Shown: piece by piece, positions 1-4,794 of the stretch
Layout: each line of letters opens with the position of its first letter
Position numbering within the stretch: position 1 is the stretch's first letter
Source of the DNA: a virus
Lineage: Duplodnaviria > Heunggongvirae > Uroviricota > Caudoviricetes
DNA: 4,794 nucleotides
Direction: 5' to 3' (one strand)
IMG/VR virus record: IMGVR_UViG_2671180609_000016
Location: 1 to 4,794 of that record
Notes under the pieces: generated by a model
What the model was told of the DNA's origin: nothing
Database searches by the model: none
What the model saw: the letters and a program-made list of their open reading frames with translations, nothing else
Position numbers and translations under genes: made by a program

Positions 1-2640
1 GTCCTTCTGCACGCGCTGTATCTGCTGAATGGTGGCGCTCTGGTCTTCCAGCGTTTTACTGACCGTCTGTGTGATTTCATTGCGGGTTTCTGTGATGGTG
101 GTCTGCATTTCCGCCATCTCGTCCTTCAGCTGACTGTTGTCAATCTCTGCCCACAGCGCCTCTGCCAGATGCGTTTTTCCTATCTTTTCCCGGAAAAGTT
201 CCAGATAGCCCGCAGCATCATTGCTCGCCCGTCCACTGGCTTCCACAAACGCAGATTTACCCACCAGGTTGACGCTGCGCACATAAAACCAGAAATCCTT
301 TCCGGGCTTAATGTGCGGACCGGAGACACTCCACTGACTGCCGGTCCCCAGATAACGGGCAGAGGTTTCCACCTGTGCGGCGTCTGCAATTTTTGCCTCC
401 GAAAACCAGAACTCAAACTGCACCGTCGGGTCATAAATGGTCAGTTTCGGGACTGCCGTTATCTGAAAATACCCCGGCGTCAGTTCAACACCGGCAGGCG
501 CTGCCGGTGCGTTAATCCGGAACGTGGTGGTGGCGGGTTCGCCCTGCTGGCCATAGCTGTTAATCGCCCTGACCGTCAGGGTGTATTCCCCGAGAGGCAG
601 GCCACTGAAACGGTGCTCCGTATCGGCAGTGATGGCGGTGGTCACCAGACGGCTGTCTTCTCCGCTTCCGCTGGTCAGGCGCAGACTGAAGCGCACACCC
701 TTCACCACCCGCGGCGTGTCCCATTTCGCCTGTGCCAGATACTGACCGTCAGCCGCGCTCACCTCCACTGTCAGGTGCTGCACTGCCGGTGGAATAACGC
801 TGTTCAGGGTGCCTGACTGCGGCTCAAAGCTGGCCCCGTTATCCACGATGGCTTCTTTTTCCGGTACGTGCTGCACCGCCGTGATGGCAAAGGTGCCGTC
901 CGTGTTTTCCCGGACGGAGACACAGCGGAACAGGCGACGACGCAGTGACGGCAGGGAGAGTCCCCATACACCGTATGTCTCCACGCCATCAGGCAGGGTG
1001 CTGACCTGTATCCGGTCCGGCGCGGGGTGTGCAGTGATGGCCACGCTCACCGGCTTACCGCTGCCGTTAATCAGGTTCACCGTGGCGGCACCGGTCTCCG
1101 GCAGGGTCACCTCACGGTCCAGTGTCAGGGTGCGGCTGGCGGCATCGATGGACAGGATACGTCCGCCGGTCATGGTCCCGGCATAGTCGTTATCACAGAT
1201 TTCAATAATGTCACCGGGTGTGTGACGCAGCCCCTGTGACCCGAGCGTGAAATCCACCGTCTGCGTTTCCAGCAGTCCGGTCTTTATCACCCACAGCCCG
1301 GCACGGTGGGCCTGACCGCGACTGGTGCAGCCGAACGCATCCATCTTCAGCAGGTTGCGTCCGTAGCGCAGTATGGCTTCCGGGTCTTCCACCAGTTCCG
1401 TGGAGGTCTGCCAGCCGTTCTGCGGGTCGGTGTAATTCACCTCCACCGCCGTGTGGCGGTCCTTCAGGGCGCTGAAGCTGTAGCGAAACCCCACGCCGTT
1501 ATCATCCACCACCACATCACTGCTGGTGTACGGCCACACCACATCTGACGGACGGTCCTGCACAAACGTCAGCGTCTGCCCGTTCCATACCGGCATACAG
1601 CGCATCGCCGAGCAGAAATCACTGAGAACGTCCCACGCCTTACGCTGTTGTGACAGGTACGCATTGAAAGTCATCCGCGGCTCTGTGCCCCCGAAACCAT
1701 CCGGGACCGTCTGGTCGCAGTACTGCGCAATGGCATACAGCGCCCACTTGTCCACATCCGCCGCCCCCAGGCGTTTTCCCATGCCGTAGCGCGGGTGAGT
1801 CAGCATGTCCCACAGGCACCAGGCCGGGTTGTTGCTGTATGCCGGTTTCAGGCTGCCGTCCCAGATACCACTGTACGTGCGTTTTTCCGGGTCATAGTTT
1901 GACGGTACCTGGATGATGCGACCGCGGATATGGTAGTTCACCGTCATCTGCTGACCGCCAAACTGCTCCGCATCCACCTGCAGCCCCACAATCGCCGTGT
2001 TCGGGTAGCACTGTTTCACATCGATGATTTCGGTGTATGACGACCAGAGCGTCTTATTCTGCAGCTGGTCCGTGGTGCTGTCCGCCGTCTCCCTGACCAT
2101 CCGGATGTTAAAGGGGCGGGGAGGCAGATTATCCAGAATCACCGACGCCAGAAACTGCGAGGTGGTCTTGCCGTTAATGGTGACATCCTTTTCCGTCATC
2201 CATTTACCACCACGCTCAAGCTGAATCAGCAGGCGGACAGACGTCGGGTTACGGTCACCCTTTGAGGTGGTCTCCACCAGTGACTGCACCCCGAAGGTGA
2301 CCCGCAGGCGGTCAATGTTCGCGGACGTAATGGTGCGCGTCACCGGCTTTGCCTTCGTCACTTCCACGCCCAGTCCGGTTTCAGCTCCGGAGGACTCAAA
2401 GCCTTCAGGTGGTGTCTGCTCCTGCTCCCCGGCGCGCCAGACCGCTGTCACACCATGTATCACAGGATTACCGTCCGTGTCCGTCAGCGGGGTTTTGTTC
2501 ACCAGGATACTCTGCAGCCCCTTCACCGGACCTTCAATCGGCCCTTCACCAATCGCATCAATCACGCTCATCATCTGCGTGGACTTAAGATTGTCCTTTG
2601 CCTCAACCGGCGTGTGCGCCCTGCCGCCACCTTTGCCCAT
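1..2640 (-). CDS. J: Host specificity protein J (central tail fibre / tail tip protein), N-terminal 880 codons; the 3' end runs off the window at position 1
   Basis: ATG at 2640..2638 on the minus strand. Hand translation of 2401..2640 gives [80 protein letters not shown], closely matching the lambda gpJ N-terminus as I recall it. I also hand-translated 2161..2400 and 1..540 in the same frame with no stop (e.g. [50 protein letters not shown]). The track lists no stop-terminated minus-strand ORF in this frame, consistent with one open frame reaching the window edge. SD-like AAGGGTGAG sits 4-12 nt upstream of the ATG. Confidence 0.95.
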
Positions 2641-2643
2641 TGT

Positions 2644-2652
2644 CTCACCCTT
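2644..2652 (-). promoter_or_regulatory. Ribosome-binding site for J (AAGGGTGAG, about 7 nt before the ATG)
   Basis: Minus-strand sequence reads aaagggtgagaca-ATG; purine-rich GGGTGA-type Shine-Dalgarno at appropriate spacing. Confidence 0.5.
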
Positions 2653-2671
2653 TACTGTGATAACTGTTACG

Positions 2672-2704
2672 CACAAAAACAACAGGCATCCCGGAGGATG
2701 CCTG
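2672..2704 (-). terminator. Intrinsic-terminator-like hairpin plus U-tract in the same orientation as the tail genes, ending about 30 nt upstream of the J start codon
   Basis: Minus-strand reading: CAGGCATCC-TCCG-GGATGCCTG (9-bp perfect stem, 4-nt loop; plus-strand 2683..2704) followed directly by TTGTTTTTGTG (plus-strand 2672..2682). Confidence 0.5.
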
Positions 2705-2838
2705 TATCATGACTGAATAAAAATTCTGAATATCTTCACATTTTCTGTACGCCCCCGTGGCAGATATCATTCCCGGGCGTTACAGTTTTTTCGGGCCAAT
2801 AAAAACAAAACTCCCTGTGGTTAATCTTCATTTTCTGT

Positions 2839-2876
2839 TCCCGCAGCCTTCGGTCACTGCGGGATTTTTTCGCTTT
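2839..2876 (+). terminator. Intrinsic-terminator-like hairpin plus T-tract in plus-strand orientation, abutting the stop codon of I
   Basis: Plus strand: tCCCGCAG-ccttcggtca-CTGCGGGa (8-bp stem 2839..2846 / 2857..2864, 10-nt loop) followed by TTTTTTcgcTTTT (2865..2877). On the minus strand the hairpin is followed by acagaaaatg, so it reads as unidirectional. Confidence 0.45.
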
Positions 2877-3556
2877 TATGCCTGCCGCCCGATAACCACC
2901 ACCTTCCCGTCACCGCCTTCATCACGGGTGCTGATGTCCTGGGAGATTCGCCGGGAGCCAACCAGCATTTCACCGTAAGGCACCGGCATCGGGTTCCCCT
3001 GGGCAATCATGTTATCCAGTGAGGAAAAATACGTGTTCTGTCTGCCGTTATCCGTTGCGCGGTAATCCGGTGTTTTTGCCTTCGGGGCAAGCATCTGAGC
3101 CACACCACCCAGTATCATGCTGGCCCCCAGTGAAAACAGCATCGTGGTGGCAGAAAAACCACCGGCTGCCAGGGCTGAACCCCATAACGCCATTGATGCC
3201 CCGGCAGTGAAGAACGACCCCACGATGGCCGCCGCCCCCAGCACAATCTGCAGTCCGCCCTTTCCGGCTCCGGCCAGTCGCGGCACAATATGGATGACCG
3301 CCCCCTCACCCAGAGGTTCGTGAAGACGGGCGTACACCGCCTCCGGTGCCGTGTCCTCACCGCGAATACGTATCTGGTACCAGCCTTCGTTCATCTGACG
3401 GCGGAATCCCGGCACCTGTAACGACAGCGCCCGGATGGCCTCCGCTGCCGTGTTCACATACAGGCTGAGGCGGCGGCCAAATCGTTGCAAATCCCCGTGA
3501 AGGCAGATGCGTGCCAGTGGCGGTGACGCCAGACAGAATGCGTTCGTCGTTGCCAT
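2876..3556 (-). CDS. I: Tail tip assembly protein I (226 aa): ubiquitin-like N-terminal domain ending in Gly-Gly, then a Gly/Ala-rich hydrophobic segment
   Basis: Track ORF 2876..3556 (-). N-terminus MATTNAFCLASPPLARICLHGDLQRFGRR matches lambda gpI (MAATHTLPLASPGMARICLYGDLQRFGRR as I recall it). Stop TAA at 2878..2876 verified by hand. Start ATG at 3556..3554; SD-like GGGAGAGG at 3575..3568. Confidence 0.93.
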   Translation of the reverse strand: MATTNAFCLASPPLARICLHGDLQRFGRRLSLYVNTAAEAIRALSLQVPGFRRQMNEGWYQIRIRGEDTAPEAVYARLHEPLGEGAVIHIVPRLAGAGKGGLQIVLGAAAIVGSFFTAGASMALWGSALAAGGFSATTMLFSLGASMILGGVAQMLAPKAKTPDYRATDNGRQNTYFSSLDNMIAQGNPMPVPYGEMLVGSRRISQDISTRDEGGDGKVVVIGRQA

Positions 3557-4197
3557 TTTTCGGAATACCTCTCCCGTTTACTCAGTTGTTCAGGCAGATG
3601 GTGAAGCAGTTCACCGTTGCCGCAGTATATGGCGGCATGATTGGCCACCGATGCGCCAAAGCAGCACAGCAGGATATCGCCAGGCTGTGCGGAAGGCAGG
3701 GAAATCCTGTAAAAACCAGTCGCCTCCATATTGTCCAGGTACAGGTTCTGACCATTGCGCCACCAGTCATCCTCACGCTCAAAATCCGGCATATCAGTCC
3801 CCGCCAGATGGTATGCATCCCGGAACAGCGTGTAACAGTCCGTCACCCCGTGTTCAAAGCGCCGTCCGGTCAGGTGCGGAACGCAGCGGAATTTGTGAAT
3901 GTCACCCTGGCTGACCAGCCACCAGGGCAGTGCGCTTTTTATCTGCAGCCGCCGGTCAGCCTCGCTCAGCCAGGGCAGACCACCGGGATGACTGTGAACC
4001 AGCGCCACAATCTCCCCCGACATCTCTGCCCGCAGCCAGTCTTCCGGTGCGATACGAAAATACGCCTCCGGCTCTGCGGAAATATTCACACACGGCAGAT
4101 ACCGCTCCCCCTCCGGCGTGCTTATCACGAAGCCGCACGACTCCGCAGGCGCACACCGCCGGGCATGCGCCAGAATCGCTGATTCAGTCTGTGTCAT
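3454..4197 (-). CDS. K: Tail tip assembly protein K (247 aa): N-terminal MPN/JAMM (JAB) metallopeptidase-like domain plus C-terminal NlpC/P60 cysteine-peptidase-like domain
   Basis: Track ORF 3454..4458 (-) in the same frame. I place the start at ATG 4197..4195 (MTQTESAILAHARRCAPAESCGFV...), because the 87 codons upstream are Arg-rich, overlap L in another frame and do not resemble K. JAMM-type motif H-S-H-x7-S-x2-D (HSHPGGLPWLSEAD; His codon verified at 3996..3994). NlpC/P60-type catalytic Cys in GVTDCYTLF (codon 3837..3835) with downstream NHAAIY / LLHH histidines. Stop TGA at 3456..3454 verified. Confidence 0.9.
   Translation of the reverse strand: MTQTESAILAHARRCAPAESCGFVISTPEGERYLPCVNISAEPEAYFRIAPEDWLRAEMSGEIVALVHSHPGGLPWLSEADRRLQIKSALPWWLVSQGDIHKFRCVPHLTGRRFEHGVTDCYTLFRDAYHLAGTDMPDFEREDDWWRNGQNLYLDNMEATGFYRISLPSAQPGDILLCCFGASVANHAAIYCGNGELLHHLPEQLSKRERYSEKWQRRTHSVWRHRHWHASAFTGICNDLAAASACM
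3568..3575 (-). promoter_or_regulatory. Ribosome-binding site for I, embedded in the 3' end of K
   Basis: GGGAGAGG about 11 nt upstream of the I ATG; this stretch also encodes ...KRERYSEKW... of K. Confidence 0.4.
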
Positions 4198-4207
4198 AAA
4201 CCGGGAT

Positions 4208-4794
4208 TTACTGCGAAAGTTTATTGATGGAAAGGAAACCGCCAAAATTAGCCACCATGCCGCGCATCTCACACCCGCGCATGCACTTGCTGCATCTGTC
4301 CTTACGGATATCCGTGGTGGGGTTGTCGAACTCATCCGCCACCGCAGGACCGTTATACCCGCATTCATCTCCCCGGTAATCCCACATACAGGTGTTCGCC
4401 AGCATGATGCGACCAGGAAACAGCGCCCCGTCCGTCTCCGTCGGTGTTGCCAGCACAAACGAGGCCGTCATGGCCGTCAGCTCTGACATCTGCTCCACCA
4501 CCCACCGGTCAGTCAGCTCCTGCTCCGGGTCGGCCTCCGGATTGCCTGCCACAAAGTTCACCGCATCCAGAAAACGCGCATACACCCGGCGGCGGACCAC
4601 CGTGGCACCCACCAGGCTCTGCAAATCCTCCGCCATCCCGGTGACAAGACCGAACAGATTGGACACCGTCAGCGACGGGCGGGCACTGCTGCCCTTTCCG
4701 TTCATCTCAAAGCCGCTGCCCTCAATCGGGTACGCCTGATATTCACGCCCCTGCCAGGTCACCGGCACCCCTTTTTCATTCAGCTCATTGCAGA
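4208..4794 (-). CDS. L: Tail tip protein L, C-terminal about 195 codons; the 5' end runs off the window at 4794
   Basis: Track ORF 4208..4768 (-); its 'start' is an internal GTG (Val in ...CNELNEKGVPVTWQGREY...) and the frame stays open to the window edge. Matches lambda gpL (...FFCNEQNEKGEPVTWQGRQYQPYPIQGSGF... as I recall it). C-terminal Cys cluster C-x22-C-x2-C-x3-C. Stop TAA at 4210..4208 verified; K ATG follows 10 nt downstream on the minus strand. Confidence 0.93.
   Translation of the reverse strand, partial: CNELNEKGVPVTWQGREYQAYPIEGSGFEMNGKGSSARPSLTVSNLFGLVTGMAEDLQSLVGATVVRRRVYARFLDAVNFVAGNPEADPEQELTDRWVVEQMSELTAMTASFVLATPTETDGALFPGRIMLANTCMWDYRGDECGYNGPAVADEFDNPTTDIRKDRCSKCMRGCEMRGMVANFGGFLSINKLSQ

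Follow-up and report, generated by a model that had tools for sequence, protein, structure and literature searches.

The I-J spacer of a lambdoid tail module probably carries a small RNA gene of the PasB / EcOnc22-24 family

Two sets of Hfq-dependent small RNAs (sRNAs) from pathogenic E. coli are the closest described relatives of the locus considered here, the spacer between tail genes I and J in a 4,794-nt stretch of a Caudoviricetes virus (IMG/VR record IMGVR_UViG_2671180609_000016, positions 1 to 4,794; hereafter the window). The first, PasB, was found by RIL-seq in EPEC O127:H6 E2348/69 together with four other sRNAs termed ‘pathogenicity-associated’ (Pearl Mizrahi et al., 2021, PMC8550237). 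It was described as an 83-nt RNA on the minus strand of prophage PP6 (NC_011601, 1466343->1466261), between E2348C_1436 and E2348C_1437, and it is northern-validated, Hfq-dependent, more abundant under non-activating conditions, and of interaction rank 15, with 37 interactions (PMC8550237). In RefSeq, the two flanking genes are tail assembly protein I (ending at 1466255) and gpJ (starting at 1466496), both on the plus strand; PasB therefore sits in an I-J spacer, is transcribed against the tail genes and stops 5 nt away from the I stop codon. The E2348/69 RNA-seq baseMean of pasB (482-1082) is far above those of I (4.8) and J (15), showing that PasB is transcribed independently in the lysogen. 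The distribution of PasB was studied by Zhu, Shabalina and Storz (2026) using word-size-28 BLAST on bacterial genomes (bioRxiv 10.64898/2026.05.13.724894).

The second set, EcOnc22, EcOnc23 and EcOnc24, consists of homologous Hfq-CRAC peaks on the plus strand of prophages Sp15, Sp14 and Sp11 of EHEC O157:H7 Sakai (Tree et al., 2014, PMC4104026, Table S2). They gave a northern band of ~85 nt that was destabilised in delta-hfq (PMC4104026). Their published coordinates belong to an older version of the Sakai genome. Rfam places AgvB 128-146 nt rightwards of its published peak, and the two versions differ in total length by 128 nt; moved by this amount (+128 nt), the EcOnc22 peak falls on the sRNA body. 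In NC_002695.2, the three places are the I-J spacers of Sp15, Sp14 and Sp11, with I and J on the minus strand and the RNA antisense to them. Furthermore, 23 contiguous nt of the EcOnc northern probe (GGGAGAGAACGATGAAGATTAACTGATGAGTTA) are exactly complementary to GTTAATCTTCATCGTTCTCTCCC in 3/3 spacers, and the matched nucleotides comprise a conserved box and the 5' arm of the terminator. From these correspondences we infer that PasB and EcOnc22-24 constitute a single family with a shared tail-gene junction, a link that is absent from the table of the 2021 paper (PMC8550237) and from the text of the 2026 preprint.

Other prophage cargo provides a wider frame for comparison. AgvB, AsxR and other sRNAs of the PR' moron site are likewise short and Hfq-dependent, travel as cargo in EHEC lambdoid prophages, and vary in their 5' part while conserving the 3' part. 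Unlike the sRNA of the window, however, they lie downstream of PR' rather than in the tail module and have no sequence relation to it. The sodC moron of Sakai Sp10 resembles the window unit in its I-J slot, in its antisense orientation and in being an extra, autonomous unit of lower G+C between late genes, but it is a protein gene, whereas the window would carry a non-coding RNA of ~80 nt.

All long ORFs of the window lie on the minus strand, in the order L, K, I and then J (Table 1), and over its whole length the window matches tail modules of Stx1a- and Stx2a-converting phages at ~95% identity. The start codon of J (ATG) occupies 2640-2638, with a Shine-Dalgarno sequence, GGGUGAG, at ~2644-2650, and the stop codon of I (TAA) occupies 2876-2878 in plus-strand coordinates; the identity of J to lambda J given in the table refers to the first 65 residues. 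The spacer thus delimited measures 235 nt (2641-2875), compared to the 60 nt that we measured in lambda (15445-15504). A preliminary description of this DNA had noted the enlarged spacer and put its core at about 40% G+C, and both observations hold: the spacer has 44.3% G+C and the core (2705-2838) 38.8%, against 59-61% in the flanking genes (59.4% in the J part, 60.6% in I). We conclude that this spacer most probably holds a moron-like insertion of ~150 nt (~2719-2871) and that, judged by its sequence, the insertion encodes an independently transcribed, Hfq-dependent base-pairing sRNA of the PasB / EcOnc22-24 family.

Table 1. Annotated features of the window, with strand and the basis of each assignment.
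Feature	Coordinates	Strand	Basis
J, 5' part (host-specificity/tail-tip gene)	1..2640	-	sequence; N-terminus 71% identical to lambda J (tblastn)
Sense-strand terminator-like hairpin upstream of J	2672..2705	-	terminator scan; fold z -3.9
A/T-rich upstream block AAAAATTCTGAATATCTTCACATTTTC, nearly invariant	2719..2745	+	alignment of 13 spacers
Candidate -10 box 1, TATCAT (TATAAT in most alleles)	2765..2770	+	per-allele scoring
Candidate -10 box 2, TACAGT (TAnnnT in every allele), then T-run	2781..2786	+	per-allele scoring; PasB 5' end
PasB-family small RNA gene	2793..2870	+	PasB homology; I-J position; covariance model
A-rich (A-R-N)x4 stretch AAUAAAAACAAA, candidate Hfq distal-face site	2798..2809	+	3-5 ARN repeats in 4/4 major alleles
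Unpaired box UUAAUCUUC(A/G)U, candidate seed	2821..2831	+	nearly invariant columns; unpaired in folds of all alleles
Rho-independent terminator (stem 2839-2848/2852-2864, U6 2865-2870)	2839..2870	+	fold z -3.4
Tail assembly gene I	2876..3556	-	ORF list; 66% identical to lambda I (tblastn)

Membership in the family was assessed with alleles gathered from phage records, Sakai, E2348/69 and IMG/VR contigs, which amounted to 25 distinct sRNA bodies and 37 promoter-plus-sRNA units. The initial pattern used on viral contigs was loose, and most of the 120 stretches that it returned were chance matches; the terminator was then required as a filter. A covariance model of 15 alleles, none of them of the window type, matches the window at 2791-2871 on the plus strand (56.8 bits, E 2e-11), with the next best match at 13 bits, and finds no match in lambda or in distant I-J loci. 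The window sRNA is identical to a copy in phage YYZ-2008. As in PasB, the RNA is encoded between I and J of a lambdoid prophage, opposite in strand to the tail genes, and ends with a terminator 5 nt from the I stop codon. The two also share the terminator stem, the pre-terminator box, the A-rich 5' tract, the upstream block and the double -10 layout. Identity to E2348/69 is 88% across the spacer and 76% between the sRNA body and PasB, and the PasB northern probe is complementary to the terminator region of the window with 6 differences in 23 nt (4 substitutions, 2 insertions). They differ in the 5' third and in the seed flanks (UUAAUCUUCAUUUU in the window vs UUGAUCUUCAUUUG in PasB), in the -10 box (TATCAT vs TATAAT) and in copy number, the window allele being multi-copy (median 3 per genome) and PasB proper typically single-copy. 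EcOnc22/23/24 have the same slot, strand and architecture as the window, and their northern probe covers the box (2821-2831) that they share with it; the EcOnc22 allele is 73% identical to that of the window and has a shorter 5' part. The homology is secure, and by sequence comparison the plus-strand unit of the window is a member of the PasB / EcOnc22-24 family.

Neither the window nor the related loci yielded an Rfam family for the sRNA unit at E <= 1. An identity with the anti-sRNAs AgvB and AsxR (RF02702, RF02703) was rejected, since these occupy another site and had no match in the window at this threshold, and the same search recovered AgvB in Sakai Sp10 (96.5 bits).

Common to all alleles are an (ARN)3-5 tract, an unpaired box, an invariant terminator stem of 7-8 bp with a hypervariable loop, and a U6-8 tail. 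Across 13 spacers and 25-37 unit variants, it is the terminator loop and the promoter spacer that vary, while two -10-like boxes are kept. The window sRNA would be 78 nt long if it starts at G2793 and ~94 nt if it starts near 2777, in either case antisense to the tail operon. ARN motifs have been described as bound by Hfq (PMC4104026), and the region of the unpaired box has been proposed as the PasB seed (Zhu et al., 2026, bioRxiv 10.64898/2026.05.13.724894).

At the 3' end, the right hairpin (2839-2864) comprises 8 bp plus a 2-bp inner stem and folds at -14.0 kcal/mol (z = -3.4, 1/200 shuffles). A U-rich single-stranded stretch precedes it, and the U-tail of the window allele has 6 U, compared to 7-8 U in most alleles. 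Its stem, CCCGCAG/CUGCGGG, is invariant in 15/15 alleles, while the loop varies in sequence and length; since the stem never varies, these 15 alleles offer no covariation support for it. Covariation supported neither of the two hairpins in the spacer, and the case for structure therefore rests on the pattern of conserved stem and variable loop together with the fold z-scores. The pattern scan missed the right hairpin because its loop exceeds the scanner's limit of 8 nt, and gave a smaller overlapping hairpin at 2859-2873 instead. Folded as a whole, the window sRNA is no more stable than its shuffles (z -0.56), as expected for an sRNA body that is mostly unstructured. The terminator would double as a 3' Hfq-binding module.

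The conservation pattern also bears on whether the spacer might encode a small protein, for which a 31-aa or a 41-aa ORF on the minus strand and a 73-aa GTG-initiated ORF on the plus strand are available. These ORFs exist, and the ATG of the 31-aa ORF falls inside the conserved box. However, many alleles have ACG in place of that ATG, the start codon (ATG) of the 41-aa ORF falls within the TATCAT box, which is TATAAT elsewhere, and indels of 1, 2 and 5 nt between alleles break all frames. The small ORFs are not conserved across the 13 aligned spacers, in agreement with the original remark that no protein-coding ORF accounts for the spacer, and we consider a small protein extremely improbable.

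Upstream of the sRNA body, the block at 2719-2745 is retained even where the left flank is wholly different, and in other loci the module begins at an AAAA(A/T)TTCTGAA block. The mobile sRNA module thus has its left edge at this block, which is probably a UP-element, a -35 region or a regulator site. Between it and the two -10-like boxes, all alleles have a variable stretch of ~12 nt. A consensus promoter scan of 2400-3100 called no promoter, and the two candidate boxes come from scoring each allele. For box 1, most alleles have TTCACA-16-TATAAT (11/12); the best -35 in the window is TTTTCT at 2741-2746, giving TTTTCT-18-TATCAT (8/12) and a predicted start near G2777. With GTGGCA 18 nt away, box 2 reaches 8/12 in the window, more than in any other allele, and its predicted start, G2793, corresponds to the published PasB 5' end within 1 nt. 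Box 2 and its T-run persist in Sakai Sp10, in which all sequence upstream of them has given way to sodC, and the offset between the boxes is fixed at 16 nt in 37/37 unit variants. Of the published sizes, 83 nt fits box 2 for PasB, and ~85 nt for EcOnc22 falls between both predictions. The sRNA of the window would have its own promoter, with these two boxes as candidates. A resemblance to a sigma-54 promoter (TGGCAG-N5-ATTCC) was rejected, since it lacks the -12 GC and the alleles do not conserve the motif.

On the other side of the spacer, the left hairpin has a 10-bp stem (2682-2691/2696-2705) with a CGGA loop, followed on the minus strand by an interrupted U-rich tract, GUUGUUUUUGUG, at 2672-2681. 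It folds at -19.3 kcal/mol (z = -3.9), with 0/200 shuffles equally stable, the scan classes it as terminator-like, and its sequence has the GC-rich stem-loop and adjoining U-rich tract expected of an intrinsic terminator. Across 10 alleles, 97% of cells are paired, and there is one compensatory change from C-G to U-A, plus intermediates; covariation in these 10 alleles does not exceed that of shuffle controls. A positional analogue exists in lambda, where a GC-rich sense-strand hairpin with a U-tract (ACCGCC-UGCG-GGCGGUUUUGUCAUUU, fold z -2.8) stands immediately upstream of the J Shine-Dalgarno sequence. Its sequence is unrelated to that of the left hairpin, and the lambda junction, unlike the window, has a spacer of 60 nt without an sRNA unit. 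Elsewhere, the sRNA module adjoins left flanks of quite another kind, for example a bidirectional terminator in the 342-nt PPompW/569R3 type. Given the lambda analogue and these other flanks, the left hairpin is, on comparative evidence, not part of the inserted sRNA module, and it may instead be a terminator or stabiliser belonging to the I-J junction.

These results modify the earlier picture of one element bracketed by two opposed terminator-like hairpins. The hairpins themselves were correctly recognised, with coordinates accurate within a few bases and significant folds on both sides, but only the right one, on the plus strand, is the terminator of the unit, while the left one, on the minus strand, stands outside it. 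A minus-direction transcript starting in the core and ending at the left hairpin had also been envisaged, and we found no conserved minus-strand promoter for it. The same hairpins suggest a purely transcriptional insulator, in which opposed terminators fill the spacer and no functional RNA is made; two significant terminator-like structures of opposite polarity are what such an element would contain. Against this, homologous units yield discrete Hfq-bound RNAs in two pathotypes, strongly conserved single-stranded motifs lie between promoter and terminator, and lambda manages with a left-type hairpin alone. An insulating insert, one of the two options first raised, is thus neither required nor supported, and we hold it to be very improbable. 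The other option, a small self-contained non-coding transcription unit inserted into a short junction, is supported by the homology to Hfq-dependent sRNAs of the same slot.

Alignment of I-J junctions further supports the core as an indel, as had been anticipated. Lambda (60 nt) and six distant relatives with spacers of ~50-65 nt (from Enterobacter, Rahnella, Pantoea and others) lack the sRNA unit. A GTDB scan with the I protein gave 12 loci, several of which were E. coli contamination in unrelated assemblies, and these were used for spacer lengths. Among relatives, the junction may be empty or may hold one to three sRNA units, sodC plus an sRNA, or a lipoprotein ORF. Unrelated left flanks adjoin the sRNA module in different loci, and the module also forms tandem arrays; those at this junction reach three units and include a second, undescribed sRNA type. 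In the window, the unit has the attributes of a moron, namely absence from the same junction in relatives, deviating G+C, a terminator and a predicted promoter. The I-J junction is therefore a general and recurrent cargo slot for sRNA arrays, sodC and a lipoprotein gene.

At all loci examined, the sRNA gene runs counter to the tail operon and ends right beside the I stop codon. This arrangement raises the alternative that the sRNA works mainly in cis or on sister prophages, through RNase III cleavage between I and J, lowered J, titration by late mRNA, or head-on damping of leaky transcription. The sRNA is fully complementary to the I-J intercistronic late mRNA, and up to 8 identical copies occur in one genome, so that the RNA of one prophage matches the late mRNAs of others. 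However, the sRNA does not overlap the J ribosome-binding site, which is ~140 nt away, and in EPEC the homologue was found on Hfq together with 37 partner RNAs. No I or J chimeras occur in the section of the RIL-seq table consulted, although this is a weak test, the late operon being essentially silent in those cultures. We regard a mainly cis or sister-prophage action as unlikely, and we favour a base-pairing sRNA acting in trans.

The proposed sRNA would operate as follows. In the lysogen, the late tail operon would be silent, and a sigma-70-type promoter in the AT-rich core would fire rightwards, on the plus strand. The transcript would stop at the intrinsic terminator (2839-2870), 5 nt before the I stop codon. 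Hfq would then bind the RNA through the 3' hairpin and U-tail, the U-rich stretch ahead of the hairpin and the 5' (ARN)n tract, and the unpaired box UUAAUCUUCAU, with its variable flanks, may serve as a seed for pairing in trans with mRNAs, both host and accessory. As for the left hairpin (2672-2705, minus strand), its predicted role is to end stray sense transcription in the lysogen, and in lytic growth it would be passed by Q-modified polymerase. For the window allele, our analysis covers homology, position, strand, terminator and conservation; RNA size (~83-85 nt), Hfq dependence and mRNA partners are those of its homologues in the literature, and the promoter box in use, the seed, the activity of this allele and the role of the left hairpin are inferred.

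The family is widespread in E. coli. The window spacer is common: it was found, unannotated, in 706/5,426 complete E. coli genomes (median of 3 places in each) and in 150 phage records, mostly of Stx-converting phages. By megablast of the sRNA bodies against the same 5,426 complete genomes, the window type was found in 464 genomes (1,551 places; median 3, maximum 8 per genome), the PasB type in 956 (999 places; median 1), the EcOnc22 type in 542 (1,245 places; median 2) and a type designated ‘v0’ in 800 (985 places; median 1). The counted places of all four alleles carry no annotation. The window allele is multi-copy in O157, O26 and O121 EHEC, unannotated in RefSeq and absent from Rfam. Sakai alone has at least 5 family members: three of the EcOnc22 type, one of the PasB type (Sp12) and one downstream of sodC (Sp10). 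The entries and prophages checked against the EcOnc list for Sakai (EcOnc54, Sp6 and Sp12) gave no direct expression evidence for the window allele: EcOnc54 is at a different site, Sp6 is without J, and Sp12, with its PasB-type allele, has no called peak.

This distribution also informs the question of whether the window holds a PasB-family relic that is decaying, silent or poorly expressed and is carried by recombination among EHEC prophages rather than kept for function. Its promoter is weaker than those of other alleles (TATCAT vs TATAAT, TTTTCT vs TTCACA) and none was called by the scan, its U-tail is shorter than in most alleles, and prophage tail modules spread by recombination. Because tail modules recombine, identity across serotypes is no proof of selection. 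On the other hand, no part of the allele is lost, terminator, seed box and ARN tract all being present, and box 2 with GTGGCA is, as noted above, the strongest of any allele. Moreover, it occurs at a median of 3 copies in its 464 host genomes, with roughly half of the copies at >=99% identity. We therefore consider a relic unlikely, and an intact member of the sRNA family remains our preferred reading.

A more far-reaching proposal is that the I-J junction is a dedicated, diversifying sRNA slot, that the PasB family is several times larger than reported, and that its members mediate cross-talk between co-resident prophages on induction. The four major alleles amount to ~4,800 unannotated copies in the 5,426 complete E. 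coli genomes, and with all copies being antisense to the late I-J mRNA, the RNAs might mediate interference between co-resident prophages on induction. We put this forward tentatively, as a doubtful extension of the recurrent cargo slot described above.

The finding itself is largely already explained, in that a published prophage sRNA locus was met again from raw sequence. Three modest additions are the link between PasB and EcOnc22-24, the recognition of the I-J junction as a recurrent cargo slot, and the diverged, multi-copy window allele within a published but un-curated sRNA family. With a longest shared word of 17 nt, this allele would escape a word-size-28 BLAST with PasB. Since strongly diverged alleles would escape high-stringency BLAST in this way, published statements that EHEC and EPEC largely lack PasB probably understate the family. 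An Rfam family and proper annotation of these sRNA genes would follow naturally.

The spacer between tail genes I and J carries a protein-coding gene as well as an sRNA in at least one prophage of E. coli Sakai. In Sp10, this spacer holds sodC (Cu/Zn superoxide dismutase, ECs_1989), which runs antisense to the tail operon, and after it an sRNA body of the PasB family, the Hfq-dependent prophage sRNAs that include EcOnc22-24 (covariance model match, 81 bits). The sodC module stands in place of the TATAAT box and upstream block of the sRNA unit, while the second -10 box and T-run are retained despite it. The coordinates of this spacer and of several other loci discussed here are listed in the table.

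Features of the I-J junction and related sites in the comparison loci
Feature	Locus	Coordinates in locus	Genome and coordinates	Orientation	Remark
I-J spacer, Sakai Sp10	L150	18485-19335	NC_002695.2 1963484-1964334		851 nt
Near-identical PasB allele, Sakai Sp12	L152	13560-13639	NC_002695.2 ~2217648-2217727		341-nt I-J spacer
EcOnc54 site, Sakai Sp6	L149		NC_002695.2 1576553-1578208		tail-module insertion other than I-J
Tandem array after I stop codon	L088	4418-4965	IMGVR_UViG_2698536657_000013	minus	3 sRNA-like units
I-J slot ORF	L006	2136-2681	Pseudocitrobacter faecalis prophage	sense
I-J slot ORF	L008	2075-2668	Enterobacter wuhouensis prophage	sense

The EcOnc peak coordinates in PMC4104026 Table S2 are offset by ~+128 nt from the current NC_002695.2, at least in the region that begins at 1.94 Mb; left uncorrected, they seem to put EcOnc22-24 on the left hairpin rather than on the sRNA. 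None of the listed 2014 peaks falls at the Sp12 spacer, which fits low PasB under T3SS-activating growth. Given that Sp12 has a PasB allele yet no EcOnc peak, a gene missing from the 2014 list is not necessarily absent. The EcOnc54 insertion of Sp6 comprises a regulator and an antirepressor gene, sited after minor tail gene L; in this prophage, I is truncated and the T3SS effector genes espX7 and espN are found in place of J.

Two of the three units in the tandem array are PasB-like. The third shares their promoter layout but differs in its body, which contains CCUCCUUAAGGUGACUAUUCGU, and in its terminator stem (CUCCCGU/ACGGGAG), unlike that of PasB-like units. This second sRNA-like type was present in five of the loci compared (L088, L035 and three others), adjoining a PasB-like unit in every one, and had no match in Rfam. 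A weak second covariance model match in the window itself (2707-2790, plus strand; 13.3 bits, E 0.066) lies over the conserved upstream block, whose sequence bears a loose resemblance to the sRNA's 5' part (CAUGACUGAAUAAAAAUUC…AUCUUCA); in the window allele, a hairpin (ACGCCC/GGGCGU) with a T-run comes after this block. This stretch may be what is left of an old tandem duplicate, or the resemblance may be a compositional coincidence.

On the minus strand (window 2641-2780), the U-tract of the left hairpin is predicted to pair with the upstream A-rich stretch ACAGAAAA in the sense RNA. The alternative fold that results is longer (-46.7 kcal/mol, z -3.6) and could modulate termination or J translation.

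Three short GTDB contigs (L003, L005 and L011) come from assemblies labeled Streptomyces flavalbus, Parendozoicomonas haliclonae and a Clostridiales MAG. Their tail protein I is 92-100% identical to that of this E. coli prophage, and L003 and L005 also carry the sRNA unit; these contigs most likely represent E. coli contamination of the assemblies.

The slots of the Pseudocitrobacter and Enterobacter prophages (~630 nt) hold a sense-strand ORF of ~180-197 aa whose product has a signal peptide as well as a lipobox-like cysteine. This lipobox-type ORF is a further kind of cargo at the I-J junction.

Follow-up and report, generated by a model that had tools for sequence, protein, structure and literature searches.

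The window, by which we mean the whole 4,794-nucleotide stretch of viral DNA analysed here, carries part of a tail operon in the order L-K-I-J on the minus strand, with K and L placed upstream of I by their Pfam domains. An annotated O157:H7 prophage locus is collinear with the window without gaps at 95.5% identity, and genes were named from Pfam matches together with the RefSeq annotation of this locus. The features of the coding strand are listed below in plus-strand coordinates, so that minus-strand elements read from high to low numbers.

1–2640, minus strand: gene J (tail tip attachment / host specificity protein), N-terminal 879 codons, running off the window (Pfam FNIII-A_GpJ, Phage-tail_3 and Ig_J; RefSeq annotation of the collinear locus)
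2640–2638, minus strand: ATG start codon of J
2641–2671, minus strand: leader of J with a Shine-Dalgarno-like GGGUGAG (2650–2644), read from the sequence
2681–2672, minus strand: U-rich tail TGTTTTTGTG (RNA UGUUUUUGUG), directly abutting the stem
2691–2682, minus strand: 3′ arm of the hairpin, GGATGCCTGT (RNA GGAUGCCUGU), read from the sequence
2695–2692, minus strand: hairpin loop TCCG (UCCG), closed by C-G, read from the sequence
2705–2696, minus (coding) strand: 5′ arm of the hairpin, ACAGGCATCC (RNA ACAGGCAUCC), read from the sequence
2876–3457, minus strand: gene I (tail assembly protein I), stop codon TAA at 2878–2876 (Pfam Lambda_tail_I; collinear RefSeq locus)
3454–4197, minus strand: gene K (tail tip assembly protein; Pfam JAB and NlpC/P60; collinear RefSeq locus)
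4208–4794, minus strand: gene L (minor tail protein L), 3′ part (Pfam Phage_tail_L; collinear RefSeq locus)

Neither a Q gene nor a late promoter lies within the 4,794 nt. The spacer between the stop codon of I and the start codon of J measures 235 nt and is found with 100% identity in several O157:H7 genomes. Among 5426 complete E. coli genomes it is present in 706, which carry a median of 3 copies each and never more than 9, and RefSeq annotates nothing under it there. The phage collection holds it in 129 records, mostly from Stx1- and Stx2-converting phages. A search of the whole window against Rfam on both strands, at E values up to 1, returned no family.

The hairpin upstream of J

An initial annotation, made from the letters alone, had proposed an intrinsic-terminator structure in sense orientation between I and J, and the sequence is as described there and conserved. 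The stem (2705–2682) consists of 10 uninterrupted base pairs, six of them G-C, around a 4-nt loop; it had rightly been called perfect, but the 9 bp first reported are the inner part of these 10. The tail UGUUUUUGUG, on the strand that codes for I and J, contains seven U in ten positions with two G interruptions and leaves a gap of 31 nt to the J start codon, in agreement with the distance of about 30 nt given earlier. The two computational checks suggested at that stage, folding energy and terminator scoring, both came out in favour of the structure: the hairpin by itself folds with −18.8 kcal/mol, its 51-nt context with −19.9 kcal/mol (z = −3.8; 0 of 200 shuffles as stable), and it ranks top in a terminator scan of the window. 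A rough d'Aubenton-Carafa-type score, computed with modern energies, is +15.

No other perfect inverted repeat with a short loop in the window is as long as this hairpin, and only 1 in 1000 dinucleotide-preserving shuffles of the window held a comparable site, for which we required a GC-rich stem of 9 bp or more without mismatch and 6 or more T among the next 10 nt. The plus-strand copy of the hairpin is followed by ATCATGACT (AUCAUGACU), without a T run, and as a terminator it would therefore work in one direction. Judged by its structure, the element at 2705–2672 is a well-formed intrinsic (Rho-independent) terminator, and it is from this anatomy that we infer termination itself. Another perfect inverted repeat, with a 9-bp stem and a 3-nt loop (CACCGGCAG / CTGCCGGTG), was noticed at 489–509 inside the J coding region; no T tract comes after it.

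An antisense sRNA gene shares the spacer

The initial annotation recognised the hairpin in the spacer but missed the antisense sRNA gene that fills most of it. The elements assigned to this gene, together with a candidate regulatory site, are as follows.

2778–2870, plus strand: homologue of the Hfq-dependent sRNA PasB of EPEC and of EcOnc22–24 of strain Sakai, 5′ end predicted (alignment, probe match)
2840–2846 and 2857–2863, plus strand: arms CCCGCAG and CTGCGGG of the pasB-like terminator, with a 10-nt loop and followed by ATTTTTT at 2864–2870 (inverted-repeat search)
2765–2770, plus strand: predicted −10 element of the pasB-like gene, TATCAT where EPEC has TATAAT (from the alignment; the generic promoter scan made no call)
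2725–2740, no strand given: CRP-like site TGTGA-N6-TCAGA (TGTGA-AGATAT-TCAGA in the window), between the hairpin and the pasB promoter (half-site conservation)

PasB is an 83-nt Hfq-dependent sRNA of EPEC E2348/69, encoded on the minus strand of NC_011601.1 at 1466343–1466261. This position falls into the I-J spacer of the EPEC prophage PP6, between the stop codon of I (1466255) and the start of J (1466496), and the RNA is antisense to both genes. When the spacers of EPEC, Sakai and the window are aligned, the sRNA body, the seed region, the terminator and the −10 region are clearly homologous, and the Northern probe for PasB, AATCCCGCAGTGATCGCGGAGCT, nearly matches the minus strand of the window at AATCCCGCAGTGACCGAAGGCT. 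The pasB-like gene of the window is likewise antisense to the tail operon, its T tract ending at 2870, six bases from the I stop codon (2876). EcOnc22, EcOnc23 and EcOnc24 were described as Hfq-CRAC candidates of Sakai which are about 85 nt long on Northern blots and destabilised without hfq (Tree et al. 2014). We mapped them to the I-J spacers of the Sakai prophages Sp15, Sp14 and Sp11 (our loci L003, L008 and L007; NC_002695.2), and they appear to be the Sakai copies of PasB. The PasB publications mention neither this equivalence nor the promoter nor the sense terminator.

This mapping depends on the genome record. The published EcOnc coordinates refer to NC_002695.1 and are about 137–143 nt lower than those of NC_002695.2, a shift determined with AsxR and AgvB as sequence anchors (1.27 and 1.94 Mb) and inferred for the region from 2.17 to 2.90 Mb from the identical relative offsets of the three copies. 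Coordinates from the old record may thus mislead mapping on the current one. An assignment of the EcOnc22 CRAC peak to the antisense strand of the hairpin was rejected, as the shift puts the peak on the body of the PasB-like RNA. The hairpin is not part of the PasB-like sRNA either: it is found on the opposite strand and outside the sRNA coordinates, about 75 nt away in the same spacer, and the sRNA has its own terminator. Other phage-encoded sRNAs were excluded as occupants of the I-J spacer, namely AgvB and AsxR (both 3′ of PR′), HnrS, which equals EcOnc10–12 (elsewhere in the late region), PasA, PasC and PasD (near the lysis and Q genes), and PreS, LPR2 and 6S of lambda (at tL2a and PR′).

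About 40 nt next to the hairpin, upstream on the coding strand, are highly conserved among 14 spacer variants. A second hairpin does not account for this block, its GAAU/AUUC stem not being maintained across the variants. The block contains TGTGA-N6-TCAGA at 2725–2740, which we take to be a good match to the CRP consensus and hence a predicted site; its half-sites are invariant in the 14 variants, and the N6 between them is variable. The centre of the predicted site lies about 44.5 bp upstream of the predicted pasB start, a non-canonical spacing. The site would fit the behaviour of PasB, which is strongly lower in 'activating' medium, where Spot 42 is higher. Spot 42 is repressed by CRP. The pasB-like sRNA is probably under CRP control, with this sequence as the candidate site, and the conservation of the block beside the hairpin would be explained by the CRP-like site within it. 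We had first suggested that the block is the body of a sense RNA, and a CRP-like site for the pasB promoter is the better explanation.

The initial annotation had offered two uses of the terminator that require transcripts of local origin or a stable product, namely to stop read-through into J from a local promoter and to form the 3′ end of a short RNA. The first finds no source of transcription: the promoter scan called no sigma-70-like promoter on the coding strand anywhere in the window, the aligned spacer variants share no conserved sense −10 or −35 element, with a manual search giving non-conserved 7/12-type matches only, and a sense promoter would not fit into the 19 nt that separate the CRP-like site from the hairpin. 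The sole local promoter is that predicted for the pasB-like sRNA, which points in the opposite direction.

The second use can be put more specifically, with the hairpin as the 3′ end of a regulatory, Hfq-binding sense RNA derived from late or I transcripts, which would include sequence fully complementary to PasB and could act as its sponge. An A/U-rich stretch, a hairpin and a U tail form the usual 3′ module of Hfq-dependent sRNAs, the upstream 40 nt are conserved, and terminators of antitermination-controlled operons in lambda and Stx phages do provide the 3′ ends of Hfq-binding RNAs, tL2a for PreS and tR′ for 6S and StxS. However, those terminators lie directly downstream of an active promoter, whereas the window hairpin has no evident sense promoter, none being found between the pasB cassette and the hairpin, and no reported Hfq signal. 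In the portions of the published tables available, the Sakai Hfq-CRAC data show only plus-strand, that is antisense, peaks in these spacers, the EPEC RIL-seq data contain no sense I-J intergenic RNA (both from uninduced cells), and the lambda RIL-seq data have no I-J entry. With the U tract interrupted and the conserved block better read as the CRP-like site of the divergently placed pasB promoter, we consider a sense sRNA unlikely.

Retention of the terminator among relatives and across phage groups

Close relatives were taken from 80 IMG/VR loci with a near-identical J N-terminus, to which the Sakai and EPEC loci were added, giving 37 distinct spacers. In this set the hairpin and its T tract are retained while both flanks are exchanged. 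On the I side we found several pasB variants, a divergent antisense cassette (L033, L037) and an IS insertion, with an IS3-family transposase gene at the usual place of pasB in L077; on the J side there are at least three unrelated leader types, which start directly after the T tract, where the recombination breakpoints fall. Stem position 8/17 is U-A in the window, C-G in Sakai Sp15 and EPEC, and U·G in four intermediates, and one recombinant relative has a C·A mismatch there. Across 14 variants 97.9% of the stem cells are paired, but the column-wise covariation is only suggestive, because there is so little variation and 68 of 500 shuffles reach the same score. In L023 and L015 the hairpin module is swapped for an unrelated sequence with another hairpin (CCCCGGTATC / GATACCGGGG).

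A lineage comprising 17 of 73 close-relative loci carries, in place of the hairpin and the J leader, an antisense cassette for a Cu,Zn-superoxide dismutase and has no sense terminator before J. In L009, for example, the J-proximal half of the spacer has given way to the sodC-like gene with its own terminator and promoter region (positions 635–1500), and a truncated pasB-like segment remains. The hairpin would therefore seem to be dispensable at least in this lineage, and cargo insertions evidently favour the I-J junction.

The stem variation also bears on a short open reading frame that runs through the hairpin.

2710–2645, minus strand: short ORF across the hairpin, from ATG (2710–2708) to TGA (2647–2645) inside the J ribosome-binding site

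Ribosomes translating this frame could melt the terminator and couple to initiation at J, which would make the element a translation-coupled attenuator. The ATG is invariant in the 14 variants, in the leader types of the window, EPEC and Sp15 no stop codon interrupts the frame before it has crossed the hairpin and reached the ribosome-binding site or start of J, and lambda (L002, about 243–316) has small frames too, one of them reaching from TGATG on the I stop to ATGGGTAA on the J start. But the ATG is part of a palindromic TCATGA, and the compensatory changes in the stem are non-synonymous, which argues for selection on RNA structure and not on a peptide. Since the frame stops directly after the T tract (GCA TAA) in several variants and no Shine-Dalgarno sequence precedes the ATG, the ORF is probably incidental, and attenuation coupled to its translation is hardly credible.

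We also surveyed distinct I/J junctions of four J types for a sense terminator within 150 nt upstream of J, and used two coding windows as controls. To count, a site needed a mismatch-free stem of 6 bp or more including 4 or more G-C pairs, a loop of 3–8 nt and at least 5 T in 9 nt.

O157-type J: sense terminator at 29 of 32 distinct junctions; 1 and 0 hits in the two controls
lambda-type J: 4 of 4 distinct junctions; control hits 0 and 0
HK97/N15-type J: 59 of 59 distinct junctions; control hits 1 and 3
T1-type J: 14 of 15 distinct junctions; control hits 3 and 0

Among close relatives, it is again the sodC lineage that forms the main exception. As the stem sequences are unrelated between phage groups, this evidence is positional and not column-wise, and for a conserved element it argues strongly, more so than the column-wise covariation. 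We know of no earlier quantification of the near-universality of an I/J terminator across lambda-, HK97/N15- and T1-type tail modules.

Individual phages illustrate the pattern. Gifsy-1, mEpX2, HK225, Serratia phage Stoker and Klebsiella phage 020009 each have their own GC-rich hairpin and T run just before J, as do the T1-like phages Shfl1 and Sushi. The Erwinia phage Midgardsormr38, in which I and J are 8 nt apart, has no such hairpin, nor do the Burkholderia and Stenotrophomonas phages sampled, in which the two genes overlap. In lambda, the 60-nt I-J gap contains AAACCGCC-UGCG-GGCGGUUU followed by UGUCAUUU at about 15463–15482, which neither of the two lambda records annotates. The hairpins of lambda and Gifsy-1 resemble that of the window in position, about 20–40 nt before J, in orientation and in their loop of the type U-N-C-G closed by C-G (UGCG in lambda; UCCG in Gifsy-1 and the window); they differ in their unrelated stems, their weaker T tracts and their spacers of 60–61 nt, which hold the hairpin only.

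In two phages the GenBank depositors have labelled the equivalent hairpin as a terminator: HK225 (JQ086371, 15508–15532), with a rho-independent terminator upstream of the central tail fiber (J) gene, and the Klebsiella phage Sushi (KT001920, 16441–16463), with a terminator between the I-like and J-like genes. Both share junction, orientation and build with the window element, that is a GC-rich stem (8–11 bp), a short loop and a T run before the J ribosome-binding site; they differ in having unrelated stems and uninterrupted T tracts. The upstream insert of HK225 is small and protein-coding, whereas that of the window is an antisense sRNA gene, and Sushi is a virulent T1-like phage in which a promoter-like element follows the terminator. 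The hairpin of the window is thus an ordinary, already recognised feature, whose equivalents are annotated at the same junction in other phages, and not the peculiarity as which it had first been treated. Since its near-universal presence includes T1-like virulent phages, the existence of the terminator alone does not point to a prophage-specific function.

Some observations from the survey stand apart. A −10-like element, TATAAT or TACAAT, occurs about 10–15 nt after the terminator in Shfl1 (L105, about 610–660) and Sushi (L106, 606–650), and J in the T1-like virulent phages may start a separate transcription unit. The scan of genome contigs gave 10 loci only, several of them apparently lambda DNA in unrelated assemblies. 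Six of these loci (L089–L094) have a lambda-type J in contigs labelled Neobacillus, Kitasatospora, Pseudomonas, Chromatiales, Aquabacterium and Chromatium; the I-J hairpin of lambda is present in the four of the six whose upstream flank was readable, and these loci are most likely lambda DNA contaminating the assemblies.

Possible roles of the terminator in the late operon

We favour, with a probability of roughly 0.6, the reading that the hairpin is an ancestral intra-operon terminator at the boundary between L-K-I and J, which halts polymerase lacking Q modification and lets the Q-modified enzyme pass. On the coding strand, an unmodified RNA polymerase would transcribe the hairpin and the U tail, pause and release, leaving J and the genes beyond untranscribed. 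Polymerase loaded with Q at the late promoter would ignore the signal, and lytic expression of J would be unaffected or mildly reduced. In the read-through mRNA, the hairpin would persist as a stable stem-loop that could block 3′ exonucleases. The override by Q and any physiological pay-off are, like termination, deduced from the anatomy of the site. Such a boundary mark would be ancient, as almost every enterobacterial phage with a lambda-type tail tip seems to have retained it.

Lambda Q-modified polymerase reads through intrinsic terminators efficiently, and the placement of the hairpin inside an operon normally transcribed by such polymerase, as initially annotated, is supported. Casjens and co-workers describe intra-operon terminators as common in the late operons of lambdoid phages, with roles still to be assigned; partial termination, or the blocking of transcription that is not antiterminated, has been suggested. 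The late-operon terminators of the P22-like phage L are likewise found inside an operon driven by a single promoter and antitermination, although in another type of phage and at another junction. The initial proposals, that the hairpin affects polymerase lacking antitermination or else defines an RNA end or stabilises the RNA, agree with these suggestions from phage genomics and are plausible. An I/J terminator makes this unexplained class of elements testable at one defined site.

Several points count against the preferred reading of a gate that distinguishes unmodified from Q-modified polymerase. The U tract is broken by G (UUGUUUUUGUG), the sodC lineage does without the hairpin, and the covariation within the close family is too thin to carry significance by itself. 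It also weakens the case that the window offers no coding-strand promoter to supply unmodified transcription in the lysogen. To our knowledge, T1-like virulent phages have no Q-type antiterminator, and their retention of the terminator weakens it further. The main function may thus be to punctuate the operon or control dosage, and not to act as a gate that depends on Q.

The hairpin could accordingly be an element that sets gene dosage or mRNA ends during lytic growth irrespective of Q modification, either as a partial attenuator lowering J mRNA in relation to that of the upstream tail genes or as an exonuclease barrier or processing landmark stabilising the upstream message. Partial termination is one of the two roles proposed for intra-operon terminators, the virulent T1-like phages have a terminator at the same junction with a promoter-like TATAAT next to it, and no coding-strand promoter was found that would need insulating. 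A parallel is offered by the ant moron of P22, located just 5′ of the tailspike gene and thought to modulate read-through from the late promoter into it. There, too, independently expressed genes including an antisense RNA lie directly upstream of the gene for a receptor-binding protein, but the phage type and the junction are different and the role is unproven. Attenuation may, however, be small if Q-modified polymerase passes intrinsic terminators efficiently, and the sodC-type relatives manage without the hairpin. We regard such a dosage or mRNA-end function as possible though rather improbable, a weight it owes to the missing coding-strand promoter and to the terminators kept in T1-like phages.

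A more far-reaching variant would make the terminator an active regulatory point instead of a passive mark, at which some of the late transcripts end or are trimmed during induction to yield a stable RNA, its 3′ part perfectly complementary to PasB, so that PasB is turned off and the dose of J is set. We are doubtful of it. If it were true, the near-universal retention of the terminator (59 of 59 junctions in one group) would reflect selection for control of the host-range protein, and the lysogeny-phase sRNA PasB/EcOnc22–24 would be switched off in O157 and EPEC prophages.

With regard to the history of the spacer, the spacers of lambda and Gifsy-1, in which the hairpin stands alone, support an insertion upstream of a terminator that already existed. 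In the O157/EPEC lineage a small cassette would have entered between the I stop codon and this terminator, bringing the antisense pasB/EcOnc22–24 gene together with a promoter and a terminator of its own and a probable CRP site; this is the simplest history suggested by the sequences. Two outward-facing terminators would now bracket the spacer and confine transcription begun inside it. The same arrangement could be taken to mean that the hairpin co-evolved with the pasB cassette as an insulator, blocking divergent transcription from the pasB promoter region into J, and the two do co-occur in most O157/EPEC-type loci. Yet a hairpin occupies the same place in lambda, Gifsy-1 and the HK97/N15- and T1-type phages, which are free of pasB, so that it predates the cassette, and no conserved divergent sense −10 element was found. 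An origin as pasB insulator is largely refuted by these comparisons and in our view very unlikely. In Shiga-toxin and related prophages, PasB/EcOnc22–24 is thus apparently encoded in a cassette that has an outward-facing terminator at either end and is probably under the control of CRP, a layout that informs how prophage sRNA genes can enter structural operons without disturbing them.

Follow-up and report, generated by a model that had tools for sequence, protein, structure and literature searches.

The I–J spacer and its terminator

The analysed stretch of DNA, hereafter the window, comprises 4,794 nucleotides of a lambdoid (Stx-phage-type) prophage and carries the tail genes L, K, I and J, all annotated on the minus strand. 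The stretch is 99.7–100% identical in many STEC genomes, and its gene annotation is identical in E. coli O26:H11 11368. A non-coding spacer separates I from J and has a small RNA (sRNA) candidate on the opposite strand, and no upstream antisense gene was found within the window. The main features of the locus are the following:

1–2640, minus strand: 5′ part of the tail tip gene J (ATG at 2640–2638)
2641–2875: non-coding I–J spacer of 235 nt, with the sRNA candidate on the plus strand
2672–2705, minus strand: J-proximal hairpin, ACAGGCATCC-TCCG-GGATGCCTGT (10 bp) and then TGTTTTTGTG; best terminator-like match of the scan
2840–2877, plus strand: intrinsic terminator (stem, 10-nt loop, A, T6, CGC, T4), reaching the I stop codon
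2876–3457, minus strand: tail assembly gene I (stop codon 2876–2878), annotated in O26:H11 11368
4768–4208, minus strand: tail gene L, from the annotation

The terminator is built on a 7-bp stem, in which CCCGCAG (2840–2846) pairs with CTGCGGG (2857–2863), followed by an A and TTTTTT (2865–2870). The region's centroid fold contains this hairpin alone, at −14 kcal/mol. Read on the minus strand, the hairpin is followed by AACAGAAAAUG and lacks a U-run, and therefore the terminator would act on plus-strand transcription only. An earlier note on this DNA had described a plus-strand terminator adjoining the I stop and oriented against every gene. The stem and the T-run from 2865 are both present as it described, and the annotation of L, K, I and J confirms the opposite orientation. 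Across 26 distinct alleles, the 7-bp stem was paired in 98.9% of cells, with variation in both the sequence and the length of the loop. Since the stem is kept in these alleles despite the changing loop, the terminator stands above chance. Furthermore, RNAalifold analysis of the alleles revealed no conserved structure besides the terminator. No covariation was observed in the stem, which is invariant among the alleles; as it never varies, covariation is uninformative either way. A simple terminator scan with a loop limit of 8 reported only a small overlapping hairpin at 2859–2873 and overlooked the 2840–2863 stem because its 10-nt loop exceeds this limit. Damaged alleles were also encountered, one with a truncated stem (L059) and another with a stem mutation (L084).

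The J-proximal hairpin is located about 35 nt ahead of the J start codon and is terminator-like on the strand of the tail operon. It was paired in 95.3% of cells across 17 alleles, and one pair switches between CG and UA; this is the single covarying pair, and 21 of 500 shuffles were equally good. In some recombinant alleles the hairpin is broken. It may stop non-antiterminated sense transcription before J. Inspection by eye for a minus-strand promoter that could give a sense-strand sRNA ending at this hairpin yielded no convincing site. Two loci (L016 and L064) are longer by 14 nt immediately before J, where the heptamer TGTCTGA is repeated in tandem two additional times.

Relationship to PasB and EcOnc22–24

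An sRNA from the same slot is known from EPEC O127:H6 E2348/69, which carries a different allele at its I–J locus. PasB (pathogenicity-associated sRNA B) is an 83-nt RNA of prophage PP6, encoded on the minus strand of NC_011601.1 at 1466343→1466261 (Pearl Mizrahi et al. 2021, PMC8550237, Table S6). It is flanked by I (E2348C_1436, ending at 1466255) and J (E2348C_1437, starting at 1466496), both on the plus strand, with the 3′ end of PasB 6 nt from the I stop. Northern blotting confirmed its size and Hfq dependence (PMC8550237), and the published probe is the reverse complement of the terminator 3′ half found in the window. In the same study, pasB showed baseMean values of 482–1082 versus 5–15 for I and J, and its log2 fold changes in the delta-hfq strain were −6.8 and −2.4, equivalent to a 110-fold and a 5-fold drop. 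Additionally, PasB had 37 RIL-seq partners and appeared nearly always as the second RNA in chimeras (PMC8550237). The RIL-seq study presents target motifs for PasA, PasD1 and PasD2 only and reports none for PasB; its entries for E2348C_1436 and E2348C_1437 comprise the two CDS and the PasB row, with no further spacer RNA.

In O157 Sakai, three further RNAs correspond to this locus. EcOnc22, EcOnc23 and EcOnc24 were reported from prophages Sp15, Sp14 and Sp11 (Tree et al. 2014, PMC4104026, Table S2), with Hfq-CRAC peaks on the plus strand and the tail genes on the minus strand. Northern blotting of EcOnc22 showed a band of ~85 nt, and EcOnc22–24 were destabilised in the delta-hfq strain (PMC4104026). 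The coordinates of Tree et al. are ~137–140 nt lower than those of NC_002695.2 between 1.27 and 2.92 Mb. We calibrated this offset on AsxR, Esr41, EcOnc03, AgvB1 and STnc100 (whose 3′ end matches EcOnc27), and EcOnc42 was consistent with it, while EcOnc51/PasA could not settle the matter, as either a short or a long form could apply there. After correction, the CRAC peaks in Sp15, Sp14 and Sp11 start within ~2 nt of the 5′ end aligned with PasB and run into the terminator. Taken uncorrected onto NC_002695.2, the peaks fall on the plus strand of the J-proximal hairpin and thus on the wrong feature, a placement that the calibration overruled. No CRAC peak was reported for the other Sakai copies in Sp4, Sp10 and Sp12 (PMC4104026), and for this reason not every allele is necessarily expressed. 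The searched papers contain no link between PasB and EcOnc22–24: the PasB row of Table S6 has no EHEC homologue (PMC8550237), and the term “EcOnc” is absent from the text of Zhu, Shabalina and Storz 2026 (bioRxiv 10.64898/2026.05.13.724894).

The relationship of the window to these RNAs was assessed using 83 loci with a close I gene, which yielded 44 distinct I–J spacers. A covariance model was built from 14 alleles of other classes, with the allele class of the window excluded. In the window, this model returned a single full-length match at 2788–2876 on the plus strand (58.6 bits, E 3.3e-10). Across the 83 loci with a close I gene, it found one match per locus, antisense and at the I stop codon, in every case, and it gave zero matches in loci with distant I genes. 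Homology was detected in this way although, over the mature region, the window allele shares no more than 65% identity with PasB and 63% with the Sakai allele. As in PasB and the Sakai copies, the element of the window is placed in the I–J spacer opposite both genes and ends in the CCCGCAG/CTGCGGG terminator with U6–7, within ~10 nt of the I stop. Common to the alleles are the upstream region, an A-rich tract with CUCC behind it, AAUCUUCAU and the terminator stem.

Compared with PasB, the window shares the antisense orientation in the I–J slot, the terminator stem and U-run next to the I stop, the A-rich tract, CUCC, AAUCUUCAU, the upstream block and the −10-like hexamers, with a length of 80 nt versus 83 nt for PasB; the 5′ third and the terminator loop are different. 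EcOnc22–24 likewise agree with the window in locus, terminator stem and seed-like stretch and in the strand they occupy with respect to I and J, but differ in overall sequence and in reading ACTCTT at the −10 position proposed in the earlier note. The window allele itself is absent from Sakai. It has no 28-nt exact match to PasB, and consequently the published PasB survey, which used a BLAST word size of 28 and reported low diversity and mostly single copies, would have passed over it. Of 5426 complete E. coli genomes, 464 contain the window allele at an identity of at least 90%, often in several copies (1551 places altogether), and it carries no RNA annotation across these 464 genomes. Strains with this allele include O26:H11 11368, with 99.7% identity over 2600–2920, and O157:H7 PV15-279. 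The earlier note had also suggested an Rfam search. We ran it over the whole spacer (2641–2875), and it returned zero matches in Rfam 15, even at E values up to 10, because the PasB / EcOnc22–24 family is absent from that release.

Taken together, the plus-strand terminator most likely ends an ~80-nt sRNA gene of the PasB / EcOnc22–24 family. The proposal of a short, non-coding RNA transcribed from the plus strand against the tail operon is thus borne out by the homologues, as the same locus gives an sRNA in both EPEC and O157 Sakai. The locus is already known, and the allele class of the window has not been described before.

Other prophage-borne sRNAs were also considered. AgvB, AsxR and STnc100 (RF02702, RF02703 and RF02076) resemble the window sRNA in being short and carried by lambdoid prophages, in combining a conserved 3′ part with a variable 5′ part and in having an A-R-N tract; Hfq binding would be a further common property, predicted for the window from its sequence. 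In contrast to the window family, AgvB/AsxR and their convergent partner STnc100 are encoded close to the lysis genes, downstream of PR′ (the late promoter), and not in the tail region. Rfam detects them at their own loci and not in the window spacer. The Rfam-curated prophage sRNAs (AgvB, AsxR, STnc100, Esr41 and others) were unmatched in the window spacer and in the Sakai I–J spacers. AgvB or another anti-sRNA had been suspected from the CA-rich segment at 2672–2684, and this candidate was rejected, since such loci lie downstream of PR′ and no Rfam match was obtained.

Predicted extent of the sRNA and candidate promoters

The features assigned to the predicted sRNA and its upstream region, all on the plus strand, are listed below:

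2705–2745: A/T-rich block, nearly invariant across 31 alleles, upstream of P1 and P2
2709–2736: promoter pair of the earlier note, −35 ATGACT (2709–2714) and −10 TATCTT (2731–2736), 16-nt spacer
2765–2770: candidate −10 TATCAT of P1, with a weak −35 TTTTCT (2741–2746) and an 18-nt spacer
2781–2786: candidate −10 TACAGT of P2, with −35 GTGGCA (2757–2762) and an 18-nt spacer
~2792–2871: predicted mature PasB-family sRNA, ~80 nt, placed by aligning PasB (83 nt) and the Sakai alleles and by the covariance model
2798–2809: AAT AAA AAC AAA, four A-R-N triplets whose A positions are invariant across alleles
2821–2831: candidate seed TTAATCTTCAT, which lies shortly before the terminator and is the best conserved of the single-stranded stretches

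The 5′ end of the sRNA was placed at 2792–2797 by homology to the reported 5′ end of PasB, a position good to about ±5 nt, and a precursor starting near 2777 is possible. This differs from the transcript of about 125 nt anticipated in the earlier note: the homologues measure 83–85 nt, the promoter proposed there would give ~129 nt, and homology moves the start ~50 nt farther downstream. Within the predicted RNA, the distal face of Hfq may contact the A-R-N tract, and Hfq binding would also fit the U-rich stretch, hairpin and U-tail at 2831–2870. For PasB, a seed has been proposed at the position equivalent to 2821–2831 (Zhu et al. 2026, bioRxiv 10.64898/2026.05.13.724894).

The absence of an ORF from the proposed transcript was also upheld, in the sense that the spacer holds no conserved one. 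The 31-aa and 41-aa ORFs on the minus strand and the 73-aa ORF on the plus strand are not conserved; the 31-aa ORF (2831–2736), which is not hydrophobic, loses its ATG in alleles reading CTTCGT or CTTTGT. A type I toxin–antitoxin pair was therefore rejected, as there is no conserved small hydrophobic ORF opposite the sRNA.

Three plus-strand promoter candidates were compared, and all of them score equally at 8/12. A consensus promoter scan of the window reported no promoter-like site, the total of 8/12 for ATGACT/TATCTT being below its threshold. The hexamers of that pair and their 16-nt spacing are present as the earlier note stated; their standing as a promoter, however, is unsupported. At the stringency of the earlier note, 19 sites were found in the window, 3 of them in the spacer versus 2.6 ± 1.6 in shuffled sequences, and the match is thus no better than chance. 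Moreover, the −10 position (2731–2736) reads TATCTT in 21 of the 31 alleles, TTTCTT in 7 and ACTCTT in 3. The last group includes the expressed Sakai copies, in which the hexamer matches the −10 consensus at only 2/6.

The P1 hexamer reads TATCAT, AATAAT, TATAAT or GATAAT and matches at no fewer than five of six positions, always with A2 and T6, in 31 of 31 alleles. It is kept despite flanks that differ between allele classes. Its predicted start near 2777 would produce an RNA ~15 nt longer than that reported for PasB. P2 has a predicted start near 2792–2793, which fits the reported PasB 5′ end; T1, A2 and T6 of its hexamer are kept in the alleles without a gap at this position (one reads TACAG-), and the other alleles match at only 3/6. 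The P2 position lies at −12 to −7 from the PasB 5′ end as published, where E2348/69 has the hexamer TAGTGT. Judging from these sequence features, the sRNA may start either from P1, with 5′ trimming, or from P2.

The A/T-rich block at 2705–2745 is more conserved than the 5′ part of the sRNA itself. It contains TTCACA (2735–2740) and a direct repeat of CTGAATA (2713–2719 and 2726–2732). This block may represent the upstream part of the sRNA promoter, either as an UP-like element or as a regulator site.

Spacer variants, alternative explanations and significance

The I–J spacer is a cargo slot. Spacers of 848–852 nt carry sodC (Cu/Zn superoxide dismutase) antisense to the tail genes (L014 877–1727 and comparable loci; Sakai L110 16488–17338 in Sp4, ECs_1120; Sakai L108 15485–16335 in Sp10, ECs_1989). 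They consist of the gene, its own GC-rich hairpin and a PasB-like tail, with common sequence only from about GTTAATG onwards. These sodC morons therefore resemble the window in their antisense position in the I–J slot and in the PasB-like tail and terminator downstream, but they include a protein gene with its own hairpin, the spacer upstream of GTTAATG is unrelated, and the window has no sodC. In such spacers, the sRNA might be made from the sodC 3′ region. In a second group, with spacers of 336–343 nt (L022 2083–2424; L094 1130–1465; Sakai Sp12, L109 13304–13644), the J-proximal hairpin module is replaced and the sRNA and the 2705–2745 block are kept together. The replacement module includes a hairpin, CCCCGGTATC...GATACCGGGG, with T-runs on both sides.

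Several loci outside these groups were also noted. Contigs labelled as Streptomyces flavalbus (L094), Parendozoicomonas haliclonae (L096) and a Clostridiales MAG (L103) encode a gene I with 92–100% protein identity together with the PasB-family element; these short contigs are most likely assembly contamination with E. coli prophage sequence. Distant relatives of I and J were found in Enterobacter wuhouensis and Pseudocitrobacter faecalis (L100 and L101, region ~2040–2700) and in Escherichia ruysiae (L097). Their I–J junctions contain a lipoprotein-like sense-strand ORF of ~180 aa or only ~55 nt, without a PasB-like element. The I–J junction thus seems to be a general insertion slot. In Sakai Sp9 (L107 9541–9616), a weaker PasB-family match (62.7 bits) lies beside J at a place where K and I are unannotated and J is preceded by a gene for a short “minor tail protein”, which suggests that this element outlived a deletion of tail genes.

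We consider it likely that the I–J spacer of the window carries a stand-alone sRNA gene of the PasB / EcOnc22–24 family, antisense to the tail operon. The window allele would then behave like its homologues, for which an RNA of 83–85 nt is made from the I–J locus in lysogens with the neighbouring tail genes silent. The stability of that RNA depends on Hfq, it crosslinks to the protein, and 37 partner RNAs occur in chimeras with it. Transcription of the window allele would start from a sigma70-type promoter within the spacer, with its −10 at 2765–2770 or 2781–2786; if the former is used, the first ~15 nt would be trimmed off. The RNA would end at the terminator (2840–2870), giving a product of ~80 nt that is predicted to be unstructured apart from the terminator hairpin. 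The A-R-N tract, together with the U-rich stretch, hairpin and U-tail, would hold Hfq. The RNA would most likely act in trans by base-pairing with host or prophage mRNAs through the conserved UUAAUCUUCAU (2821–2831), possibly assisted by the allele-specific 5′ part. The terminator would additionally keep sRNA transcription from entering I, K and L. A terminator that merely blocks antisense transcription into these genes, the other reading given in the earlier note, is not needed, since the locus yields an sRNA in homologues.

Among the alternatives, generation of the RNA by 3′-end processing of a longer antisense transcript, beginning in or near J or corresponding to the sodC mRNA, is unlikely. 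It would account for the sodC spacers, where the PasB-like tail is kept only from GTTAATG on and the P1 hexamer is missing, and a U-run, potentially an RNase E site, precedes the reported 5′ end. However, the consistent retention of the P1 −10 in all 31 short-spacer alleles and the lack of an upstream antisense gene in the window argue for local initiation. Slightly less probable still is a role in cis, in which the RNA would pair with the I–J spacer of the late mRNA after induction and alter J processing or expression, or would itself be sponged, freeing its trans targets. The geometry is perfectly antisense, the element keeps its place beside the I stop in all 83 loci, and a sense-strand hairpin and a conserved block lie just ahead of J. 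Against this, PasB is made when the tail genes are not expressed and has its 37 trans partners on Hfq, and the same sRNA tail also occurs downstream of sodC, in different sequence surroundings.

It is equally improbable that the allele class of the window is a silent relic, untranscribed, with motifs kept by descent and recombination and a hairpin that acts as an insulator for I, K and L. The damaged alleles L059 and L084, and the Sp4, Sp10 and Sp12 copies in Sakai, which belong to other classes and have no reported Hfq peak, are in line with such decay, but the window allele shows no damage, retaining the complete stem, the T-run, the conserved seed stretch and the two −10 candidates, and its presence in 464 genomes, often in several copies, argues against it. 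The version of the earlier note, a transcript of ~125–130 nt running from near 2743 to the same terminator under the control of ATGACT/TATCTT, is the least probable of all. The pair lies in a strongly conserved block and TATCTT is the majority reading among the alleles; nevertheless, the homologues of 83 nt and ~85 nt are too short for this start, the key A at position 2 of the −10 is lost in the ACTCTT of the expressed Sakai alleles and in the TTTCTT of 7 others, and the match itself is at chance level.

The stand-alone sRNA gene favoured here reveals no new mechanism, being a feature of an ordinary, already explained kind. Its value lies in annotation: an alignment ready for a covariance model is obtained for a family missing from Rfam, and an unannotated gap of 235 nt in hundreds of STEC/EPEC genomes becomes a named, testable sRNA locus. 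We also suggest two corrections to the literature, namely that PasB of EPEC and EcOnc22–24 of EHEC are one family, and that the low diversity reported for PasB may reflect the BLAST word size of 28, as at least four allele classes exist. In a broader sense, and as a tentative proposal that we regard as possible rather than probable, the I–J junction of E. coli lambdoid prophages would be home to a multi-allelic sRNA family, often present in multiple copies and in at least four sequence classes, of which PasB is one allele. This family would unite PasB with EcOnc22–24, would form the 3′ tails of prophage sodC cassettes and may be titrated or act in cis on induction. The allele classes could have different target sets, because their 5′ parts differ and the terminator and core motif are common to them, and titration or cis action on induction is possible because the sRNA is antisense to the late mRNA.

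What the first reader, a model, noticed from the sequence alone, without database searches (positions are those of the whole stretch)
3077..4197. K (JAMM plus NlpC/P60) next to I (ubiquitin-like domain ending in Gly-Gly): a ubiquitin-like processing pair in the tail tip
K carries the JAMM metal-binding signature (H-S-H-x7-S-x2-D) and an NlpC/P60-type Cys/His set. I has a short beta-grasp-like N-terminal domain ending in G-A-G-K-G-G (Gly-Gly codons at 3259..3254), followed at once by a long Gly/Ala-rich hydrophobic stretch (LQIVLGAAAIVGSFFTAGASMALWGSALAAGGF...). Comparative-genomics work has proposed that the lambda K/I pair is a ubiquitin-like module in which the JAB domain of K processes I at the diglycine. 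Those catalytic and cleavage motifs are intact here. To my knowledge the biochemical function remains poorly characterised.
Basis: partly seen in the sequence, partly recalled or inferred. Interest (0 to 1): 0.45.

Follow-up and report, generated by a model that had tools for sequence, protein, structure and literature searches.

The report
Lambda tail genes K and I
These are the ordinary lambda-type tail-tip genes K (a double peptidase) and I (a ubiquitin-like domain fused to the tail-tip plug); the idea that K clips the ubiquitin-like domain off I was published in 2006 and has since gained experimental support, so nothing new is here.

Summary
On the minus strand, K (4197..3454, 247 aa) has a Prok-JAB domain with an intact JAMM motif and an NlpC/P60 domain with an intact Cys/His set. 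I (3556..2876, 226 aa) has a MoaD/SAMP-type beta-grasp domain, then G-A-G-K-G-G, two hydrophobic helices and the C-terminal plug domain solved in lambda tails.

The window is a lambdoid (Stx-phage-like) L-K-I-J tail-tip segment, about 95% identical in DNA to known Stx-converting phages.

Later work backs it:
- Cryo-EM shows only the post-Ubl part of gpI in virions, and K is absent from them.
- The N-terminus of an F-pyocin I homologue is removed on maturation.
- A 2025 conference report states that gpK cleaves the Ubl from gpI.

One refinement concerns the cut site. Across about 90 diverse homologues the conserved Ubl end is P92-x3-G96-[A/S]97. This aligns with the terminal Gly-Gly of MoaD, SAMP1, CysO and ubiquitin. 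The scissile bond is therefore more likely after A97, but this is unproven.

Verdict: already known, low interest.

The parts
4208..4794 (-). 3' part of gene L (tail hub protein, lambda gpL homologue). It runs off the window end. Context only.
   Evidence: Pfam Phage_tail_L E 7.6e-85 and TIGR01600 E 2.3e-97. The frame is open from 4792.
3454..4197 (-). Gene K, 247 aa, full length: tail-tip assembly peptidase with JAB and NlpC/P60 domains.
   Evidence: phrog_30 E 4.7e-157. tblastn finds homologues in 1761 phage records.
3883..4191 (-). K residues 3-105: JAB/MPN+ metallopeptidase domain. E19 lies at 4141..4143. H68-x-H70-x7-S78-x2-D81 lies at 3955..3996.
   Evidence: PF14464 57.3 bits. E19, H68, S69, H70, S78 and D81 are invariant in a seven-phage panel. 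The panel profile hits solved JAMM proteins 2kcq (4e-12), 2kks and PfJAMM1 5lda.
3526..3867 (-). K residues 111-224: NlpC/P60 papain-like cysteine peptidase domain. C121 lies at 3835..3837, H187 at 3637..3639, H199 at 3601..3603.
   Evidence: PF00877 47.8 bits. D120, C121, H187, H199 and H200 are invariant in the panel. The profile hits 7cfl, Spr/MepS, LytE and CwlO.
3454..3556 (-). 103-nt overlap of the K 3' end with the I 5' end. I is in the -1 frame relative to K.
   Evidence: Lambda has the same 103-nt overlap. N15, phi80, phiE125, Shfl1 and SSU5 overlap by only 1-13 nt. No XXXYYYZ slippery site is present.
2876..3556 (-). Gene I, 226 aa: precursor of the tail-tip internal plug protein (lambda gpI homologue).
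   Evidence: phmmer to lambda gpI in 8iyk/8iyl/8k35/8xcg gives E 1e-94 over residues 1-224.
3266..3517 (-). I residues 14-97: MoaD/SAMP-type ubiquitin-like beta-grasp domain ending in P92-R-L-A-G96-A97. G96-A97 lies at 3266..3271.
   Evidence: PF06805 E 3.3e-15. AF2 pLDDT 88.2. Foldseek top hits are SAMP1, MoaD, CysO and Urm1. P92 is invariant and G96 is at least 90% conserved. hhalign places the C-terminal GG of MoaD, SAMP1, CysO and ubiquitin on G96-A97.
3254..3265 (-). I residues 98-101 (G-K-G-G): variable Gly/Lys/Ser linker.
   Evidence: G100 is conserved in only 40 of 90 representatives (with 17 gaps) and G101 in 80 of 90. AF2 pLDDT is below 50 for residues 98-101.
3092..3253 (-). I residues 102-155: two Gly/Ala-rich hydrophobic helices (H1 and H2 of lambda gpI), predicted to span a membrane.
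   Evidence: Hydropathy scan. G107, G144 and G151 are invariant or nearly so. Lambda H1/H2 sit in the tip lumen and are proposed to insert into the outer membrane (PMC11101478).
2876..3091 (-). I residues 156-226 plus the stop codon: plug and beta-augmentation domain that stays in the virion as a trimer inside the J/L cone.
   Evidence: Matches 9e7m gpI chains at E 8e-38. Lambda gpI residues 135-223 or 134-222 are modelled in virions.
1..2640 (-). 5' part of gene J (central tail fibre): 880 open codons running off the window start. Context only; J is the scaffold that I binds.
   Evidence: The start [20 protein letters not shown] resembles the start of lambda J as I recall it (own recollection).

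Best explanation
This is the K-I step of lambda-type tail-tip assembly.

I is made as a precursor with four parts: a MoaD/SAMP-like ubiquitin-like (Ubl) domain (about residues 14-97), a short flexible Gly-rich linker (98-101), two hydrophobic helices (102-155) and a C-terminal plug domain (156-226).

The precursor joins the J/L tip complex. There the zinc-dependent JAB domain of K (E19, H68, H70, S78, D81) cuts the linear peptide bond at the C-terminal end of the Ubl. The Ubl and K then leave. The helices-plus-plug fragment stays as a trimer in the tip lumen. It holds the C-terminus of the tape measure protein and seals the tube until receptor binding. Removing the Ubl acts as an assembly checkpoint that allows the next step.

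What is shown here: the domains, the intact catalytic residues, the beta-grasp fold, and homology to solved lambda gpI.

What comes from the literature: the Ubl is absent and K is absent from virions; the N-terminus is removed in an F-pyocin homologue; and gpK is reported to cleave gpI.

What I infer: the bond cut is most likely after A97, the position equivalent to the terminal Gly-Gly of MoaD, SAMP and ubiquitin, rather than after G101.

The role of the equally conserved NlpC/P60 domain is unknown. My guess is a second proteolytic or scaffolding role during assembly.
For: Domain and catalytic-residue evidence:
- Pfam hits are above the gathering scores for all three domains.
- JAMM and NlpC/P60 catalytic residues are invariant in lambda-type, N15, phi80, phiE125, T1-like Shfl1, SSU5 and pVa-2 K proteins.
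- The K panel profile matches solved JAMM proteins, including PfJAMM1 (5lda/5ld9); from my own recollection, PfJAMM1 is a SAMP-specific protease.
- The AF2 model of I 1-104 has pLDDT 88 with a disordered tail.
- Its best PDB matches are SAMP1, MoaD, CysO, Urm1 and ThiS.

Literature:
- The proposal itself, including the note that the JAB domain travels with the Ubl: PMC1779556.
- Lambda virions contain gpI but not gpK. Only residues 135-223 (PMC10721106), 134-222 (PMC12617516) or from 101 onward (PMC11101478) are modelled.
- Virion MS found one gpI peptide at 9.87% coverage. Only the C-terminal tryptic peptide V202-R223 gives that figure.
- For the F-pyocin homologue PA0640, N-terminal peptides are missing from mature particles but present in stalled tips. 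Deleting the K homologue PA0639 gives tip-less tubes.
- Conference report: gpK cleaves the Ubl of gpI, and only after gpI has joined the tip complex (PMC12908700).

Cut site:
- P92 is invariant. G96 is conserved in 87 of 90 and A/S97 in 80 of 90 representatives, against G100 in 40 of 90.
- hhalign, in both global and local mode, puts the terminal GG of MoaD, SAMP1, CysO and ubiquitin on G96-A97.
- G101 is reported as modelled in mature lambda gpI. That fits a cut upstream of it.
Against: - No cleavage experiment exists for this sequence. The direct lambda evidence is so far only a meeting summary, not a paper I could read.
- Missing cryo-EM density for residues 1-100 could also mean disorder. 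Ge and Wang treat it as an unresolved domain.
- PA0640 expressed alone in E. coli lost its N-terminus to unknown host proteases, so a host enzyme could contribute.
- My cut-site inference rests on alignment of a short low-complexity tail.
- P1 = Ala is unusual for JAMM enzymes.
- I could not model the K-I complex. The single-sequence AF2 run of K+I gave pLDDT 38.8, and the tool returns no coordinates.
Confidence: 0.8

Rival explanations
1. The Ubl domain is not removed. It stays attached as a flexible N-terminal domain of I inside or beneath the tip and is simply invisible to cryo-EM. K's peptidase domains act on something else.
For: [quoted passage not shown] Missing density alone does not prove cleavage.
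Against: - Virion MS coverage fits only the C-terminal peptide.
- F-pyocin MS shows N-terminal peptides in stalled tips but not in mature particles.
- The conference report describes cleavage by gpK.
- Three 10-kDa domains would have to fit in a lumen already filled by gpH and gpI.
Confidence: 0.05
2. The Ubl is removed, but by host or other proteases acting on an exposed linker. K is needed only as a chaperone or scaffold.
For: Recombinant PA0640 alone loses its N-terminal region in E. coli through 'unknown host proteases'.
Against: - All five JAMM catalytic residues are invariant across very divergent K proteins (29-43% identity). That argues for selection on catalysis.
- The JAB domain co-travels with the Ubl in gene neighbourhoods.
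- The conference report attributes the cleavage to gpK.
Confidence: 0.06
3. K's JAB domain is mainly an anti-defence deubiquitinase. It strips bacterial Ubls (Bil-type systems) from the central fibre J, rather than processing I.
For: Hor et al. speculate exactly this for DUB domains in siphophage tail assembly proteins (bioRxiv 10.1101/2023.09.04.556158).
Against: - K is essential for tail assembly in hosts without Bil systems (lambda). The F-pyocin K homologue is likewise required.
- K is always adjacent to a cis Ubl substrate.
- K has no PADLOC match.
- This role could be secondary and is not mutually exclusive with I processing.
Confidence: 0.05
4. K is a tail-associated cell-wall hydrolase. 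Its NlpC/P60 domain digests peptidoglycan during DNA entry, and the JAB/Ubl resemblance is incidental.
For: The closest solved relatives of the C-terminal domain are peptidoglycan endopeptidases: Spr/MepS, LytE, CwlO and RipA-like proteins. NCBI annotates lambda K as 'C40 family peptidase'.
Against: - gpK is not detected in virions by MS or cryo-EM, nor in F-pyocin particles.
- Lambda virions are reported to carry no peptidoglycan hydrolase.
Confidence: 0.04

Closest known systems
Bacteriophage lambda gpK / gpI (TAPK / TAPI of Iyer, Burroughs and Aravind 2006)
   Same: - Same gene order L-K-I-J and the same 103-nt K/I overlap.
- I matches lambda gpI at E 1e-94 over residues 1-224.
- K is about 85% identical to the K of lambda-like phages such as HK630.
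- Same domains and motifs.
   Different: - Sequence-level variation only, for example AGAGKGG here against AGAKSGG in lambda.
- I codon 14 is Leu (CTG) here, where lambda has Met.
- The I-J spacer is 235 nt here against 60 nt in lambda.
- K here is an uninterrupted 247-codon ORF. In the lambda reference the first 46 codons are in another frame and K is annotated as 199 aa.
Archaeal JAMM1 / SAMP and bacterial Mec+/CysO, QbsD/QbsE (a JAMM peptidase acting at the C-terminus of a MoaD-like Ubl)
   Same: - The K JAB profile matches PfJAMM1 (5lda/5ld9).
- The I Ubl model matches SAMP1, MoaD and CysO best.
- In each case a JAMM enzyme cuts right after the Ubl tail.
   Different: - The window holds no E1-like or sulfur-transfer gene, only L, K, I and J.
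- The Ubl is a cis leader on a structural protein and is discarded, not conjugated.
- The equivalent of the terminal Gly-Gly is Gly-Ala/Ser.
F-type pyocin PA0639 / PA0640 (PyoF8 / PyoF9, 'THIP')
   Same: - Homologous K-like assembly factor that is absent from particles.
- I-like plug protein of which only the C-terminal part (127/128-200) is seen.
- The N-terminus is removed on maturation.
   Different: This is a tailocin, not a phage. The protease responsible was not identified in that study.
Phage T5 pb3 plug domain
   Same: A trimeric plug closes the tip lumen at the same place as the gpI C-terminal domain.
   Different: In T5 the plug is an insertion in the hub protein. It has no Ubl leader and no K-like peptidase.

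Membership tests
JAB/MPN+ (JAMM) metallopeptidases, Pfam Prok-JAB PF14464 | Profile match above the curated cut-off | tested here: met
   57.3 bits against a cut-off of 25, E 1.8e-15, K residues 3-105 covering profile positions 3-113 of 114. The panel profile hits solved JAMM proteins 2kcq at 4e-12 and 5lda at 5e-6.
JAB/MPN+ (JAMM) metallopeptidases, Pfam Prok-JAB PF14464 | Catalytic motif E...H-x-H-x7-S-x2-D complete | tested here: met
   E19, H68, H70, S78 and D81 are present and invariant in the seven-phage panel.
JAB/MPN+ (JAMM) metallopeptidases, Pfam Prok-JAB PF14464 | Zinc-dependent peptidase or isopeptidase activity | not testable with these tools
   Only reported at second hand for lambda gpK (PMC12908700).
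NlpC/P60 (C40) papain-like peptidases, PF00877 | Profile match above the curated cut-off | tested here: met
   47.8 bits against a cut-off of 23, E 1.5e-12, K residues 111-224 covering profile positions 1-105 of 105. PDB relatives are 7cfl, Spr/MepS and LytE.
NlpC/P60 (C40) papain-like peptidases, PF00877 | Catalytic Cys, His and a third polar residue | tested here: met
   C121 (D-C-Y), H187 (N-H-A) and H199/H200 are invariant in the panel.
NlpC/P60 (C40) papain-like peptidases, PF00877 | Known substrate (peptidoglycan stem peptide or a protein) | not testable with these tools
   The substrate of K's C40 domain is unknown. K is absent from virions.
Lambda tail assembly protein I (TAPI), PF06805 plus the gpI C-terminal plug | Profile match, and full-length homology to solved lambda gpI | tested here: met
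   PF06805 56.7 bits against a cut-off of 23.8. 8iyk_I at E 1e-94 over residues 1-224. 3276 family members among the 50%-identity cluster representatives.
Lambda tail assembly protein I (TAPI), PF06805 plus the gpI C-terminal plug | Gene context: between a K-type peptidase gene and the central fibre gene J, downstream of L | tested here: met
   L 4794..4208, K 4197..3454, I 3556..2876, J from 2640. N15, phi80, phiE125, Shfl1 and SSU5 have the same order.
Ubiquitin-like beta-grasp proteins of the ThiS/MoaD/SAMP/Urm1 type | Beta-grasp fold | tested here: met
   AF2 with an 82-sequence MSA gives pLDDT 88.2. All eight Foldseek PDB hits at E <= 1e-3 are SAMP1, MoaD (molybdopterin synthase small subunit) or CysO (probability 1.0, TM-score normalised to target 0.67-0.76). 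Urm1, ThiS and ubiquitin follow at weaker E-values.
Ubiquitin-like beta-grasp proteins of the ThiS/MoaD/SAMP/Urm1 type | Gly-Gly at the C-terminal end of the fold | tested here: inconclusive
   The position equivalent to the terminal GG is G96-A97. G96 is conserved in 97% of representatives; position 97 is A in 78%, S in 11% and G in 4%. A true GG lies four residues further on but is poorly conserved.
Ubiquitin-like beta-grasp proteins of the ThiS/MoaD/SAMP/Urm1 type | Partner E1-like adenylating enzyme (conjugation or sulfur transfer) | tested here: not met
   The window holds no such gene; its genes are L, K, I and J only. So this is a Ubl fold used as a cleavable leader, not a conjugation or sulfur-carrier system. 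The rest of the genome was not examined.

The most novel reading that the evidence does not exclude
Two readings remain open.

(a) The JAB domain of K cuts after the family-invariant Gly-Ala/Ser (G96-A97) rather than after a Gly-Gly. That would make K a JAMM enzyme with an Ala/Ser P1 preference acting on a linear fusion.

(b) The equally conserved but unexplained NlpC/P60 domain of K is a second assembly protease. It could, for example, be the long-sought enzyme that converts the tape measure protein gpH to gpH* in the Gly-rich region next to where gpI holds it.

Nothing here tests (b). It rests only on the invariant Cys/His set, on K's absence from virions, and on the statement that the gpH protease is unknown.
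Probability: 0.12. Interest if true: 0.55.

Novelty: already known. Interest (0 to 1): 0.15.

Why it matters
It matters little for discovery. This is a typical lambdoid prophage copy of a module described in 2006 and now being worked out experimentally in lambda and in F-pyocins.

It is useful as a clean, full-length example. K is intact here, whereas the lambda reference entry annotates a truncated 199-aa K.

The conservation analysis gives experimenters a concrete prediction: the scissile bond follows P-x3-G-[A/S], so the mature I protein should begin at G98 here and at K98 in lambda.

Tried and rejected
- **K+I complex model.** AF2 on a single-sequence K+I concatenation gave pLDDT 38.8 and was useless. 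The tool returns no coordinates, so complex modelling could not locate the scissile bond in any case.
- **Wider locus search.** The search for related loci with I alone returned only loci at least 96% identical. With the diverse alignment A1 it failed because no stretch was conserved enough. I used a hand-picked panel of named phages instead.
- **Programmed -1 frameshift making a K-I fusion.** I is in the -1 frame across the 103-nt overlap, and PHROG profiles 28576 and 35166 span both proteins. I rejected the idea for three reasons. There is no XXXYYYZ slippery site. Other phages overlap by only 1-13 nt. The database K-I and L-I fusions (P0002, P0007, P0088, P0092, P0103) are singletons with different junctions, so they are mutational or assembly artefacts.
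- **Short stand-alone Ubl proteins as a guide to the natural C-terminus.** The short representatives I inspected read as frameshifted, truncated or internally deleted copies rather than natural stand-alone Ubls.
- **Rfam on the whole window.** No hit.
- **PADLOC on K and I.** No hit.
- **Wang et al. Structure 2024.** The paper is not held, so I could not confirm the first modelled gpI residue.
- **Full paper behind the 2025 talk.** I found none.
Full report
**What is in the window**

All real genes lie on the minus strand:
- the 3' part of L (4794..4208);
- K (4197..3454, 247 aa);
- I (3556..2876, 226 aa);
- a 235-nt spacer;
- the first 880 codons of J (2640..1).

The DNA is about 95% identical over its whole length to Stx-converting lambdoid phages. 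An I protein 100% identical to this one occurs in IMG/VR prophage contigs. This is therefore a lambda-type tail-tip segment from an E. coli lambdoid prophage.

**Checking the observation**

- K carries H68-S-H70-x7-S78-x2-D81 at 3996..3955, plus the upstream catalytic Glu E19.
- K also carries C121, H187 and H199/H200.
- I carries G96-A-G-K-G100-G101, with the Gly-Gly codons at 3259..3254.

Pfam places K residues 3-105 in Prok-JAB (57.3 bits, cut-off 25). It places residues 111-224 in NLPC_P60 (47.8 bits, cut-off 23). I residues 15-97 fall in Lambda_tail_I (56.7 bits, cut-off 23.8). NCBIfam and PHROGs agree.

The stated interval ends inside I, which runs on to 2876. K and I overlap by 103 nt, exactly as in lambda.

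**Testing the fold claims**

I built an 82-sequence alignment from 50%-identity cluster representatives; the family has 3276 members. With it, AlphaFold2 models I residues 1-104 at pLDDT 88.2. Strands and helices at residues 14-92 are confident, and the tail beyond is disordered.

Foldseek against the PDB returns only ubiquitin-like beta-grasp proteins. The top hits are SAMP1, MoaD, CysO, Urm1 and ThiS, followed by ubiquitin itself. Against viral models it returns other tail assembly proteins, I-J fusions and viral ubiquitins.

For K, I aligned a panel of seven K proteins: this window's K plus phiE125, N15, phi80, T1-like Shfl1, SSU5 and Vibrio pVa-2, which are 29-43% identical to it. All JAMM residues and the NlpC/P60 Cys/His/His set are invariant across the panel. 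The annotated lambda K conserves every one of these that it retains; it lacks the first 48 residues, so E19 cannot be scored there.

The panel profile matches solved JAMM proteins: 2kcq, 2kks and PfJAMM1 5lda/5ld9. It also matches NlpC/P60 endopeptidases: 7cfl, Spr/MepS, LytE and CwlO. So both partners resemble a JAMM-plus-MoaD-like-Ubl pair.

**What is already known**

They identified the Ubl in 'TAPI' and the JAB plus NlpC/P60 domains in 'TAPK'. They predicted that the JAB domain releases the Ubl at its C-terminal glycine.

Later work fills in the rest.
- Lambda virions contain gpI but not gpK (MS and cryo-EM; PMC10721106; PMC12617516).
- Only the post-Ubl part of gpI is modelled: residues 135-223, 134-222, or 'from position 101 onward'.
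- That fragment forms a trimeric plug in the tip lumen, holds the tape measure C-terminus, and has two hydrophobic helices proposed to enter the outer membrane.
- The virion MS table lists one gpI peptide at 9.87% coverage. Among the fully tryptic peptides of lambda gpI, only the C-terminal V202-R223 gives that figure. This link is my inference.
- In an F-type pyocin, N-terminal peptides of the I homologue PA0640 are absent from mature particles but present in stalled tips. Deleting the K homologue PA0639 gives tip-less tubes (bioRxiv 10.64898/2026.02.24.707460).
- A report of an October 2025 talk by A. [quoted passage not shown]

I found no full paper on this last point.

**Mechanism**

The best-supported account is as follows. 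The I precursor docks on J/L. The K JAB domain then removes the Ubl leader. K and the Ubl leave, and the helices-plus-plug fragment remains. Cleavage acts as an assembly checkpoint.

The domains, catalytic residues and fold are shown here. The cleavage and its timing come from the literature.

**A refinement on the cut site**

Over 90 diverse representatives the conservation is:

| Position | Conservation |
|---|---|
| P92 | 88 of 90 in the 90-representative count (invariant in alignment A1) |
| G96 | 87 of 90 |
| 97 | A or S in 80 of 90 |
| 98-100 | variable and often gapped (G100 in 40 of 90) |
| G101 | 80 of 90 |

G101 begins the conserved G-h-x-Q-h-h-x-G helix motif.

Profile alignment of the I N-domain against MoaD, SAMP1, CysO and ubiquitin puts their terminal Gly-Gly on G96-A97. 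This held in both global and local mode.

G101 is reported as modelled in mature lambda gpI. That fits a cut upstream of it. I therefore predict cleavage after A97 with roughly 55-60% confidence. The alternative, after G101, cannot be excluded.

**Rivals**

- The Ubl is retained but disordered.
- Host proteases do the cutting.
- K is an anti-Bil deubiquitinase (speculated in bioRxiv 10.1101/2023.09.04.556158).
- K is a virion muralytic enzyme.

Each is weakened by K's absence from particles, by the invariant JAMM site, by the constant K-I adjacency, and by the published MS data. None is formally excluded for this particular sequence. The function of the conserved NlpC/P60 domain remains unexplained.

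**Verdict**

However, the module is already known and is identical in kind to lambda K/I. Interest is low. The only additions are the cut-site prediction and a few annotation notes.

Noticed in passing
window 2641..2875 (minus strand), between the I stop and the J start: The I-J spacer is 235 nt here against 60 nt in lambda. Right after the I stop it holds a CCCGCAG/CTGCGGG hairpin. It also holds a possible 31-codon ORF (ATG at 2831). At 2705..2682, about 40 nt before J, there is a strong terminator-like hairpin (10-bp stem plus a T-run). The spacer is conserved at 90% identity or more in about 120 Stx-phage records and is unannotated there. N15 has an annotated terminator at this position and phi80 has a moron (morF), so this looks like a moron or terminator insertion hot-spot.
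   Followed up: partly
L001 (lambda NC_001416) 1133..1280, i.e. record 14132..14279: In the lambda reference sequence the first 46 codons of K (MTQTES...GEPEA, including the JAMM Glu) are in a different frame from the annotated 199-aa K. The annotated K starts at an internal Met. Relative to this window there is a 1-nt difference near codon 46. So the reference annotation truncates the JAB domain, through either a sequencing error or a real lesion in that strain. In this window K is an uninterrupted 247-codon ORF.
   Followed up: partly
window 3454..3556: The 103-nt out-of-frame K/I overlap is peculiar to lambda-type phages. N15, phi80, phiE125, Shfl1 and SSU5 overlap by only 1-13 nt. It arises from a roughly 20-aa C-terminal extension of K and a 13-aa N-terminal extension of I. 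Most I homologues start at the position of residue 14, which is Met in lambda but Leu (CTG) here, so the ATG at 3556 must be used.
   Followed up: yes
proteins P0002, P0007, P0088, P0092, P0103; PHROGs 28576 and 35166: Databases hold singleton K-I, I-K and L-I 'fusion' proteins with differing junctions. Two PHROG profiles span both K and I. These look like frameshifted or deleted prophage copies rather than real fusions, and they could mislead automated annotation.
   Followed up: partly
PDB entries 9l9p_A and 25vf_9: Two further solved I homologues exist. One is a T1-like 199-aa chain nearly identical to Shfl1 I, and the other is a 200-aa 'putative phage tail assembly protein'.
   Followed up: no
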